A DNA stretch of 48,615 bases from Dehalococcoidia bacterium. GTDB taxonomy: Bacteria; Chloroflexota; Dehalococcoidia; Lucifugimonadales; Australimonadaceae. Both the position numbers and the translations under genes were made by a program. The DNA lies in assembly GCA_021296055.1 (NCBI GenBank), contig JAGWBE010000005.1, forward strand, positions 1 through 48,615, read 5' to 3'. Below are positions 1 through 48,615 of this stretch, piece after piece. How positions within the stretch are numbered: position 1 is the stretch's first letter; every line of letters begins with the position of its first letter. The notes under the pieces were generated by a model. The model was not told where the DNA came from. It ran no database searches and saw nothing but the letters and a program-made list of their open reading frames with translations.

Positions 1-715
1 CGTTGTAGACGCGCCCCGCCGCGTCGGAGAGCGCCGCGCGCAGATTCGCCTGCGCAACGTCCGCCGCGTGCACGTAGTCGCGCGTCTGCTCGCCGTCTCC
101 CGTGATGGTCAGCGCCTGCCCCGTCTTGCGCAGGTGGGCGAACACCCCGACGACGGAGCTGTAGGCGTTGTGACGGTCATCGGGATTGTAGGAGCCGGGG
201 CCATACACGTTGAAATAGCGCAGCGACACGATGGGGATGCTGTTGCGCGCGCCCAGGATGAGCGCGTACTGCTCCGCCGCGTATTTCTGCAAGGCGTAGG
301 GATTCAACAGGTCGATGGGCGCGTCCTCCGGCGTAGGCAGCACTCGCGTATTCCCGTAGCACGACGCGGACGACGAAACGACTACCTTTTTGAGGCCCGC
401 GTCCTTGGCCGCCTCCAAGCAAGTCAGCGTCCCCAACACGTTCACCCACTCGTGCGCTATGGGGTCGTCGAAGGAAGGCTGGATGCGCGGTAGCGCCGCC
501 GTGTGGAACATATACTCCGCGCCCTCCAGCGCCTCGCGCGCCGCCTCCGCGTCCGTAACCGAACCCTGAAGGAATCGCGCGCCGTCCGGCACGCGCTCGC
601 GCCGCCCTGTCGAGAGGTCGTCGAGGACGGCGACCTCCCATCCCTCGTCGAGCAGCAGATTGACGATATGGGAGCCGATGAATCCGGCGCCGCCGGTGAC
701 CAACGCTCGCGTCAC
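1..715 (-). CDS. NAD-dependent epimerase/dehydratase (UDP-glucose 4-epimerase-like), first ~238 codons; 3' end runs off the left edge
   Basis: GTG at 715 (GGGAG 5 nt upstream) followed by VTRALVTGGAGFIGSHIVNLLL (GxxGxxG Rossmann), NPYALQKYAAEQY (YxxxK) and ITGDGEQTRDYVHAADVA. Frame stays open to base 2, so it is absent from the ORF track. Confidence 0.85.
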   Translation of the reverse strand, partial: MTRALVTGGAGFIGSHIVNLLLDEGWEVAVLDDLSTGRRERVPDGARFLQGSVTDAEAAREALEGAEYMFHTAALPRIQPSFDDPIAHEWVNVLGTLTCLEAAKDAGLKKVVVSSSASCYGNTRVLPTPEDAPIDLLNPYALQKYAAEQYALILGARNSIPIVSLRYFNVYGPGSYNPDDRHNAYSSVVGVFAHLRKTGQALTITGDGEQTRDYVHAADVAQANLRAALSDAAGRVYN

Positions 716-834
716 GCTCGCTCCCGCACCCTTCTCCGTCGTTCCCGCAAAGCCTGTCCCCGGGGAGGCGAGGAGCGGGAACCTCGCTTCGAGCCGCCCC
801 GCGCACGGCGATTCTACCACCGCCGCGCCGCAGC

Positions 835-2127
835 CTACGGTCCTTCCGCGCCCCCCATTCGCGCTTGCAGCGTCCGCAGCGGCTCCATCAGCAGCACCGG
901 CAGCAGCGCCGCCAGCGCCACGCCTTCCAATATCCAGATGGCGGCGGTGTAATCCCCCAGCGCGTCGAACATCGCCCCCATCAGGATCGGGCCGACCACC
1001 CCCGCTGCGATGCTCGTCCCCTGTAGCACGCCGATCACGCTGCCTAACGAGCGGTTGCCGAAAATCAACGCGCCCAACGCTCCGCGCATCGGGATTGTCG
1101 CCCCAAAGGCCACCCCGAACAAGAAGGTGAAGGGCAGCGATTCCAGCATCGAGTCGATGCCCGCAACTTGCAAGTAGAGGAACGCCAGCGCCATCGTCAG
1201 CGCCACCGCGGTCAGCACCAGCCGATAGCCCACTTTGTCCAGCAACCACCCCGTGCCTGTCCTGCCGACACCGCTCGCGAAGACGACGATGACCACCGTC
1301 ACCGCCGCCGCCGCCGCGCTAAAGCCCCGGTCGTTAACGAAGTAGGGGATCTGGTGCAGCTGAAAGCCGCTGTTCACGATGAACATCGCCCCCAGGTAGA
1401 ACGACAACAGCCAGAACGCCCGGCTCCGCAGCACTTGCCGCAGCGTCAGCCCCGTTTCGGCGCTACGCGCCGCCGCCCGCAACTGCGCCGGCGTCCCCCT
1501 CGACCCGCCGCCGACCGCGTGCGGCGCGTCGCCGTCCGGCAGCATCCCGTACGCCTCGGGTCTGTCCCGCGCCACGAGACCAAGCGCGGTGACCACGATC
1601 AGCACGACGACGCCGTAGCCGATGAGGATCGGGCGCCAGCCGAACGCCGCGATTAACGCCGTGTTCGCCACCACCATCGGCCCCGCGAAGAGCGGCCCGT
1701 TCACCGCCAGGCCAATGGCCAGCCCCCGCTTGCGCCGGAACCATCGCGCTATCAGCGTCGGCCAGGTAACCCCATGCCCCACCGCCGACGCGCCGAACGA
1801 GATAAGCAGGAAGAAGAAGAAGAAGGTGGCCAGGCTGTTCACCAGCCCCAGGCCAATCAGCCCGACGCCGCACACGACCGCGCCCGCCACGATGAGCTTG
1901 CGCGGACTGAACCTGTCCACGAGCAGCCCCACCGCAGGCCCCAGCACCCCCGTCTCCACCTGGCGCAGCGACGCCGCAGCGGAGATGGCAGAGCGTCCCC
2001 ACCCGAAGTGGCTCTCGATAGGCAGGATGAACGCGCTGAACCCCTGGAAATAGGCGGCGGAGAGGATGGCGTTGGCCGCCATGCTGGACGCGACGATGTA
2101 CCAGCCGTAGAAGAAGCGCGGGCGCAT
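835..2127 (-). CDS. MFS transporter (oxalate/formate-antiporter-like family)
   Basis: 430 aa, hydrophobic throughout with about 12 helix-like segments; N-terminus MRPRFFYGWYIVASSMAANAI. The 533-aa track ORF has a Gly/Arg-rich extension overlapping trpE, so the start was moved to ATG 2127, 14 nt after the trpE stop. Confidence 0.8.
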   Translation of the reverse strand: MRPRFFYGWYIVASSMAANAILSAAYFQGFSAFILPIESHFGWGRSAISAAASLRQVETGVLGPAVGLLVDRFSPRKLIVAGAVVCGVGLIGLGLVNSLATFFFFFLLISFGASAVGHGVTWPTLIARWFRRKRGLAIGLAVNGPLFAGPMVVANTALIAAFGWRPILIGYGVVVLIVVTALGLVARDRPEAYGMLPDGDAPHAVGGGSRGTPAQLRAAARSAETGLTLRQVLRSRAFWLLSFYLGAMFIVNSGFQLHQIPYFVNDRGFSAAAAAVTVVIVVFASGVGRTGTGWLLDKVGYRLVLTAVALTMALAFLYLQVAGIDSMLESLPFTFLFGVAFGATIPMRGALGALIFGNRSLGSVIGVLQGTSIAAGVVGPILMGAMFDALGDYTAAIWILEGVALAALLPVLLMEPLRTLQARMGGAEGP

Positions 2128-2141
2128 CCGCCCCGCCCCGC

Positions 2142-3584
2142 TCACTCCTCCTCCGCGTCCGCGATTGCGCGGAGCGCCGCGCGCGCCTTCACCAGCGCCT
2201 CCAACCGCTCCGCCTCCGGGTCGCTGTCGTACACCACGCCGCCGCCCGCCTGGACGTAGGCCACGCCGTCCTTGACGACCATCGTGCGAATGCCGATGGC
2301 CGTGTCCATATTGCCATCGAAGGAGAAATAGCCCACCGCGCCCGCGTACGGCCCGCGGCGCTCCCCTTCCAACTCCGCGATAATCTCCATCGCGCGTATC
2401 TTCGGCGCGCCCGACACCGTGCCCGCCGGGAAGCACGAGCGCAGCGCGTCGTAGGCCGTCATCCCGTCCGCCAACTCCCCCGTAACATGCGACACTAGGT
2501 GCATCACGTGCGAGTAGCGCTCCACGTCCATCATCTGCGTCGCCCGCACCGTGCCGGGCCTAGCGACGCGCCCCACGTCGTTGCGGCCCAGGTCGAGCAG
2601 CATCACGTGCTCCGCGCGCTCCTTCTCGTCCTGGCGCAGCTCCGCCTCCAATCGCGCGTCCGCCGCCTCGTCGGCGCCGCGCGGGCGCGTCCCGGCGATG
2701 GGGTGCGTGTCTATGCGCCCCTCCTCCACGCGCACCAGCATCTCCGGAGACGCCCCCACGATGGCGAATCCGTCGAGGTCGAGGTAATACATGTAGGGCG
2801 AGGGGTTCACCCTCCGCAGCGAGCGATACAGCTCGAAGGGCGCCGCCAGCGTAGGCCGCGCCAGCCGTTGCGACGGCACCACCTGAATTATGTCGCCCGC
2901 CTCGATGTAGGCGCGGGCGCGCTCCACCATCCCGTGATACTCCTCCGCCGACCTGTTGGAGGCCGCCTCCCTCCCTCCTCTCTCGGCGCTGAGCGCGGGC
3001 GGCGCAAGCGGCTGCGCCAACCGCTCCGCCAGCGCGTCCACGCGCGCGGCGGCGGCGCGGTAGGCGGCGTCCACGTCGCCGTCGATATGCGCGTGGCTCA
3101 CCACCTGAATCTTGTGGCGCACGTGGTCGAACACCAACAGCGTGTCCACGAACAGGAAGACCGCCTCCGGCACGCCTACCGGATCGGCGGCCGGATGAGG
3201 GACGCGCGGCTCGAAGTAGTGGGCGCACTCGAACGCGAGGTAGCCCACCGCGCCGCCGATGAACCGCGGCAGGCCGGGAACCGCCACCGGCGTGAAGCGC
3301 CCCAGCTCTGCCTGCACGTGCGACAGCGGGTCGCCCGCGCCGCCCGGTTGGCCGGGCCCGGTGCGGACGATCCGGTAGGGCTCGGCTCCCATAAAGGAAA
3401 AGCGGCCTAGGCGCTCGCCTCCCTCCACCGACTCGAGCAGAAAGGAGCAGCTGCCGCGCGCAATCTTCAAGTACGCCGACACCGGCGTCTCCAGGTCGGC
3501 GCGGAGCTCGCGGTAGACGGGCACGAGGTTGCCCTGGCGCGCGAGCGCCCTGAACTCCTCCAACGTTGGCGTATGCCGGGCCAT
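2142..3584 (-). CDS. trpE: anthranilate synthase component I
   Basis: LLESVEGGERLGRFSF feedback motif, HPIAGTRPRG, GAVGYFSFDGNMDTAIGIRT, AGGGVVYDSDPEAE. ATG 3584 has GAGG 9 nt upstream; the TTG at 3602 used by the track lies in the terminator U-tract. Confidence 0.9.
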   Translation of the reverse strand: MARHTPTLEEFRALARQGNLVPVYRELRADLETPVSAYLKIARGSCSFLLESVEGGERLGRFSFMGAEPYRIVRTGPGQPGGAGDPLSHVQAELGRFTPVAVPGLPRFIGGAVGYLAFECAHYFEPRVPHPAADPVGVPEAVFLFVDTLLVFDHVRHKIQVVSHAHIDGDVDAAYRAAAARVDALAERLAQPLAPPALSAERGGREAASNRSAEEYHGMVERARAYIEAGDIIQVVPSQRLARPTLAAPFELYRSLRRVNPSPYMYYLDLDGFAIVGASPEMLVRVEEGRIDTHPIAGTRPRGADEAADARLEAELRQDEKERAEHVMLLDLGRNDVGRVARPGTVRATQMMDVERYSHVMHLVSHVTGELADGMTAYDALRSCFPAGTVSGAPKIRAMEIIAELEGERRGPYAGAVGYFSFDGNMDTAIGIRTMVVKDGVAYVQAGGGVVYDSDPEAERLEALVKARAALRAIADAEEE

Positions 3585-3600
3585 TGCCGTTTGCCTCGTC

Positions 3601-3636
3601 AAACAAATAGCCCCGCCCTTCTAAAGGGACGGGGCT
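3601..3636 (-). terminator. intrinsic terminator hairpin (attenuator of trpE leader and/or terminator of the upstream nitroreductase operon)
   Basis: Minus-strand RNA AGCCCCGUCCCUU-UAG-AAGGGCGGGGCU (12 bp with one bulged U) followed by AUUUGUUUG. Confidence 0.7.
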
Positions 3637-3746
3637 TCCGTGGCGCCATCCTTCTTCGCCTGCTGGGCCGCAGCCCTCCGCGGCGCCGCTGCGCGGCCTC
3701 CGTTGCCTACGCCGCGAGTATCGGCGCGCGGGACGCGCCGTGTCAA
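3637..3746 (-). promoter_or_regulatory. candidate promoter plus T-box-like antiterminator element upstream of trpE
   Basis: TTGACA (3746-3741), 18 nt, GATACT (3722-3717). RNA segment AAGGAUGGCGCCACGG (3653-3638) resembles the T-box core AGGGUGGNACCGCG. It can pair ACGG/CCGU and GAAGG/CCUUU with the 5' arm of the terminator, leaving a UGGCGCC bulge. Stem I and the specifier were not identified. Confidence 0.4.
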
Positions 3747-3764
3747 CGCGCCCGGCGCGCGCCG

Positions 3765-4271
3765 TCAGGCGCGTGCGCCGCCGTAGCGCTCGTAGTGGAC
3801 GATCTCAGCGAGGGGCTTGCGGGGGCGGCCGACGCCCACCCTCGCCGGGTCAGGCGGATAGCCGAAGGCCACGGCGTGCAGCACTTGGAGTCCGTCGGGG
3901 AGGCCTAGCACAAAGCGCGTGCCCTCGGTGTCGTGGGTGGTCACGGGACAGGAGGCGATCCCCTCCGCCCACGCGGCCACCATCATGTTCTGGGCGGCGC
4001 GGCCCGCGTCGAACAGGGTGTGCTCCTTTGGCATGGCGATGGCCACCACCCAGGCGGCTTGGGGCACGTGGCGCATGAAGCCGCCGCATGCCGACAACGC
4101 CTCCTTCTGCTCCGCCGTCTCGATGGCGATGAAGCGGTACGGCTGGCGGTTGGTGGACGAGCCCGCCATCCGCCCCGCCTGGAGGATGCGCCGCTTCACG
4201 CCCTCGTCGAGCGGCCTGGCCAGGTAGGAGCGCGAATCGCGCTTCGTGCGGATGGCGGCGTACGCGTCCAC
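3765..4271 (-). CDS. nitroreductase family protein
   Basis: 168 aa. VDAYAAIRTKRDSRSYLARPLDEGVKRRILQAGRMAGSSTNRQPYRFIAI is a typical nitroreductase-fold N-terminus. GTG 4271 has GAGG 6 nt upstream and lies 8 nt after the preceding stop. The rest of the 275-aa track ORF overlaps the upstream gene. Confidence 0.8.
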   Translation of the reverse strand: MDAYAAIRTKRDSRSYLARPLDEGVKRRILQAGRMAGSSTNRQPYRFIAIETAEQKEALSACGGFMRHVPQAAWVVAIAMPKEHTLFDAGRAAQNMMVAAWAEGIASCPVTTHDTEGTRFVLGLPDGLQVLHAVAFGYPPDPARVGVGRPRKPLAEIVHYERYGGARA

Positions 4272-4279
4272 GCAGCGCC

Positions 4280-6034
4280 TCAGCTGGCTTGGGTCTTCTG
4301 GTGGGGGCCGACGTAGCCCACGACCACCTTCTCGAGGTTGGGGTCCCACGCGAAGGCGATGCGAATCATGTTCTGGGGATTGCCCCGGGTGCCCTCGCCG
4401 ATGTGGGCGTCGAGGAGGTAGGTCTTGCCGTTCACTGTCGTCTCGTACTCCTTGGTGAACATCCCTTTGGCCGTGTCGGACTGCTTGCCGCGGTACGTCC
4501 AGCCGTTGCACGCCTCCTTGAGGCGCAGGTCGTACTCCGGGTTCTTGCCAAGGGGCGTCGTCCGCAGGTAGTGGTACTCCGTGCCCAGCCACCGGAGCGC
4601 GTCGTACACCTCCTGCGGGTGCCTGTAGGCCTGATCGGGCCTCGAGGCGGAGTTGAGTTCGATGATGAGCGTATGGGGGAACATCTTCCGCGCCGCCTCG
4701 ATGGCGTCGGCCACGTTCTCAATGGAGAGCGGCTCGATCCCCTCCTCCTCCGCGCGCTGCAAACTGGCGAGGCGCCACGTCTCCACGAGCTGCCTGCTTT
4801 CGCGCAGTTCGCTCCTGAGCTGACTGTTGTCGTCGCTCTGCGTCTCCTTCTCCGTGAAGAGCTTGTCGTAGGCATGCTGCCGCTCCTCGACATGCCCTTG
4901 CAGGCGGCGGTTGTCTTCTTCAAGCTTGGCCTTCTCGACGGCGAGAGCGTCGCGCGCGGCGATGAGGTTGGCCTTCTCCGCTTCAAGGCGCTGGAGTTCG
5001 ACGGAGGGCTCGGCCTTCGGCGGCTGCTCGTCCGGGGCGTCGGCTTCGGCGGCGGCCTGTCCCGCCTTGGCCGCCAGCGCTTGCCACTCGGCGGCGAGGC
5101 GGGCGGCGTCATCGGCGCGGGTGATGCGCTGCTCGGCGCGATGGCGTTCCTCGCTCATCGTAGGAGCGGGGAGGCGCACCTCGGCGAAGGCGGCCAGCGC
5201 CGCGCGCAATTCTTCTAGGATTCGCTTGCCCTCCGGAGCGAGGTCGAGCTGGGCGGCGACCCCTCCGCTGTCCGGGAGGGGCGAGGCTTCGAGGAAGTCG
5301 AGCTCATCACCGAAGTCCTCGACTATCCGCTCCATCTCGCCGGAGATTGCCGCCTCCAAGGCATCGCTGCGCGAGCGCCCCTTCTCGGCGGCCAACTCGG
5401 AGGCCCTCGCGGCGAAGGCGGGAACGTCCGCCCACTCCGGCGCCTCCGTCGGCAGGCCTTCGAGGCGATCGAGCCATTCGGCGAGGAAGCCGGAGATGGC
5501 AGGGTGGTCAAAGGGGAAGCGCCCTGAGAGATAGCTAATCATCAACAGCGCGTGGTCGGCGCTGAATTCGGCGTCCGCGTGCTCCTCGACCAGGCTCTCC
5601 GCCTCCGCGCGGGCCTCGGCCACGGGCCTGAGCGCGTCGAATTGCTCCCGTTTGGGACCAAGAGCGGAGAGGCCGTCGCTTTCAAGGCGGCGGATGGCCG
5701 CCTGAGCGAGTTTGGGCTGCGATTCCCTCCAAAGTTCGAGGACGGCGCCGGCTAGCCGATGGTTCTGGTGCTTGACCATCTCCAGGGAGACCGCGTCCGT
5801 GAGCCTAGCAAGGGGAGCGAGCGCGGCTTTCCTGAAGCCGTCCAACACGATGCCGGAGTTGTCGATGGCCGCGTTGGCGGCGTCGCGGGCGCGCTGGCTG
5901 GCGCGGCTCCGGTGCCTTAGAGCTGCCTCGACCGCATCATGAGCCGAGTCGAACTCGACGCAGCCGAAGACGAACCCCATGCCGGGCATGGGGGAATCAC
6001 CGTGTCTGGCGACACTATCTTGATTCGTAGTCAT
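4280..6034 (-). CDS. hypothetical 584-aa protein: acidic helical N-region, central coiled coil, C-terminal globular domain of unknown family
   Basis: ATG 6034 with GAGGAGG 9 nt upstream. Heptad-like charged stretch ELQRLEAEKANLIAARDALAVEKAKLEEDNRRLQGHVEERQHAYDKLFTEKE. C-terminus ...YLLDAHIGEGTRGNPQNMIRIAFAWDPNLEKVVVGYVGPHQKT. Coding-like GC3 throughout. Confidence 0.75.
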   Translation of the reverse strand: MTTNQDSVARHGDSPMPGMGFVFGCVEFDSAHDAVEAALRHRSRASQRARDAANAAIDNSGIVLDGFRKAALAPLARLTDAVSLEMVKHQNHRLAGAVLELWRESQPKLAQAAIRRLESDGLSALGPKREQFDALRPVAEARAEAESLVEEHADAEFSADHALLMISYLSGRFPFDHPAISGFLAEWLDRLEGLPTEAPEWADVPAFAARASELAAEKGRSRSDALEAAISGEMERIVEDFGDELDFLEASPLPDSGGVAAQLDLAPEGKRILEELRAALAAFAEVRLPAPTMSEERHRAEQRITRADDAARLAAEWQALAAKAGQAAAEADAPDEQPPKAEPSVELQRLEAEKANLIAARDALAVEKAKLEEDNRRLQGHVEERQHAYDKLFTEKETQSDDNSQLRSELRESRQLVETWRLASLQRAEEEGIEPLSIENVADAIEAARKMFPHTLIIELNSASRPDQAYRHPQEVYDALRWLGTEYHYLRTTPLGKNPEYDLRLKEACNGWTYRGKQSDTAKGMFTKEYETTVNGKTYLLDAHIGEGTRGNPQNMIRIAFAWDPNLEKVVVGYVGPHQKTQAS

Positions 6035-6115
6035 CGGAGAAGCCTCCTCGTGAGTTTGGCGCGTTCACTCGCAGTATAGCGCATGCGGAGCGCGGTGGCG
6101 GATGGGCGGCGCGCG

Positions 6116-6964
6116 CTACGGGCGAACGGGCTGGGGCAGCGCTACGCCGCCGAGGCGGGAGCGGGCCATGCGCAGGTAGTTGGCCGTGGCGGCGCGTCCC
6201 ACGACCTCCGGGGAGAGGCTCTTGACCTCGGCGAGCTTGGCCGCGATCTGGGGAAGGTTCCATGGCTCTGTCCAGCGCTCGCGCTTCTTCTTGAAGGGCT
6301 GGGGATAGGAGTCGGTCTCGATGACGACGCGGTCAAGGGGAACCTGGGCGGCGACGACTTCCAGCTCCGGGGAGCGCAGCAACGTCTTGGCGAAGGACAG
6401 GTGGAAGCCCAGGTCGATGACGGCGTCGGCGAGGTTGAGGTCGCCGCCGAAGTAGTGCCACGCCCCGCCGACCTCATTTGCGCTCTCCTCGCGCAGCATG
6501 CGGAGCACCTCGGCGTCGGCGCTGCGGGAGTGGACGACCAGGGGCAGGGCGAACTCACGCGCGAGGCGTATCTGCAAGCGAAATGCGCTCTCTTGCAGGG
6601 CGGCGGGCGGCGATGTGGGCAGCGCATCGAGTCCCGTCTCGCTCCAGACGACGACGGCGGGGTGCTCGGCGATGCGGCGGAGTTCGGCCTCGACAGCGTC
6701 GTCCACGACGGGCGGGAGATCGGTAGGGTGGATGCCGGCACCGGCGCGGATGATGGGGTGCGATTCCGCTAGAACCTGTATGCGGCGGCTAGAGGAGATG
6801 GATACGCCCGCTGCTATGATGAGGCCGACGCCCGCAGCGCTGGCCCGTTCGAGCACTCCCTCGATTTCCGTGCTTGCGTACTGGTCTATGTGCGTGTGGC
6901 CGTCGACAAGGGGAACGGCGGACACGAGCATCCCGGCACCGATGGCCTGCTCCATAGCGGCCAT
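6116..6964 (-). CDS. TatD-family metal-dependent hydrolase
   Basis: VDGHTHIDQY (HxH), GAGIHP, VVHSRSA, IETDSYP. Start is uncertain (ATG 7012, 6964 or 6931); 6931 gives the typical short N-terminus MLVSAVPLVDGHTH. Confidence 0.8.
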   Translation of the reverse strand: MAAMEQAIGAGMLVSAVPLVDGHTHIDQYASTEIEGVLERASAAGVGLIIAAGVSISSSRRIQVLAESHPIIRAGAGIHPTDLPPVVDDAVEAELRRIAEHPAVVVWSETGLDALPTSPPAALQESAFRLQIRLAREFALPLVVHSRSADAEVLRMLREESANEVGGAWHYFGGDLNLADAVIDLGFHLSFAKTLLRSPELEVVAAQVPLDRVVIETDSYPQPFKKKRERWTEPWNLPQIAAKLAEVKSLSPEVVGRAATANYLRMARSRLGGVALPQPVRP

Positions 6965-6982
6965 TGTAGTGGATGCTCCCCG

Positions 6983-8104
6983 ATGGAGCGGCGCTTGATC
7001 ATCCAGGGCCATCTGGAAAGGTTCATTGCCAGCGGATTATTCCGTCGGCTCCAACTTGTCCTCAGCATCGTCGTGGGCGGCGGGCTGGTGTGGCTGGTCA
7101 CGCGCAGCCTGAACTGGTCAGAGGTCGCCGCCACCATTCGCGGGTTCCCCGACCGCATGGAATACGTCCTCCTAGCCATCGTTCCTCTGCTGGTGAGCGG
7201 GGTGCTGCGGGCGGCGCGTTGGCATCTGCTCATGCCCGGCGAGCGCGCCTCCTTCTGGCAGGTGTACGTCACGCAGAACACGGGCATCGGCATCAACAAC
7301 CTGCTGCCCGTCCGCATGATGAGCGAGCCGGTGCAGCTGATCCTCATCACGCGCCGCTACAAGACGCCCTTCTCGACGGCGCTGGCGTCGCTCGTGGCGG
7401 GCAACGTGATGGACATCTTCGCCACGGTGCTGCTGATGGGCCTGGGGTTGGTGTTCGTCAGCTCTCTGCGCGGAGCGAGCATCCAGTTGGCGGGATTCGT
7501 GATCTTAGCGGTGGTGACGATCGTCGTGCTCGTGGTGGCGGCCAGGGGCATCGGGAGCATCCCCGTCGCCCGCGACGCGCGGTTCTTCCAACAAATATCG
7601 ACAGCGGTGGGAGTGCTGCGGGAACATCCATTGCGGCTGGCGGCGTCCTTCGGGGCGACCACGTTGTCGTGGGGGCTGATGGGGATAGCGGGTTGGCTGC
7701 TGGCGCAAGGGGTGGGGTTCGACGCGAACGTGCTGACGATGGCGGTGGTGCTGGTGACGGCAGCCTTCTTCACCTCGGCTGCGCCGTCGTTGCCCGCGGG
7801 CGTGGGGGCGTATCACTGGGCGGTGGTCTACACGTTGGGACTGCTGGGCGTCGGCCAGGAGCAGGCGACAACCTTCGCCTTCATGATGCACCTGCTGGTC
7901 TTCGTTCCTCCCACCGCCATCGCGCTGTACATGCTTTCGCGCGTCGGGGCGGGGATGCTGTTGAAGCGAAACGGTCTGGTGGAGGCGGAGGCGGGGCGGA
8001 CGGCGAGCGTGAACGGCTCCGGCCACCCGCCCGCGCCGGTGGCGGTAGAGGCGCGGGCGCTGCCGGACGCCGGGCGGCGCTTAGCGGACGACCGCCGCGT
8101 CTAG
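6983..8104 (+). CDS. UPF0104 / lysylphosphatidylglycerol-synthase TM-region (flippase-like) membrane protein
   Basis: MERRLIIQG..., multiple TM segments, RAARWHLL and NLLPVR motifs typical of the family. Start moved to ATG 6983 because the earlier part of the track ORF overlaps TatD. Confidence 0.7.
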   Translation: MERRLIIQGHLERFIASGLFRRLQLVLSIVVGGGLVWLVTRSLNWSEVAATIRGFPDRMEYVLLAIVPLLVSGVLRAARWHLLMPGERASFWQVYVTQNTGIGINNLLPVRMMSEPVQLILITRRYKTPFSTALASLVAGNVMDIFATVLLMGLGLVFVSSLRGASIQLAGFVILAVVTIVVLVVAARGIGSIPVARDARFFQQISTAVGVLREHPLRLAASFGATTLSWGLMGIAGWLLAQGVGFDANVLTMAVVLVTAAFFTSAAPSLPAGVGAYHWAVVYTLGLLGVGQEQATTFAFMMHLLVFVPPTAIALYMLSRVGAGMLLKRNGLVEAEAGRTASVNGSGHPPAPVAVEARALPDAGRRLADDRRV

Positions 8105-8108
8105 CAGC

Positions 8109-9701
8109 GTGCGCACGTTAGCGTGGGCGCTCGCGCTTGCGGCGGCGTGCTTGCTCGCCGGAGCGTGCGCCGCGCCCACTCCCACCCCCGAACCCACGCC
8201 GACGCCTACCTTCGCGCCTACCCCAACCGCCGACGTCGGGCCTCCCTCCGATGGCGCGCTGCGCGTAGCGGCGGTGGGCGCGGCGCCGCATCGCGATCTG
8301 CATCGGCTCGTCTCCGAGTGGGCGACACTGTTCGGGCCGGGGTTGGCGTACAGCCGCTTACTGCGGTTCGAGGCGGGGCCCAGAGCGGCGCAGCCCGGCA
8401 TGCACGTTGCGTGCGACCTGTGCCAGGCGTGGCGCGTCTCCCCGGACGGCCTGACCTACGAGTTCGACCTCCACCCGGACGCCGCGTGGGCGTCGGCGGA
8501 CGGCGCGCTCACGCGAGGCGTGACGGCGCAGGACGTCGCCTTCAGCCTCGAACGCCTACGCACGCCGGGGCTGCCGCACGCGTGGCTGCTGGCGGCCGTG
8601 GAGGACATCGAGGTGGCCAGCGATGCGGCCGTGCGCTTGCGCCTGCGCTATCCCGACGCCGACCTGCCGCAGAAGTTGGCGAGTCCCTACGCCGTCGTCA
8701 TGGCGCCGGAGGCGGTGGGCGCGGATCTGCGAACGGGGCCGGTAATCAGCTCCGGCCCGTGGCTGTTCGACCAGGGAGCGTCGGGGCAAGTGTGGCTCAC
8801 CGCGCGGGAGGATTACCACCGCCCTGGGGAGCCGTCGGTCAGCGCATTGGAGATTGTGCCCGTGCGCGACTTCGCCACGGGCGCGGCCTTCCTCAGGGCT
8901 GGACAAGTGGACGCGGCGCAGGTGAGCGCGCGCGAGTGGGCGGAACTGGCGGGCGGAGATATCCGCTCCGTCGTCGTGCGACGGCAGGGGTTCGGCGTCG
9001 CGTTCGGCATGAACGTGCGCGACGGCCCCCTTGCGGACGCGGCGGTTCGGCGCGCGCTCTTCGCTGCGCTCGACCCATGGGCGGCGTTGGGGGCGCTCGA
9101 TCGCCCCGCGTGGGTCGGCGTCGGCGTCCCCGTCATCGAGCCCGATTGGCTGCTACCCGACGAGGAGCTGCGGCGCGTCTTCCGGGGCGAGCAGGCCGGG
9201 GGCGGCGTGGCGGCGTTGACGCTCACCGTCGCCAACTTCGGCGAGGGCTATGCGGCGCACGGCGAGGCGTTGGCGGCGCAGATGCGCGACACGAGCTTCG
9301 ACGTGACGGTGGAGGTCGTGAGTCGTTCCGCCTACTTCCAACGGGTCTGGGAGGAGCGCGACTTCGAGGCGTTCGTCGGGCCGCTCCCGCCCGTGACCAC
9401 CACCGGCTCCTTCCTGCTAGGGCTAGTCCACGGCGACGGCGCGCAGAACGTGTTCGGCCACCAAGACGCAGCGCTCGACGCGCTCATCGAGGCGCAGGCG
9501 GCGGAACCGGACGCAGCGCGTCGCGGCGTCCTAGTGCGCGAGGCGCAGCAGCGCATCCTCGACGATGCCTTCCTGTTCATGCCCGCCATCGCCGCCGAGC
9601 GATGGGCCTACGGCCCCGGCGTGATCGACTTCGCGCCGAACATGCCCGCTGGCGCGGGCGACTTCTGGCGCTACGCCCGCCTCGAGGAGGCGAGCGAGTG
9701 A
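8109..9701 (+). CDS. ABC-transporter family-5 (peptide/nickel type) substrate-binding lipoprotein, no cognate permease/ATPase adjacent
   Basis: Signal peptide MRTLAWALALAAACLLAGAC followed by a Pro/Thr linker. Size and general sequence character fit the SBP_bac_5 family. Starts 4 nt after the upstream stop. Confidence 0.7.
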   Translation: MRTLAWALALAAACLLAGACAAPTPTPEPTPTPTFAPTPTADVGPPSDGALRVAAVGAAPHRDLHRLVSEWATLFGPGLAYSRLLRFEAGPRAAQPGMHVACDLCQAWRVSPDGLTYEFDLHPDAAWASADGALTRGVTAQDVAFSLERLRTPGLPHAWLLAAVEDIEVASDAAVRLRLRYPDADLPQKLASPYAVVMAPEAVGADLRTGPVISSGPWLFDQGASGQVWLTAREDYHRPGEPSVSALEIVPVRDFATGAAFLRAGQVDAAQVSAREWAELAGGDIRSVVVRRQGFGVAFGMNVRDGPLADAAVRRALFAALDPWAALGALDRPAWVGVGVPVIEPDWLLPDEELRRVFRGEQAGGGVAALTLTVANFGEGYAAHGEALAAQMRDTSFDVTVEVVSRSAYFQRVWEERDFEAFVGPLPPVTTTGSFLLGLVHGDGAQNVFGHQDAALDALIEAQAAEPDAARRGVLVREAQQRILDDAFLFMPAIAAERWAYGPGVIDFAPNMPAGAGDFWRYARLEEASE

Positions 9702-10255
9702 ACGCGCCGCTGAGCTTCGAGACGCGTGAAGTGGGCGCGCAGACGTGGCCCGACCTCGAGCGCCTGTTCGAGGCGCGCGGCGGCCCCAGATGGTGCTGGT
9801 GCTCCGTCTTCCGCAGAGACGCAACAGGCCGCAGGCCAAAAGACAGAGAGGGGCAGAAAGCGCTGCTGGAGGGCATGGCGCGCAGAGACGTCCCCGTCGG
9901 CCTCCTCGCCTACTACGGCGGCGAGCCGGTCGCCTGGTGTTCCGTCGCCCCCCGCGAGACCTTCGCCCCCCTAGGAGGCATAGACAACCCCGGCGAGCCG
10001 CCCGGCGCCGTCTGGTCGATCACCTGCTTCTATGTGCGCAGCGCCTACACTCGCCGCGGCATGATGCGCACCCTCATCGACGCCGCCACCGCCTACGCCG
10101 CCCGCAACGGCGCGCAGACCGTCGAGGCCTACCCCGTTCCGCCCGACGCGCCGAGCTACCGCTTCATGGGCTTCACCCCTGCCTTCGCCCAAGCAGGGTT
10201 CGTGGAGGCAGGCCGCGCGGGCAAGCGCCGCATCGTCATGCGCCGGCGAGTGTAG
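9698..10255 (+). CDS. GNAT family N-acetyltransferase
   Basis: GTGA start/stop overlap with the SBP gene. ...GGPRWCWCSVFRR... and RRGMMRTLIDAATAYAARNGAQTVEAYP (acetyl-CoA pocket-like). This is the in-frame tail of the artefactual 710-aa track ORF. Confidence 0.75.
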   Translation: MNAPLSFETREVGAQTWPDLERLFEARGGPRWCWCSVFRRDATGRRPKDREGQKALLEGMARRDVPVGLLAYYGGEPVAWCSVAPRETFAPLGGIDNPGEPPGAVWSITCFYVRSAYTRRGMMRTLIDAATAYAARNGAQTVEAYPVPPDAPSYRFMGFTPAFAQAGFVEAGRAGKRRIVMRRRV

Positions 10256-10308
10256 GGGGCATGCGCGCGTTGACGGACGCGGCGAGGCAGCGCAGCGCCG
10301 CCCCCGCG

Positions 10309-10337
10309 TTGACGCTGCCCCGACAAACGCGTAGACT
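10309..10337 (+). promoter_or_regulatory. sigma70-like promoter of trxA
   Basis: TTGACG (10309-10314), 17 nt, TAGACT (10332-10337). GGAGG SD lies 5 nt before the ATG at 10407. Confidence 0.55.
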
Positions 10338-10406
10338 GAACCTGCGCGTCCGACGCAGGGCGCCGCGAATCGACAGGGCCACAGACGCGCCCTCAGGGAG
10401 GCAACC

Positions 10407-10736
10407 ATGGCGAAGCCCTTTGCCGTAACGGACAGCGACTTCCAAGGCCAGGTGCTCGACGCATCCCAGCCCGTGCTGGTCGACTTCTGGGCCGACTGGT
10501 GCGGTCCCTGCAAGATGATCGCCCCTGTCATCGAGGAGCTCTCGGAGGAGTACGACGGCAAGATCACCTTCGCCAAGGTGGACGTGGACGCCAATCCCAA
10601 GACCGCCATGGACTTCGGCATCCGCAGCATCCCGACACTCCTCGTCATCAAGGACGGCAAGGTCGCCGACCAGGTGGTCGGCGCAGTGCCCAAGACGGTG
10701 CTGAAGAAGGCGCTCGACCAGGCGCTCAGCGGCTAA
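10407..10736 (+). CDS. trxA: thioredoxin
   Basis: 109 aa with VLVDFWADWCGPCKMIAP active site and a full-length thioredoxin fold pattern. Confidence 0.95.
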   Translation: MAKPFAVTDSDFQGQVLDASQPVLVDFWADWCGPCKMIAPVIEELSEEYDGKITFAKVDVDANPKTAMDFGIRSIPTLLVIKDGKVADQVVGAVPKTVLKKALDQALSG

Positions 10737-10772
10737 GGGCGGAGCGCCCGCCGTCAGAGAGTCGATGATGAA

Positions 10773-10812
10773 CGGCGCCCCGGCCCTTCCTGCCGGGGCG
10801 TCGCCGCGTTTT
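10773..10812 (+). terminator. intrinsic terminator after trxA
   Basis: CGGCGCCCCGGC-CCTTCCT-GCCGGGGCGTCG 12-bp stem (one G.T), followed within 5 nt by TTTT. Confidence 0.6.
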
Positions 10813-10814
10813 AC

Positions 10815-10911
10815 GGGAGTGGATAGGTCCCGGTGGGCCTCCCGGTCTTCAAAACCGTTGCCGGGCCAGATTCCTGGTTCGGGGTGGGTTCGACTCCCAC
10901 GCACTCCCGCC
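10815..10911 (+). tRNA. selC: tRNA-Sec (anticodon UCA), selC
   Basis: Acceptor GGGAGTG(G)/(G)CACTCCC; 6-bp D-stem AGGTCC/GGGCCT with 4-nt loop CGGT. Anticodon loop CTTCAAA. Long variable arm CCGGGCCAG-ATTC-CTGGTTCGG. T-arm GTGGG-TTCGACT-CCCAC, discriminator G then CC. Near-collinear with E. coli selC as recalled. Confidence 0.9.
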
Positions 10912-10949
10912 GCAGTTAAAGAGCGCCTCGCCGCCAACTTATCCGCTGC

Positions 10950-13900
10950 CTACCGCCCTGCCGCCCCTGCTAGCTCCGCCGCGTGGCGTTGAAAAGCGGC
11001 CAGGGCCTCCAACGCCTCCAGGAGGGTTTGGCCCCACGGCTGCCTCAGCGCGCCCTCGCCCTGCAGGCGAATCTGCTGGTGGCCGACGTTCGCGCCGTTG
11101 CCCAGCGCCCGCTCCAACGCGAGGCGCGCGCCGCCCACCGGGTGGGGCAACTTCAGGGTGATTTCGCCGTTGCGGCGCGTCACCGCCTCCACGCCCGCTT
11201 GGCGCGCAAGGACGGAGACGCGGAGGCCGAATAGCAGGTTGTGCACCTCGTCGGGGAGGCGGCGGCCAAAGCGGTCGCGCAGCTCCTGCGCCGCGTCATT
11301 CACGTCGGCGACGGTGCGCGCCTTGGCCATGCGCTGGTAGACGGACATGCGGGCGGGCAGATGCTCGATGAGAGCGTCGGGGATGGCGGCGGGGACATCG
11401 AGGTCGATGACGGGGTCGGTGGCCGGAGCGGGCGAGGGCGCGCCGCCCTGCTCGCGGCGCAGGTCTTGGACTGCCTCCGCGAGCAGGCGCGTGTAGAGGT
11501 CGAAGCCGACGGCGTGGACGTGGCCGCTCTGCTCCGCGCCGAGGATGTTGCCCGCGCCGCGTATCTCGAGGTCGCGCATGGCGATGCGGAACCCCGCGCC
11601 CAGCTCCGTCGCCGACGCGACGGTCTGGAGGCGGCGCTGGGCTGCCTCGGTCAGACGGCGGCCGGATTGAACGAGCAGGTAGGCATAGCCGCGTTGGGCG
11701 CGCCTCCCGATGCGCCCGCGCAGTTGGTAGAGCTGGGCGAGGCCGAAGCGGTCGGCGCGATCGACGATGAGCGTGTTCACCGTGGGGATGTCGAGGCCGG
11801 ATTCGATGATGGTGGTGCAGACGAGAACGTCGGCCTCTCCCGCGCCGAAACGCTCCATCGCGTCGGCGAGGCGGCCTTCGTGCATCTGTCCGTGGCCGAC
11901 TATGACGCGCGCTTCGGGGACGAGGTCGGCGACGCGCCCGGCGGCGAGGTCAATCGTGTTGACGCGGTTGTGGAGGTAGTAGACCTGGCCGCCGCGGTCG
12001 AGTTCGCGGCGGATGGCGTCGCGCACCAGGTCGTCCGACGCCTCCGCCAGGTAGGTCTTGATAGGGAGGCGCTCCTCGGGAGCGGTCTCGATGTTGGAGA
12101 CGTCGCGCACCCCGGCCAGGGCCATGTGCAGCGTGCGCGGGATAGGCGTGGCGGTCATCGTGAGGATGTCCACCTCGCTGCGCAGCTCCTTGAGGCGCTC
12201 CTTGTGGTCGACGCCGAAGCGGTGCTCCTCGTCCACGATGACTAGGCCTAGGTCGTTGAAGCCCACGTCCTTCTGGATGAGGCGGTGCGTGCCGATGACC
12301 ACGTCCACCGCGCCGCGCTTGAGAGCAGCGACGACCTGCCCTTGCTCGGCGTGGGTGCGGAAGCGGCTGAGCAGCTCGACGCGGATGGGGTAGGGCTCGA
12401 GGCGTTCGGAGAAGGTCTGGTAGTGCTGCTGGGCGAGGACGGTGGTGGGAACAAGAACGGCGGCCTGCTTGCCGTCCATCACCGTCTTGAAGGCCGCCCG
12501 CAGCGCCACCTCCGTCTTGCCGTAGCCCACGTCGCCGCAAACCAGGCGGTCCATCGGCTTGAACGCCTCCATGTCCTCCTTCACGTCGACGATGGCCGCA
12601 TGCTGGCCGGGCGTCTCCGTGTAAGGAAAGGCGTCCTCCATCTCGCGCTGCCAGGGCGTGTCGGGCGGGTATGCGTGGCCCGGCGCGGCCTCGCGGCGCG
12701 CGTGGATGGCCAGCAGATCGACGGCGAGGCGGCGAGTGGATTCGCGCGCGCGGGAGACGGCGCGGCTCCACTCCTGCGTGCCCAGCCTCGTCAGCGACGG
12801 CGGCGCGTCGCTCCCCCCTGCGTAGAGCGACACGCGGTCGAGGTGCTCCATAGGCACGTAGAGGCGATCCCCCTCGGCGTATTCAAGCACGAGGTACTCG
12901 CGGCCCGCGCCGCCGTTCTCCATCGGGCGCGTGCCCGCAAAGCGGCCGATGCCGTGGTCTACGTGCGCCACCAACTGGCCCGGCGACAACTCCTCCACCA
13001 GCAGATTGCGGGAGGGAGCGGAGCGACGGCGCGGACGGGCGGGCCGGCGCTTGGCCGCGCCGAACAGGTCAGCGTCGCCGAGCAACGTCAGCAACACGGG
13101 CGCGCCGTCGCCCACGCTCTCACGCAGCCGCCAGCCGCCCGGCACGGCGGCGTGGACAACCTCGACCAAGCCCGCCTCGGGCGGATGGGGCGCCTCGTGC
13201 GATTCGCGCGCGGCCACGTCCGCGTCGCGCAGCACCTCGTGGACACGCTGCGAGTGCTGGGTGACGACGGCGGCGGGAGGCGCTCCGCTTGCGCCGAGCG
13301 CCTCCGCCAGGCGGTCTAATGCGCCTTGAAAGGACGGCGGCGCGTCGAACGGCAGCGCCACCGCTCCGTCGGCGTCCGCCGCGTGGTAGCGAGTGAGGTC
13401 GAGGGCGGGCATCCGCTCCAGTTGCGCGCCGAGGGCGGGCCATTCGGCGTAGGAGAAGGGGAAGCCGACGGGAAGTTCGCCGCGCTCCTGCTTGTCGAGG
13501 CGCTGCTGGCTGGCCCCCGCCTCCCAGTGGGACGCGGCCTCGACCACCTCCCCATGCTCATCGACCACGACTAGAGGCGGCGCGCCGTCGGGAAGTGCGA
13601 CGAGGTGATCGAGCAGCGTGTCGCTGTTGAAGAGGCCCGCGAAGAACGACGCGCTTTCGGTGGACAGCCCGGCCATCAACTGAGCGAGGTCGTCCTGAAT
13701 GCGGTCGCGCTCCGCCGTCCTCATCGCGGTGTAATCTAAGGAACGCAGCGTCTCCGCAAGCATCCCCTCCTCCGCGAACGCAGGCAGCGCCTCCCACGCG
13801 GGCAGCACGCGAACTCCGTCCGCAGCGGCGGCGGAGCGCTGCGTCGCCGGGTCGAACCAACGGATGGATTCGATCCGGTCGCCCCACAGATCGAGGCGGG

Positions 13901-14486
13901 CGGGCAGCTCCATCCCCGGCGAGTAGACGTCCACCACCCCGCCCCGCCGCGCCACTTGACCGGGCGCCTCGACGGACGGCGCGAGGTCGTAGCCCAGGCG
14001 CGTCCAACGCTCCAGCGCCGCGCCGACGGCAAAGCGGTCGCCGGGGCGCAGCGTCTCCGTCAGGCGCGCGAGCAGCTCGGCGCTCAACGTCTTCTGCATC
14101 ACCGCAAGCGCCGAGGCGACGATGAGCGGCGGGCGTTCCGGGTCGGCGCTCTGTAGCGCGCCGAGCGCGCTGATGCGCGGGTGAAGCATGGAAGGGTCGA
14201 GGGCGATGCGCTCGTAGGGCAGCGCGTCCGATTCGAGGAAGTGGTGGATGGGCGCGTCCGCGCCGCAGTAGACCTCCAGGTGCTCGGCCCAGGCGCGCGC
14301 GTCTTCGGGACGCGGACAGAGCAGGAGCACAGGGCGGCGCAGGTCGCGCCACAGCGCCGCGGCGAGGTAGGGCTTAGTCGCGTCGGGGAGCGCGGCGCGC
14401 GGGCGGGCGCCGGCGCGGACGGCGTCGAGCAGGCCGTCGTAGGCGGGGACGCGGCGGAGTAAGGGGAGGAGTCCTTGCAGGCTCAT
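10950..14486 (-). CDS. mfd: transcription-repair coupling factor
   Basis: 1178 aa. CGDVGYGKTEVALRAAF (helicase motif I), VDEEHRFGV (motif II), RGRIGR, and a UvrB-homology N-terminus. Confidence 0.95.
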   Translation of the reverse strand: MSLQGLLPLLRRVPAYDGLLDAVRAGARPRAALPDATKPYLAAALWRDLRRPVLLLCPRPEDARAWAEHLEVYCGADAPIHHFLESDALPYERIALDPSMLHPRISALGALQSADPERPPLIVASALAVMQKTLSAELLARLTETLRPGDRFAVGAALERWTRLGYDLAPSVEAPGQVARRGGVVDVYSPGMELPARLDLWGDRIESIRWFDPATQRSAAAADGVRVLPAWEALPAFAEEGMLAETLRSLDYTAMRTAERDRIQDDLAQLMAGLSTESASFFAGLFNSDTLLDHLVALPDGAPPLVVVDEHGEVVEAASHWEAGASQQRLDKQERGELPVGFPFSYAEWPALGAQLERMPALDLTRYHAADADGAVALPFDAPPSFQGALDRLAEALGASGAPPAAVVTQHSQRVHEVLRDADVAARESHEAPHPPEAGLVEVVHAAVPGGWRLRESVGDGAPVLLTLLGDADLFGAAKRRPARPRRRSAPSRNLLVEELSPGQLVAHVDHGIGRFAGTRPMENGGAGREYLVLEYAEGDRLYVPMEHLDRVSLYAGGSDAPPSLTRLGTQEWSRAVSRARESTRRLAVDLLAIHARREAAPGHAYPPDTPWQREMEDAFPYTETPGQHAAIVDVKEDMEAFKPMDRLVCGDVGYGKTEVALRAAFKTVMDGKQAAVLVPTTVLAQQHYQTFSERLEPYPIRVELLSRFRTHAEQGQVVAALKRGAVDVVIGTHRLIQKDVGFNDLGLVIVDEEHRFGVDHKERLKELRSEVDILTMTATPIPRTLHMALAGVRDVSNIETAPEERLPIKTYLAEASDDLVRDAIRRELDRGGQVYYLHNRVNTIDLAAGRVADLVPEARVIVGHGQMHEGRLADAMERFGAGEADVLVCTTIIESGLDIPTVNTLIVDRADRFGLAQLYQLRGRIGRRAQRGYAYLLVQSGRRLTEAAQRRLQTVASATELGAGFRIAMRDLEIRGAGNILGAEQSGHVHAVGFDLYTRLLAEAVQDLRREQGGAPSPAPATDPVIDLDVPAAIPDALIEHLPARMSVYQRMAKARTVADVNDAAQELRDRFGRRLPDEVHNLLFGLRVSVLARQAGVEAVTRRNGEITLKLPHPVGGARLALERALGNGANVGHQQIRLQGEGALRQPWGQTLLEALEALAAFQRHAAELAGAAGR

Positions 14487-14675
14487 AAGTCGCGGCGGCC
14501 TGCGCAGCGCTCACCGGCGCGGCTGCCGCCAACGCCGAAATGGCCGCTGCGCAGCGGCCTAGCCCCATTGTAGCCGATGGCGGGGCGAGCGGCGGCGCGC
14601 CCACGCCTATACTCCCAAGCAATCGGCGTATCCGGCCGGGCGCCCCAGAGCAAAACCGCCGGATGGAGGACTCCC

Positions 14676-15158
14676 TTGAAGAAACTGTTTGCCGTGATCG
14701 CGATGATACTGGCTCCCGCCCTGGCGGCGGGCTGCGGCGAATCGAACGACGCCGAGAGGGAGGAAGCCGCCTCCGACCATATGGCGGCCCAAGCGATGCT
14801 GACCGCCCACTACGTCGCGGCGGCACGGCAGGCGGGCACGCCCGACGCGGAGATCAACGCCGTCCTAGCGCAGGTGGCGTCCGAGACCATCATCTCCGAG
14901 TTCTGAATCACTGACGAGCAGGGCCGCGTCGTCTACACCAACATCCCGGGGACGGAGTTCGCCTTCCCCACCGACCCGAACGCGAACAGCCAAGCCGCCC
15001 CCTTCGCGGCGCTGCTCACCGGGCAGGCGCGCGTCGTCGCCCAGGGCGTGAGGCCCCGCGAACTGGACGACAAGGAGTTCAAGTACGTCGGGGCGGCGGG
15101 CGTCGACCAGCCACGCATCGTTCAGGTCGGCATAGCGGGGGAGGCGCTGCGGGAGTAG
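14676..15158 (+). pseudogene. secreted lipoprotein with sensor (Cache-like) character, interrupted by in-frame TGA at 14904-14906 (nonsense mutation, sequencing error or recoding)
   Basis: TTG 14676 with GGAGGA 5 nt upstream. LKKLFAVIAMILAPALAAGC is a signal peptide with a lipobox-like end. After TGA the same frame runs 83 more codons to TAG 15156-15158 with GC3-rich codons and no restart codon. Confidence 0.6.
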
Positions 15159-15239
15159 GCGCAGGCGGCGCGAATCTGCCCGCGTCCGCCAACGCGCCTC
15201 GTTCGCCCTTCGATTTCCCTCAGGGCGAATGGCGCGCGG

Positions 15240-15644
15240 CTAAGAGCCGCGTGCCGTGAGGTGGCTTACGTCGAATTTCATCTTCTTGGCGAACGACTCC
15301 GACGCGGGCTCGTCGATGCCCCAGCTGAACACCTTGGCCGGCTCGAGGATGAAGTACTCGCTGCCGTCCCATATCTTGCCGGTGGCGACCGCCTTGCCGC
15401 GGATCTCGACGCCGTGGATCGCGCCGTCGTCGTCGCGCGTGTCCCACACGCAGGCGATCCACGGGTTCCTGTCGATGAGCCTGCGCTTGTAGGAGATGTC
15501 GAACTCATAGCCGCCCACGACGATGTTGTCGCCGTCCATCCGCGTGATCATCGGCACGACGTGCGGGCGCCCGCCGGGCGTGGACACGGCCAGGCGGTAG
15601 AGCGGCGTGTTCTTGACGTATTCCAGTTCGCCGGGGGTCAGCAT
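15240..15644 (-). CDS. pyridoxamine 5'-phosphate oxidase (PPOX/split-barrel flavin-binding) family protein
   Basis: 134 aa. ...YRLAVSTPGGRPHVVPM...VGGYEF... has the pattern of PNPOx-like split beta-barrel proteins. Confidence 0.65.
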   Translation of the reverse strand: MLTPGELEYVKNTPLYRLAVSTPGGRPHVVPMITRMDGDNIVVGGYEFDISYKRRLIDRNPWIACVWDTRDDDGAIHGVEIRGKAVATGKIWDGSEYFILEPAKVFSWGIDEPASESFAKKMKFDVSHLTARGS

Positions 15645-15675
15645 CAGGCTCCTCCTTGACCGCGCAAGCCTAGCC

Positions 15676-16848
15676 TCAGAACACCAACTCGTCCAGCGTC
15701 ACCTCGAGCTCGAGGGTGACGGCGGCGCGGATGACGCGCAGCGTAACCGTATTGCCGACGCGGTAGCGGTAAAGCATCAGGCGGCGCAGGTCGGTGAACT
15801 TGGCGATGGGCGCGTCGTCCACCGCCACGATGACGTCGCCCACCTCGACGCCCGCCGCCTGCGCGGGACCGCCGTCGGCCAGGCCAAGCACGAGGAGGCC
15901 CCTATCGACGGAGAGGCCGTGTTCGGCGGCGACGACCGGATCTACGTCGTCGATGCTCACGCCGATGCGCGGCCAGATGACGCGCCCCTCTTCGATGATG
16001 CGCTGCGCCACGGGTATCACCGTGGTCGCGGCGACGGCGAAGCCGATGCCCTCCGCCTCCTGCCCGCTGGCCAGTTGGCCCCGGATGATTGCCGTGTTGA
16101 TGCCCAGCACCTGCCCGTCCAGGTTCAGCAGCGGCCCGCCGCTGTTGCCGGGGTTAATCACGGCGTCCGTCTGAATCAGGTCTTGCAGCCGCACCCTGTC
16201 GCTTATCTGCAGCGAACGGTCCTTGGCGCTGATGACCCCGACGGTGACGGATCCCTCGAAGCCGAGCGGGTTGCCGATGGCGACCACCCACTCGCCAACG
16301 CGCGCAGCGTCCGAGTCACCAATCGCCGTAACCACCAAGCTGTCGTTCACGAACGCGGAGTCCATCCGCAGCACCGCCAGATCCGTCGCCGTATCGCTGC
16401 CGACCACCTCCACGTTGACCGGCTGACCGTTGCTGAACACCACGTCCACCTTCACCGCGTCCTCGATGACGTGGTGATTGGTGAGGATGTAGCCGCGCGC
16501 GTCGAAGATGACGCCGGAGCCGTGCGATATGCCCGCGCTCGCGCGGCCCGAGGCGTCGGTCGTCTCCAGCGTCGAGCGAACCAGCACCACGCTCGGCGCC
16601 ACGGCCTCGACGACGGAGGCCACATCGGGCAGGCCATGCAATGTCGGCGCCCTGCCCGCCGCGGGAGTGGGCGTCGCCTCCGCAGCAGGGTCGGCGGCGG
16701 GAGTGGCTTGAGGCGCGGGCTGCTCGGTGGGGGTCGGGGTAGGCGGCGGAGCGCCGGGGGCGGGCGCGCTCACCAGCACACACGCGGAGGCCGCCGCCGC
16801 AAGCGGCAGGAGGAGCGCCGCAAGGATTGACCGACCCCTCATAGCCAA
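15676..16848 (-). CDS. HtrA/DegP-family trypsin-like serine protease with C-terminal PDZ domain
   Basis: Signal peptide followed by a Pro/Thr-rich linker. TNHHVIE (His), DLAVLR (Asp), GNSGGPLLN (Ser). PDZ-like GGPAQAAGVEVGDVIVAVDD. Confidence 0.9.
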   Translation of the reverse strand: MAMRGRSILAALLLPLAAAASACVLVSAPAPGAPPPTPTPTEQPAPQATPAADPAAEATPTPAAGRAPTLHGLPDVASVVEAVAPSVVLVRSTLETTDASGRASAGISHGSGVIFDARGYILTNHHVIEDAVKVDVVFSNGQPVNVEVVGSDTATDLAVLRMDSAFVNDSLVVTAIGDSDAARVGEWVVAIGNPLGFEGSVTVGVISAKDRSLQISDRVRLQDLIQTDAVINPGNSGGPLLNLDGQVLGINTAIIRGQLASGQEAEGIGFAVAATTVIPVAQRIIEEGRVIWPRIGVSIDDVDPVVAAEHGLSVDRGLLVLGLADGGPAQAAGVEVGDVIVAVDDAPIAKFTDLRRLMLYRYRVGNTVTLRVIRAAVTLELEVTLDELVF

Positions 16849-16909
16849 ACAAGCCTATCACCCAACGTTGAAGATTCCGTCAAGGCCGCGCGGCTATGAT
16901 GCGCGCCCA

Positions 16910-17650
16910 ATGAGAGACGGCGCAGAAAAGCGCGCCGGCGGCGCGCGGCGGACGCTTCGCGGGGCAGCGCCCGTCGCCGTGCTGCTCCTGCTCATCTCCG
17001 CCAACGTCCTATGGGTGGCGGGAAGCCTGCGGCTCTACGAGGCGCTCTTCGACCGCCACGGCGTGGCCGCCGACACCGGCATCTCCCCCGAGGGCCTGCG
17101 CGAGGTGGGGCGTCAGGTGCAGGACTACTTCGCCGGGGACGAGGAGCCGCTCCAGGCGCGGGCCGCCGTCTACGGCGAGGAGCGCGACCTCTTCACGGAC
17201 GCCGAGGCGGCGCATATGGCGGACGTAAAGGCGATGTTCCGCCGCGTGGAGCGCGTTCAACTGGGCGCGGCGCTCTTCCTGCTCGCGGCGCTGGCCGCGT
17301 CCATCTTCTTCGAGCGGCGACGCGCCGTTGCGGAGGCCGCGCGCTGGCTGATGGGCGGCGCAATCGTAACGGCGGCGTTCGTGGCCGCCGTCGGCCTCGC
17401 CAGCCTCGTCGCCTTCGATGCGGTGTTCGACCTCTTCCACGCCCTCGGCTTCCCGCAAGGCAACTACCGCTTCGACACGCGAACCAGCTTTCTCGTCCGC
17501 ATCTTCCCCTTCGGCTTCTGGCGCGACGTTACGCTGCTCATCGGCGTGATGGCGCTAGCGGAGGCGGGCGTGCTCTACGCCGCCGGGCGCGCGCTGCGCC
17601 GCAAGGCGGCAGCGTTCGGCGCACGCGGAAGCGCGGACGGCGGAGAGTAG
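16910..17650 (+). CDS. TIGR01906/DUF1461 integral membrane protein (Lit, lipoprotein intramolecular transacylase family)
   Basis: EAAHMADVKAMF and FDLFHALGFPQGNYRFDTRTSFLVRIFPFGFW motifs plus flanking TM helices. Start moved to ATG 16910. Confidence 0.7.
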   Translation: MRDGAEKRAGGARRTLRGAAPVAVLLLLISANVLWVAGSLRLYEALFDRHGVAADTGISPEGLREVGRQVQDYFAGDEEPLQARAAVYGEERDLFTDAEAAHMADVKAMFRRVERVQLGAALFLLAALAASIFFERRRAVAEAARWLMGGAIVTAAFVAAVGLASLVAFDAVFDLFHALGFPQGNYRFDTRTSFLVRIFPFGFWRDVTLLIGVMALAEAGVLYAAGRALRRKAAAFGARGSADGGE

Positions 17651-17666
17651 GGGGCGGGGCGCGGCG

Positions 17667-17870
17667 TTAGCCGCAGGCGCAGGCGCCCCCGCACGCGCAA
17701 CCGCCGCCTCCGACGCTGCCCCCGGCCACTTGCGCAGGAGCCATCAGCGACACGATGCGGTTCGCGGGCGCCTCGCAGTTGGGACAGTCGGCAGCCCCGG
17801 CCTGAGCCATCGGTTGGAGCTTCTCGAACTCGGCGTTGCAGCGGGGGCAGACGTACTCGTAAAGCGGCAT
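17667..17870 (-). CDS. FmdB-family zinc-ribbon protein
   Basis: MPLYEYVCPRCNAEFEKL...CPNCEAP... with a Gly/Cys-rich tail GGGGCACGGACACG. GAGGTG SD before ATG 17870. Confidence 0.85.
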   Translation of the reverse strand: MPLYEYVCPRCNAEFEKLQPMAQAGAADCPNCEAPANRIVSLMAPAQVAGGSVGGGGCACGGACACG

Positions 17871-17908
17871 GTGGTCACCTCGGCGGAGTCGATTGTAGCG
17901 CACGGCGC

Positions 17909-18586
17909 CTAGCCGCGAAAGCGGTAGCCGACGTTCCAGACGGTGTCGATGAAGGTATGCGCCGCGTCCTCGATCTTGCTGCGCAGCCGCCGCACGTGCA
18001 CGTCCACCGTGCGCGTGCCGCCGAAGTAGGCGTAGCCCCACACGTCCTCCAGCAGCGTCTCACGGCGATAGACGCGCCCAGGGCTCGACGCCAGCACGCG
18101 CAGCAACTCATACTCCTTGTACGTCAGCAGCACCGGCCGCCCCGCCAAGTAGACGTCGTAGCGGTTCGTGTCGATTACCAAGTCGCCGGAGCGGATCACG
18201 CCGGGCGCGTCCGGCGGCGCGGCGGCGTCCAGCAGGCGGCGAACGCGCGCCGCCAGCTCCCCTTGTGTCCACGGGCAGACGATGAAGTCGTCGCCGGGCG
18301 GCGCGGCTTCGGCGTCCGCCAAGCGCTCGGCGGCCACCACCGCCAACACGGGGGCGCGTCCCCTGCCCTGCGGCGGCGCCGCGCCGGGGTGCTCGTACAG
18401 CACCGCGTCGGGGCGCGCGCCGTCTCCGTCGGCGGAGGCGAGAGCGTAGTCCGCGCCGTCGCGCGCGAGGCAATGCGCCAGAGCCGGAGAGAGAGCGCCG
18501 TCCGCCGGGGCCACTTGCAAGCGGTAGCCCGGCCAGGCAGGCGTCGAGGTCTCGGCGGCCTCGCTGCTCGCCGCTCTCACCACCAC
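17909..18586 (-). CDS. OmpR/PhoB-type winged-helix regulator with degenerate (pseudo-)receiver domain
   Basis: C-terminus LTYKEYELLRVLASSPGRVYRRETLLEDVWGYAYFGGTRTVDVHVRRLRSKIE...TVWNVGYRF. The N-terminal ~110 aa align only loosely to a receiver, and the acidic pocket, phospho-Asp and Lys positions are not recognisable. GTG starts at 18580-18586 overlap the cysM stop. Confidence 0.75.
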   Translation of the reverse strand: MVVRAASSEAAETSTPAWPGYRLQVAPADGALSPALAHCLARDGADYALASADGDGARPDAVLYEHPGAAPPQGRGRAPVLAVVAAERLADAEAAPPGDDFIVCPWTQGELAARVRRLLDAAAPPDAPGVIRSGDLVIDTNRYDVYLAGRPVLLTYKEYELLRVLASSPGRVYRRETLLEDVWGYAYFGGTRTVDVHVRRLRSKIEDAAHTFIDTVWNVGYRFRG

Positions 18587-19515
18587 ACCTTGCCCTCCAC
18601 CTCGGCGCCCAGCTCCTCGTAGGAGCGCGTCCACAAGCGCGTGCTGAGGTACTTCCACCCACCATCGGCGAAGAGGCAGACGATGTTGGCGCTGTCGAGG
18701 CGCCGCCCCGCGCGCAACGCGGCGGCGAGCACCGCGCCCGACGACACGCCCGCGAACACGCCCTCTTGGTGCAGCAGCGCCGCGGCGAGGTTGAAGCTCT
18801 CCTTGGCCGAGACCATCATTCGCGCGTCCAGGCGCGACAGGTCGAGGATAGGGGGAACGAAGCCCTCTTCCAGGCTGCGGAGACCCTGGATGCGGTCGTC
18901 GGGCTCGGGCGCCGCCGCAATGACCTTGACCGCCGGGTTGTGCTCCTTCAAGCGCCTGCCCGCGCCCATCAGCGTGCCGCCCGTTCCAAGCCCGGCGACG
19001 AAGTGGGTTACCTCAGGCAGGTCGGCTACGATCTCCGGCCCCGTCGTCTCGTAGTGCGCGGCGGGGTTCGCCTCGTTGCCGTATTGGTAGAGCATCGTGT
19101 AGCGGCCCGGCGCGTCGTCCGCCATCCGCCGAGCAAGAGCAATCGCGCCGTTCGTCCCCTCCGCGCCCGGCGAGTAGACCACCTCGGCGCCGAAAGCGCG
19201 CAGTAGTTCGGTGCGCTCGGGGCCGACGTTGTCGGGCATAACCGCCGTGAAGCGGTAGCCCAAGCGCGCGGCGATCATCGCCAGCGAGACGCCCGTGTTG
19301 CCGGAGGTGGGCTCGAGCAGCGTCTTCTCGGGCGAGAGCGCGCCCTCCGCCTGCGCCTTGCGCACCATGGCGCGGGCGATGCGGTCCTTAACGCTGCCCG
19401 TGGGGTTGTGGCCTTCGAGCTTGGCGAAGACGCGCACGCCGGGCTTGGGGCTGAAGGTGGGGAGCTCCACAAGCGGCGTGTTGCCGATCGCTTCGACGAT
19501 GCTGTCGCTACGCAT
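18577..19515 (-). CDS. cysM: PLP-dependent cysteine synthase, CysM-like
   Basis: 312 aa. GNTPLVEL, NPTGSVKDR (PLP Lys), TSGNTG, GLGTGGT. The C-terminal DGGWKYLST...EGKVWW tail resembles, from memory, the mycobacterial CysO-dependent CysM. Only this part of the 695-aa track ORF is real. Confidence 0.85.
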   Translation of the reverse strand: MRSDSIVEAIGNTPLVELPTFSPKPGVRVFAKLEGHNPTGSVKDRIARAMVRKAQAEGALSPEKTLLEPTSGNTGVSLAMIAARLGYRFTAVMPDNVGPERTELLRAFGAEVVYSPGAEGTNGAIALARRMADDAPGRYTMLYQYGNEANPAAHYETTGPEIVADLPEVTHFVAGLGTGGTLMGAGRRLKEHNPAVKVIAAAPEPDDRIQGLRSLEEGFVPPILDLSRLDARMMVSAKESFNLAAALLHQEGVFAGVSSGAVLAAALRAGRRLDSANIVCLFADGGWKYLSTRLWTRSYEELGAEVEGKVWW

Positions 19516-19556
19516 GGACGGGCGGCTCGTGGCGCAAGGCGTTGGCCGCGCTCCGG

Positions 19557-20408
19557 CTACCCGGCGGCGACGGGGGCGGCCTCGGCGTCCGGCGACGCGG
19601 GCGCCAGACCGCAGAACACCTCGTAGTCGATGAGCTCGGTAACCGTGGGGTTGTCCCCGCACAGCGGGCACTCGCTGTTGCGGCGCGTCTTCACCATGCG
19701 GAACTCCATGTTCAGCGCGTCCACCAGCAGCAAGCGCCCCACCAGCGGCTCGCCTATCCCCAGCAGCACCTTCACCACTTCGGTGGCCTGGATGCTGCCG
19801 ACGGTGGCGGTCAGCGCCCCCAGCACCCCTGCCTCCGCGCAGTTGGGCACCAGGCCCGGCGGCGGCGGCGAGGGGAACAGGCAGCGGTAGCAGCCCTGGC
19901 CGGGCAGGTACGTCGTTACCTGTCCGTCGAAGATGAGGATGCTGCCGTCCACCAGCGGCTTGCCCGAAAGGTAGGCGGCGTCGTTCACCAGATAGCGAGT
20001 GGCGAAGTTGTCCGCCCCGTTGACGATGACGTCGTAGCCGCGCATCGTCTCCATTGCATTCTCGGAGTTGATGGCGTACTCGTGGCCCACCACCTCCACG
20101 CCCGGGTTGTAGCGGCGCAGCGTCTGCTTTGCCGACTCCAGCTTCGACATCCCCACCGTCTCGCTGTTGTGGAGCACCTGGCGCTGGAGGTTGCTGAGGT
20201 CGACCACGTCGAAGTCCACCAGGCCGATGGTTCCGACGCCCGCCAGCGCCAGGTAGAGCGCCACCGGGCCGCCGAGACCGCCCGCGCCGATGATCAGCGC
20301 TTTCGAGCCGATGAGGGTTCGCTGACCGGACGAGCCGATCTGCGGCATGATGATGTGGCGGCTGTAGCGCCGCACCTGCTCCGGGGTTAGGGCCGGTCCC
20401 GTCGTCAT
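19557..20408 (-). CDS. MoeB/ThiF/HesA-family adenylyltransferase (E1-like sulfur-carrier activator)
   Basis: YSRHIIMPQIG, GAGGLGGPVALYLALAGVG, two CxxC pairs (CYRC, CPLC). No rhodanese domain. GGAGGAG SD before ATG 20408. Confidence 0.9.
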   Translation of the reverse strand: MTTGPALTPEQVRRYSRHIIMPQIGSSGQRTLIGSKALIIGAGGLGGPVALYLALAGVGTIGLVDFDVVDLSNLQRQVLHNSETVGMSKLESAKQTLRRYNPGVEVVGHEYAINSENAMETMRGYDVIVNGADNFATRYLVNDAAYLSGKPLVDGSILIFDGQVTTYLPGQGCYRCLFPSPPPPGLVPNCAEAGVLGALTATVGSIQATEVVKVLLGIGEPLVGRLLLVDALNMEFRMVKTRRNSECPLCGDNPTVTELIDYEVFCGLAPASPDAEAAPVAAG

Positions 20409-20485
20409 TGTGCTCTCCTCCGTTGGCGGCCTCGCGCGCCGCGAACCTGCTCACTCTACTCGACGGCCCGCCGAGCCCGAAAGGG

Positions 20486-20911
20486 CTAGAGCGGCCCCGC
20501 GACGGGCTGACGCGGGAAGGCCAACTCCCAAACCGTCGTGGCCTCCAGCACCCTCTGCACCGCGTCCTCCACGCCGCGCCAGATCTCCCGCTGCGTACAG
20601 GAACCCGACAGCACGCAGTCGTCCTGGTCGGCGATGCAATCCAGCGGCGCGATGCGGCCCTCAAGGGTGGCGACCACCTCGCTCAGGGGTATGTCGTGCG
20701 GGTCGCGCGCCAGCAGGTGGCCGCCGCGCGGCCCGCGACGGCTGCGAATGAAGCCGAACTTGTTCAGCGTCGTCAACACCTGGTCGAGGTATGGCTCCGG
20801 GATGTGCTGGCGGCGCGCCACGTCCGCCGTCCGCACCGGCCCGTCCGCCGTGAACTGCGCCAAGTCGACCAGCGCCCGCACGCCGTAATCCACCTTCATC
20901 GGGATGCGCAT
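20486..20911 (-). CDS. Rrf2-family transcriptional regulator (IscR/CymR-like, with Cys cluster)
   Basis: MRIPMKVDYGVRALVDLA, GFIRSRRGPRGGHLLA wHTH, CIADQDDCVLSGSC putative Fe-S ligands. GGAG lies 8 nt before ATG 20911. Confidence 0.85.
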   Translation of the reverse strand: MRIPMKVDYGVRALVDLAQFTADGPVRTADVARRQHIPEPYLDQVLTTLNKFGFIRSRRGPRGGHLLARDPHDIPLSEVVATLEGRIAPLDCIADQDDCVLSGSCTQREIWRGVEDAVQRVLEATTVWELAFPRQPVAGPL

Positions 20912-20947
20912 CCCGCCGCTCCTTCGGCGCGTTCCCCGCCGCGCCCG

Positions 20948-20984
20948 CCCTCGCATGATAGCGAGGGACGCGCCGAGAAAGCAA
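20948..20984 (-). promoter_or_regulatory. promoter of the Rrf2 operon with inverted repeat bracketing the -10
   Basis: Minus strand TTGCTT (20984-20979), 18 nt, TATCAT (20960-20955). CCCTCGC-ATGATA-GCGAGGG inverted repeat at 20948-20967. Confidence 0.5.
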
Positions 20985-21165
20985 TAAAGTCGGTCAACAA
21001 TGCGCCTTTCTCAGCGTGCGTCGCCCTTGCGACATCAGCCCGTTGTGCAAACGGCGTTCCTGTGAAACACTGTCCTGTATCGCTCATCCTTCTGCCCCTA
21101 TGCGGCCTTCTCCGCCGGCCCTTGGCGGCCGCGCTCGGTGTCGCGAAAGTGTCACATCTCCGCCT

Positions 21166-21202
21166 GCCGCCGCCGTGCGGTTGCCCCGCGGCGGCGCCTT
21201 TT
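21166..21202 (+). terminator. plus-strand intrinsic-terminator-like hairpin inside the Rrf2/ctc intergenic region
   Basis: GCCGCCGCCGTGCGG-TTGCC-CCGCGGCGGCGCC (4 bp + 2-nt bulge + 7 bp) followed by TTTT (21199-21202). No CDS ends here. Confidence 0.45.
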
Positions 21203-21236
21203 CGTCGCTTCGCCGATCGCCCCTCTCCGCGTAAAT

Positions 21237-21251
21237 GTAACACTTTGTTAC
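21237..21251. promoter_or_regulatory. perfect palindrome GTAACA-CTT-TGTTAC in an AT-rich patch (candidate operator)
   Basis: 6-3-6 inverted repeat about 90 nt upstream of the ctc ATG and about 45 nt upstream of a TATCCT -10-like hexamer (21296-21301). Confidence 0.35.
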
Positions 21252-21342
21252 GGAAATTCCGGACGCGGCGGAGAGAGCGGACGAGCCGAACCTGCTATCC
21301 TATGCCGTTGCGGCCTGCTAGGGGCCGCATGGAGCCTAGCCA

Positions 21343-21987
21343 ATGACCACCCAAGCCATCGTTCTCGACGCCGAGCCGCGCACCGCGTTCGGCCACAAGA
21401 ACCGCGCGCTGCGGCGCGGCGGCCTCACCCCGCTGCACGTCTACGGCCACGGCGAACCGTCGCTGGCGCTGCAATGCGCCACGCCGGACGCCGCCCACGC
21501 TCTCGCCCAGACCCGCTCGACGGCGCCCCTCACCCTCAACGTCGCCGGCGGCGGCGACCTCTTCGTCATGGTGCGCGAGGTGCAGCGCCACCCCGTAACC
21601 GACGAGCTCGTGCACATCGACTTCATCCGCATCTCCCGCACCGAGCGCGTCCGCGCCTCCGTTCCCGTCCACCTAGAAGGCGAGGCGCCCGGCGCAAGAG
21701 CGAGCGGCGCTGCCCTTGTCCAAGAGCTGCGCGAGGTGGAGGTCGAGGCGCTGCCGCTGGAGATTCCCGGCGGCTTCACCGTCGATGTCTCCGGCCTGGA
21801 GGACGCGACGGCGGCCGTTCACGTGAGCGACCTGAGCGCGCCGCCCGGCGTGACCATCCTCTCCGACCCAGGCGCGTTGGTCGCGCGTATCGTGCAACAG
21901 CGTGCGGAGGTGGCCGAGGAAGAGGAGGCCGCGGCCACGCCGACTGAGGACGGGCCCGCGCCTCCGGCGGCGCCCGACGAAGCGTAG
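21343..21987 (+). CDS. rplY: 50S ribosomal protein L25 / general stress protein Ctc
   Basis: 214 aa. ...RALRRGGLTPLHVYG..., QRHPVTDELVHIDFIRI, acidic C-terminal tail. GGAG 8 nt upstream. Confidence 0.9.
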   Translation: MTTQAIVLDAEPRTAFGHKNRALRRGGLTPLHVYGHGEPSLALQCATPDAAHALAQTRSTAPLTLNVAGGGDLFVMVREVQRHPVTDELVHIDFIRISRTERVRASVPVHLEGEAPGARASGAALVQELREVEVEALPLEIPGGFTVDVSGLEDATAAVHVSDLSAPPGVTILSDPGALVARIVQQRAEVAEEEEAAATPTEDGPAPPAAPDEA

Positions 21988-21994
21988 CCCCGCG

Positions 21995-22924
21995 CTAATT
22001 GGGCAGCTGCGCCCCGACGAACTCGCGGTGACCGCGCACGAACTCCTCAGCGCTCATCGCCGCTCGCCCCTCCGGCTTCACCCGCAGCGGGAGCAGCAGG
22101 CCCTCGCCCGTCCCCACCGCCGCGCCGGCGCCGCTCGCCTCGACCGCGCCGGGCGGCGCGCTCCCCGAGACCGTCCGCGCCTCCAGCACGTCCAGCTTCC
22201 GCCCTTGCCACGAGGTGTACGCCCCAGGCCACGGGTCGTAGGCGCGCGTCTGCCGCTCAATCTCCGACGCGCTCTTGCTCCAATCGATGGCCCCGGCCTC
22301 CTTCGTGAGACGGCGCAACGCCGCCTCCCCCGGCGGCTGCGGCTGAGGGACGATGTCGCCCCGCACGTAGGCGGGGAGCGCCTCGAGCGCCAACTCCGCG
22401 CTTAGCTCAAACAGCCGCGCCGTCAGCGCCGGGGCGCGCTCGTCGCCGCGCAAGGGGATCGCCCGCCGCGCGACGATCGGCCCCGTGTCGATGCCCTCGT
22501 CCATCACGAACAGCGTGGCGCCCGCCTCAGTGCCGCCCGCCAGGATCGTCGCCTGCACAGGGATGGCGCCGCGGAAGCGCGGCAGCAGCGACGGGTGGAC
22601 GTTCAGCGCGCCCAGCGGCGCAACCCGCAAGAATTCACCGGGCAGAATCTTGCCGTAGGCCGCCAAGACCACAAGGTCGGGCCGCTGGGCGCGGAGCGAC
22701 GCGGTCATATCGGGGTCTTGGGTGGCTTCAGGCGCGTACGCCTTGAGGCCGCGCTCCAGCGCGTAGCGTTTCACCGGCGACTGCTCGAGGGCGCGGCCTC
22801 GGCCTGCGGGCCTGTCGGGCGCGGTGTAGACACCCACGACCGGCCACCCCAACGCCTCGATCGCGCGCAGCACCGGAAGCACGGCGGCGGGCGTTCCCAT
22901 AAAGACGGTGCGGGGGCTGTCCAC
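21995..22924 (-). CDS. fmt: methionyl-tRNA formyltransferase
   Basis: VFMGTPAAVLPVL, NVHPSLLPRFRGAIP, C-terminal Fmt domain. GTG start at 22924. Confidence 0.9.
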   Translation of the reverse strand: MDSPRTVFMGTPAAVLPVLRAIEALGWPVVGVYTAPDRPAGRGRALEQSPVKRYALERGLKAYAPEATQDPDMTASLRAQRPDLVVLAAYGKILPGEFLRVAPLGALNVHPSLLPRFRGAIPVQATILAGGTEAGATLFVMDEGIDTGPIVARRAIPLRGDERAPALTARLFELSAELALEALPAYVRGDIVPQPQPPGEAALRRLTKEAGAIDWSKSASEIERQTRAYDPWPGAYTSWQGRKLDVLEARTVSGSAPPGAVEASGAGAAVGTGEGLLLPLRVKPEGRAAMSAEEFVRGHREFVGAQLPN

Positions 22925-23107
22925 GGCTAAATCTTACCGCACGAGGCGAGCGGCGGGCACTTGTCGGCGCGACGGGCGAGGGTAGGCCGCCGCTCCCAAA
23001 ACCGGGGGGCGAATTGCCCGCGGCACCCTCTTGCGTTCTCAAAAGCGGCGCGTGATACCTTGCCCGCCTCCGCTCACTAAGCAGGCGTGGCGCGCATGGC
23101 CGGGTGA

Positions 23108-24481
23108 GTGGGGGCACGGGGAACTCCCCACCGACATCAACGCGGAGTTGAAGCGCTGACGACTATCGCCAACGCCCAGCGCGCCTGGGAGGCCGCCCTT
23201 GGCCGCCTCGAAGTCCAGGTGCCCAGGCCCACCTACAACACCTGGCTGAAAGGCTCCGTCGGCCAATCGCTAGACGCAAACCGCCTGGTGGTCGCCGTGC
23301 CGTCAGCCTTCGTCGCTGCGCAACTGAACTCGCGCATGCACGGCATGGCCTGCTCCGCCGTCCACGCCGTCGTCGGGGAGGAGACGGACGTGGCGTTCGT
23401 CGTCGTCGCGCCCGGGACGGCGCCGTCGCACGCGCCGCACGCCGAGGCGCACGCCCCATCCGCACGCCCGGCTTCGCCGCAGCTCAACCCGCGCTACACC
23501 TTCGAGGCGTTCGTCGAGGGTTCGAGCAACCGCCTCGCCTTCGCCGCAGCCCAGGCCGTGGCGGACGCGCCAGGCGCCAACTACAACCCCCTGGTGATTC
23601 ACGGCGCCGTGGGCCTCGGCAAGACGCACCTGCTCCACGCCGTCGGCCACCGCCTCCTCTCCCGCGGCCAAGCCTTCCGCTACGTAACCAGCGAGCGCCT
23701 TGTCAACGACTACACCGCCGCTGTCCGCGAGGGGCGCCGCCGCATCGACGAGTTCAACCAGTCCTATCGCTCGCTGGACGCGCTGTTGGTGGATGACATC
23801 CAGTTCCTCGCGGGCAAGCAGGGGACGCAAGAGACCTTCTTCCACATCTTCAACGCCCTCCACGACAATGCAAAGCAGGTCGTCGTCACCTCCGACCAGC
23901 CCCCCGGCGCGCTGCGGCTGTTGGACGACCGCCTTCGGTCACGGCTCGAGTGGGGCCTCGTAACCGACGTCAGCATGCCGGACCCTGAGACACGCACGGC
24001 GATTCTGCAGCGGATCGCGGAGCGGGCGCGCGTCACGGTGCCGCCGGAGGTGATATCGGCGCTCGCCCACCGCGGCGTGATTTGCATCCGTCAGCTAGAG
24101 GGGTTCCTCGGCCGCCTGATCGCCGCGGCCGAATGGGCCGGCGTGCCGCTGACACTCGATTCCATTGGCAAGGAGCTCGCCGCATATGCGCCGATGCCCG
24201 AACCACTCAACGCGGCAGAGATAATTACTCGAGCCGCCAGGGCCTTCGGTCTACCCACAGAGGCCCTGACGGGCAAGCGCCGCGACCGTAAGGCTGCCCA
24301 GGCGCGCCAAGTCGCCGCCTGCCTGCTGGCTGAGCGCCTATCGCTGAACCCCGGTGAAATCGGCGCAATCCTCGGCAAGCGCGACCGCGCCACTATCGCC
24401 TACTCAATCCGACAGGGGAAGCAAGCGCTCACCGACGACCCAGGCCTGCAGCGCATCGCCTCAGAGATTCCACAGGATTAG
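23108..24481 (+). CDS. dnaA: chromosomal replication initiator protein DnaA
   Basis: GAVGLGKTHLLHAVGH (Walker A), LLVDDIQFLAGKQGTQETFFHIFNAL, C-terminal DNA-binding ...RDRKAAQARQVAACLLAERLSLNPGEIGAILGKRDRATIAYSI. Start uncertain: GTG 23108 is the only canonical in-frame start. Confidence 0.92.
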   Translation: MGARGTPHRHQRGVEALTTIANAQRAWEAALGRLEVQVPRPTYNTWLKGSVGQSLDANRLVVAVPSAFVAAQLNSRMHGMACSAVHAVVGEETDVAFVVVAPGTAPSHAPHAEAHAPSARPASPQLNPRYTFEAFVEGSSNRLAFAAAQAVADAPGANYNPLVIHGAVGLGKTHLLHAVGHRLLSRGQAFRYVTSERLVNDYTAAVREGRRRIDEFNQSYRSLDALLVDDIQFLAGKQGTQETFFHIFNALHDNAKQVVVTSDQPPGALRLLDDRLRSRLEWGLVTDVSMPDPETRTAILQRIAERARVTVPPEVISALAHRGVICIRQLEGFLGRLIAAAEWAGVPLTLDSIGKELAAYAPMPEPLNAAEIITRAARAFGLPTEALTGKRRDRKAAQARQVAACLLAERLSLNPGEIGAILGKRDRATIAYSIRQGKQALTDDPGLQRIASEIPQD

Positions 24482-24628
24482 CCCAGCCTTCCTCTGCCTT
24501 TCCACCCTCTTATCATCCCTCTACGCAAGTCAACGGCCACGCCTAACTGACCTTTCACCACTTTATTCACCCAAAGAATCGCACTCCTCTATCATGACTA
24601 TTCTCCTCTACTATCTCTAGAAGAAGAA
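24482..24628. other. AT-rich dnaA-obg spacer with degenerate DnaA-box-like repeats (candidate oriC / DUE)
   Basis: TTTCCACC (24499), TTATCATCC (24510), TTTCACCA (24553), TTATTCACC (24563; 7/9 to TTATCCACA), then TATTCTCCTCTACTATCTCTAGAAGAAGAAATGATG. Clearly the most AT-rich spacer in the window. Confidence 0.45.
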
Positions 24629-25912
24629 ATGATGTTGGACATAAAGGAACTCGAAGTCACAGGGGGCCGTGGTGGGAACGGCGCCATCTCCTTTCGTCGT
24701 GAGAAGTTCGTGCCGATGGGTGGACCTGACGGCGGAGACGGCGGTGTCGGGGGCGCCGTGCTGGTGCAGGCCGTGCGCTCGCGCCGCACGCTGGCGCACC
24801 TGGCGCGGACGAGCCGAATGAGCGCCGAAGCGGGCGTGGCTGGGCGTGGGAGCAATCGCACGGGGCGGAATGGCAAGAGCCGCACCATCGAGGTGCCGCC
24901 AGGTACGACCGTCTGGGAGTTGGACGACCGTGGCGACCGACGCCTGCTTGCCGACCTAGTCCACGACGGGGAACGCGCTGTCGTTGTGGCGGGGGGCGCC
25001 CCCGGCCGCGGGAACACCCGATTTGCTAGCCCTACGCTACAGGACCCGCTCCTCGCCGAGGCTGGAGAGCCGGGGGAGGAGCGCCGCTTGCTGCTGGAGG
25101 TGCGCCTGATTGCGGACGCGGCCATCGTCGGCGCGCCCAATGCGGGGAAGTCCACGCTGCTGAGTGTTGTGTCCCGCGCCCAGCCGAAGATTGCCGACTA
25201 TCCCTTCACGACGCTTGAGCCTGTGCTTGGCGTTGTGGAGCGCTACGACCGCGCTATCGTCCTACTCGATGTACCGGGCCTCATCGGGGGCGCGTCGGAG
25301 GGCCGCGGTCTGGGCCTCGACTTCCTGCGTCACACCGAACGGTCTCGGCTGCTGATTCATCTCGTAGACGGCCTTGCCGAGAACCTGGCGCAAGAGTTCT
25401 CGGCGGTGGCCGCTGAGCTTGCCGCTCACCATGGCGAGGCCTCTGTGCCTCCGGCCGTGGTTGCCGTCACAAAGCAGGATGTGCCGGAGGCGCAAGAGCG
25501 CTTCGCTGCGCAGCGTGCGGCGCTGGCTGTGGCGGCAGGCCAGGAGGCGTTGGCTGTCTCGGCTGCGACGGGGCAGGGCGTTGAGCGTCTTCTCGATTAT
25601 GTGCTGGAACTTCTTCCCGACGAGCCGTCGGCCCGCGAAAGCCCGCGGCCAACGGCCACGATGCCCGTGGCGGACGCCGGACCCCGACGTGCGCGCGTGC
25701 AGCCCCGGGTGCTACGCGACGGCGAGGCCTTCGTCGTTCACCACCGCCCGGCGGAGCGGATCGCGGCGCTAGTGGATATGGAGAACTGGCGTGCGCGGCT
25801 ACAGTTCCACCAGTGGCTGAACCGCGCCGGCGTGCTCCGCGCCCTCGACGCGCAAGGCGTAGACTCGGGCGACACAGTCCGCATCGGCGGACTCGAACTG
25901 GAGTGGCAGTAG
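24629..25912 (+). CDS. obg: GTPase Obg/CgtA
   Basis: GGRGGNGAISFRREKFVPMGGPDGGDGGVGG glycine-rich Obg fold, GAPNAGKSTLL (G1), DVPGLI (G3), C-terminal OCT-like domain. Confidence 0.93.
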   Translation: MMLDIKELEVTGGRGGNGAISFRREKFVPMGGPDGGDGGVGGAVLVQAVRSRRTLAHLARTSRMSAEAGVAGRGSNRTGRNGKSRTIEVPPGTTVWELDDRGDRRLLADLVHDGERAVVVAGGAPGRGNTRFASPTLQDPLLAEAGEPGEERRLLLEVRLIADAAIVGAPNAGKSTLLSVVSRAQPKIADYPFTTLEPVLGVVERYDRAIVLLDVPGLIGGASEGRGLGLDFLRHTERSRLLIHLVDGLAENLAQEFSAVAAELAAHHGEASVPPAVVAVTKQDVPEAQERFAAQRAALAVAAGQEALAVSAATGQGVERLLDYVLELLPDEPSARESPRPTATMPVADAGPRRARVQPRVLRDGEAFVVHHRPAERIAALVDMENWRARLQFHQWLNRAGVLRALDAQGVDSGDTVRIGGLELEWQ

Positions 25913-26545
25913 GTGCGGCGCGGCATCCTTGGCGGGACATTCGACCCGGTGCACAACGGCCATTTGCGACTGGCCGCCGCCGCGATGGTGGCGCTCGACC
26001 TCGCCGGCGTCTGGTTCCTCCCGGCGGGGCAGCCATGGATGCGCCGCGGCGCTCTTCTCACGAGCCGAGAGGAGCGGAAGAAGATGACGGAACGCGCCAT
26101 TGCCGACAAACCCGGCTTCCACCTACTGACGAACGAACTCGATCGCCCAGGCGACACCTACACCGTGGACACCCTGGAGGAGCTTGCCTGCGACGGATGG
26201 GACGCCGATGAAACCTACTTCATCCTTGGCGCCGATGCGCTCGCGCGAGCGCATCGCTGGAAGAACCCCCGCAGGATTCTCGTGCTGGCGCGCCTGGCGG
26301 TCGCGCCACGCGAAGGGAGCGAGCCGGATGTGTCCGCGCTCGAAGCCGCCGTCCCTGGCGCAACGAAGCGCATCGAGGCGGTGCGAATGGAACCCGTCGC
26401 CGTCAGCGCCAGCGCCCTGCGGGCGAGGGCTGCCGCGGGTGGGTCGCTCCGCGGCAGCGTGCCCGACGCCGTGGCCGACTACGTGGAGGAGACGGAGTTG
26501 TACCGAAGGGGCATATGGGTCGAGACCAAAGGGGTGACCGAATGA
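25913..26545 (+). CDS. nadD: nicotinate-nucleotide adenylyltransferase
   Basis: GILGGTFDPVHNGHL (T/HxGH motif). GTG immediately after the obg TAG. Confidence 0.88.
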   Translation: MRRGILGGTFDPVHNGHLRLAAAAMVALDLAGVWFLPAGQPWMRRGALLTSREERKKMTERAIADKPGFHLLTNELDRPGDTYTVDTLEELACDGWDADETYFILGADALARAHRWKNPRRILVLARLAVAPREGSEPDVSALEAAVPGATKRIEAVRMEPVAVSASALRARAAAGGSLRGSVPDAVADYVEETELYRRGIWVETKGVTE

Positions 26546-27123
26546 CGCAGACAAGCGCGCCCAGGGAGTTGGCGGAGCGGATCAAGGAGGCGGCGCTGGA
26601 GGTGGGCGCGCTCACTTTCGGCGACTTCGTCCTCGCCTCCGGCCAGCGCAGCGCTTACTACTTCGACGGGCGGATGCTCACGCTCTCGGCGCGCGGCGCG
26701 GCGATGGTGGCGCGGGCGCTCCTGCCCGCCGTGCGCGCTTCCGGCGCCGAGGCCATTGGCGGGCCGACGCTCGGCGCCGACCCTATGGTCGCTTCCGTCT
26801 CGATGCTCAGCGCAATGGACGGCGGCCCGCCGCTCGACGCCTTCATCGTGCGCAAGGGGGAGAAAGACCACGGCACCGGCAAGCTCATCGAGGGGCCGCT
26901 GGCGCCAGAGGCGAAAGTAGCCATCGTGGACGACGCCTGCTCGACGGGCGGCAGTCTGATTCACGCGGTGGACGCCGCCGAGGCGGCGGGGCACAAGGTG
27001 GCGCTGGTGGCGTGCATCCTGGACCGCAACCAGGGCGGCGGCGACTACTTCCGTGAGCGCGGCTATCCCTTCGCCGCGCTGCTGTCCGCCGACGCGGACG
27101 GGAACATCTCGGTCGCGAGCTAG
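26542..27123 (+). CDS. pyrE: orotate phosphoribosyltransferase
   Basis: ATGA overlap with the nadD stop. FGDFVLASGQRSAYYFD, VAIVDDACSTGGSL PRPP-binding motif. Confidence 0.9.
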   Translation: MTQTSAPRELAERIKEAALEVGALTFGDFVLASGQRSAYYFDGRMLTLSARGAAMVARALLPAVRASGAEAIGGPTLGADPMVASVSMLSAMDGGPPLDAFIVRKGEKDHGTGKLIEGPLAPEAKVAIVDDACSTGGSLIHAVDAAEAAGHKVALVACILDRNQGGGDYFRERGYPFAALLSADADGNISVAS

Positions 27124-29528
27124 ACGTCCAGGTTCTGCACCTGGCGCGCGTGGGCGGTGATGAACTCCTTGCGCGGCGCCACCACGTCGCCCATCAGCGT
27201 GTTGAACGTCTCGTCGGCGCGGGCGGCATCCTCGATGGAGACCTGGAGCAGCGTCCGCGCCTCCGGATCCATCGTCGTCTCCCACAGCTGTTCCGCGTTC
27301 ATCTCGCCCAGCCCCTTGTAGCGCTGGATGCTGATGCCTTGGCGATCGGCAGCGCGCTCGACGGCGGCGGCCAGTTCGTGCCACGGCACGCCCTCGGCCT
27401 GCACCGCGTCCCGCCTGACGACGCGAAAGGTGTGCCCGTTAACCCACTTGGCAATGGGGGCGATGGCGCTCTTGGCGCGGTGCAGGGCGGGCGACTCGAA
27501 GAGACGCTTGACGTCGATGGCGCCGTGCTCTTCGACGATCAAGCGGTACTCGTCGGCATCCACGTCCACCTCCGCCTGGCAGGCGAAGCCCGCCTCCTCC
27601 AGGCACTCCTGAAGCGCGTTGACGGTGGCCGAGCCGTCTAATATCAGACGAAACCATTGGTCGTGCGCGCCCTTCACGATTGCGCCCGCCAGCTCTTGCG
27701 CGACGCCCAGCGGCGCCAGGGAGGCCGTCCACCCCTGGAACTCGCGCAGGGCGCCGACCAACGCTTGCAGCTCCGGCCCTCCCACCGTCAGCGCCCCGTC
27801 CTCCGAGGACACCGTCAAGCGCCCGTAGAGCTGGTTGGCGAGCCAGGAGTCCTTGGCCGCCTCGTCGAACTGGTACTGGACGGCACGGCCTTTGGCGGTG
27901 CGGTAGAGGGGCGGTTGCGCGATGTAGAGGTAGCCGCCGTCGATGAGCGGGCGCATGTTTCGGAAGAAGAAGGTGAGCAGCAGCGTGCGGATGTGCGCCC
28001 CGTCCACGTCGGCGTCGGTCATGATGATGACCTTGTGGTAGCGCAGCTTGGTCAGGTTGAAGTCCTCGCCGATGTTCGCCCCGATGGCGGTGATGAGCGT
28101 GCGGATGGAGTCGTGCGCCAACATCTGGTCGAACCGCGCCTTCTCCACGTTCAGAATCTTGCCCCGCAGCGGCAGGATGGCCTGGATGCGCCGGTCGCGC
28201 CCCATCTTGGCCGAGCCGCCCGCCGATTCCCCCTCCACCACGAACAGCTCCGCCAGCTCGGGGTTGCGCTCAGAGCAGTCGGCCAGCTTGCCCGGGAGGG
28301 AGCCGCCGTCCATGGCGTTCTTGCGGATCACAAGGTCGCGCGCCTTGCGGGCAGCCTCGCGGGCGCGCTGCGCCGTCAGGCACTTGTCGATGATGCGCTG
28401 CGCTTCGCGAGGGTGCTCCTCCAGGTAGAACTCCAGTTGCTGCACCACCACCTGCTCGACCTGCGTCTTCGTCTCCGCGTTGCCGAGCTTGCCCTTGGTC
28501 TGCCCCTCGAACTGCGGCTCCTCCAAACGGACGCTGATGATAGCCGTGAGACCCTCGCGGACATCCTCGCCGGAGAGGTTGGCCGAATCGCCGTTGAGCA
28601 GCTTGTTCTTGCGGGCGTAGCTGTTGATGGCGCGGGTCAGGCCGGTGCGGAAGCCGACCAGGTGCGAGCCGCCGTCCGCCGTGTTGATGCAGTTGGCGAA
28701 GGCGAGCGTGCTCTCGTAGAAGCCCCCGTTGTATTGCAGCGCCACCTCAACCATTGTCGCGTCAACTTCCTGCTCCGTGTAGAAGGGGTCCTCTTGGAGC
28801 ACCTCGCGGTTGTGGTTCAGGTGCTTGACGAACGAGGCGATGCCCCCCTCGAAGTAGAAAGTCCGGTCGTCCATCGGCTGCTCTTCGGACAGCATCGATA
28901 TCCAGATGCCCTTGTTCAGGAAGGCCATCTCACGGAAGCGCTTGCGCAGGGTCTCTCGCTCCATCACCACTGAGTCGAAGACCTGCGTGTCCGGCCGGAA
29001 GGTCACCGTCGTCCCGCGCGCCTCGCCCGGCTCCATCTCGCGCTCGTCGCGCACCTCGCCCGTGGGGATGCCGCGCTCATACTCCTGCGAGTAGACGCGC
29101 CCGTCGCGCCGCACTTCGAGGCGCATCCACTCGGAGAGGGCGTTGACGACGGACGCGCCGACGCCGTGGAGGCCGCCGGAGACCTTGTAGGCGCCGCCGC
29201 CGAACTTCCCGCCGGCGTGCAGCGTCGTCATGATGGTCTCGAGCGCTGACTTGCCGGTTACGGCATGGAGGTCGACGGGGATGCCGCGCCCGTTGTCGGT
29301 AACGCGCACCGTGTTGTCCGCCAGCAACTCCACCACCACGCGGTCGCAGTAGCCGGCCATGGCTTCGTCGATGGCGTTGTCCACCACCTCTTGCACCAGG
29401 TGATGCAGGCCCCGGTGGTCGGTGCTGCCGATGTACATGCCGGGGCGCTTTCGCACCGCCTCCAGTCCTTCCAGCACCTGGATGTCGGAGGCGGTGTAGC
29501 CCTGGACCGTCTTCTGGGTGACTACCAT
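27120..29528 (-). CDS. gyrB: DNA gyrase subunit B (long form with ~165-aa insertion in the Toprim/tail region)
   Basis: GLHHLVQEVVDNAIDEA, VVEGESAGGSAKMGRDR, IMTDADVDGAHI, QRYKGLGEMNAEQLWETTMDP. The insertion lies between YIAQPPLYR and ISIQRYKGLGEM. Confidence 0.95.
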   Translation of the reverse strand: MVVTQKTVQGYTASDIQVLEGLEAVRKRPGMYIGSTDHRGLHHLVQEVVDNAIDEAMAGYCDRVVVELLADNTVRVTDNGRGIPVDLHAVTGKSALETIMTTLHAGGKFGGGAYKVSGGLHGVGASVVNALSEWMRLEVRRDGRVYSQEYERGIPTGEVRDEREMEPGEARGTTVTFRPDTQVFDSVVMERETLRKRFREMAFLNKGIWISMLSEEQPMDDRTFYFEGGIASFVKHLNHNREVLQEDPFYTEQEVDATMVEVALQYNGGFYESTLAFANCINTADGGSHLVGFRTGLTRAINSYARKNKLLNGDSANLSGEDVREGLTAIISVRLEEPQFEGQTKGKLGNAETKTQVEQVVVQQLEFYLEEHPREAQRIIDKCLTAQRAREAARKARDLVIRKNAMDGGSLPGKLADCSERNPELAELFVVEGESAGGSAKMGRDRRIQAILPLRGKILNVEKARFDQMLAHDSIRTLITAIGANIGEDFNLTKLRYHKVIIMTDADVDGAHIRTLLLTFFFRNMRPLIDGGYLYIAQPPLYRTAKGRAVQYQFDEAAKDSWLANQLYGRLTVSSEDGALTVGGPELQALVGALREFQGWTASLAPLGVAQELAGAIVKGAHDQWFRLILDGSATVNALQECLEEAGFACQAEVDVDADEYRLIVEEHGAIDVKRLFESPALHRAKSAIAPIAKWVNGHTFRVVRRDAVQAEGVPWHELAAAVERAADRQGISIQRYKGLGEMNAEQLWETTMDPEARTLLQVSIEDAARADETFNTLMGDVVAPRKEFITAHARQVQNLDV

Positions 29529-29720
29529 GGGGCCGATCGGCTCTCCTTGGGGGAGGGGAAGGATGGCTGCTTTAGCGCCTAGTGGTCGGCGCGCGGGCCT
29601 TGCCCGGCTGTGGCCGCTCTTCCCGCATCCGAGATGCGCCGGTGGGCGCTAGAGGCAGTTTACCTGCTGCGCGCCCGTGGGCATAGCCGCTTACGGCGCG
29701 GCTAGGGGCTAATTCTGCCC

Positions 29721-29749
29721 TTGACGCGCGGTTGCGGCGTAGGCAGTAT
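29721..29749 (+). promoter_or_regulatory. sigma70-like promoter of cmk-plsC
   Basis: TTGACG (29721-29726), 17 nt, CAGTAT (29744-29749). This places the TTG 29732 track start inside the promoter. Confidence 0.45.
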
Positions 29750-29761
29750 GCGCCCGCCGCC

Positions 29762-30394
29762 GTGCCCGCTCCTCCTGCCATAGCCATCGACGGACCCGCC
29801 GCATCCGGCAAGACCACCGTTGGCCGAGCCTTGGCCGCCAGGCTAGGCTGCCGATTTGTGGATACGGGCCTTATGTACCGCGCCGTAACTGGCCTAGCCC
29901 TCGCGCAGGGCGTGCCCCTGGACGACGACAAGGCCCTTGCGCGGCTGGCCGAGCGCGCGCGGATCGACCCCGGCGATCGCGTACTCGCCAACGACGCCGA
30001 CGTAACGGACGGCCTGTGGAGCGTCGAGGTGGAGCGCAACGTTTCCCGCGTTTCCGCCGTGCCGGGCGTGCGCCGCGCGCTGGTCGCCCAACAGCGCCGC
30101 CTCGCCGAGCGGGGCGTGGTGATGGTGGGGCGGGACATCGGCTCGGTCGTCCTGCCGGGCGCGGCCAAGGTCTACCTCGACGCCTCCGTGGGGGAGCGCG
30201 CTCGCCGCCGCGCCGCGGAGACAGGCATGCCGGACGAGGAGCAAGTGCGCGCCGAGCTGGAGCGCCGCGACCGCCTGGACAGCGAACGCGGCGATTCGCC
30301 GCTGCGCGTTCCCGATGGCGCGGTCATCGTCGATACCGACGGCCTCGACATCGACGGCGTGGTCGCCGCCGTACTCGAAGCGCTGGGGAGGTAG
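29762..30394 (+). CDS. cmk: cytidylate kinase
   Basis: IAIDGPAASGKTTVGRALA P-loop, FVDTGLMYRA. GTG 29762 preferred over TTG 29732 because of the promoter; it has a very short leader. Confidence 0.85.
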   Translation: MPAPPAIAIDGPAASGKTTVGRALAARLGCRFVDTGLMYRAVTGLALAQGVPLDDDKALARLAERARIDPGDRVLANDADVTDGLWSVEVERNVSRVSAVPGVRRALVAQQRRLAERGVVMVGRDIGSVVLPGAAKVYLDASVGERARRRAAETGMPDEEQVRAELERRDRLDSERGDSPLRVPDGAVIVDTDGLDIDGVVAAVLEALGR

Positions 30395-30400
30395 GCGGGC

Positions 30401-31060
30401 ATGCTGCGCGACGGGTGGTACAAGGCGGCCAAGCTGCTCGCCCGCGTGATGATGCCCACTTTCGGGCGCATCGAGGTGGAGGGCGCGGAGAACGTGCCGC
30501 CCTTCGGCCCGCTCATCATCGCCTCGAATCACCAGTCCAACGCCGATCCGCCCGTGCTGGTCTACGCCTTTCCGCGCCCTATCTGGTTCGTGGCCAAACG
30601 TGGCCTCTTCATCACCCCTCCCATGCGCTACATCTTGCGCCGTCTGCACGCTTACCCGGTCGACCGCGACGGGCGCGATCTTGACGCAGTGAGGTGGGCG
30701 ATGGAGCAGGCGGCCAAAGACCGCGCGCTGCTCGTCTTCCCCGAGGGGACGCGCAGTCCGGGCGCGCTCGCCCCCGGGGGCGACGGCCTCGCCTACATGG
30801 CGCTCCGCACTCAAGCGCCTATCATCCCCGTCGGGATCACCGGCACGGAGCGCATCAACAACTACGTGCGCGTCGCCTTTCCCTTCACCAGGGTCAAGGT
30901 GACCATCGGCGAGGCGTTCACGCTCCCTGTGGTGGAAGGGCGGCTACCGCGGGCAGCGCTCCATTCGATGACGGAGACGATTATGGAGCGCATCGCTGCG
31001 CTGCTGCCGCCGGCCTATAGGGGCGTGTATGGGACGGAGCGCCGCTCGCCCGGCGCTTGA
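30401..31060 (+). CDS. plsC: 1-acyl-sn-glycerol-3-phosphate acyltransferase
   Basis: NHQSNADP (HX4D), FPEGTRS and VGITG motifs. Confidence 0.88.
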   Translation: MLRDGWYKAAKLLARVMMPTFGRIEVEGAENVPPFGPLIIASNHQSNADPPVLVYAFPRPIWFVAKRGLFITPPMRYILRRLHAYPVDRDGRDLDAVRWAMEQAAKDRALLVFPEGTRSPGALAPGGDGLAYMALRTQAPIIPVGITGTERINNYVRVAFPFTRVKVTIGEAFTLPVVEGRLPRAALHSMTETIMERIAALLPPAYRGVYGTERRSPGA

Positions 31061-31134
31061 GCCCTCACCGTCAGCGCCGCGCCCTAGCCCCACTTGCGCG
31101 TGACGGCGGCGGTGCGCGCGACGAAACCTAGCAG

Positions 31135-31143
31135 TGCTATACT
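31135..31143 (+). promoter_or_regulatory. extended -10 promoter element upstream of ppdK
   Basis: TGcTATACT (31135-31143) with no good -35. Followed by a ~100-nt GC-rich structured leader and GGAGGAGG SD. Confidence 0.4.
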
Positions 31144-31252
31144 CGCCCTTCGGCGCTTCGGGCCTTGGCGCGTTTGGCCCGGCGCCCCGGCGCGAACTCG
31201 GCCCGTTCGGGCGGGCGCCGCGCCGCGTCAGCAACGGAGGAGGACGAGGCGA

Positions 31253-34066
31253 ATGGCCACGGTTACCGGCGGCAAGCTGGTGTATCGCCTTGCCGAAGGC
31301 AGCGCCGCTATGGCGCACCTGCTCGGCTCCAAGGGGGCGCACGCCAGCGAGATGGCGCGCATCGGCGTGCCCGTGCCCGACGGATTCGTCATCACCACCA
31401 CCGCCTGCCGCGAGTACCTCCGCCTCCATCGCCTCCCCGACGGTCTGTGGGAGGCCATCGTCGAGAACGTCCACGCCCTCGAACGCGGCGCCAAGCGCGG
31501 CTTCGGCGACCCGAACGAACCCCTCGTCGTCTCCGTCCGCTCCGGCGCCGCCGTCTCCATGCCCGGGATGATGGACACCATCCTCGACATGGGCGTTACG
31601 GACGACACGTGGCGCGGGCTGGCCGCGATGATGGGCGACGAGCGCCCCGCCCTCGACGCCTACCGGCGCTTCATCCAGGGCTTCGGCGGTGTGGTGCTCG
31701 GCATCGACCGCGCCCGCTTCGAGGAGCGCCTTGAGGCCGCCAAGGCTGAGCGCGGCCTGACCTTCGACTACGAACTCCCGCCCGACGCCCTCCATGCCCT
31801 CATCGCCAACTTCAAGCAGGTCATCGTCGACGCCACGGGCGCGCCGCTGTCCGGCGACCCGTGGACGCTGCTGCGCCAGGCGGTGGAGGCCGTCTTCGCC
31901 TCGTGGAACAACCCGCGCGCCATCACCTACCGCGACTTCCACGGCATCTCGCACGACCTGGGCACCGGCTGCGTGATTATGGCCATGGTGTTCGGCAACT
32001 TGGGTCTCGACAGCGGCACCGGCGTTCTCTTCACCCGCTCCCCCGCCACCGGCGAGCGCACGCTCTACGGCGAGTTCCTGACCAACGCCCAGGGCGAGGA
32101 CGTGGTCGCCGGGGTTCGCACGCCCGCGCGCATCGCGCAGCTCCGCGACGACATGCCTGATGTCTACGCGCAGGTCGAGGAGACGGCGCGCAAGCTGGAG
32201 GGGCACTATCGCGACGTGCAGGACATCGAGTTCACCGTCGAGCGCGGCAAGCTCTACATCCTCCAGACGCGCGGCGCCAAGCGCACCGCGCACGCAGCAG
32301 TCAAGATCGCCGTCGACCTTGAGGCGGAGGGTGTGCTGAGCCGCAGCGAGGCGGTCGGGCGCATCGACGCGGAGGAGGTGACGCAAGTGCTGATGCCGCG
32401 CTTCGACTCCGCCGCAAAGGCGGAGGCCGTCGCCGCAGGCCGCCTCTTCGCCGAGGGCGTCGCCGGATCGCCGGGCGCGGCCTCCGGCGCGGCCGTCTTC
32501 GACCCTGACCGCGCCGTCGAGCTGGCCGGCCAGGGCTTCAAAGTCATCCTCGTTCGCCACGAGACCAGCCCCGACGACGTGCACGGCATCATCCGCGCCG
32601 AGGGCGTGCTGACGGCGAAGGGCGGAATGACCAGCCACGCCGCCGTCGTAACGCGCGGCCTTGGCAAACCCGCGGTCGTCGGCTGCGAGGAGCTGGGCTT
32701 TGAGAACGGCTCCGTCTTCGCGCGCGGCCACGTCTTGACCGAGGGCGACATGATGAGCATCGACGGCGCGACCGGTGAGGTGCTCGTGGGCGAGGTGTCC
32801 GCCAGGGCGCCCGAACCCGACGAGCTGGGCGACCTCAATACGCTGCTCGCCTGGGCCGACGACCTGCGCCGCCTCCGGGTGTGGGCCAACGCCGACGCCC
32901 CGGACGACGCGCGCCGCGCCCGCGCCAACGGCGCGCAGGGCATCGGCCTATGCCGCACCGAGCATATGTTCTTCGACCCTGAGCGCCTGCCCCACGTCCA
33001 GCGCATGCTCAGCGTCGGCCCTCAGGCGTCGCGCTTGGAGCGCGAGGCCGCCGCACTGCGCGAGCAGCTGGTCCAGGCGCCCGCGTCGGGCCGCGCCGCC
33101 CTCGCCGAGCGCCTCGCCGCCGCCGAGGAGCAGGTGCGCGGCGCGGAGTCCGTGCGCCAATTCCACGCAGAGCTCGCCAAGCTGGAGGAGTACCAGAGGG
33201 ACGACTTCTACGGCATCCTCAAAGCAATGGCGGGCCTGCCCGTCGTCATCCGCCTCCTCGACGCTCCTCTCCACGAGTTCTTGCCCCACTACGACGAACT
33301 AGTAGCGGAGACGGCGGCGCTCGCCCACGGCGGCGCCGACCCGGACGCCCTCGCCGACAAGCGGCGGACGCTGGAGCTGGTGGAGGCGCTGCGCGAGAGC
33401 AACCCCATGCTCGGCCACCGGGGTGTCCGCGTCGGCATCACCATGCCGGAGGTCTACGACATGCAGGTGCGCGCCATCTTCGGCGCCGCCGCCCGCCTCG
33501 CCCAGGAGGGCGTGGCCGCCCTGCCCGAGGTGATGATTCCCATCGTCTCCCACGTCAATGAGCTGCGGAGGCTCAAGCCCCGTCTGGCGGAGGTCGCCCG
33601 CGCAACACTGGAGGAGGCCGGCGCCAGCCTCGAGTTCCGCTTCGGCACGATGATCGAGGTGCCCCGCGCCGCCCTTACCGCGGGCGAGATAGCCAAAGAC
33701 GCCGCCTTCTTCTCCTTCGGCTCCAACGACCTGACCCAGATGACCTTCGCCTACAGCCGCGACGACGCCGAGGCCAAGTTCCTCCGCCATTACACCGAGA
33801 CGGAAGTGCTGCCCTGGAACCCCTTCGAGAGCCTCGACACCAACGGCGTAGGCCGCCTGATGCGCCTGGCCGCGGACGAAGGGCGCGCGGAGAACGCCGC
33901 CCTGATGGTGGGCATCTGCGGCGAGCACGGCGGCGACCCGCGCAGCGTCGCCTTCTGCCACGAACTGGGTCTCGACTACGTCTCCTGCTCCCCCTTCCGC
34001 GTCCCTGTCGCCCGCCTTGCCGCCGCCCAGAGCGCCCTCGGCCAACTCGTCCCCAGGACGGGGTAG
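31253..34066 (+). CDS. ppdK: pyruvate, phosphate dikinase
   Basis: LLGSKGAHASEMARIGVPVPDGFVITT, GGMTSHAAVVTRGLGKPAVVG (catalytic His), GICGEHGGDP. ATG 31253 has GGAGGAGG upstream; the track start at 31094 adds an Arg-rich artefact. Confidence 0.93.
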   Translation: MATVTGGKLVYRLAEGSAAMAHLLGSKGAHASEMARIGVPVPDGFVITTTACREYLRLHRLPDGLWEAIVENVHALERGAKRGFGDPNEPLVVSVRSGAAVSMPGMMDTILDMGVTDDTWRGLAAMMGDERPALDAYRRFIQGFGGVVLGIDRARFEERLEAAKAERGLTFDYELPPDALHALIANFKQVIVDATGAPLSGDPWTLLRQAVEAVFASWNNPRAITYRDFHGISHDLGTGCVIMAMVFGNLGLDSGTGVLFTRSPATGERTLYGEFLTNAQGEDVVAGVRTPARIAQLRDDMPDVYAQVEETARKLEGHYRDVQDIEFTVERGKLYILQTRGAKRTAHAAVKIAVDLEAEGVLSRSEAVGRIDAEEVTQVLMPRFDSAAKAEAVAAGRLFAEGVAGSPGAASGAAVFDPDRAVELAGQGFKVILVRHETSPDDVHGIIRAEGVLTAKGGMTSHAAVVTRGLGKPAVVGCEELGFENGSVFARGHVLTEGDMMSIDGATGEVLVGEVSARAPEPDELGDLNTLLAWADDLRRLRVWANADAPDDARRARANGAQGIGLCRTEHMFFDPERLPHVQRMLSVGPQASRLEREAAALREQLVQAPASGRAALAERLAAAEEQVRGAESVRQFHAELAKLEEYQRDDFYGILKAMAGLPVVIRLLDAPLHEFLPHYDELVAETAALAHGGADPDALADKRRTLELVEALRESNPMLGHRGVRVGITMPEVYDMQVRAIFGAAARLAQEGVAALPEVMIPIVSHVNELRRLKPRLAEVARATLEEAGASLEFRFGTMIEVPRAALTAGEIAKDAAFFSFGSNDLTQMTFAYSRDDAEAKFLRHYTETEVLPWNPFESLDTNGVGRLMRLAADEGRAENAALMVGICGEHGGDPRSVAFCHELGLDYVSCSPFRVPVARLAAAQSALGQLVPRTG

Positions 34067-34107
34067 TTCCGCCGTCCAGCATGCGCCGCCGAAAGATGCG
34101 CGTGTAT

Positions 34108-34123
34108 GCGTGCAATTGCACGC
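34108..34123. promoter_or_regulatory. perfect 16-bp palindrome GCGTGCAATTGCACGC upstream of the glnA promoter
   Basis: Seen directly; centred about 50 nt upstream of the -35 hexamer. Confidence 0.4.
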
Positions 34124-34160
34124 CGCTCCACGGCCATTGGTGAGAGCATTCACAAACTTA

Positions 34161-34189
34161 GTTGACTTGCTTTCACAATTCGCCTATCA
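34161..34189 (+). promoter_or_regulatory. sigma70-like promoter of glnA-gltB
   Basis: TTGACT (34161-34166), 17 nt, TATCAT (34184-34189). TTCACAA direct repeat at 34148-34154 and 34171-34177 flanks the -35. Confidence 0.6.
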
Positions 34190-34240
34190 TTCTTGTCCGG
34201 CGTCGGGCAGCGGCGCCATTCTGCTTTCTAGCGGCAACCT

Positions 34241-35575
34241 ATGAACGGGCACGGCGACCCCCGCGACTACGTCCTCCGCATGGCGAAGGACAACGACGTG
34301 CGCTTCATACGCCTCTGGTTCACCGATATCCTCGGCAGCCTAAAGGGCTTCGCCATCACTATCGCGGAGCTGGAAGGCGCCCTCGACCGCGGCATGGCGT
34401 TCGACGGTTCGGCGGTGGAAGGATTCGCTCGCGTGGACGAATCGGACATGGTCGCCATGCCCGACGCCGCCACCTTCTCCATCCTCCCGTGGCGTCCGCG
34501 CCAGAACGCCGTCGCCCGTGTCTTCTGCGACATCACCAGGCCTGACGGCGAGCCCTTCGAGGGCGACTCGCGCCACGTGCTCAAGACCGCCCTCAAGCGC
34601 GCCTCTGACGCGGGGTACACCTTCATGGTCGGCCCCGAGATGGAGCATTTCTACTTCAAGAGCGCGCAGGCGCCGGAGCCTCTCGACAAGGGCGGCTACT
34701 TCGATTTCACACCGCTGGACACGGCCACCGACCTGCGCCGCGAGACAGTGCTCACGCTCGAAGAGATGGGCATCCCCATCGAGTACAGCCACCATGAGGC
34801 GGCCCACTCCCAGCACGAGATCGACCTGCGCCACACCGATGCCCTCACGATGGCCGACTCCGTCATGACCTACCGCCAGGCGGTGAAAGACATCGCCATG
34901 CGCCACGGCGTCTACGCCACCTTCATGCCCAAGCCGTTGGAGGATCAGAACGGCAACGGAATGCACGTCAATCAGTCGCTCTTCCGCGGCGACGACAACG
35001 CCTTCTACGCCGCCGCCGATCCTTATCGTCTCAGCGCCGAGGCCCACCGGTACGTCGCCGGGCTGCTGCGCCACGCGCCCGAGATCGCCATTGTCTGCGC
35101 CCAATGGGTGAACTCCTACAAGCGCCTTGTCCCCGGCTTCGAGGCGCCGACTTACGTCTCGTGGGCCGCCGTCAACCGCAGCGACCTCGTGCGCGTTCCC
35201 GCCTACCGCCCAGGCAAGGAGGCGTCCACTCGCGTCGAGTTCCGCCTACCCGACCCGACTTGCAACCCGTACCTCGCCTTTGCCGCGATGCTCACCGCCG
35301 GACTCGCCGGCATCGAGCGCGCCTACGACCCCGTGCCCGCCGCCGCCGAGGACGCCGCCGCCCTCTCCGACGCCGAGCGCGCCGACAGGGGCGTCCGCCA
35401 ACTGCCCGGCAGCCTCTATGAGGCCATCCAGGCCGCTGAAGGCTCCGCCCTTCTGCGCCGTGCGCTGGGCGACCACACCTACGACAGCCTCCTCCGGAAC
35501 AAGCGGATCGAGTGGGAGCGTTACCGCTCCGCCGTCACCGACTACGAACTGAAGCGCTACCTGGCCATCCTGTAG
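34241..35575 (+). CDS. glnA: glutamine synthetase, type I
   Basis: 444 aa. VRFIRLWFTDILGSLKGF, FDGSAVEGFARVDESDM, NGNGMHVNQSL, C-terminal catalytic domain. Confidence 0.93.
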   Translation: MNGHGDPRDYVLRMAKDNDVRFIRLWFTDILGSLKGFAITIAELEGALDRGMAFDGSAVEGFARVDESDMVAMPDAATFSILPWRPRQNAVARVFCDITRPDGEPFEGDSRHVLKTALKRASDAGYTFMVGPEMEHFYFKSAQAPEPLDKGGYFDFTPLDTATDLRRETVLTLEEMGIPIEYSHHEAAHSQHEIDLRHTDALTMADSVMTYRQAVKDIAMRHGVYATFMPKPLEDQNGNGMHVNQSLFRGDDNAFYAAADPYRLSAEAHRYVAGLLRHAPEIAIVCAQWVNSYKRLVPGFEAPTYVSWAAVNRSDLVRVPAYRPGKEASTRVEFRLPDPTCNPYLAFAAMLTAGLAGIERAYDPVPAAAEDAAALSDAERADRGVRQLPGSLYEAIQAAEGSALLRRALGDHTYDSLLRNKRIEWERYRSAVTDYELKRYLAIL

Positions 35576-35577
35576 CC

Positions 35578-40125
<4,548 letters not shown>

Positions 40126-40213
40126 CCGGCCGCGAACCGCGGGCGCAGTCCCTGCCGCCGCCGCTGTAACGCGCCATTGGCCATGCTGATAGGCTGCCTA
40201 AGCGGGGCGCGCA

Positions 40214-41965
40214 ATGATCCATTCGTACCTCTTCATCGACCTCATCATCATCATCGTCGCCGCCTTCTTCGGCGCGGTCGCGGTGCGCCTGCTGCGCCTG
40301 CCCACCATCCTCGGCTACCTGGGCGTCGGCATCCTCGTCGGCCCCCACGGCCTCGGTCTGGTCAGAGAGGTCGAGTCGGTGGAGACGCTGGCCGAGTTCG
40401 GCGTCATCCTCCTGCTGTTCGCGGTGGGCGTGGAATTGTCGCTGTCCGACCTGCGCAAGATCGGCAGCCGCACCATCGCCGCGAGCGTGCTGCAGATTGG
40501 CGCGATGATGGCCGTCGGCTTCGGGATGGGGCGCCTCCTGGGATGGAGCGGCAGCCAAACCGTCGTCCTCGGCTTCATTCTCGCCCTCAGTTCCACGATG
40601 GTCGTGCTCAAGACGCTGAGCGACCGAGGCGAGTTTCAGATGGTGCACGGGCGCATCCTCGCCGGGTTCATGCTGATGCAAGACCTAGTGTTCGTGCCGA
40701 TGATCGCCGTGCTGCCCGCCTTGAGCGGCGAGAGCGGCCTCGATCTGGCGGGGCTTGGCGTCGGCTTGGGGCAGGCCATCGCCGTGCTTGGCCTCATCGT
40801 GGTGCTGGGCGGGCGGGTCGTACCGTGGCTGCTGGAGCGCGTGGCCAACATCGGCTCGCGCGAGACATTTGTCCTCGCCGTCGTAACCATCGCCTTCGCC
40901 GCCGCCGCCGCCACCAACGCCGTCGGCCTCTCCGCAGCCCTGGGCGCCTTCGCCGCCGGACTGGTCATCTCCGAGTCGGACTGGATAGGCCACCAGGCGC
41001 TCCAGCAGATTATGCCTCTGCGCGACATCTTCGCCGCCCTCTTCTTCGCCAGCCTGGGCGCGGCCACCGATCCTGCCTTCGTCCTCGACAACCTGCCGAC
41101 CGTCGTCTTGCTGGCCGCCGTCGCCATCGTCGTGAAGGGGTTGATCACCATAGGCGCGGTCAAGGCGGCTGGGTATCTCCCCAACACGGCGCTCCGCACC
41201 GGGTTCGGCAACACGCAGATCGGCGAGTTCGGTTTCATCCTTGCCGCCACCGCGGCGGCGGCCGGCGCAGCGGGCGCCGACTTCCTGCCCCTCGTGGCCG
41301 CCGCGACCGTCATCACCATGGCCGCCACGCCAGGCTTCTTCGCCGTGGGCGCCAAGGTCTCCCAAGTGCTGGCCGGGCGCGACCGCCGCCTCCGCCCCTA
41401 CCTGTCCGGCGCCTCCGACGCCGAGCGCGCCAGCGAGCGCGCCCCCCGCTACCACGACCACGTGCTGCTGGCGGGCTACGGGCGTGTAGGCTCCCTCGTC
41501 GCCCAAACCCTCGCCGAGCGCGTCATCCCCTTCATCGCCATTGACGAAGACCCCGAGGCGGTGCGGCGCGCCGTCGCGGCGGGCCATCACGCCCTGCTGG
41601 GCGACGCGTCCAACGACTCGGTGCTGCACGCCGCCGGCATCGCCCGCGCCCGCGTCCTCATCATCGCCGCGCCCGACCCGGTGGCGACGGTCGTGGTTGC
41701 CCAGCACGCCGCGCGCCTACGCCCCGGCATGCCCACCATCGTCCGAGTCGGCTGGGCGGAGGAGGCCGAGCGCCTGCGCGATGCGGGCGTCCACGACCTC
41801 GTATGGCCGGAGATGGAGGCGGGCCTGGAGATAGTGAGCCGCGCGCTGCGCCACTACGGGATAGACCCCGCTGAGACGCAGGCGGGGCACCGCGAGGCCC
41901 GCGCCCGCCTAGCCCCCCAAGATTCCGGCGCGGAACCGCCCCAAGATGGCAAGGAGGGCGCATAG
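40214..41965 (+). CDS. CPA2 cation:proton antiporter (Kef-type) with C-terminal TrkA-N/RCK domain
   Basis: N-terminal ~380 aa polytopic Na_H_exchanger-like region. VLLAGYGRVGSLVAQTL Rossmann motif of the RCK domain. Confidence 0.88.
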   Translation: MIHSYLFIDLIIIIVAAFFGAVAVRLLRLPTILGYLGVGILVGPHGLGLVREVESVETLAEFGVILLLFAVGVELSLSDLRKIGSRTIAASVLQIGAMMAVGFGMGRLLGWSGSQTVVLGFILALSSTMVVLKTLSDRGEFQMVHGRILAGFMLMQDLVFVPMIAVLPALSGESGLDLAGLGVGLGQAIAVLGLIVVLGGRVVPWLLERVANIGSRETFVLAVVTIAFAAAAATNAVGLSAALGAFAAGLVISESDWIGHQALQQIMPLRDIFAALFFASLGAATDPAFVLDNLPTVVLLAAVAIVVKGLITIGAVKAAGYLPNTALRTGFGNTQIGEFGFILAATAAAAGAAGADFLPLVAAATVITMAATPGFFAVGAKVSQVLAGRDRRLRPYLSGASDAERASERAPRYHDHVLLAGYGRVGSLVAQTLAERVIPFIAIDEDPEAVRRAVAAGHHALLGDASNDSVLHAAGIARARVLIIAAPDPVATVVVAQHAARLRPGMPTIVRVGWAEEAERLRDAGVHDLVWPEMEAGLEIVSRALRHYGIDPAETQAGHREARARLAPQDSGAEPPQDGKEGA

Positions 41966-41999
41966 TGAGAGGCTAGGGGAATCGGCGGGCAAACCGGAG

Positions 42000-42028
42000 T
42001 TGACAGCCCGCCAAGGGTGTTCTAAAGT
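42000..42028 (+). promoter_or_regulatory. near-consensus sigma70 promoter of the NYN gene
   Basis: TTGACA (42000-42005), 17 nt, TAAAGT (42023-42028). Confidence 0.6.
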
Positions 42029-42080
42029 AGCCCTGCTCAGCGTCTCCCGATAGTATCCCAGTTGGAGCGTGGGCTATGTT

Positions 42081-42124
42081 GAGGACTCCCGTGAGGGAGT
42101 CCTCTATCTATTATCTATGTTTTC
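42081..42124 (+). promoter_or_regulatory. 5'-leader stem-loop (10 bp, GTGA tetraloop) plus tandem TATCTAT repeat and U-rich tail
   Basis: GAGGACTCCC-GTGA-GGGAGTCCTC (42081-42104), then TATCTATTATCTATGTTTTC, then AAGGAGG SD and ATG 42139. Confidence 0.55.
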
Positions 42125-42138
42125 AAGGAGGCCGCCCG

Positions 42139-42975
42139 ATGCTGTTGCGCTCGGCGATATTCGTAGACGCTGGCTATCTGTACGCGCAAGGCGCTAAGGC
42201 GCTTACCGGTGGACCGCTGAAACGGGATCGGGTTGTTCTTGACATAGAGGCTGTGGTGGGGAGGCTGTTGGAGGCGGCAGCTGCAATGACGCAGGATGCG
42301 CCGCTCCTCCGTATTTACTGGTACGACGGCATGCTCCAAGGCCGGCTCTCGGCGGAACAGGAAGCGCTGGCCTACAAGCAAGACATGAAGCTGCGCTTGG
42401 GGGTCGTCAACAGTCAGGGGCAGCAAAAGGGCGTTGACTCGCTCATCGTGACAGATTTGATTGAACTGGCGCGCAACCAGTCTATCGCGGATGCGGTACT
42501 GCTGACGGGAGACGAAGATTTGCGGATTGCCGTACAGATCGCACAGAGCTTCGGTGTCCGGATCCATCTTATTGGCATCGAACCCAGCCGAGGTTCGCAA
42601 TCCGTAGCGCTTCTACAGGAAGCGGATACGGCAGTTGAATGGAAGAGAGAAATCGTTGCGACGTTTATGGATTCGGCACCGGGTGCTATCGAACACGGCG
42701 AGACTCCGGTTGTCCTCCCTGCGCACGACACAAGCGCAACTACCGTATTTCAAGCCATAGAGGAGGCTGCACAGGAATTCGTCGCAGGACTAGGTGTTAG
42801 TGATATTCGAGTGCTGGCCGCGCTGGGCCCGGGCGAAATCATCCCCCCGGGGTTTGACCGCCGTCTCCTTGCCATCTGCGGCAGGAGAGCGGGCCGAGAC
42901 CTTGAACTACCTGACAAGGCGCACATGAGGGAGGTATTCCGCCGCGCCGTCAGCGAGCGCATCGAGGACGCTTAG
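42139..42975 (+). CDS. NYN-domain (LabA/DUF88-like) predicted RNase with uncharacterised ~110-aa C-terminal domain
   Basis: AIFVDAGYLY..., QKGVDSLIVTDLIELARNQSIADAVLLTGDEDLRIAVQIAQSFGVRIHLIG (NYN acidic motifs). Codons frequently end in A/T (ATA, GTA, GCT, AAA, GAT, TTG), unlike the neighbours. Confidence 0.75.
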   Translation: MLLRSAIFVDAGYLYAQGAKALTGGPLKRDRVVLDIEAVVGRLLEAAAAMTQDAPLLRIYWYDGMLQGRLSAEQEALAYKQDMKLRLGVVNSQGQQKGVDSLIVTDLIELARNQSIADAVLLTGDEDLRIAVQIAQSFGVRIHLIGIEPSRGSQSVALLQEADTAVEWKREIVATFMDSAPGAIEHGETPVVLPAHDTSATTVFQAIEEAAQEFVAGLGVSDIRVLAALGPGEIIPPGFDRRLLAICGRRAGRDLELPDKAHMREVFRRAVSERIEDA

Positions 42976-44243
42976 CGCCCCGGCGCCGCGCGCACCGGGA
43001 AGCGCGACGCCAGCAGGAACACCGCCGATGTCGCTAGCATCAGGAACACCAGCGCCGTCAGCCAGCCGTCGTAGGAGCCTGTCCGCTCGAACACCAGCCC
43101 CGGCAGGTACGACCAGCCGCCGCTGCCCAGCAGCACCATCCCGTAGATCCACCCGCGGATCGTGTCGAACCACCGCCGTCCGTAGGCGCGCCCCAGGATT
43201 GCCCAGAAGACGGGCCAGACCGACTCCACCGGCGACACCAGCAGCACCGCCAGCGCGTAGCCCGGCGGCGCCTCGCTCAGGCGCAGCGCCAGCGACGCGG
43301 CGGCCATCGACAGCGCGAACGCCGCCAGCACCAGCGCCCCGTTGAAGCGGTCGGCCAACCACCCGATGAGCAGCACCATCGGAAAGGTGGATATGGCGTA
43401 CATCCCCGCGAACCACGCCGCCGTCTGCGTCGTCTCCCCCTTGGACACGAGGATGGGGATGAAGTGCAGGCCGAGGCTGCCGTAGGCGGACAGCCACAGC
43501 ACGACGCCGAGCAGCAACAACCAGTACAAGGGAGTGCGGATGGCCTGGCGCGGGGTCAGCCCCGCGGCCGCCTGGGCGGTGGCGCTCGGATCGGCGCGGC
43601 GCGGCGCGGCGTCGCCGTCGGGGTGCAGACCTCGCTCCTCCGGCGCGTTGCGCACGATGGCGCTTGCCGCGAACCCGAAGATGATGATGACCACGCCCGC
43701 GACGACCGACGTGGCGCGCCAGCCGTTCGTCCGCACCAGCGCCTCCAATGTCGGCACAATGAGCAGGCCGCCCAAGCCAATGCCCGCCGACAGGATGGAG
43801 AGCGCCAGCGCCTTGCGCCGTGAGAACCACGCGTTCGTGATGGCCGTAGGCGCTTGGAAGATCGCCCAGTTGAAGCCAAGGCTGATGAGCGCCGCGAACA
43901 CGATGAAGAGCGCGAGTAGGCTGTTCACCCAGAAGAGCGCCACATACCCCAGGCCGGCGGTGAACGCCCCGAACAGCAGCAGCTTTCTGCCGCCGTAGCG
44001 CTGCGCCAGCATCCCGGCGACAGGCGCGAACAATCCGACCTGCAACCCCGTCACCGCGAACACCAGCGAGATGGAGTCGCGCCCCACGCCCAGGTCCTCC
44101 TCCATCGGCAGCAGGAAGACGCCGCGTCCGTAGAGGCCCACGCCGCCGCCGATGACGCGCATCAGGGCCAACGCCAGCACCACCCGCCAGCCGAAGAAGG
44201 CGAGGTTCAGCGAACGGCCCGCTGGTTTGGCGGCCTCCGCCAT
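42972..44243 (-). CDS. MFS transporter (paralogue-like of 835-2127)
   Basis: 423 aa polytopic protein. FFGWRVVLALALMRVIGGGVGLYGRGVFLLPMEEDLG resembles the N-terminus of the first MFS gene. Confidence 0.8.
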   Translation of the reverse strand: MAEAAKPAGRSLNLAFFGWRVVLALALMRVIGGGVGLYGRGVFLLPMEEDLGVGRDSISLVFAVTGLQVGLFAPVAGMLAQRYGGRKLLLFGAFTAGLGYVALFWVNSLLALFIVFAALISLGFNWAIFQAPTAITNAWFSRRKALALSILSAGIGLGGLLIVPTLEALVRTNGWRATSVVAGVVIIIFGFAASAIVRNAPEERGLHPDGDAAPRRADPSATAQAAAGLTPRQAIRTPLYWLLLLGVVLWLSAYGSLGLHFIPILVSKGETTQTAAWFAGMYAISTFPMVLLIGWLADRFNGALVLAAFALSMAAASLALRLSEAPPGYALAVLLVSPVESVWPVFWAILGRAYGRRWFDTIRGWIYGMVLLGSGGWSYLPGLVFERTGSYDGWLTALVFLMLATSAVFLLASRFPVRAAPGR

Positions 44244-44253
44244 AGCGCGCTTC

Positions 44254-45342
44254 CTAGTAGCCCCGCTCCCAGTCCACCACGTTCTCCAACTCCTCTCCGT
44301 CGAGCAGGCGGCGCAGGTTGGCGCAGAAGAGGTCGAGGCCGAATAGGTGGTTCACGTCCGACTTCTGCGAGATGTGCGGGGACATAACCACGTGCGGATG
44401 CGACAGCAGCGCCTTGGGCGGCGGGACGATGAACTCCCGCGTGTAGACGTCCAGGTACGCCCCGCCCAGCTTGCCCGACTCCAGCGCGGCGATCATGGCG
44501 GGCTCGTCGATGACCTCGCCCCGCGCGACGTTGGCGATGAACGCGCCCTGCGGCATCGCGTCGAAGGCGGCGGCGTTCACCAGCCCCTCCGTCTCGTGCG
44601 TCCACATCGCGCACACGGCCACCAGCTGGCACTCCGCCAGCATCTCGAGCATCTGCGCCGCCGGGTAGAGCACGTCCACTCCCTGCGTATCCTCTTGGCG
44701 CTCCGCCGCCGAGCGGCGCGTGGCGACGACGCGCATCCCCATCCCCTTGGCCATCCGCGCTAAGGCGCGGCCAATGCCGCCCAACCCGATGACGCCCAGC
44801 GTCTTGCCCTGGACGACGATAGGGTTGTAGGCGTTCGGGTTGAAGGAGCGCGCGACTGTCTGCTGCGCGCCGGTATGGACGCCCCGCGCTAACGCGAGCA
44901 GTCCCGCCAGCGCCGACTCCGCGATGGGCTGCGCGCCCGTGTAGCCCCGCGACGAGGTCGTCAACACCGGGGCGCCCCAGAAGGATGAGCCGCGCACGTT
45001 GGACAGCCCGGCGAATCCCCAATGCACCCATCGCACGTCCGCCATGCGCTCGAACCCGTCCCTGGGGAAGGGCACACCCATCATCACCGCGTGCGCGCTA
45101 CGGATAGCCTCTTCGGCCTCCTCCGCCGTGGGGACGCGCTTGGGCTCGCTGCGCGTGAACCGCGCGATCAGATCCTCCGGCCAGTCCCGTCCCAGCTCCG
45201 GCAGCAGGCTGTGCCACAGACCGGTCACGCGCACGCGGCCCGGCGCAACTGCGGCGATGCGGTCGCGGTTCGCCTGCGGCTCGTCGCGTATCACCAGCAC
45301 GTTCAGCGGATCGGGCAGGTCGGGCATCAGGGGACGCTCCAA
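44254..45342 (-). CDS. D-isomer-specific 2-hydroxyacid dehydrogenase family protein
   Basis: VIGLGGIGRALARMAKGMGMRVVATRR (NAD fold), FIANVARGEVID, SPHIS. Confidence 0.85.
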   Translation of the reverse strand: MERPLMPDLPDPLNVLVIRDEPQANRDRIAAVAPGRVRVTGLWHSLLPELGRDWPEDLIARFTRSEPKRVPTAEEAEEAIRSAHAVMMGVPFPRDGFERMADVRWVHWGFAGLSNVRGSSFWGAPVLTTSSRGYTGAQPIAESALAGLLALARGVHTGAQQTVARSFNPNAYNPIVVQGKTLGVIGLGGIGRALARMAKGMGMRVVATRRSAAERQEDTQGVDVLYPAAQMLEMLAECQLVAVCAMWTHETEGLVNAAAFDAMPQGAFIANVARGEVIDEPAMIAALESGKLGGAYLDVYTREFIVPPPKALLSHPHVVMSPHISQKSDVNHLFGLDLFCANLRRLLDGEELENVVDWERGY

Positions 45343-45423
45343 AGATGGGGTCGCAGCGGAGTTTACCCCTCGGATGTGCTACCGTGTGCCCGGGGCGCGC
45401 CGCCCCGTCAGGAGGCGCCTGCT

Positions 45424-46500
45424 ATGACCTCGCAACCGGAGCGTCCGCGCTTCGTCGGGCCCGAGTTCCACCGCACGCAGAACTATCTGCTCGAGGGCCT
45501 GCGCCTCCTCCGCAACGACGCCAACCTGCCCAAGACCGTCCGGCCCGACGATGAGCTGAACACGCGCATCGCCCAGGCCATCCGCGCGATGGGCATCGAC
45601 GCCGCGTACGAGGAGGTCGCCGCCGCCGCGATCGACCGCGCCATCGACGAACTCTCCCCGCTGGCCGGGCTGTGGATCGGCCCGCGGGCGATGGACACGC
45701 GTTTCACCGCCATCACCGCCGCCCTTCTCGGCATGGCCGAGGCCGCCGACCTGCTGCCGGAGGAGCAGATGCGGGAGAACGCGCGCCCCGACCTGCGCGG
45801 CCTCTCCGACGCGCTGCGCCGCCTCAACCTCTACGCCGCGCGGCGCTTCCGGCGCGACGCCGCCGAGCGCGTGCGCGGCGTCTACGTCATCATCGACCCG
45901 TCCTTGACCAACGGACGCGACCCGGTGGAGGTGGCCGCCGCCGCCATCGAGGGGGGCGCGAGCGCGATTCAACTCCGCGACAAGGCGCCCGCCAAAGGCG
46001 CGAGCCTCGCGCTCGCCCGCCGCCTTGCGGGGGCGTGCCGCGAGAGGGGCGCGACCTTCATCGTCAACGACCACGCCGACGTGGCCGCCGCCGCCGACGC
46101 GGACGGCGCCCACGTCGGCCAGCGCGACCTGCCCATCGCGGAGGCGCGGCAGGCGATGCGCCCTTGGCAGCTCGTCGGCAAGTCCAACGCGCTCACGGAC
46201 GAGGCGCAAGCGAGTTTGGACGGCGGCGCGGACTATATCGCCGTCGGGCGCATGTTCGCGACCGCCTCCAAGCAGGACACGCGCCCCGCGGGCGTGGAGA
46301 CGCTCCGCCGCGTGCGCGAGGTTATCCCATCCGACGGTCCGCCCGTCGTCGCCATCGGCGGCATAACGGCCGCCAACGTCGGCGAGGCGGCGCGCGCGGG
46401 CGCCGACGGCGTCGCAGTCATCGGCGAGGTGGCGCAGGCGCCCGACCCCAAGGCCGCCGCCGCCCGTCTGCTCGACGCCTTCACGAGCGCCAAGGAGTAG
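45424..46500 (+). CDS. thiE: thiamine-phosphate synthase with ~150-aa N-terminal extension
   Basis: The C-terminal ~205 aa carry VYVIIDPS, IQLRDK, IVNDHADVA, GAHVGQRD, YIAVGRMFATASK, VVAIGGI. The N-terminal 150 aa could not be assigned to a family by eye. Confidence 0.85.
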   Translation: MTSQPERPRFVGPEFHRTQNYLLEGLRLLRNDANLPKTVRPDDELNTRIAQAIRAMGIDAAYEEVAAAAIDRAIDELSPLAGLWIGPRAMDTRFTAITAALLGMAEAADLLPEEQMRENARPDLRGLSDALRRLNLYAARRFRRDAAERVRGVYVIIDPSLTNGRDPVEVAAAAIEGGASAIQLRDKAPAKGASLALARRLAGACRERGATFIVNDHADVAAAADADGAHVGQRDLPIAEARQAMRPWQLVGKSNALTDEAQASLDGGADYIAVGRMFATASKQDTRPAGVETLRRVREVIPSDGPPVVAIGGITAANVGEAARAGADGVAVIGEVAQAPDPKAAAARLLDAFTSAKE

Positions 46501-46502
46501 CC

Positions 46503-47510
46503 ATGCGCGTCGCCGTCTTCAGCGCCAAGTCCTACGACCGCGCCTCCCTCGAAGAGGTGAACGCCGACGCGCGGCACGACCTGCGTTTCTTCGACGCGCC
46601 GCTGGACGCCTCCACGGCGGGACTAGCGGAGGGCGCCGATGCCGCCTGCGTCTTCGTCCACGACCGAGTGGACGCCGACGTGCTGGAGCGGCTGGCCGGC
46701 CTGGGCGTGCGCCTCGTCGCTATCCGAGCGGCGGGTTTCAACAACGTCGATCTGACGGCGGCGGGCACGTTGGGGCTGACGGTGGCCCGCGTCCCCGCCT
46801 ACTCCCCCCACGCCGTCGCCGAGCACGCCGTCGCGCTGATGCTCGCGCTCAACCGCAAGATTCACCGCGCGTACAACCGCGTCCGCGAGGGCAACTTCGC
46901 CCTCGATGGCCTGCTCGGTTTCGACTTCGCGGGCAAGACGGCGGGCGTCGTCGGCACGGGCAAGATAGGCGCGGTGCTCGTCCGCATTCTGGCCGGATTC
47001 GGCTGCCGCATCCTGGCCCACGACCCGTATCCGTCGCCCGAACTCGAGGCGTTGGGCGTGGAGTACGTCGCGCCGGATGACCTGTTCGCCCGCGCCGACG
47101 TCATCTCGCTGCACGCGCCGCTGACGCCGCAGACGCGCCACCTCATCGACGAGCGGGCGTTGGGGCGCATGAAGCAGGGCGTGATGCTGGTCAACACCAG
47201 CCGAGGCGCGCTCATCGACACGCGCGCCGTCATCGACGCGCTCAAGTCGGGGCGAATCGGCGCGCTCGCCCTTGACGTGTACGAGGAGGAGGACGACCTC
47301 TTCTTCCGCGACCTGTCGGAGCAGATCATCCAAGACGATGTCTTCACCCGGTTGCTCACCTTCCCCAACGTGCTCATCACCGGCCATCAGGCCTACTTCA
47401 CCCGCGAGGCGCTCCGCGGCATCGCCGAGACCACCCTCGCCAACATCGACGCGTTCGAGCAAGGCCAACGCTCCGGCAACGAACTGACGCCGGAACGGGC
47501 GCCCGGGTAG
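46503..47510 (+). CDS. ldhA: D-lactate dehydrogenase / 2-hydroxyacid dehydrogenase
   Basis: MRVAVFSAKSYD, VGTGKIGAVLVRILAGFGCRILAHD, LVNTSRGALID, ITGHQAYFT. ATG lies 2 nt after the thiE stop. Confidence 0.85.
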   Translation: MRVAVFSAKSYDRASLEEVNADARHDLRFFDAPLDASTAGLAEGADAACVFVHDRVDADVLERLAGLGVRLVAIRAAGFNNVDLTAAGTLGLTVARVPAYSPHAVAEHAVALMLALNRKIHRAYNRVREGNFALDGLLGFDFAGKTAGVVGTGKIGAVLVRILAGFGCRILAHDPYPSPELEALGVEYVAPDDLFARADVISLHAPLTPQTRHLIDERALGRMKQGVMLVNTSRGALIDTRAVIDALKSGRIGALALDVYEEEDDLFFRDLSEQIIQDDVFTRLLTFPNVLITGHQAYFTREALRGIAETTLANIDAFEQGQRSGNELTPERAPG

Positions 47511-47916
47511 GGCGGGGGCGCGTCCAAGGCGAGCGGGGGAGAGGGGATCGGTGTTTTCCGTTCCAATGTGTTCCATTGTGTAACTCTTACGCTTGGGCTT
47601 GGGTTGAGAACGGCGCCGCGGCGTTGCGGCGGTACGGCGGGGGCGTAACACTCCGGGGCTGCGATGGAACAGTCGCGGACAGGCGGGGGCGGGCGTCAAG
47701 GGCGCCGGGGGGCGGCAGAGGTTCATGTCAGCCAGGATGGCAGAGGGCGCGGCGTTTCGGCAATGGGGGGATGTCGTAGGGGCGACGGGGCGGCCTCGCG
47801 CCTCCCCCACATGCGCCGGGCGCCTCTTCCCATATCGGGGCTTGGTCATGTCGAGGTTCCCGCCTACGCGGGAACGACGGAGAGAGGGCGCCCGCTCAGC
47901 TGCAGCGGTTGGCTGT

Positions 47917-48060
47917 CTAGCCCGTCCGGCTGCCGGGCTCGAAGTCGTCGTCGAGCCAGCGCACGAAGTGCTCCGCGTGGGGAATGTAGGTGTCCTTGGA
48001 GGACTGCGCAAGGTTCGTAGCCTTGACCTCTACGACGTAGTTCTCCAGCGCGGCCTGCAC
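47917..48060 (-). CDS. short ORF resembling the N-terminal SAM-like/core-binding segment of tyrosine recombinases (possible gene fragment)
   Basis: (V)QAALENYVVEVKATNLAQSSKDTYIPHAEHFVRWLDDDFEP. Only GTG 48060 or TTG 48117 are available as starts. The rest of the 135-aa track ORF is low-complexity. Confidence 0.3.
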   Translation of the reverse strand: MQAALENYVVEVKATNLAQSSKDTYIPHAEHFVRWLDDDFEPGSRTG

Positions 48061-48189
48061 CTCGTCAAGGAGCGGGCGAGGGCGATGCCATCTCCGCTGT
48101 GGGCGTATACTCTGACCATGGCGCTCCGGCAATGAACTCACGCCGGAGCGTGCGCAGGGGTAGGACGGGAGGGCGCGGCGGATGACTAT

Positions 48190-48615
48190 ATGAGGCCACG
48201 AGTGGGACAGTTGATTAGGCTGGCGTATGACAAGCGAACCCTGTTGGCGCTTACTGCCGCTGTGCTGCTGTTCAGAGCCGCCATCGCATCGCCCACTTAC
48301 GATGACGGGAATAATCACTCCCACATCATTGGCTCTCCGCCATACTACAGCGACTACTTCGGCATGTATCTGCCGGTATACAAGCCGCTGACGACGATTC
48401 AGATGCCCGCGCGATTCATGGCGTACCCATGGTCATTCCTCTACGTTTCGCTGCTTCACACCGCCATTATGATTGCGGGGGCGTACCTAACGTACAGAGT
48501 CGCTCTGCGCTACGCGCCGAAGGGCGCTGCCGTCGCGGCAGGCGGGTTGACGCTCCTTTTTATGGACCTACATGAGTCGATTTCCCCCACTCGCCCCGAG
48601 CCGTGGCTGCTCGCC
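48190..48615 (+). CDS. hypothetical membrane protein, N-terminal 142 codons; continues past the right edge
   Basis: ATG 48190, frame open to the window end. MRPRVGQLIRLAYDKRTLLALTAAVLLFR... plus further hydrophobic segments (WSFLYVSLLHTAIMIAGAYLTY). Lower GC3 than the core genes. Absent from the track because there is no stop in-window. Confidence 0.5.
   Translation, partial: MRPRVGQLIRLAYDKRTLLALTAAVLLFRAAIASPTYDDGNNHSHIIGSPPYYSDYFGMYLPVYKPLTTIQMPARFMAYPWSFLYVSLLHTAIMIAGAYLTYRVALRYAPKGAAVAAGGLTLLFMDLHESISPTRPEPWLLA

Follow-up and report, generated by a model that had tools for sequence, protein, structure and literature searches.

The described systems closest to the gene reported here are HEC-07 and the Menshen effector NsnC. 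HEC-07 (Hma-embedded candidate 07) was tested as a 549-aa representative from P. aeruginosa NCTC13717 (WP_039244286.1), and it was among the seven of nine candidates that lowered plaquing in E. coli (10.1101/2024.01.29.577857). A RelE-like (HP0892) C-terminal domain, in which H543 is a conserved histidine, has been reported for it, along with an N-terminus that is AdoMetDC-like and thioredoxin-like (10.1101/2024.01.29.577857). The effector domain of Menshen NsnC is PB-BECR1 (PMC12065111). By structure prediction, others have assigned the effector domains of both HEC-07 and NsnC to the RelE/BECR RNase fold (10.1101/2024.01.29.577857; PMC12065111).

Gene structure and the three-part protein

The window, meaning the whole stretch of 48,615 nucleotides that was analysed, carries a gene on its minus strand for a 584-aa protein composed of three parts. 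The gene and the features relevant to it are as follows.

4280-6034, minus strand: coding sequence of the 584-aa three-part protein (stop codon 4280-4282)
6043-6049, minus strand: Shine-Dalgarno (SD) sequence GAGGAGG of the 584-aa gene, 8 nt 5' of the ATG
6073-6078, minus strand: -10-like hexamer TATACT, within the 81-nt gap past the TatD stop
5042-5983, minus strand: N-terminal all-helical domain (aa 18-331), putative sensor or regulatory domain, from the AF2 model and family alignment
5000-5041, minus strand: linker (aa 332-345), probably disordered (AF2 pLDDT < 50 at 336-343)
4745-4999, minus strand: single 85-residue helix (aa 346-430), putative dimerising coiled coil, from heptad periodicity
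4283-4729, minus strand: C-terminal alpha/beta domain (aa 436-584), RelE/BECR-like putative RNase effector, from HEC-07 and NsnC homology
4403-4405, minus strand: codon of H544, first of the H-R-H set, kept in 76 of 77 sequences
4361-4363, minus strand: codon of R558, in the 'IRIAF' strand, kept in 77 of 77 sequences
4301-4303, minus strand: codon of H578, six residues from the C-terminus, kept in 77 of 77 sequences
3765-4271, minus strand: 168-aa nitroreductase with a GTG start (PF00881, E = 8e-20)
3609-3636, minus strand: terminator-like hairpin followed by a T-run, between the nitroreductase gene and trpE

The gene runs from an ATG at 6034-6032 to a TGA at 4282-4280, and 8 nt separate this stop codon from the GTG of the nitroreductase. 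These positions, the SD sequence, the TATACT box and the C-terminal protein sequence are all as given in the original prediction. The gene is real, as indicated by a coding pattern of in-frame GC content (GC1/2/3 = 0.70/0.45/0.85), a whole-gene dN/dS of 0.22-0.32 against three orthologues, and a full-length AlphaFold (AF2) model with a pLDDT of 89.7. A promoter of its own had also been proposed. However, only the -10-like hexamer was found, with no matching -35 element, and a sigma-70 scan of positions 3500-6400 calls no full promoter there. A promoter at TATACT is possible but unsupported. The nitroreductase gene is probably co-transcribed with the 584-aa gene, and the hairpin at 3609-3636 may either end this transcript or serve as a leader element for trpE. 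An Rfam scan of the whole window found tRNA-Sec alone.

The predicted layout of an acidic N region, a coiled coil and a globular C-terminus holds by isoelectric point, heptad test and AF2 model. The N region has a pI of 4.86, and the conserved positions of its helical domain are nearly all hydrophobic, including an invariant W102 and M165. This domain has no relatives in Pfam, NCBIfam, PHROGs or PDB, and no structural neighbour by Foldseek. The hydrophobic a/d pattern of the helix at 346-430 was equalled by just 4 of 2000 shuffles, and the C-domain that follows has the order strand-helix-helix and then a beta-sheet. Pfam, NCBIfam and PHROGs searches with the full protein and 77 family members returned coiled-coil noise alone, and PDB sequence searches (with a profile that includes the coiled coil and with a C-domain-only profile) returned coiled-coil proteins or chance matches.

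The three parts evolve at different rates. Values of dN/dS are lowest in the C-domain (0.11-0.17), intermediate in the N-domain (0.18-0.36) and highest in the coiled coil (0.39-0.47). The C-domain is on par with neighbouring genes, and the other two parts evolve about three times faster than those genes.

Relation of the C-terminal domain to HEC-07, NsnC and RelE-type toxins

The protein was originally regarded as an orphan that could not be placed in any family. However, it matches the four PADLOC models for HEC-07 (PDLC04158-04161), with E = 2.2e-16 for PDLC04161, 5.7e-13 for PDLC04160, 7.5e-07 for PDLC04159 and 3.9e-06 for PDLC04158. All 28 family C-domains examined match HEC-07 models as well. 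The HMM alignment pairs residues 348-584 with positions 315-553 of the 553-position profile, so that about 43% of the profile is covered up to its last position. The coiled coil (346-430) aligns with the segment of the HEC-07 HMMs that corresponds to residues ~315-399 of HEC-07, which are heptad-rich too. H578 of 584 and H543 of 549 lie at an equal six-residue offset from their C-termini, an indirect equivalence given that the HEC-07 sequence compared ends at residue 399.

The remaining N-terminal ~310 residues of the two proteins are unrelated. Residues 1-310 of HEC-07 gave an hhalign probability of 0.2 against the family profile and no phmmer match in either direction, and by phmmer they match 11 further proteins, which have the C-domain but an N-terminus unlike the one described here. 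Judged from sequence comparison, the 584-aa protein is a domain-swapped sister of HEC-07, in which the coiled coil and the putative effector are kept and the N-terminal module differs.

A relationship to NsnC is also apparent. The NsnC model PDLC03912 matches 16 of the 28 family C-domains (E <= 0.01; best 4.9e-7), and the match of the 584-aa protein itself is marginal (E = 0.0025 for the domain alone and 0.032 for the full-length protein). The terminal beta-hairpin (h-R-I-x-F-x-W-D ... VV-x-GY-x-G-x-H) had been read as a toxin/effector-type signature, and this reading agrees with the homology of the C-domain to the HEC-07 effector and its relationship to Menshen NsnC.

Direct comparisons with RelE-type toxins are less decisive. 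The order of secondary-structure elements in the C-domain fits the BECR fold, in which helices pack against a four-stranded antiparallel sheet. Among the top 50 Foldseek PDB matches for the C-domain, 25 are RelE/YoeB/HigB/ParE-type toxins, HP0892 included, but none is significant (best E = 0.09; target-normalised TM at most 0.48). At E <= 0.001, Foldseek returned nothing for the C-domain in PDB or BFVD, or for the full-length model in PDB. None of the 28 C-domains matches the Pfam RelE, ParE, YafQ, YoeB or HigB families at E <= 10, and a PDB profile search with the C-domain gave no RelE-superfamily match. When the C-domain profile was aligned by hhalign to single RelE, YoeB, YafQ, HigB and ParE proteins, the probability was at most 1.1, and the toxins were inseparable from the controls MazF, thioredoxin, CheY and barnase. 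The residues R558, G576 and H578 are spaced like R61/G79/R81 of RelE and D67/G85/H87 of YafQ, yet an ungapped motif alignment with these toxins has the right spacing without differing statistically from other offsets. Because these Foldseek, Pfam, hhalign and motif tests are non-significant, the BECR fold assignment rests on transitive homology to the domains assigned by others. We infer that the C-domain acts as an endoribonuclease with the RelE/BECR fold and would use H544, R558 and H578.

One might instead view the protein as a coiled-coil scaffold without catalytic activity, with a C-domain that has degenerated into a BECR-like binding module. A long coiled coil joined to a helical domain is typical of structural proteins, and no characterised RNase is matched significantly. 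However, the histidine, arginine and histidine are invariant or nearly so, along with N461, Q518, Y530 and D564, and all of them lie where constraint on the protein is strongest. In addition, the C-domain is homologous to domains in the effector position of two defence systems. We regard a scaffold role as improbable.

Family distribution and genomic context

An exhaustive phmmer search with the C-terminal 160 aa yielded 679 cluster representatives (E < 1e-3). Most are 520-650 aa in length and carry the C-domain at their extreme C-terminus. The N-domain is colinear in 95 of 159 retrieved proteins, and a profile adds ~22 more (~117 of 159, about three quarters). A total of 403 loci are scattered among 185,579 GTDB species genomes, and genes with this N-domain type are found mainly in MAGs of Chloroflexota, Gemmatimonadota, Acidobacteriota and uncultured Pseudomonadales. 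The sole named member of the family is labelled a hypothetical protein by NCBI.

Several observations relate to mobility. Pairs from different phyla share up to 66-78% identity, some genomes carry two copies at 86-100% identity, and in one genome a family gene is carried by a ~10-kb repeat with integrase-like ORFs. No matches were found by tblastn of the N-domain against plasmids or of the whole protein against phages, and IMG/VR holds only two contigs with relatives, both of the short form. Genes of the 584-aa type are essentially missing from phages and plasmids. The short forms consist of the coiled coil and C-domain only, and there is also a split form in which one ORF encodes the N-domain and another encodes the coiled coil and C-domain. 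Short stand-alone C-domain proteins can be accepted only in part as proof of modularity, as the one checked in its context (P0006) is a split full-length gene that is probably frameshifted.

In the window, the neighbours of the gene include TatD, nitroreductase, trpE, MFS, thioredoxin and Mfd. Metabolic or housekeeping neighbours, rather than defence islands, surround the gene both here and in seven other contexts annotated with Pfam. Sister contigs carry a type IIG restriction-modification gene, a toxin-antitoxin pair and a recombinase 1-5 kb upstream. No partner gene or small ORF is kept across syntenic groups by ORF clustering or by tblastx of the 600-700-nt flanks, which revealed nothing beyond synteny inside lineages and chance matches of GC-rich sequence. 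Likewise, no adjoining gene is conserved across these groups as a cognate antitoxin would be.

The original prediction paired the protein with the nitroreductase, and possibly with TatD, as a two-gene stress or defence effector. The 8-nt gap and overlapping SD sequence are kept in all six sister loci, and the TatD neighbour has a weak match to QatD. However, the gene is missing from all 80 loci with nitroreductase homologues (42-67% identity) that were compared. A nitroreductase lies directly downstream in 6 of 84 family loci examined, all from the clade of the window itself, and in two other family loci a homologue is found upstream, encoded on the opposite strand, so that any nitroreductase is nearby in just 8 of 84. 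In two loci (L087 and L089) the nitroreductase gene adjoins trpE and the 584-aa gene is absent. The first of these is an empty site in a close relative, and a related contig has the order sortase-nitroreductase-trpE without the gene. TatD is adjacent in just one other family locus and is not a conserved neighbour. As a QatD candidate, the TatD protein scores 80.7 bits with the NCBIfam model against a cut-off of 230, and housekeeping TatD/YchF models match it best. A QatD identity is rejected. The pairing model is highly improbable and is already refuted at the comparative level. The nitroreductase is a neighbour by lineage-specific synteny and not a partner. Tight translational coupling of this kind can stem from simple insertion beside an unrelated gene, and it is no proof of functional pairing. 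The broader suggestion of a stress or defence function stays plausible through homology and not through genomic context.

The same context data bear on whether the protein is a cellular RNase, retained within lineages for a role in stress or in the control of translation, which might cleave ribosome-associated mRNA under starvation when the N-domain senses a cellular signal. In every context examined with this N-domain type the gene is solitary, with metabolic and housekeeping neighbours, and its position is stable across several species within lineages of Dehalococcoidia, Chloroflexota and Pseudomonadales. Purifying selection overall, absence from phages and near absence from plasmids also fit such a role. 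However, the patchy spread of the gene, the high cross-phylum identity, the multi-copy elements with integrase-like ORFs, the empty site in a close relative and the rapid evolution of the N-domain and coiled coil relative to neighbouring genes all speak against it. Moreover, just one protein with this effector module has been tested, and it is a candidate for phage defence. We consider a cellular role of this type unlikely.

Another model treats the gene as a toxin fused to its antitoxin, or as a selfish maintenance module. The N-domain would act in cis as the antitoxin, and its loss or cleavage would free the RNase and stabilise the carrier element or region. A RelE-type effector without a separate antitoxin, copies on repeated elements with integrase-like ORFs, and the existence of short and split forms are all in keeping with this model. 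Plasmid-borne short relatives also adjoin RelE/ParE, HipA and IS elements. However, most copies are chromosomal, solitary and away from recognisable mobile elements, and the sole split copy examined is the one that looks frameshifted. There is also no obvious mechanism for differential stability within a single polypeptide, and we find this model distinctly unlikely.

Proposed function and comparison with known systems

The explanation that best fits these data, with about an even chance of being correct, is that the protein acts on its own as a dimeric toxic RNase under sensor control, in phage defence or a similar conflict. The coiled coil at 346-430 would dimerise the protein, and the fast-evolving N-domain would keep the RNase inactive until it encounters a trigger, most likely a phage component. 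Cleavage of RNA (tRNA, or mRNA on the ribosome) would then halt translation and abort infection. A separate antitoxin would be unneeded because regulation takes place within the same polypeptide. Co-transcription with the nitroreductase would be incidental and would follow from insertion, or retention, of the 584-aa gene immediately 5' of a nitroreductase-trpE pair that is older.

Some features of the gene count against this explanation. Its neighbours in the window and in the seven other contexts do not form defence islands, its position is kept within lineages, which is unusual for defence genes, and it is nearly absent from phages and plasmids. In addition, a dimer of a 584-aa protein may be unable to enter the ribosomal A site in the way that small RelE toxins do.

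A bolder version of the defence explanation holds that the helical N-domain is a previously unrecognised sensor fold, and that the ~580-aa architecture is a distinct single-gene immune system, a HEC-07 sister with an exchanged sensor. Such a system would have spread horizontally among unrelated symbiont phyla (Chloroflexota, Gemmatimonadota, Acidobacteriota, Bacteroidota and Pseudomonadales), apparently for the most part in communities associated with sponges and corals, and would then be retained there on the chromosome, outside defence islands. We put this forward tentatively, as a possibility that is somewhat doubtful as a whole. This form is probably unlabelled in current annotation, with just ~43% of the HEC-07 profile matched. 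If the defence reading is right, putative toxic RNases go unrecognised by the hundreds in genomes of uncultured symbionts.

In comparison with small RelE, YoeB, YafQ and HigB toxins, the C-domain has the same secondary-structure order and a terminal hairpin with a basic strand residue and a His or Arg two residues past a conserved Gly. Unlike RelE-type toxins, the 584-aa protein has an extra N-terminal subdomain and an insertion, is six times larger and has no antitoxin gene. The family is a natural experiment in how a RelE-type nuclease might stay silent without an antitoxin. Like Menshen NsnC, it has the conserved H-R-H set in a domain that forms the C-terminal output of a larger protein. 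However, NsnC has an inactive-PIN (inPIN) N-domain, whereas the N-domain of the 584-aa protein is helical and not Rossmann-like. Moreover, NsnC acts with NsnA (ParB-DUF262) and NsnB (ABC ATPase-DUF3696), and the window and related loci lack both.

The resemblance to HEC-07 is closer. Both are single proteins of ~550-580 aa in which a heptad-rich helix leads into a RelE-like domain at the C-terminus, homologous between the two, and neither has a separate antitoxin. The differences lie in the N-terminal part, which is all-helical (aa 18-331 of the AF2 model) in the 584-aa protein, and in the setting. HEC-07 types are found in defence islands or Hma systems, and one such gene (P0093) adjoins a SNF2/NOV_C helicase, a toxin-antitoxin pair and CBASS, whereas genes with the N-domain type described here stand alone among housekeeping genes. 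If our interpretation holds, HEC-07 represents only one version of a modular family that joins a coiled coil and a RelE-like RNase output to interchangeable N-terminal inputs. The commonest input among the 159 relatives would be a domain that is unnamed in databases and unlike any solved structure, and the modularity of the family would be comparable to that of Avs, CapRel and the Menshen effectors.

The 584-amino-acid gene and its site

The gene is encoded on the reverse strand, and the following features are relevant to its expression and that of the genes downstream.

4280..6034, reverse strand: CDS of 584 aa (ATG 6034-6032, TGA 4282-4280)
6049-6043, reverse strand: Shine-Dalgarno (SD) sequence GAGGAGG, 8 nt 5' of the ATG
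6078-6073, reverse strand: TATACT -10-like box, inside the 81-nt interval downstream of the TatD stop codon
3746-3717, reverse strand: good sigma-70-like promoter TTGACA-18 nt-GATACT, between the nitroreductase stop and trpE
3636-3609, reverse strand: strong terminator-like hairpin and T-run, immediately before the trpE start

This is a genuine gene rather than an artefact of high GC. GC content at its codon positions 1, 2 and 3 is 0.70, 0.45 and 0.85, an overlapping antisense ORF has the mirror pattern, dN/dS against three orthologues is 0.22-0.32, and an AlphaFold2 full-length model with 77 homologues as input has a mean pLDDT of 89.7. The SD and TATACT elements named in the original prediction are present in the sequence. 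The promoter that had been proposed for the gene is possible but lacks support: a sigma-70 scan of 3500-6400 does not score the TATACT box as a complete promoter, and the sole promoter-like site in this interval lies between nitroreductase and trpE. The short ORF in the trpE leader lacks Trp codons and Rfam returns nothing there; the hairpin may belong to a trpE leader/attenuator or may end the upstream transcript.

As predicted, a 168-aa nitroreductase begins with GTG 8 nt after the TGA, and its GAGG overlaps that stop codon. This gap and the gene-nitroreductase-trpE order are kept in all six sister loci (protein identity 67-84%), where the upstream neighbor varies among TatD, RecO and sortase. 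The proposal of an effector pair with nitroreductase or TatD is refuted by comparison, because the pairing is confined to these six loci of the window's clade. Among the remaining 78 of the 84 family loci compared, a nitroreductase is nearby in two, on the opposite strand, and TatD adjoins the gene in only one other family locus. Conversely, the family gene is missing from all 80 metagenomic loci with a nitroreductase homologue (42-67% identity). One related locus (L087) has the order sortase, 190 nt, nitroreductase, trpE, with a sortase 61% identical to that of sister contig L001, relative to which it is an empty site. Nitroreductase-trpE is the older unit, beside which the family gene was inserted or deleted. 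Gene and nitroreductase probably share a transcript, but they are not functional partners. The TatD protein was also considered as QatD, but it scores 80.7 bits against a cut-off of 230 and is of the housekeeping type. Elsewhere in the window, a thioredoxin gene and mfd flank a tRNA-Sec gene (anticodon TCA, 10815-10911, forward strand; Rfam RF01852, 71.8 bits), whose presence implies selenocysteine use by the organism.

Architecture and distribution of the family

The predicted three-part layout holds in both the sequence and the AlphaFold2 model. The first 300 residues are acidic (pI 4.86) and helical, residues 346-430 are modeled as a single 85-residue helix whose heptad a/d hydrophobic pattern is matched by only 4 of 2000 shuffles, and residues 436-584 are modeled as a compact alpha/beta domain. 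Nearly all conserved positions in the N-domain are hydrophobic, which points to binding or regulation rather than catalysis. The C-domain evolves at the pace of neighboring genes (dN/dS 0.11-0.17), with faster change in the N-domain (0.18-0.36) and coiled coil (0.39-0.47). Relative to the window protein, the family's median identity falls from 43% in the C-domain to 29% in the N-domain and 21% in the coiled coil.

Although the protein had been described as an orphan, it is matched by the PADLOC models for the candidate phage-defense protein HEC-07, and an exhaustive HMMER search with residues 425-584 recovers 679 cluster representatives sharing the C-domain at E <= 1e-3 (347 at E <= 1e-10). 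Most matches are 520-650 aa with the C-domain at the extreme C-terminus. A word-indexed search with the full protein gave just five close homologues (67-96% identity, Chloroflexota MAGs), because coiled-coil words saturate the index, and Pfam, NCBIfam and PHROGs return coiled-coil noise alone. Of the 159 retrieved proteins, 95 have a conserved, colinear counterpart of residues 1-300, and a profile of the region adds about 22.

With each GTDB species represented by one genome, a scan gives 403 family loci. The best 80 of these are MAGs without exception, from Dehalococcoidia and other Chloroflexota, Pseudomonadales including Ca. Azotimanducaceae, Gemmatimonadota and Longimicrobiales, Acidobacteriota, and Bacteroidota. 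Many of the carrier names (loci L005-L084 and the L173 sample) are ones we take to denote MAG sets from sponge or coral symbionts (RHO, SB, Plut, Langseth, ROBB21, Ca. Azotimanducaceae and long-read 'chromosome' MAGs). Judged from isolate and sample names only, an enrichment of the family in marine host-associated consortia is possible. One member, P0096 (L173 9001-11205, 734 aa), carries an extra winged-helix domain ahead of the helical N-domain, with PHROG replication-initiator/DnaD-like matches (1e-8 to 1e-9) and a Pfam HTH_36 match, which hints at a link to nucleic-acid binding.

The C-terminal domain and candidate functions

All four PADLOC HEC-07 models match the window protein. The best (PDLC04161, E = 2.2e-16) aligns residues 348-584 with profile positions 315-553 of 553, and the alignment starts within the coiled coil because residues ~315-399 of HEC-07 are also heptad-rich. 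When 28 diverse C-domains are scanned alone, all match HEC-07 models (best 3.4e-22) and 16 match a model for NsnC of Menshen (best 4.9e-7). We have little doubt that the C-domain is homologous to the HEC-07 effector region.

A His/Arg/His set is conserved in an alignment of 77 sequences (H544 in 76, R558 and H578 in 77), together with N461, W512, Y530, G548, G573 and G576. H578 lies six residues from the C-terminus, the same offset as H543 of HEC-07 (549 aa). The spacing of R558/G576/H578 equals that of R61/G79/R81 in RelE and D67/G85/H87 in YafQ, whose reference sequences were checked against PDB chains. An ungapped motif alignment to RelE ranks this offset first, but by only one point.

The suggested Foldseek comparison of the C-domain model with the PDB gives nothing significant (best E = 0.09), although RelE/YoeB/HigB/ParE/HP0892 toxins constitute 25 of the top 50 matches, none significant, and recur with the full-length model. 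For the C-domain, nothing is returned by Pfam toxin models, by a PDB profile search or by hhalign against individual toxins. Independent confirmation of the fold is weak, and the RNase assignment therefore relies on transitive homology and conserved residues. On balance we lean toward RNase activity; a non-catalytic scaffold is less likely.

We propose that the C-domain is a BECR/RelE-type endoribonuclease, that the coiled coil dimerizes the protein, and that the N-domain would hold the nuclease silent and free it upon binding a trigger. The trigger would most plausibly be a phage product, leading to translational arrest or abortive infection. Phage defense is a tentative assignment, and its main rival is a cellular RNase for stress or translation control. 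ORF clustering of 84 related loci and the window reveals a lineage-specific, conserved housekeeping neighborhood in each group, with neighbors including an ABC-F ATPase, S9 peptidase, sugar-binding protein, cation antiporter, lactate permease, SDR and CreD, and with no gene shared among the syntenic groups. Four further contexts of members with the window-type N-domain are likewise metabolic by Pfam annotation. Such solitary settings, stable within lineages, favor the stress RNase. A member with the HEC-07-like N-terminus, P0093, resides in a classic defense island with an SNF2/NOV_C helicase, an HTH-SecB toxin-antitoxin pair and CBASS.

The stress RNase fits less well with a patchy, transferable and indel-prone distribution. 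Identity across phyla reaches 78% (Gemmatimonadota vs Acidobacteriota) and 66% (Bacteroidota vs Gemmatimonadota), three genomes hold two copies at 86-100% identity, and seven loci have integrase-like ORFs near the family gene. In one two-copy genome, both copies lie inside a ~10-kb repeat with integrase-like ORFs. Sister contigs carry, a few kb upstream, a type IIG restriction-modification gene, a DUF4258/DUF2283 pair or a serine recombinase. These features indicate an accessory, partly mobile family. A fused toxin-antitoxin or maintenance module is a less likely reading of such a family.

Contigs L053 and L054 of one Vicinamibacterales MAG share an apparently identical repeat of ~10 kb (~1046-10800) that looks like a multi-copy integrative element; it bears the family gene, integrase-like ORFs and, judged by eye, a replication-relaxation-like wHTH ORF. 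OZ242312.1 (Gemmatimonadota) carries two copies at 96% identity (L062, L068). Upstream of the sortase-gene-nitroreductase block, L001 and L002 (1-7000) encode a 1064-aa type IIG enzyme and the DUF4258/DUF2283 pair, and L003 (1-7000) a serine recombinase and RHH protein. The family protein is identical in these contigs, and the region 1-5 kb away from its gene is variable and island-like.

Relation to HEC-07

The tested HEC-07 is P. aeruginosa WP_039244286.1, for which the supplement gives residues 1-399; the authors describe residues 1-310 as AdoMetDC-like and thioredoxin-like (bioRxiv 10.1101/2024.01.29.577857). The window type instead has an all-helical N-domain, and hhalign detects no similarity between the two (probability 0.2). 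Among the 159 proteins sharing the C-domain, about 117 have the helical module, 24 are short forms, and 11 match HEC-07 residues 1-310, none of them window-type. The C-terminal module is therefore joined to at least two unrelated N-terminal modules.

Among the short forms, at least P0006 is a split full-length gene, probably frameshifted. Two IMG/VR contigs encode a 264-aa form, and a few plasmids encode forms of 321-363 aa. The latter include proteins of conjugative plasmids from Bradyrhizobium (pBoOM27, L086 6350-7441) and Delftia (L085 6440-7405), annotated as hypothetical and with C-domain identity of 26-30%. The pBoOM27 gene neighbors a TrlF-family ATPase, RelE/ParE plus HTH, DUF2130 and IS elements; the Delftia gene neighbors HipA and PhoH. 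On a 3.2-Mb Dehalococcoidia-type contig (L167 7046-8768), a 316-aa N-domain ORF and a 255-aa coiled-coil/C-domain ORF lie 4 nt apart, and the alignment loses register near residue 293. A frameshift (pseudogene or assembly error) is the probable explanation, and a genuine two-gene version is less probable.

The helical N-domain is new, with no name in the databases searched and, by Foldseek of the full-length model, no structural neighbor in the PDB. HEC-07-based annotation probably leaves the window type unlabeled, because only ~43% of the profile is matched and the sole annotated member is named a hypothetical protein by NCBI. The result is a sizeable unrecognized family of putative toxic RNases, mostly in uncultured, apparently host-associated bacteria, and the window type is a sister form of the HEC-07 candidate with a swapped sensor and far more members.

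Follow-up and report, generated by a model that had tools for sequence, protein, structure and literature searches.

The window, that is, the whole stretch of 48,615 nucleotides analysed here, comes from a sponge-associated Chloroflexota bacterium in which a small cassette has been inserted into the 40-nt spacer between a kef-like and an MFS gene. The cassette consists of a sigma-70-type promoter, a structured leader RNA and a gene encoding an NYN-domain protein (Table 1). The layout given in a preliminary description of this DNA, with a Kef-type antiporter gene preceding the NYN gene, a convergent MFS gene following it and overlapping stop codons, is borne out with small corrections of coordinates; the overlap comprises two bases, as the MFS stop TAA occupies 42972-42974 (-) and the NYN stop TAG 42973-42975 (+).

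Table 1. Features of the NYN cassette and its neighbours (positions refer to the window)
Feature	Position	Strand	Basis or detail
CPA2/Kef-like gene	40214-41965	+	
Sigma-70-type promoter	42000-42028	+	Consensus scan; -35 TTGACA 42000-42005, 17-nt spacer, -10 TAAAGT 42023-42028
Inserted cassette (approximate)	42000-42955	+	Junction alignments against the empty sites of close relatives
Conserved leader RNA (P1, linker, P2, U-rich tail)	42033-42117	+	Covariance-model match, 81.8 bits
P1 hairpin	42035-42074	+	RNAalifold de novo on MAFFT alignment; covariation
P1 5' strand, GCTCA-G-CG-T-CTCC	42035-42047	+	Bulges: G42040, T42043
P1 loop, 16 nt, CGATAGTATCCCAGTT	42048-42063	+	
P1 3' strand, GGAG-CG-TGGGC	42064-42074	+	
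ORF holding the NYN gene	42076-42975	+	
P2 hairpin	42081-42104	+	10-bp G+C-rich stem, GTGA tetraloop; terminator-like; covariation
U-rich tail after P2, TATCTATTATCTATGTTTTC	42105-42124	+	Includes the TATCTAT doublet
Tandem repeat TATCTATTATCTAT	42105-42118		Unique in the window; under the TRF threshold
Shine-Dalgarno AAGGAGG (42125-42131) and start ATG (42139-42141)	42125-42141	+	Sequence reading; homologue N-termini
NYN-domain ribonuclease gene, 278 aa	42139-42975	+	Pfam, AlphaFold2, alignment; ribonuclease role predicted
C-terminal four-helix domain, family-specific (aa ~200-278)	~42736-42972	+	
MFS gene	42972-44243	-	

The NYN start codon lies 7 nt beyond a GGAGG sequence and is supported by the alignment, where 30 of the 31 homologues have a matching N-terminus. 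An in-frame ATG at 42076, considered as an alternative start, an N-terminal extension or a leader peptide, is confined to the window and the related locus L001 (other loci have ATA, ACA or AGG at this position), so that the 297-aa call for P0001 is probably too long at its N-terminus. About one third of the NYN starts across loci are non-ATG; this proportion is not distinctive in GC-rich genomes and was rejected as a mark of throttled translation.

The base composition of the region is foreign, as had been proposed. The GC content is 0.55-0.60 over 41900-42950 versus approximately 0.70 in the flanks, and the GC3 of the NYN gene (0.64) lies about five standard deviations under the mean of the other high-GC3 ORFs of the window, nearly all of which fall within 0.82-0.94 if two small, doubtful ORFs (0.76 and 0.74) are set aside, or within 0.74-0.94 with them. 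Low GC is, however, a trait of the whole family rather than a sign of a recent one-off transfer: the NYN gene lies below its flanks in 77 of 81 loci, and the difference is kept in a relative whose NYN protein is merely 78% identical. The protein itself is under purifying selection, judging from the dN/dS of 0.15 against L001, and its acidic residues are intact.

Horizontal acquisition, suggested earlier on compositional grounds, is supported by the synteny check in relatives that was proposed along with it. Two relatives with 91% and 87% identical Kef proteins have a Kef-MFS gap of 40 nt that contains neither the NYN gene nor the leader, a relative with 88% Kef identity contains a decayed copy, and another with 86% an intact one. 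Because two relatives are empty, one decayed and one intact, the cassette of about 0.95 kb represents a real insertion, and it has been gained, lost and decayed among close relatives. The covariance model of the leader finds no match in the empty sites (L098 and L100). Placed against the same sites, the left end of the inserted DNA approximately coincides with the promoter at 42000, while the last six or so NYN codons and the TAG stop are host spacer sequence common to the empty site. Neither a target-site duplication nor terminal repeats were seen at the cassette, nor was an integrase or a transposase.

The promoter matches the consensus at 10 of 12 positions and is the sole match of the consensus scan in 2 kb, where 0.3 would be expected. 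It was already pointed out in the preliminary description and looks functional, its position being conserved across loci: in 43 of 71 loci a TTGAC pentamer begins 32-36 nt ahead of the point where the RNA motif starts, and a further 17 loci have a CTTG-type -35 box. As the TTGAC box stands at a fixed upstream distance, the leader RNA probably constitutes the 5' end of the transcript, which is predicted at about 42033-42036. The comparative data place the occurrence of the promoter and the hairpin far beyond chance. The sequencing runs holding the sequence of the window or of locus L013 are DNA metagenomes.

The leader RNA is approximately 85 nt long and contains two stems, of which P1 is the part conserved most. 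Only half of it had been recognized before: the hairpin reported then is real and corresponds to P2, while P1 was missed. Within P1, little or no variation is seen in UCCC, in GUUGG and at the bulged G. Compensatory changes occur at all 11 P1 pairs in the 71 sequences, and G-U pairs are frequent, which fits an RNA read from the + strand. Both stems are found de novo by RNAalifold on a MAFFT alignment, with compensatory changes at 10 of 20 pairs. In the unfitted MAFFT alignment, the proportion of pairing cells is 97.9%, with a covariation score of 0.295 versus 0.04-0.11 with slid partners, a value equalled in none of 500 shuffles. For the 71 sequences, 96.4% of the cells pair, the score is 0.56 (0.05-0.12 slid), and 19 of 20 pairs show compensatory changes. 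The leader core differs from that of L001 at one of about 70 nt, although the NYN proteins are 78% identical and their genes have reached a synonymous divergence (pS) of 0.51; by this comparison, the leader is constrained much more strongly than the protein. P1 and P2 together form the minimum free energy (MFE) fold of the terminated transcript, in which P1 has marginal stability (-12.9 kcal/mol). Covariance searches with Rfam 15 gave no match for window positions 41900-42250 at E-values up to 10 and none for the motif of six diverse loci at E-values up to 1; the sole gathering-level match in the whole window is tRNA-Sec. The leader was not found described in the RNA motif-discovery literature searched.

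The P2 hairpin was correctly delimited before, both in its 10-bp stem and in its GTGA loop. Seven of the ten pairs are G-C, and five T residues occur in the following 8 nt, so that the window shows a G+C-rich hairpin followed by a U-tract, as in intrinsic terminators. Eight of nine P2 pairs covary, and 66 of 71 read-through leaders retain the hairpin in their MFE fold. Its loop is free in sequence (UNCG, GNRA, and others), with one strain variant swapping GTGA for TCAC. At least five T residues follow within 8 nt in 51 of the 71 loci, in genomes of 58-70% GC. Termination at P2 is thus predicted; the tail of the window itself is interrupted, and termination there may be weak. Since the hairpin is terminator-like and conserved, an attenuator and a target of autoregulation are still the leading ideas among those raised for it previously. 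Across loci, the start codon follows the end of P2 by a median of 23 nt, too short a distance to accommodate a second promoter. The TATCTAT repeat, also reported earlier, is present in the window; it is not conserved, as L001 has a single copy, and was rejected as a functional element.

In the read-through leaders, P1 is kept in the MFE of 33 of 71 loci, and the alternative folds differ between loci. No conserved or covarying antiterminator and no helix sequestering the Shine-Dalgarno sequence were seen among these 71 leaders. The read-through MFE of the window pairs the 3' strand of P1 with the tail and the Shine-Dalgarno sequence, but a switch of this kind is inconsistent across loci and was discarded. 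A pseudoknot between CCCG of the P1 loop and the P2 loop was rejected by eye (P2 loops such as UGCG, UUCG, GUGA, UUAA, and AUUA vary freely). The 5' strand of P1 (42041-42049) is a 9-nt perfect complement of the codons for Thr-Gly-Asp-Glu (42506-42514); this long-range pairing is partly kept in the closest RNA variants and lost elsewhere, and was set aside as due to chance or lineage-specific.

The assignment of the gene product to NYN proteins holds. Pfam family NYN (PF01936) matches residues 4-165 with an E-value of 1.6e-12 and 48.6 bits (cut-off 24.2), and the motifs FVDAGYLY, GVDSLIVTDL and LLTGDEDL are all found. The AlphaFold2 model (pLDDT 89) has Vibrio VPA0982 (PDB ID: 2qip) as its top Foldseek match in PDB (E-value 2.9e-7, TM-score 0.67 on target), a likeness that suggests a PIN-like α/β fold. 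Five acidic residues (Asp10, Asp100, Asp106, Asp125, and Asp127) are invariant in 32 sequences and are putative metal-binding residues. A variable, disordered linker (residues ~170-200) connects this domain with the C-terminal 80 residues, modelled as four helices without a strand (pLDDT 95). The earlier idea of a LOTUS/OST-HTH-like module in this part is not upheld: residues 168-278 match no Pfam family, OST-HTH included, at E-values up to 1, the all-α model lacks the winged-helix α/β fold, and the four-helix domain has no relative in PDB by Foldseek (best match E-value 0.62, none of the matches being a LOTUS domain). Libraries of defence systems (PADLOC) returned only a weak match to HEC-09 (E-value 0.0023).

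According to the covariance-model searches, all the loci examined have the leader together with this NYN subfamily, and it is associated with no other gene. It lies directly upstream of an NYN homologue in 80 of 80 genome loci (from Chloroflexota, Binatia, Alphaproteobacteria, Spirochaetia, Pseudomonadales, and Acidobacteria); in all of these, as well as in the window and L001, the match is on the + strand and ends 10-40 nt ahead of the NYN start. Matches to the leader also lie on rhizobial and Azospirillum megaplasmids, on pNGR234a and on a phage-like contig. Among cultured strains, Azospirillum thermophilum CFH 70021, Mesorhizobium montanum MSK 1335, Hoeflea olei JC234 and Stappia sp. ES.058 carry the gene intact. 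No leader was found upstream of the tested actinobacterial NYN proteins without the four-helix domain, and no intact NYN gene without leader was encountered among the loci searched. Five decayed NYN genes keep intact leaders (L096, L093, L012b, pNGR234a, and L099, the last being the decayed copy in which the model also finds its match). Every true instance of the leader precedes an NYN gene or its remnant, except for one copy of a tandem in Azospirillum that precedes a second leader; each of the two has its own promoter, and the extra copy is free-standing. Solo RNA copies of this kind occur in only about 1 of 90 loci. An RNA-first search of metagenome and viral collections with the P1 pattern gave six matches, none of them from the viral collections; two are true motifs, both before NYN remnants, and four are chance matches. 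There is no conserved neighbour, partner gene or operon: the 123 neighbours contain 157 Pfam families, none of which recurs in more than four. Most neighbours are housekeeping genes rather than members of defence islands, and some copies adjoin hicAB, higBA or RES-Xre modules.

The reading tentatively preferred here, on comparative sequence evidence, is that of an autoregulated cassette in which P2 would end most transcripts early and P1 would serve as the nuclease's own recognition hairpin for feedback. Its parts would be the near-consensus sigma-70 promoter, the ~85-nt structured leader, and the putative NYN (PIN-like) endoribonuclease with its four-helix domain. Transcription from the strong promoter would yield P1 and then P2, which, together with the U-rich tail, would act as an intrinsic terminator, most transcripts stopping as an RNA of about 75-85 nt. 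The NYN ORF, which begins approximately 20-40 nt past P2 and would have no promoter of its own, would be carried by read-through transcripts only. P1 is proposed as the cognate hairpin of the protein on account of three features, namely the invariant bulged G, the CUCC/GGAG core, and a loop with conserved UA-N-UA...GUU. The protein probably binds through its basic four-helix domain, by which the loop would be brought to the active site. By binding or cutting its own leader, the protein would then exert feedback on read-through, on translation or on the stability of the mRNA, so that an RNase with a potential for harm would stay low and buffered, in a portable system for which a host factor would not be needed. 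The inconsistent alternative folds, with P1 kept in 33 of 71 read-through MFEs, the failure to find a conserved antiterminator or a helix sequestering the Shine-Dalgarno sequence, the interrupted U-tail of the window, and a four-helix domain for which no characterised relative was found count against such a model of feedback and termination. The free-standing leader of Azospirillum and the five decayed NYN genes that have kept their leaders intact would be explained by an RNA acting in trans no less well than by one acting purely in cis.

These last observations are also what might be expected of a toxin-antitoxin-like (or defence) pair, in which the NYN protein would be the toxin, the abundant terminated P1-P2 RNA a pseudo-substrate antidote, and the terminator would set the ratio of RNA to protein, as in type III ToxIN. 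To our knowledge, no NYN/LabA protein is toxic, and this reading appears rather unlikely, even though the strong promoter, non-coding RNA, terminator and endoRNase gene follow the layout of type III loci (PMC3401426, PMC8860590). It would also agree with the absence of a conserved protein partner, with the patchy distribution across phyla and the presence that varies among close strains, with copies that are AT-richer than their hosts (77 of 81 loci), that reside on megaplasmids and a phage-like contig or that adjoin hicAB, higBA and RES-Xre modules, and with leaders that outlive their NYN genes and never the reverse. Against it stand the single hairpin unit in place of a tandem repeat array, an NYN domain unrelated to ToxN, CptN and TenpN, the weakness of the only defence-library match, the mostly housekeeping neighbourhoods, and the rarity of solo RNA copies. 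A more specific form is considered unlikely as well: a two-part RNA-protein module of a new kind, either type III-like or anti-phage, whose toxin would have an unrelated fold and whose RNA antidote would lack repeats. In it, a PIN-like (NYN) toxin or defence nuclease would be checked by a single dedicated structured RNA that shares its promoter and is set free by the terminator. If true, a cassette of about 1 kb, from promoter to stop, would have spread over at least six phyla, plasmids and a phage-like contig.

The order of a structured domain, an intrinsic terminator and an ORF at the 5' end of a transcript is also classic for riboswitches, where P1, with its loop and bulges, would act as the aptamer that binds an ion or small molecule, and P2 as the terminator expression platform controlling the RNase. 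The covarying structure, the conserved unpaired nucleotides in the loop and bulges, and the marginal stability of P1, which gives way to other pairings in roughly half of the read-through leaders, would suit such a device. A class of riboswitches is usually found before several gene families that belong to one pathway, whereas the present motif is tied to one protein subfamily, lacks a metabolic context suggestive of a ligand, and consists of a single bulged hairpin without a junction or supported pseudoknot (a loop-loop contact being ruled out by the sequence-free P2 loop); no conserved antiterminator over P2 was found either, and a riboswitch seems quite improbable. Still more doubtful is a passive leader whose two hairpins would do no more than shield the mRNA at its 5' end and insulate the cassette against transcription coming from upstream, without a specific partner or feedback. 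It is true that 5'-terminal stem-loops stabilise bacterial mRNAs and that a mobile cassette would gain from its own promoter and a terminator-like insulator. For a passive hairpin, however, structure would suffice, whatever its sequence, and yet all the phyla share an unvarying bulged G, UCCC, GUUGG and UA-N-UA loop; conservation of the leader also far exceeds that of synonymous sites in the gene, and a terminator between a promoter and its sole gene would be costly unless useful.

The bacterial NYN/LabA-like nucleases are a large family, numbering thousands of sequences, about whose function and regulation almost nothing is known (PMC5499597). One subfamily now gains a testable handle in the form of a strongly covarying RNA of about 85 nt that always travels along with it. 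If P1 is the recognition element, a bacterial NYN nuclease would for the first time have a candidate substrate or ligand, and the orphan four-helix domain a function. As the leader is missing from Rfam 15 and from the motif-discovery literature searched, it would represent a new class of bacterial cis-regulatory or partner RNA; most of its carriers belong to uncultured Chloroflexota and Binatia, in which such elements are under-sampled. The presence, absence and decay of the cassette at one chromosomal site also make a clean case of a minimal mobile gene cassette without a recognisable mobility gene.

Among known systems, the N-terminal 165 residues, the 2qip-like fold and the acidic residues relate the protein to the LabA-like/NYN family (PF01936, COG1432; e.g., Vibrio VPA0982 and Synechococcus LabA), most members of which have no known function (PMC5499597). 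The present subfamily differs in its four-helix C-terminus, which has no Pfam or PDB relative, and in its dedicated leader, which is absent from the tested actinobacterial NYN-only relatives. Fusion of an NYN nuclease to a small C-terminal module recalls bacterial DUF88-OST-HTH fusions and MARF1, where the module is presumed to confer RNA specificity (PMC2848206, PMC6294520); the module found here is instead all-α, with neither an OST-HTH match in Pfam nor a LOTUS match in Foldseek. Type III toxin-antitoxin systems (ToxIN, CptIN, and TenpIN) share the succession of promoter, non-coding RNA, Rho-independent terminator and endoribonuclease, and the stand-alone, mobile character without a protein partner (PMC3401426, PMC8860590). 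Their antitoxins are toxin-processed tandem repeat arrays and their toxins belong to unrelated families, whereas the cassette has the terminator between RNA and nuclease gene together with one bulged hairpin and an NYN/PIN-like nuclease, and contains neither a repeat array nor a ToxN/AbiQ, CptN or TenpN toxin. Terminator-type riboswitches and attenuators likewise place a covarying 5' domain, a G+C-rich hairpin and a U-tail before an ORF; the leader departs from them in having one downstream gene family, no mutually exclusive antiterminator that could be found, and no ligand candidate. The genes of RNase E (rne 5' UTR, Rfam RF00040), RNase III (rnc) and PNPase (pnp) carry autoregulatory 5' leaders, and here too a conserved structured 5' UTR precedes a predicted ribonuclease gene, so that feedback of the enzyme on its own message would be the simplest reading. 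The leader has no sequence or structure homology to these (Rfam to E-value 10), and differs from them in its terminator-like hairpin, in moving with the gene as a cassette, and in that its feedback is proposed. Regnase-1 (ZC3H12A) is a PIN-like RNase that recognises stem-loops, including those of its own mRNA, and thereby limits its own expression. Although it is eukaryotic, acts on the 3' UTR, has a CCCH zinc finger and shares no homology beyond the PIN-like fold, it combines a PIN-like endonuclease with the kind of stem-loop specificity that is proposed here for the NYN protein and P1.

The NYN gene of the window forms part of a portable unit composed of a promoter, a structured 5′ RNA and an NYN nuclease, in which the leader RNA shows a strict one-to-one association with one NYN subfamily. 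As first described, the ORF, its neighbours, the overlapping stops (two bases are common to the MFS TAA and the NYN TAG), the low GC, the promoter-like site and the hairpin are all present. GC falls from ~0.70 in the flanks to 0.55-0.60 over 41900-42950, and the GC3 of the NYN gene is 0.64, whereas almost every other high-GC3 ORF of the 48.6-kb window has 0.82-0.94; the exceptions (0.76 and 0.74) are two small ORFs that may not be coding. The promoter-like site and the 10-bp hairpin are the sole sigma-70-like and terminator-like sites within 2 kb around the gene. The end of the window is also low in GC (~0.57-0.58) and lacks a clear high-GC3 ORF; this patch may be another foreign or non-coding stretch.

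Features of the window and of the compared loci (locus coordinates for the latter)
Sequence	Feature	Position	Strand	Remark
Window	Selenocysteine tRNA	10815-10908	+	Rfam RF01852, 71.8 bits; the window's only Rfam gathering-level match
Window	CPA2/Kef-type antiporter with TrkA-N domain	40214-41965	+	upstream neighbour of NYN gene
Window	TTGACA-17-TAAAGT	42000-42028		promoter-like site
Window	Leader RNA motif	42033-42117	+	covariance-model match, 81.8 bits
Window	P1	42035-42074		first hairpin of leader
Window	P2	42081-42104		second hairpin of leader, 10 bp
Window	AAGGAGG	42125-42131		5′ of NYN start, read in the sequence
Window	NYN gene	ATG 42139, TAG 42973-42975	+	278-aa ORF
Window	MFS transporter	42972-44243	-	downstream neighbour, convergent with NYN gene
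Window	Low-GC end	48150-48599		
L099	Lower-GC DNA	2100-2640		in place of NYN body
L096	Promoter, leader, NYN stub	400-1603		metagenome contig LXNJ01018222
L012	Segmental duplication	2319-2790, 3500-4010		Dehalococcoidia MAG
L086	Leader, interrupted NYN gene	3916-4855		Sinorhizobium fredii NGR234 pNGR234a, NC_000914, ~294.4-295.4 kb
L087	Leader, NYN gene	1257-2200		MT836498, 'Bacteriophage sp.', human faecal sample
L088	Tandem leaders	2756-2824, 2918-2996		Azospirillum thermophilum plasmid NZ_CP029357

The protein belongs to an already known, uncharacterised family, with more than 3000 full-length database matches (typically ~275 aa and ~50% identity); its closest homologue (P0001) is 78% identical, and the next drop to 57%. 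The NYN assignment of the N-terminal half is upheld by Pfam (PF01936 at aa 4-165, 48.6 bits, cut-off 24.2) and by the confident AlphaFold2 model (pLDDT 89), in which this half resembles the LabA-like structure 2qip (E 2.9e-7); the only NCBIfam match is a sub-threshold one to TIGR00288 (NYN). In an alignment of 32 members, an NYN core invariant at D10, D100, D106, D125, D127 and other positions is followed by a variable linker of ~30 residues and a conserved C-terminal block of ~75 residues. This block constitutes a discrete domain, as one homologue (P0116) contains it twice, and folded alone it gives a four-helix domain (pLDDT 95). Pfam has no match in the last 111 aa, and a PDB structure search with the block returned no significant neighbour (best E 0.62). 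The LOTUS/OST-HTH-like module suggested for this region is unsupported, since the modelled domain is all-alpha and matches no OST-HTH profile.

When the window's intergenic region was used as an nhmmer query, plus-strand matches were found just upstream of an NYN homologue at ~35 distant loci. The aligned sequences begin with a -10-like TAnnAT and ~7 nt, followed by P1 (5′ strand GCYCA-G-CG-W-CUCC, 3′ strand GGAG-CG-UGRGC, loop of 14-27 nt with consensus CG...A-UA-N-UA...R-GUU), a CUAnA linker, P2 (a G+C-rich stem of 9-10 bp with a stable tetraloop) and a U-rich tail. The hairpin noted previously is real, yet it is only the second stem of a conserved two-stem RNA. Both stems were found de novo by RNAalifold, with double changes in 10 of 20 pairs; in the unfitted alignment 97.9% of cells pair, with 10 compensatory pairs versus 0-2 for slid partners. 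Twenty-seven sequences were used to build a covariance model, which matches the window, the locus L001 with its 78% identical NYN protein and all 80 genome loci examined (the best 80 of 565), as well as pNGR234a, the phage-like contig and the Azospirillum plasmid; the motif is always on the plus strand, and its end lies 10-40 nt ahead of the start codon. No motif was found upstream of the tested actinobacterial NYN proteins without the four-helix domain. Among 71 sequences, whose alignment was fitted to the model and therefore leans towards structure, 96.4% of cells pair, 19 of 20 pairs show compensatory changes, and the covariation score is 0.56 (0.05-0.12 in slid controls). The changes can also be seen by eye: P1 alternates between CCCA/UGGG, UCCA/UGGA, CCUA/UAGG and UUCA/UGAA; in one group, with GGACUAUCC/GGAUAGUCG, the bulged W is now paired, the alphaproteobacterial form is CCGUUGCG.CC/GG.CG.CAACGG, and one Dehalococcoidia copy bears an extra hairpin within the loop. 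The many G-U pairs favour an RNA read from the plus strand rather than a DNA palindrome. In sponge metagenome run X2, the P2 loop at the same locus (42091-42094) is TCAC, the reverse complement of GTGA, on an identical stem; this looks like a flip of the loop, the sequence of which is therefore unconstrained. The P1 5′ strand at 42041-42049 (CGTCTCCCG) and the catalytic T-G-D-E codons (42506-42514) are exact reverse complements of each other; since the closest RNA variants retain this complementarity only in part and others lack it, it was judged to be chance or lineage-specific.

Relatives of the host, a Chloroflexota bacterium found in sponge metagenomes, were located at the kef-MFS site through their Kef protein. 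Two of them (L098 and L100, Kef 91% and 87% identical to that of the window) have an empty site, with the kef and MFS stops 40 nt apart and no covariance-model match. L099 (88%) is decayed: its leader scores 65 bits, the -35 box is mutated, and the NYN 5′ remnant terminates in a stop followed by ~560 nt of unrelated DNA, where an uncalled 158-aa ORF lies on the minus strand. L001 (86%) bears the cassette intact. Junction alignments place the insert from ~42000, exactly at the -35 box, to ~42955; the last NYN codons and TAG lie within spacer sequence common to the empty site, hence the overlapping stops. Neither target duplication nor terminal repeats nor a mobility gene were found at the locus. 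Judging from these sites, the cassette is an accessory insertion, which bears out the horizontal acquisition proposed in the preliminary description. Low GC is not the mark of one recent event: in 77 of 81 loci the NYN gene has a lower GC than the flanking DNA (mean gap 9 points), which makes low GC a general trait of the cassette.

Between the window and L001, amino acid identity, dS and dN/dS are 96%, 0.29 and 0.07 for MFS, 86%, 0.43 and 0.20 for Kef, and 78%, 0.87 and 0.15 for NYN (42139-42972 vs 1343-2176), dN/dS being 0.07 in the NYN domain and 0.24 in the C-terminal domain. The leader core is nearly identical (one base differs across 42037-42105), in contrast to the diverged sequence immediately 5′ of it and to the protein, 22% of whose residues are replaced. 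Purifying selection acts on both protein and RNA, more strongly on the RNA. The NYN dS exceeds that of the flanking genes two- to threefold; the alleles may have diverged earlier, allelic replacement may have occurred, or codon bias may be weaker in the cassette.

Relatives are encoded at 565 loci (GTDB, one genome per species), the best 80 of which come mostly from Dehalococcoidia/Chloroflexota MAGs and otherwise from Binatia, many Hyphomicrobiales and other Alphaproteobacteria, Acidobacteria, Spirochaetia and Pseudomonadales; Sinorhizobium and Azospirillum megaplasmids also bear full-length members. Among 123 immediate neighbours, 157 Pfam families are represented, and no family occurs in more than 4 of them. 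The 10-kb contig deposited as phage, on which Rha, KilA-N, Arc-like and HIRAN-domain genes accompany the leader and NYN gene, represents a regulatory region of a phage or prophage. Decayed copies are frequent: in addition to L099, an intact-looking leader accompanies a damaged NYN gene in four cases. In L096, an intact promoter and leader precede only ~15 NYN codons, after which comes a convergent HigA/HigB-like pair; another toxin-antitoxin module seems to have taken the place of the nuclease gene. Another copy has a frameshifted NYN gene behind a retained leader. In L012, the duplication spans the leader together with a DUF433-like gene and the initial NYN codons; a VOC/glyoxalase-like ORF replaces NYN in the first copy, and a hicA/hicB-like pair lies just upstream. 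On pNGR234a the leader is intact, an in-frame stop (RIY*YDG) interrupts the invariant RIYWYDG, and RefSeq has a shortened downstream ORF only; a RES/Xre toxin-antitoxin pair adjoins this copy. The Azospirillum leaders, ~160 nt apart, have their own promoter-like boxes and identical P2 hairpins, and the NYN gene follows the second only.

The near-consensus promoter is matched by conserved placement across loci. In 43 of 71 loci a TTGAC pentamer begins 32-36 nt 5′ of the position at which the model starts, and a CTTG-type -35 occurs in another 17, mainly alphaproteobacterial; the window's TTGACA lies 33 nt upstream of the motif. This near-constant spacing places the predicted 5′ end of the transcript at the motif. 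At least five T occur in the 8 nt after P2 in 51 of 71 loci (genome GC 58-70%), and the gap between P2 and the start codon (median 23 nt) leaves no room for a separate promoter, from which we infer that the ORF must be transcribed by read-through of P2. If the window transcript ends at the tail, P1 and P2 constitute its minimum-energy fold (-34.3 kcal/mol). For the longer read-through RNA a still more stable structure is predicted, with P1 unpaired and the Shine-Dalgarno sequence partly covered; read-through folds keep P1 in 33 and P2 in 66 of 71 loci. These alternatives are inconsistent between loci, and no switch is claimed.

As the leader is tied to one family in any host and its bulge and loop nucleotides are invariant, it is most simply an element recognised by the NYN protein. 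Most transcripts would be short P1-P2 RNAs, since the terminator-like P2 stands between the promoter and the sole gene, and NYN synthesis would depend on read-through. The protein might bind or cut P1 of its own leader, tuning read-through, stability or translation. Such cis feedback, for which other RNase genes offer a precedent and which is the most economical in assumptions, is ranked first, albeit tentatively. Ranked second, and rather unlikely, is a type III-like pair in which the leader is the antidote to a putative NYN toxin: decay is one-way (the nuclease is lost with the RNA retained, never the opposite), a second RNA copy in Azospirillum stands free under a promoter of its own, the cassette is mobile and there is no protein partner; however, the RNA is a single unit, the toxin fold is unrelated and the neighbourhoods are housekeeping. 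The layout would also fit a riboswitch, but association with a single protein family and the simplicity of the hairpin make this improbable. A passive stabiliser or insulator, which would leave the sequence invariance unexplained, is slightly less probable still.

The interest originally attached to this gene was justified, although the object that deserves it is larger and different. Rfam 15 has no match to the leader (window at E up to 10, six diverse loci at E up to 1), the literature searched, including the PIN-superfamily survey, yielded no NYN/LabA-associated RNA motif, and a term search of the newest large motif-discovery paper gave no mention of NYN. The leader RNA, its universal link to the NYN-plus-four-helix subfamily and the insertion polymorphism appear to be undescribed in these sources. 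That the system is something more distinct than known leaders or pairs seems doubtful; as to type, it belongs with the 5′ leaders of RNase genes, or possibly with RNA-protein pairs.
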